From an uncultured Cytophagales bacterium (GTDB lineage Bacteria > Bacteroidota > Bacteroidia > Cytophagales > Bernardetiaceae), in NCBI GenBank assembly GCA_937136415.1, contig CAKZOK010000074.1:1-16048 (forward strand): a DNA stretch of 16,048 nucleotides, given 5' to 3'. The position numbers and the translations under genes were made by a program. The notes below the pieces were generated by a model, which worked only from the letters and a program-made list of their open reading frames with translations, did not search any database and was not told the origin of the DNA. The first letter of the stretch is position 1. Every line of letters starts with the position of its first letter. Below, one piece after another: positions 1 through 16,048 of the stretch.

Positions 1-173
1 ACGAATTACGAATTATGGATTATGAATTACGGATTACGAATTATGAATTACGGATTACGAATTACGAATTACGAATTATGAATTACGAATTATGGATTAT
101 GAATTACGGATTACGAATTATGGATTATGAATTACGGATTACGAATTATGGATTACTGATTACTGATTATGGA
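1..173. repeat. Heptanucleotide tandem repeat array, unit A[CT][GT][GA]ATT (ACGAATT/ATGGATT/ATGAATT/ACGGATT). At least 24 full units, running off the left window edge.
   Basis: Units can be read directly at 1-7, 8-14, 15-21 and so on to 162-168, with a partial 25th unit to 173. A 28-bp higher-order unit ATGGATT-ATGAATT-ACGGATT-ACGAATT recurs at 15-42, 92-119 and 120-147. A short inverted partial copy (AATCCATAAT...AATCCGTAATT) lies at 222-247. Confidence 0.9.
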
Positions 174-282
174 AAATAAAATATCGAACTGGAAAGTGCA
201 ACTTGGTTTCTGTATTTCATTAAATCCATAATTTTTAATCCGTAATTAGCTTCGCTGCTTGCTTTCGCAGGTCGTAATTAAT

Positions 283-1536
283 TTATAGCCTCGCCGTTAC
301 TTTAGACTTATCAAATTTTCCTTTAATATCATAAATAACTGTTTTCTCATGTTTTAGATTTTGAAAATCTAAGGAATTAAATTCTTTGTGCGACACTGCC
401 AAAACAATCGCTTCATATTTTTCAGATGGTTCTTTTATTAAGTCAAGATTATATTCTTGTTTTACTTCGGCTGCATCTGCCCAAGGGTCACAAACTTCTA
501 CATTTGCTCCAAAATCTTCAAATTCTCTAATTACATCAATCACTTTTGAATTACGAATATCTGGACAGTTTTCTTTAAATGTAATTCCTAAAATCAAAAT
601 TTTTGCATTTTTGACATTGCTACTTCTCTGAATCATTAATTTTACTACTTTTGAAGCAACAAAAGCTCCCATTGTATCATTTATTCTTCTTCCTGCCAAA
701 ATTACTTCTGGGTGATAGCCCAAACTTTCGGCTTTGTAGGTCAAATAATAGGGATCAACTCCTATACAATGTCCACCAACTAACCCTGGTTTGAAAGGTA
801 AAAAATTCCATTTTGTTCCTGCTGCTTCTAATACTTCTAAGGTGTCAATATCCATTTTATCAAAAATGAGAGCAAGTTCGTTTACAAAAGCGATATTCAA
901 ATCTCGTTGTGCATTTTCGATTACTTTTGAGGCTTCTGCAACTTTTATAGAAGATGCAACATACGTTCCTGCCGTAATAATTGAGCCATAAAGTGCATTT
1001 AGTTCTTCGGCAATTTTGGGAGTGCTTCCACTGACAACCTTTCTGATTTTGGCAATCGTATGTTCTTTATCCCCTGGGTTGATTCGCTCTGGAGAATATC
1101 CACAAAAGAAATCTTGATTAAATTTGAGTCCACTTTCTTTTTCTAAAATAGGTACACAATCTTCTTCTGTACAACCAGGATAAACTGTCGATTCATAGAC
1201 AACAATATCTCCTTTTTTGAGAACTTTTCCAACTGTTGTTGAGGCTGCAAGAATGGGTTTCAAATTGGGTTTTTTATACAAATCAACAGGTGTAGGAACG
1301 GTTATAATAAATATTGTGGCTTCTTTTAGTTTTTCGATATCAGCAGTAAAAGAAATATGCTTTGATTCTTTTAGTTGTTCTGTATTTACTTCAAGAGTTC
1401 GGTCATATCCTTTTTTGAGTTCTTCAATACGTTTTTTATTAATATCAAAACCAATAGTTGTATATTTTTTACCAAACTCAACAGCCAAAGGCAAACCTAC
1501 ATAACCCAAACCGATAATTGCTAATTTATATGTCAT
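283..1536 (-). CDS. NAD-dependent nucleotide-sugar dehydrogenase. Most likely a UDP-N-acetyl-D-glucosamine/galactosamine/mannosamine 6-dehydrogenase of the WbpO/TviB/WecC family.
   Basis: 417 aa. The N-terminus carries a Rossmann motif ([16 protein letters not shown]). The catalytic-Cys region [12 protein letters not shown] and the segment [11 protein letters not shown] match UDP-sugar 6-dehydrogenases of the WbpO/TviB type rather than Ugd. Exact substrate cannot be assigned from sequence. Confidence 0.85.
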
Positions 1537-1648
1537 AAAGAAAGGACTTTGTTAAATGAGATAAGAAAACCGAAAATCTGAAAATTAATTATAATTTTTA
1601 ATCTACAAAGTAGCTAATTTTTGCTTACATAAAAAAACGAACAAAAAA

Positions 1649-2608
1649 TTATTTTTCTTCTTTGGATTCATTCTTATTGTTTTTCTTATTTTGTTTTATT
1701 TGAAATTGTTTGGGTGTAATTCCTTCATATTTTTTAAAAACACGTATAAAATAAGTCATGTGATTATAACCCAATTCGTAACAAATATCTGTAACTGATT
1801 TTGAAATATCTACTAAGCGATTTTTGGCTATTTCTACACGTTCTCTATTAATATAATCAATGGGCGAAATATCTAAAGTTTCTTTGAAAGTGCGAAAAAA
1901 AGCAGCCTTACTCATACTTGCAATATCGGTCAGTGTATCAATAGAAATGGACTCATCGATATGCTCTTTTATGTATTCCAAAACAGCTTCAATACTTGGG
2001 TTTGTTTGATTTTCTATACTATTTTTTTCTAATTTAATTTTATCTCTTGCTGGTGTTCTGACGAATCTCAAAATCAGTTCTTTTATTGCAAAGTCTATAA
2101 AAATATCTTTGTTATAATGCTCTTCTGTAAACAAATCAATCAATCTTCTAATAGCTTTTTTGATGCTTGTATCGTGTGTAACATTAATGGGCTTTTCTCC
2201 AAACTGCCAAATCGAATTATTTTCTATTTTTAATTTACAATCTTCTTGTGAAGTTTCTATTTGATTATATTGAGAAAGAGTAAGATTAATAATTTCGATA
2301 GGCACTTGAAGCTCTAACCATGAGAAGTCATTTTTAGTACTTTTTTTCTTTGTTTTTTCTTGATTTTTTTGTAAAAAATTTAAGCGAACAGCTTTATGAG
2401 GAGGAATAATTAAGGATTCTCCGACAGTACAATTTTGGTCATATTCCTTAGATTCAAAATTAATATTTCCTTCCAAAATGACAACCAAAGTAACTTTGCT
2501 AGTCTGGATAGTTTTGGGTTTGATAGTATCATCTTTATCAGCATTGAATAATGATAAATTGATTCTATCAGATTGATATAGTGTGGGTTCTAAAGAAGAA
2601 ATGGACAT
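1649..2608 (-). CDS. AraC/XylS-family transcriptional regulator. N-terminal cupin-like sensing domain, C-terminal double HTH.
   Basis: 319 aa. The C-terminal ~100 aa (IDTLTDIASMSKAAFFRTFKETLDISPIDYINRERVEIAKNRLVDISKSVTDICYELGYNHMTYFIRVFKKYEGITPKQF) is a textbook AraC HTH_18 pair. It is co-oriented with the sugar dehydrogenase 112 bp downstream. Confidence 0.85.
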   Translation of the reverse strand: MSISSLEPTLYQSDRINLSLFNADKDDTIKPKTIQTSKVTLVVILEGNINFESKEYDQNCTVGESLIIPPHKAVRLNFLQKNQEKTKKKSTKNDFSWLELQVPIEIINLTLSQYNQIETSQEDCKLKIENNSIWQFGEKPINVTHDTSIKKAIRRLIDLFTEEHYNKDIFIDFAIKELILRFVRTPARDKIKLEKNSIENQTNPSIEAVLEYIKEHIDESISIDTLTDIASMSKAAFFRTFKETLDISPIDYINRERVEIAKNRLVDISKSVTDICYELGYNHMTYFIRVFKKYEGITPKQFQIKQNKKNNKNESKEEK

Positions 2609-2880
2609 ATTAAATAAATATAAATCAAATAAAAATCCTAAAATGAAACAATAGTATTACTTTTGAAATAAATTGAAGAATAGATTCAATAAATAGAGAA
2701 TTTTGTGTAATTTTTATTAAACTCTTTATGGTAATTTTGTTATGTGTTAGAAGAGAAGTGCAAAATTAAAGTTATATATAGACTATAATTTGACTAATAC
2801 TTAGCAAGATACAACTTTTCTATCACAAATTTGGAATAATACACACTAAAAATAATTTTACACAACCAGAAATATATTAA

Positions 2881-2894
2881 CACACACACACACA
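2881..2894. repeat. (CA)7 dinucleotide microsatellite inside a 468-bp ORF-free spacer. Further CA-rich tracts lie at 2966-3010.
   Basis: cacacacacacaca can be read directly. acacacaaataacacaacacacacc follows about 80 bp downstream. Confidence 0.8.
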
Positions 2895-3010
2895 AATATA
2901 TTTACTGAAAATTATTTTGAAATCAATATAAGGTTTTAGCTATTTTGTTTTGATAATTGAAATTGAAACACTTTTTGACCTTACACACAAATAACACAAC
3001 ACACACCAAT

Positions 3011-3070
3011 CAAAAGACTTATTTTACTTCAATTATTTGAGTAAAATAAGTCTTTTGTGGTTTTTGTGAT
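3011..3070. terminator. Perfect 17-bp palindromic hairpin (CAAAAGACTTATTTTAC / GTAAAATAAGTCTTTTG, 13-nt loop). It is followed by TGGTTTTTG on the + strand and by a UG-rich tract on the - strand. Likely bidirectional intrinsic terminator for the 3077..3634 gene.
   Basis: Arms lie at 3011-3027 and 3040-3056 and are exact reverse complements. The hairpin sits 21 bp past the stop codon of the minus-strand ORF, and a T-run occupies 3059-3065. Confidence 0.55.
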
Positions 3071-3076
3071 TATCTA

Positions 3077-3634
3077 TTACCAAGTAATTGTATAAGTACA
3101 ACTATCATCACCATTTATACGATTAGGCTTAGATTCATCTAATTCTACTCTAACTAAACTAGCTGAAGTTGGGCTAAATGTCCGAGCAATGGTGATAATT
3201 AGCCCTCTATCAAAAGCACTAGGATAAGGATTTTTACACTTCATAGTTGCTTTTTTTTCGGTAGCATTAAAAGAAAGGAGTTTATAAAACCCAATTTCAC
3301 CATTGCGATGACTTGTTCTATATACTGCATCAATAGAGTTTAAAGCAGCCTCTAAAGTTTTGATTTCAGGTGGAAGAGGAATGTTTTTAGGAATTGCTTT
3401 TCCAATAGAAAAGAGAGTAGCATTCCCATAACGAGTGCTTATTTCTTTAAAAGCATTAAGCCACAAAGCTTGACTGTACCAGTTATCTACTTGAATATTA
3501 TTGAGGTTATTTTCTGCCAATACATCACTCATAAATTGTTGTGCAATAGGACTGCCTGGAATAGCATTTACGAATGAAAGGATACTTTGACCAGTTACTT
3601 CTACATTAGGAGAAAATGGAATAAATTGTGCCAT
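3077..3634 (-). CDS. Hypothetical protein. No family recognised.
   Basis: 185-aa ORF in an AT-rich genome where long open frames are rare by chance. It has its own downstream hairpin terminator. No motif I can place. No signal peptide. Confidence 0.55.
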   Translation of the reverse strand: MAQFIPFSPNVEVTGQSILSFVNAIPGSPIAQQFMSDVLAENNLNNIQVDNWYSQALWLNAFKEISTRYGNATLFSIGKAIPKNIPLPPEIKTLEAALNSIDAVYRTSHRNGEIGFYKLLSFNATEKKATMKCKNPYPSAFDRGLIITIARTFSPTSASLVRVELDESKPNRINGDDSCTYTITW

Positions 3635-3701
3635 ATCAAAATCAAAAAGGTGGATGATAAAGAAAAATTAGCCTAATATACTCATTATTATAATGAAGTA
3701 A

Positions 3702-3945
3702 GGCATGTTTATAAAAAGTCACAGGGCATGTTTATAAAAACTTTGTCAGTAGTTTTTTGGTAATCCAAAAGAACTCTAACAATAGTTTGGCGCAAAGTGC
3801 TTATTTTTTTAAACTATTGAGAGTCTTGTGAAAGGACTGTCAAAGTCAAAAAAATACTATACCCCGAAGGAGCAGTGTAGCTAAATTCTTTGATTCTAGC
3901 TATTTTTAAAATGAATTATTTTTCATGAACATGCCCTGTAAAAAT
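3702..3945. repeat. MITE-like element or regulatory cassette of about 244 bp. It is bracketed by inverted copies of (ACAG)GGCATGTTYATRAAAAA, with the left terminus tandemly duplicated, and it encloses one copy of the dispersed R2 repeat.
   Basis: Direct copies of GGCATGTTTATAAAAA lie at 3702-3718 and 3725-3741. An inverted copy, TTTTTCATGAACATGCCCTGTAAAAA, lies at 3919-3945. Its reverse complement is TTTTTACAGGGCATGTTCATGAAAAA, against TCACAGGGCATGTTTATAAAAA at 3719-3740. The interior 3731-3846 is homologous to 5252-5324. Confidence 0.6.
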
Positions 3946-4013
3946 TCAAGGTTTTCTTATAAAAAATATTGTTACTGCTTTGGTAGTTCGTAATCTGTAA
4001 TTCATAATTGTTA

Positions 4014-5183
4014 CTAAGAAAGTTTATTCTTAAACATTTCATAGCCGATTTCTCTAACTAACTCAAATTCATTACTTTCTTTCCAAATTCCGATACTCGG
4101 ATGTGGAACACCATTAAACGTAGAAGTTTTGACCATTGTATAATGAATCATATCATCAAAAACGATTTTATCATTAATTTTTAATTCATTTTCAAAGGCA
4201 TAATCTCCCATTCCGATAAAATCTCCAGCCAAACAAGTAGAGCCACCAAAACGATAGACATGTTTTCCTTCATTTTTCGAATTTGAAGTAGCATCTTCTG
4301 CGTCCCAAATTTTGGGTTTATAGGGCATTTCCAAACAATCAGGCATGTGAGCCGTGAAAGAAACATCTAAAATAGCAACATCAATTCCTCTACTATCAAT
4401 AATATCTTGAACAGAACCTATCAAATAACCTGTTTGCCAACCAACAGCTTCCCCTGGTTCTAAGATAACTTGAATATTGTACTTTTCTTTTATTCTATTC
4501 AAAAGTTTTACTAATAATTCTATATCGTAATCTTTTCTTGTGATATGATGCCCACCACCCATATTGAGCCACTTTGCTTGATGCAAAAGATGCCCAAATT
4601 TTTCTTCTACATGAATAAGTGTGCGCTCCAAAGTGTCCGAGCCTTGCTCACAAAGTGTATGAAAATGTAATCCTTCAATTCCTTTTGGAAGGTTTTTGCC
4701 TATTTTGTCATGAGTAATTCCGAAACGAGAACCAGCTACACACGGATTGTATAAATCGGTTTCTACTTCTGAATATTCAGGATTAATACGCAAACCTGTT
4801 GATATTTTTTTGCCTGTTTTGGATTCATTTTGCGCCAATTTATCTTTGAAACGCTCATATTGAGAAAGAGAATTGAAACTAATATGATTTACATAAGTCA
4901 TAATTTCGTTAAATTCTTTATCTGTATAAGCAGGTGCGTAAGCGTGAACTTCCTGCCCAAATTCTTCAAAAGCCAAACGAGCCTCATAAAGTGAACTAGA
5001 GGTGCAACCATGCAAATATTGGCGCACCAAAGGAAAAGTACTAAACATCGAAAAGCCTTTTAAAGCACAAATAATATGCGCTCCTGTGCGTTTTTGGACA
5101 CTATCCAAAATTTCTAAGTTTTGGCGAAGAAGTCGTTCTTCCAAAACAAAACAAGGCGAAGGAATTTGAGAAATATCTATCAT
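4014..5183 (-). CDS. nspC: Carboxynorspermidine/carboxyspermidine decarboxylase (alternative spermidine/norspermidine pathway).
   Basis: 389 aa. The N-terminus MIDISQIPSPCFVLEERLLRQNLEIL and the overall length and composition match the NspC family common in Bacteroidetes, a PLP-independent-fold, AR/DapDC-related enzyme. Assigned from recalled family signature. Confidence 0.85.
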   Translation of the reverse strand: MIDISQIPSPCFVLEERLLRQNLEILDSVQKRTGAHIICALKGFSMFSTFPLVRQYLHGCTSSSLYEARLAFEEFGQEVHAYAPAYTDKEFNEIMTYVNHISFNSLSQYERFKDKLAQNESKTGKKISTGLRINPEYSEVETDLYNPCVAGSRFGITHDKIGKNLPKGIEGLHFHTLCEQGSDTLERTLIHVEEKFGHLLHQAKWLNMGGGHHITRKDYDIELLVKLLNRIKEKYNIQVILEPGEAVGWQTGYLIGSVQDIIDSRGIDVAILDVSFTAHMPDCLEMPYKPKIWDAEDATSNSKNEGKHVYRFGGSTCLAGDFIGMGDYAFENELKINDKIVFDDMIHYTMVKTSTFNGVPHPSIGIWKESNEFELVREIGYEMFKNKLS

Positions 5184-5199
5184 TTTGGATTAATAAAAA

Positions 5200-5229
5200 A
5201 TATCGTCGGTGGGGATACTGACAATGGCG
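5200..5229 (+). repeat. Copy 1 of GC-rich dispersed repeat family R1 (ATATCG-YCGGTGGGGAYAC-N4-CAAYGG).
   Basis: atatcgtcggtggggatactgacaatggcg aligns with 7022-7054 (acagtcgctggtggggacatgagcaacggctgg). It also aligns with the reverse complement of 7133-7160 (atatcgctcgtggggacacgggcaatgg). Confidence 0.7.
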
Positions 5230-5251
5230 TTAAAGTTTAGGGCTTTTAATA

Positions 5252-5324
5252 TTTATAAAACTTTGTCAATAGTTAGTGTTTATTTTTTTTAAGTATTGAC
5301 AGCTTCTTAAAAAGACTCTCAAAG
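5252..5324 (+). repeat. Copy B of dispersed intergenic repeat family R2 (TTTATAAAA(A)CTTTGTCARTAGTT ... TATTTTTTTTAA.YATTGA.AG ... AAGACTSTCAAAG).
   Basis: Collinear with 3731-3846, which is copy A and carries an extra ~40-bp internal segment. Both copies sit in the spacers immediately flanking nspC and in the same orientation. Confidence 0.7.
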
Positions 5325-5347
5325 TTTGGGATTGATATTTCTATAAA

Positions 5348-7003
5348 TTACTTCACTTGCAAAAGTTCCTTTGCGCTATTATAGGTACTTGTACTTGGCG
5401 TAGAACCTCCAATCATTTGAGCAATTTCTCTTACACGCTCGTCGTTTGAGAGTTTTTTGATTCTTGAAACGGTGCGTTCTGCCGAATTATCCTTATAAAT
5501 AAAATAATGCGAACTTCCCTGCGAGGCAACTTGTGGCAAATGACTAATAATCAAAATTTGGTGCGTTTTGGACATATCTTGAATTATTTTTCCCATTTTG
5601 AGCGCAATTTCTCCCGAAATACCTGTATCAATTTCATCAAAAACGAGCGTAGGAAGCGAAATATGTTTTGCCAAAATATATTTTATACAAAGCATCAAAC
5701 GAGAAAACTCTCCACCAGAAGCAACATCTTTCAATGGCTGTGGCGAAATTCCTTTGTTTGCCGAAAACCAAAATTCTACCAAATCAGCACCAGACGGACT
5801 AAGTGAAATTGGTGTAATTTCAATCTGAAAACGAGCATTTGGCATTCCTAATTCTCCTAAAAGATAATTTATTTCGTTCTGCGTTTTTTCTACAACAGAT
5901 TTTCTTTGTTCGGTAAGTTGATTTGCAAGGTCTGTTAGATAGGCTTTCGCTCTCAAAATCTCTTCTTTTAAGTCTTTCAAATCATCATCAAAATTTTCTA
6001 CTTTCCTTACTTTATCTGAAATTTCATCACGAATAATAATTAATTCTTGACTACTATTGACATTGTGCTTGTTTTCCAAATGATACAAAGCACTCAAAAT
6101 TTGTTTTACCACACCTGCTGTTTCGTCGTCGGTTACTAATTCTTCCGATTGGCTTTCAATTTCCTTTGCAATATCCTGAATTTCTATCATTGCACTATTC
6201 AAACGATTGTAAAGCGTTTCGAAAGAAGTTGAAAAAGTTTGTGTTTTGGAAAGTGCATGAACAGCTTCTCTTAAAATATTTTCGGCCGAATATTCTTCAT
6301 CAGACAAAGAATTGAAGGCAATCGACATTTGAGTACGTATAAAATCTACATTTTCTAAGCGTTCTAATTCTTGTTCTAGTTCTTCTTTGTTTATTTTTTC
6401 TAAGTCTGCTTTTTCTAATTCTTCCAAAAGGTGCATATTATAATCGTACTCTTTTCGAAGTCTTATTTCTTCATTTTTTAGCTCTTCGTATTTTTTAATT
6501 ATTTTTCTATACTGTCGATATTCTTGTCCATAAATTTCTAAAAGTGTTTTTGTGTTGGCATACAAATCCAAAACATCTCTTTGATAATCATTTGAAAAAA
6601 GCTGCATTGTATCGTGTTGGGCGTGAATATCCATCAAACGAATAGCAATTCTTTTCAGAGAATCCAAAGGAACAGGCATATCATTAATGAAAGCTCTCGA
6701 ACGACCATTTGGCGCAATTTGCCTACGAATAATACACGTTGTGTCGTATTCAATGTCTTCTTTTTCAAAAATATTTTTGAGATTATAACTTGTAATATCA
6801 AATGTTCCTTCAATGACACACTTTCCATCTGGGTTGAGAAGAACTTTTGTATCTGCTCGGTTTCCTGCCAAAAGTCCCAACGCACCACGCAAAATAGACT
6901 TTCCTGCGCCTGTTTCGCCTGTAATAACATTAAGATTAAAATCTGGCTGGATTTCTAAATGCTCTATGAGCGCATAATTATCGATAAGCAAATGTTTGAG
7001 CAT
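5348..7003 (-). CDS. recN: DNA repair protein RecN (SMC-like ATPase).
   Basis: The canonical RecN N-terminus MLKHLLIDNYALIEHLEIQPDFNLNVITGETGAGKSIL contains a Walker A motif. A long central coiled coil and the C-terminal signature and Walker B region (LVFDEIDTGISG) are also present. The true start is the ATG at 7003, which is M30 of the 580-aa track ORF. The 29 codons upstream read through the R1 repeat and are not RecN-like. Confidence 0.9.
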   Translation of the reverse strand: MLKHLLIDNYALIEHLEIQPDFNLNVITGETGAGKSILRGALGLLAGNRADTKVLLNPDGKCVIEGTFDITSYNLKNIFEKEDIEYDTTCIIRRQIAPNGRSRAFINDMPVPLDSLKRIAIRLMDIHAQHDTMQLFSNDYQRDVLDLYANTKTLLEIYGQEYRQYRKIIKKYEELKNEEIRLRKEYDYNMHLLEELEKADLEKINKEELEQELERLENVDFIRTQMSIAFNSLSDEEYSAENILREAVHALSKTQTFSTSFETLYNRLNSAMIEIQDIAKEIESQSEELVTDDETAGVVKQILSALYHLENKHNVNSSQELIIIRDEISDKVRKVENFDDDLKDLKEEILRAKAYLTDLANQLTEQRKSVVEKTQNEINYLLGELGMPNARFQIEITPISLSPSGADLVEFWFSANKGISPQPLKDVASGGEFSRLMLCIKYILAKHISLPTLVFDEIDTGISGEIALKMGKIIQDMSKTHQILIISHLPQVASQGSSHYFIYKDNSAERTVSRIKKLSNDERVREIAQMIGGSTPSTSTYNSAKELLQVK

Positions 7004-7021
7004 AGTATTTTTTTGTATTAA

Positions 7022-7160
7022 ACAGTCGCTGGTGGGGACATGAGCAACGGCTGGAAGATTAACTGTGAAATAACAGTTTGTAACTGTCAAGCAATATTTT
7101 GTTATTTTTCTTTCAGAGAAAGACCAATTTAACCATTGCCCGTGTCCCCACGAGCGATAT
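7022..7160. repeat. Inverted pair of R1 repeats (7022-7054 and 7133-7160) flanking a 78-bp AT-rich spacer. Potential long stem-loop or MITE-like structure in the divergent recN/permease promoter region.
   Basis: The reverse complement of 7133-7160 is atatcgctcgtggggacacgggcaatgg. It matches 7022-7054 at roughly 19-20 of 24 core positions. Confidence 0.7.
7051..7068. promoter_or_regulatory. 18-bp palindrome AACTGT-GAAATA-ACAGTT about 50 bp upstream of the recN start. Candidate SOS/LexA-type operator (CTGT-N6-ACAG).
   Basis: aactgtgaaataacagtt can be read directly. A second half-site-like GTAACTGTCAAG lies at 7079-7090. recN is a classic SOS regulon member in many bacteria. The spacing differs from the E. 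coli CTGT-N8-ACAG box. Confidence 0.3.
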
Positions 7161-7272
7161 ACAATAACTAAATATACAAAATTCTAAATTCAATTTAATT
7201 GTAAATGTTTTACCTTTGCAATATAAATGTTTATGCTCACAAAATTAGCAAAAAAGTAGCAATTTCTATAAA

Positions 7273-16048: not shown

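Follow-up and report, generated by a model that had tools for sequence, protein, structure and literature searches.

Members of the ISAs1 family of insertion sequences (IS) are 1.2-1.5 kb long, have CAGGG ends and inverted repeats of about 14-22 bp, and generate a duplication of 8-10 bp (ISfinder). ISArsp11, which belongs to this family, is 1306 bp long and contains 19-bp repeats (CAGGGCTGATGCAAAGTCG) starting with CAGGGC, together with a 10-bp direct repeat (PMC6305408, Table 3). The Tn3-derived TIMEs are able to generate mosaic elements (PMC4133298), and nested miniature inverted-repeat transposable elements (MITEs) have been described in cyanobacteria. Here a stretch of 16,048 nucleotides from an uncultured Bernardetia-like bacterium (contig CAKZOK010000074.1; hereafter, the window) was analyzed, in which positions 3722-3938, judging from their sequence, very probably correspond to a MITE derived from an ISAs1-family IS (a reading to which we would give a probability of about 90%). 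The element resembles ISArsp11 and the ISAs1 of Aeromonas salmonicida in having termini that begin with CAGGGC, 19-bp repeats and a 10-bp duplication, and its parent, of about 1.26 kb and with a single DDE transposase ORF, is also alike (ISArsp11, 1306 bp), although the sequence of the repeat differs from that of published ISAs1 members beyond CAGGGC. As in other IS-derived MITEs, nothing but the ends of the IS is retained in the small element, whereas its interior is captured foreign repeat DNA instead of a deleted IS. A literature search, mostly judged by title, found no published description of an ISAs1-derived MITE in the Bernardetiaceae and nothing on transposable elements or transposases of Bernardetia; the family presented here, common to Bernardetia, a Flexibacter MAG and related metagenome populations, is undescribed in the literature searched.

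The element lies between nspC (4014-5183, minus strand), identified by a TIGR01047 match of 539 bits against a cut-off of 409, and an ORF of 185 amino acids without Pfam or NCBIfam match (3077-3634, minus strand). The spacer between both genes is 379 nt long (3635-4013) and contains the three copies of a motif, two direct and one inverted, that a preliminary description of this DNA had reported as bracketing it, and that were recovered as described: GGCATGTTTATAAAAA is present in exact form at 3702-3717 and 3725-3740, both on the plus strand, and inverted, with 2 mismatches, at 3920-3935. When counted loosely (3 mismatches allowed) the motif is not significant by itself, with 3 copies versus 1.03 expected and 16 of 200 shuffles reaching 3. 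The strict arrangement of direct repeats is significant, unlike the loose count, as 300 first-order Markov simulations of the window yielded no exact 16-mer direct repeat at 100 nt or less, whether or not an inverted copy was required. The inner pair of motifs can be extended to 19 nt, CAGGGCATGTTTATAAAAA at 3722-3740 and, on the reverse complement, CAGGGCATGTTCATGAAAA at 3920-3938. No tRNA or tmRNA gene was detected in the whole window.

These two 19-nt stretches are the terminal inverted repeats of the element (CAGGGCATGTTYATRAAAA), and their arms agree at 17 of 19 positions. The left repeat (3722-3740, plus strand) has one mismatch, a T at position 12, to the family consensus CAGGGCATGTTCATAAAAA; at the right repeat (3920-3938, minus strand) the outermost 25 nt of the element (3914-3938) agree with the left end of the parent IS except at one position (24 of 25). 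Immediately outside are found the left (TAAAAAGTCA, 3712-3721) and right (TAAAAATTCA, 3939-3948) copies of the target-site duplication, which match at 9 of 10 positions, an agreement (9/10 or better) with a chance of about 8e-5 at the local base composition. The preliminary description had proposed a 244-bp cassette at 3702-3945; its inverted termini stand, but its boundaries do not, given that the mobile unit is 3722-3938 (217 bp), the left edge proposed being a solo terminus outside the element and the right edge falling inside the right target-site duplication. The longest ORF starting within the 217 bp has 28 aa, so the element has no coding capacity. Terminal inverted repeats, a duplication of fixed length and a small size without a transposase gene are therefore present in the window, and the termini are common to a transposase-encoding element of Bernardetia sp. 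OM2101 (locus L014). Together with a homologous multi-copy family in relatives and the ISAs1 transposase found in an element with the same ends, this bears out the MITE that had been proposed from the window alone.

A profile of the OM2101 copies matches the window element, on the plus strand, over its full length (169 bits, E 3e-50, model positions 1-195). The window element has a private 22-nt insertion (ACCCCGAAGGAGCAGTGTAGCT, 3861-3882, plus strand), which is a gap in all aligned relatives. The predicted empty-site junction at this locus reads GGCATGTTTATAAAAAKTCAAGGTTTTC. Because the duplication has one mismatch and each terminus has one change, the sequence suggests that the insertion is not very recent. 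The 16-kb metagenome contig of the window (ENA ERZ928254) contains one complete copy, and the multi-copy status comes from relatives.

The parent IS is represented in Bernardetia sp. OM2101, which is the closest complete genome to the window, by a 1258-bp element (L014, 1977-3234) with identical 19-bp termini and a 10-bp duplication, TATGAAATAT. It contains an ORF of 325 aa that matches NCBIfam NF033564 (ISAs1 family transposase) with 113.5 bits, versus a cut-off of 70 (E 1.1e-32), and also, weakly, DDE_Tnp_1. Its CAGGGC termini, 19-bp repeats, 10-bp duplication and length of 1258 bp are those of the ISAs1 family. The left end of this IS reads CAGGGCATGTTCATAAAAAATAATT and has 25 nt in common with the right end of the MITE, and the left end of the MITE has in common with the right end of the IS the 19-nt repeat and a few further bases; the interior of the window element contains no IS-derived sequence past about 25 nt from each end. 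The IS copy at L014 is frameshifted in its N-terminal part and another copy, in L049, is interrupted by an IS5-like element; none of the fetched tiles yielded an intact transposase partner.

The distribution of the termini was analyzed by scanning CAGGGCATGTTYATRAAAA against one genome per species (185,579 species), which gave 91 matching DNA stretches; all copy counts are lower bounds, as they derive from exact pattern matches within 8-kb tiles. The preliminary description had stated that an element and a motif unique to this site would argue against a MITE, and the scan revealed the opposite. In Bernardetia sp. OM2101 eight 8-kb stretches contain a plus/minus terminus pair 175-182 nt apart, and one further stretch has a pair 1239 nt apart. 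With exact termini required, this genome has at least eight complete homologous copies (194-201 bp) and one truncated copy. The eight occupy separate sites; the 10-bp duplication flanking each is perfect, and its sequence differs from site to site. All of them align end to end with positions 3722-3938 (the three that were compared are about 87-89% identical to the window element). The closest copy, 94% identical, was found in a Flexibacter MAG (Flexibacter sp. CG_4_10; L024, 818-1010), with the duplication TATAGATTTT and one terminal mismatch. Inverted terminus pairs, about 119 nt apart, are present in this MAG, and inverted pairs were also detected in Sporomusa species and in one Christensenellales MAG. 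Many copies are present in the JGI metagenomes Ga0105045 and Ga0105046, and the plasmid collection gave partial matches only, all of them from Bernardetia plasmids.

Target-site duplications, which had been suggested as a check on the MITE, accompany the window element (9/10) and 13 other elements with exact termini (9-10 bp). Outside CAGGG...CCCTG the duplication is perfect over 10 bp in 12 of these 13, the remaining one, from Sporomusa, having 9 bp, and 11 of the 15 listed duplications start with TA. One of the OM2101 copies (L071) interrupts an (AATTCGT)n array, and removal of the element plus one copy of the duplication restores the phase of the array, which gives a reconstructed empty site that, at the sequence level, is an indirect substitute for a presence/absence polymorphism. 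Orthologous loci were discarded as empty sites, given the large distance of the relatives (61-67% protein identity) and a different upstream gene; what they offer is the absence of the motif. In Firmicutes-type genomes (L006, L016, L042 and L081, and other Sporomusa, Oscillospiraceae and Christensenellales loci) the same terminus, CAGGGCATGTTCATGAAAA, is found at both ends of elements of about 1.0-1.2 kb and of one element of 165 bp, with duplications of 9-10 bp. Because the 19-nt terminus is the same in these genomes, the elements appear from their sequence to form an ISAs1 subgroup with nearly identical ends that is spread across phyla. The MITE family could be used for genome assembly, for strain typing and for tracing ISAs1 activity.

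The way in which the element moves can be inferred from the ISAs1 family, and from DDE insertion sequences in general, as a mobilisation in trans, for which the following order of events is proposed. A 217-bp non-coding derivative, which keeps only the two 19-bp ends recognised by a DDE transposase, would be bound at these ends by the transposase that a full-length copy supplies in trans, and it would then be excised or copied. The element would be joined to nicks staggered by 10 bp at a new AT-rich site, usually starting with TA, and repair of the gaps would give rise to the 10-bp direct duplication. In the window, it would have landed in the spacer between nspC and the 185-aa ORF, 88 bp upstream of the start codon of the latter.

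The interior of the element contains a palindrome-rich core module of 107 nt (3740-3846, plus strand), composed of four palindromic 15-mers (approximately) of the form AACTNTG-W-CANAGTT, the palindrome sequence being AACTNTGWCANAGTT. The core has the potential to fold into two long hairpins or into a structure with four arms (folding z = -4.1 on the plus strand and -4.3 on the minus strand). The preliminary description had reported that the enclosed sequence is repeated upstream of nspC, and this is correct as far as the similarity goes (3796-3846 and 5275-5325 are 78% identical), but no MITE of this kind is present there, only a core copy without termini of either kind. This copy is shortened to 70 nt (5257-5326, plus strand; core profile E 6.5e-8, 25.3 bits) and is located between recN and nspC, 22 nt past the recN stop and 74 nt ahead of the nspC start.

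A scan of JGI metagenomes with a 29-30-nt interior pattern gave 71 stretches, mostly from two metagenomes. A core of about 105 nt is very conserved across the aligned copies, its sole variable part being the loop between the two central arms. ISAs1-type ends are present on 13 of 54 core copies, and about 18 are inside a second MITE family (type B); the 23 copies that have neither type of end include some decayed ISAs1-type elements, some tandem copies and some copies fixed after stop codons. Type B elements (L100, L116, L124, L133, L137 and L147, among other loci) are about 215 bp long, have termini of about 30 bp (TAGTACAGTGTTTAATAAGTTMTATG...; TAGTACAGTGTTTAATAAGTT...), are flanked by TA and contain the same core of about 105 nt; the flanking TA suggests an IS630/Tc1-like origin for these termini. 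Core tandem arrays were also observed (L121, 6717-6966; L144, 544-793), with at least three units about 135 nt apart and a conserved linker, ATAAATGTATGTTGCAATTTTAT.

The ISAs1-type MITE retains a vestige of the right terminus of type B (ATAACTTATTTGATTAAACA versus ATAACTTATTAAACA), and at L097 a type B end directly abuts an ISAs1-type terminus. Since its interior carries the core and this vestigial terminus, the ISAs1-type family probably originated through the placement of ISAs1 ends on either side of a type B-like element; such an event would have left as interior the core of about 107 nt plus the vestige. Like the mosaic MITEs (the Tn3-derived TIMEs and the nested cyanobacterial MITEs), these elements are non-autonomous, take their interior from another repeat and show nested or adjacent insertions, as in L097; unlike them, a single core is present in two families with unrelated termini, CAGGGCATGTTCATAAAAA and TAGTACAGTGTTTAATAAGTT, and also without termini or in tandem. 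The core is also similar to REP/REPIN and BIME sequences in being intergenic, present in many copies and composed of short imperfect palindromes that form long hairpins, although classical terminal inverted repeats and a 10-bp duplication set the complete element apart from REPINs. The route by which a core common to two MITE families with different ends was captured, and its role in the host, pose a small but real question; apart from the annotation, the new MITE family and this question, the element is ordinary selfish DNA.

A MITE by origin could have been kept at this locus as a terminator or insulator of nspC, or as an element that shapes the expression of the 185-aa gene, an alternative that we consider unlikely, although it deserves some weight. 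The RNA folding recommended in the preliminary description was carried out, and the region folds far better than shuffled sequences (z = -5.1 on the plus strand and -6.9 on the minus strand). On the minus strand, which is the gene-sense strand, a hairpin of -17 kcal/mol (3744-3788) is followed by UUUUUAUAAA, and the 22-nt insertion specific to the window creates a small terminator-like hairpin (3874-3860). Two terminator-like hairpins are consequently found within the element downstream of nspC, on the gene-sense strand, and three terminator-like sites were counted versus 1.1 expected from shuffles. Furthermore, the core without termini lies past a stop codon at the same place in two diverged metagenome loci, where it is better conserved than the non-coding flanks. 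On the other hand, the 54 core copies show no clear bias toward gene 3' ends over 5' ends, and a role of the core as a terminator selected at 3' ends was discarded on this ground; recent spread or gene conversion could also account for the high conservation among copies. Regarding expression, the Bacteroidota -7 motif TAnnTTTG is absent from both strands of 3635-4013, the promoter scan found no enrichment of sigma-70-like sites, and these scans left the 185-aa gene without an assigned promoter. The element may affect nspC termination or the expression of the 185-aa gene, but we regard a host function at this locus as improbable.

The loci just mentioned contain a core without termini placed just past the stop of a photolyase/cryptochrome-like gene (L140, 3148-3238; L151, 3794-3884; L166, in reverse, about 933-1032). 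In the comparison L140 and L166 were aligned, the flanks of L151 being the same as those of L140. Between these two, the identity of the coding DNA was estimated by eye at roughly 90%; save for its loop, the core is nearly fully conserved, and the sequences beyond it are unalignable. The core is better conserved there than the surrounding non-coding DNA between diverged genomes, which suggests that the core is either under constraint or subject to gene conversion. A broader proposal is that the core has a function of its own, for instance as an array bound by a protein or as a cassette that forms an RNA hairpin or terminator in both directions, and that it has been spread through the Bernardetiaceae by at least two unrelated transposase systems and has also been fixed without termini after genes; we regard this proposal as speculative and improbable.

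It is very improbable that the element is the relic of a full-length ISAs1-family IS that inserted here and lost its interior, the cassette never having moved while small. Its termini and its duplication would look identical, but the same derivative of about 195 bp, with the same non-IS interior, is found at no fewer than nine other sites in two genomes with their own duplications, so the deletion derivative itself has spread, and the window copy lacks IS-derived interior past some 25 nt per end. Equally hard to sustain is the view that the element is a gene for a structured non-coding RNA closed by a long stem, for which the strongly negative folding z-scores could be invoked: the whole window gave no match to Rfam at E up to 1, the structure is a consequence of palindromes in the DNA, which fold as well on one strand as on the other, the copies may point either way with respect to the neighbouring genes, and the target-site duplications are evidence of insertion.

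The organization of the locus in relatives is relevant to the regulatory interpretation of the motifs. The best non-self match of the 185-aa protein among 5.8 billion proteins searched is 67% identical, and the homologue of Bernardetia sp. OM2101 is 61% identical, which places the source organism within the Bernardetiaceae (Cytophagales) or next to them. In the relatives, as in the window, a long spacer and then an AraC-family gene follow the 185-aa gene, the AraC-family gene being identified in all but L005, a short contig. The upstream neighbour, nspC in the window, is a DPP-IV-type peptidase gene in L002 and L004, the two loci in which it could be identified (the contigs of L003 and L005 are short). 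An operator array for a regulator of the 185-aa gene, the second reading offered in the preliminary description, is very improbable and can be set aside. The two tandem sites and the inverted one would then bind a looping regulator (e.g., the neighbouring AraC-family protein). The geometry of the array alone is similar to that of the AraC I1-I2/O2 operators (two direct repeats, 23 bp apart, near the start of the gene, and some 200 bp from them a third site, inverted), and the 185-aa and AraC-family genes form a conserved pair in relatives, but the reading fails because the sites are transposon ends, with duplications, and are not conserved at orthologous promoters, the motif being absent, both in motif searches and by direct reading, upstream of the 185-aa orthologues and paralogue at four related loci (L002-L005), and the same 19-mer bounding duplication-flanked elements at many unrelated sites in unrelated phyla and forming the ends of a transposase-encoding IS. 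The assignment to an ISAs1-derived MITE gives a conspicuous repeat of this uncultured bacterium its correct label and removes the tempting reading as an AraC-style looping operator.

The preliminary description had regarded the left terminus as duplicated. The second copy exists, but it is not part of the element: a solo terminus-like sequence, TAAGGCATGTTTATAAAAA (3699-3717, plus strand), lies outside it and is identical over 16 of 16 positions to the adjacent left terminus, with which its 16-nt core has in common the non-consensus T at terminus position 12. Its last six bases belong to the left target-site duplication. This closely spaced terminus pair, the one in the window, is the only case among 151 terminus-like sites in all fetched loci, and simple transposition does not explain it. 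A search of the rebuilt pre-insertion site with the family profile, run at maximum sensitivity, matched the solo terminus of about 19 nt and nothing else. An older, disrupted MITE was discarded, as there is no homology in the rebuilt site beyond this terminus, and so was a simple 23-bp tandem duplication as the whole origin, since 3699-3721 and 3722-3744 agree in all 16 central bases but in just 2 of the 7 flanking ones. A preference for targets similar to their own ends is known in some IS families. The element may have inserted beside a solo end left by an earlier copy, or the solo terminus may have been produced by a local duplication or conversion event.

The spacer between the 185-aa gene and the AraC-family gene (468 nt; 2609-3076 in the window, with the gene sense on the minus strand) may hold more interest than the MITE itself. 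It has counterparts in relatives (L004, 10559-11094; L002, 10559-11137; L005, 1466-1901), with a mean column identity of 71% and long invariant blocks, versus 61-63% for the flanking 185-aa proteins. Its features include several GT-rich blocks (GTGTGTGTTGTGTTATTTGTGTGTAAGGTCAAAAA, and TGTGTGTAA twice), a terminator hairpin in which compensatory changes are seen, and another hairpin, at alignment columns 220-289, in which four pairs show double changes. No Rfam match was obtained for this spacer, which is a candidate for a non-coding RNA or an elaborate regulatory leader. As for the genes themselves, a homologue of the 185-aa protein is named in one source as a '4-vinyl reductase 4VR domain' protein, one relative has two tandem copies of the gene (L002, 9218-9775 and 10001-10558), and its pairing with the AraC-family regulator was found in Bernardetia-like genomes only. 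In L002 (contig_2059) the regions 1-8000 and 12281-14762 contain restriction-modification genes (Eco57I/TaqI_C, SwaI-like), a resolvase gene and a gene for an SNF2/nSTAND3 protein, which suggests that the pair sits there in a variable defence or mobile region.

Finally, the window contains heptamer tandem repeats, (ACGGATT/ACGAATT)n, with about 25 units at its start (1-173), inverted heptamer copies at 223-247 and directly past the nspC stop codon (3984-4009), and a second heptamer/14-mer array, TAATAATTAACCAC, at 10724-10782. The (AATTCGT)n repeat is also present in Bernardetia sp. OM2101, in the MITE-interrupted array of L071 (5839-5908 and 6104-6122), and these arrays are reminiscent of the cyanobacterial short tandemly repeated heptamers (STRR).
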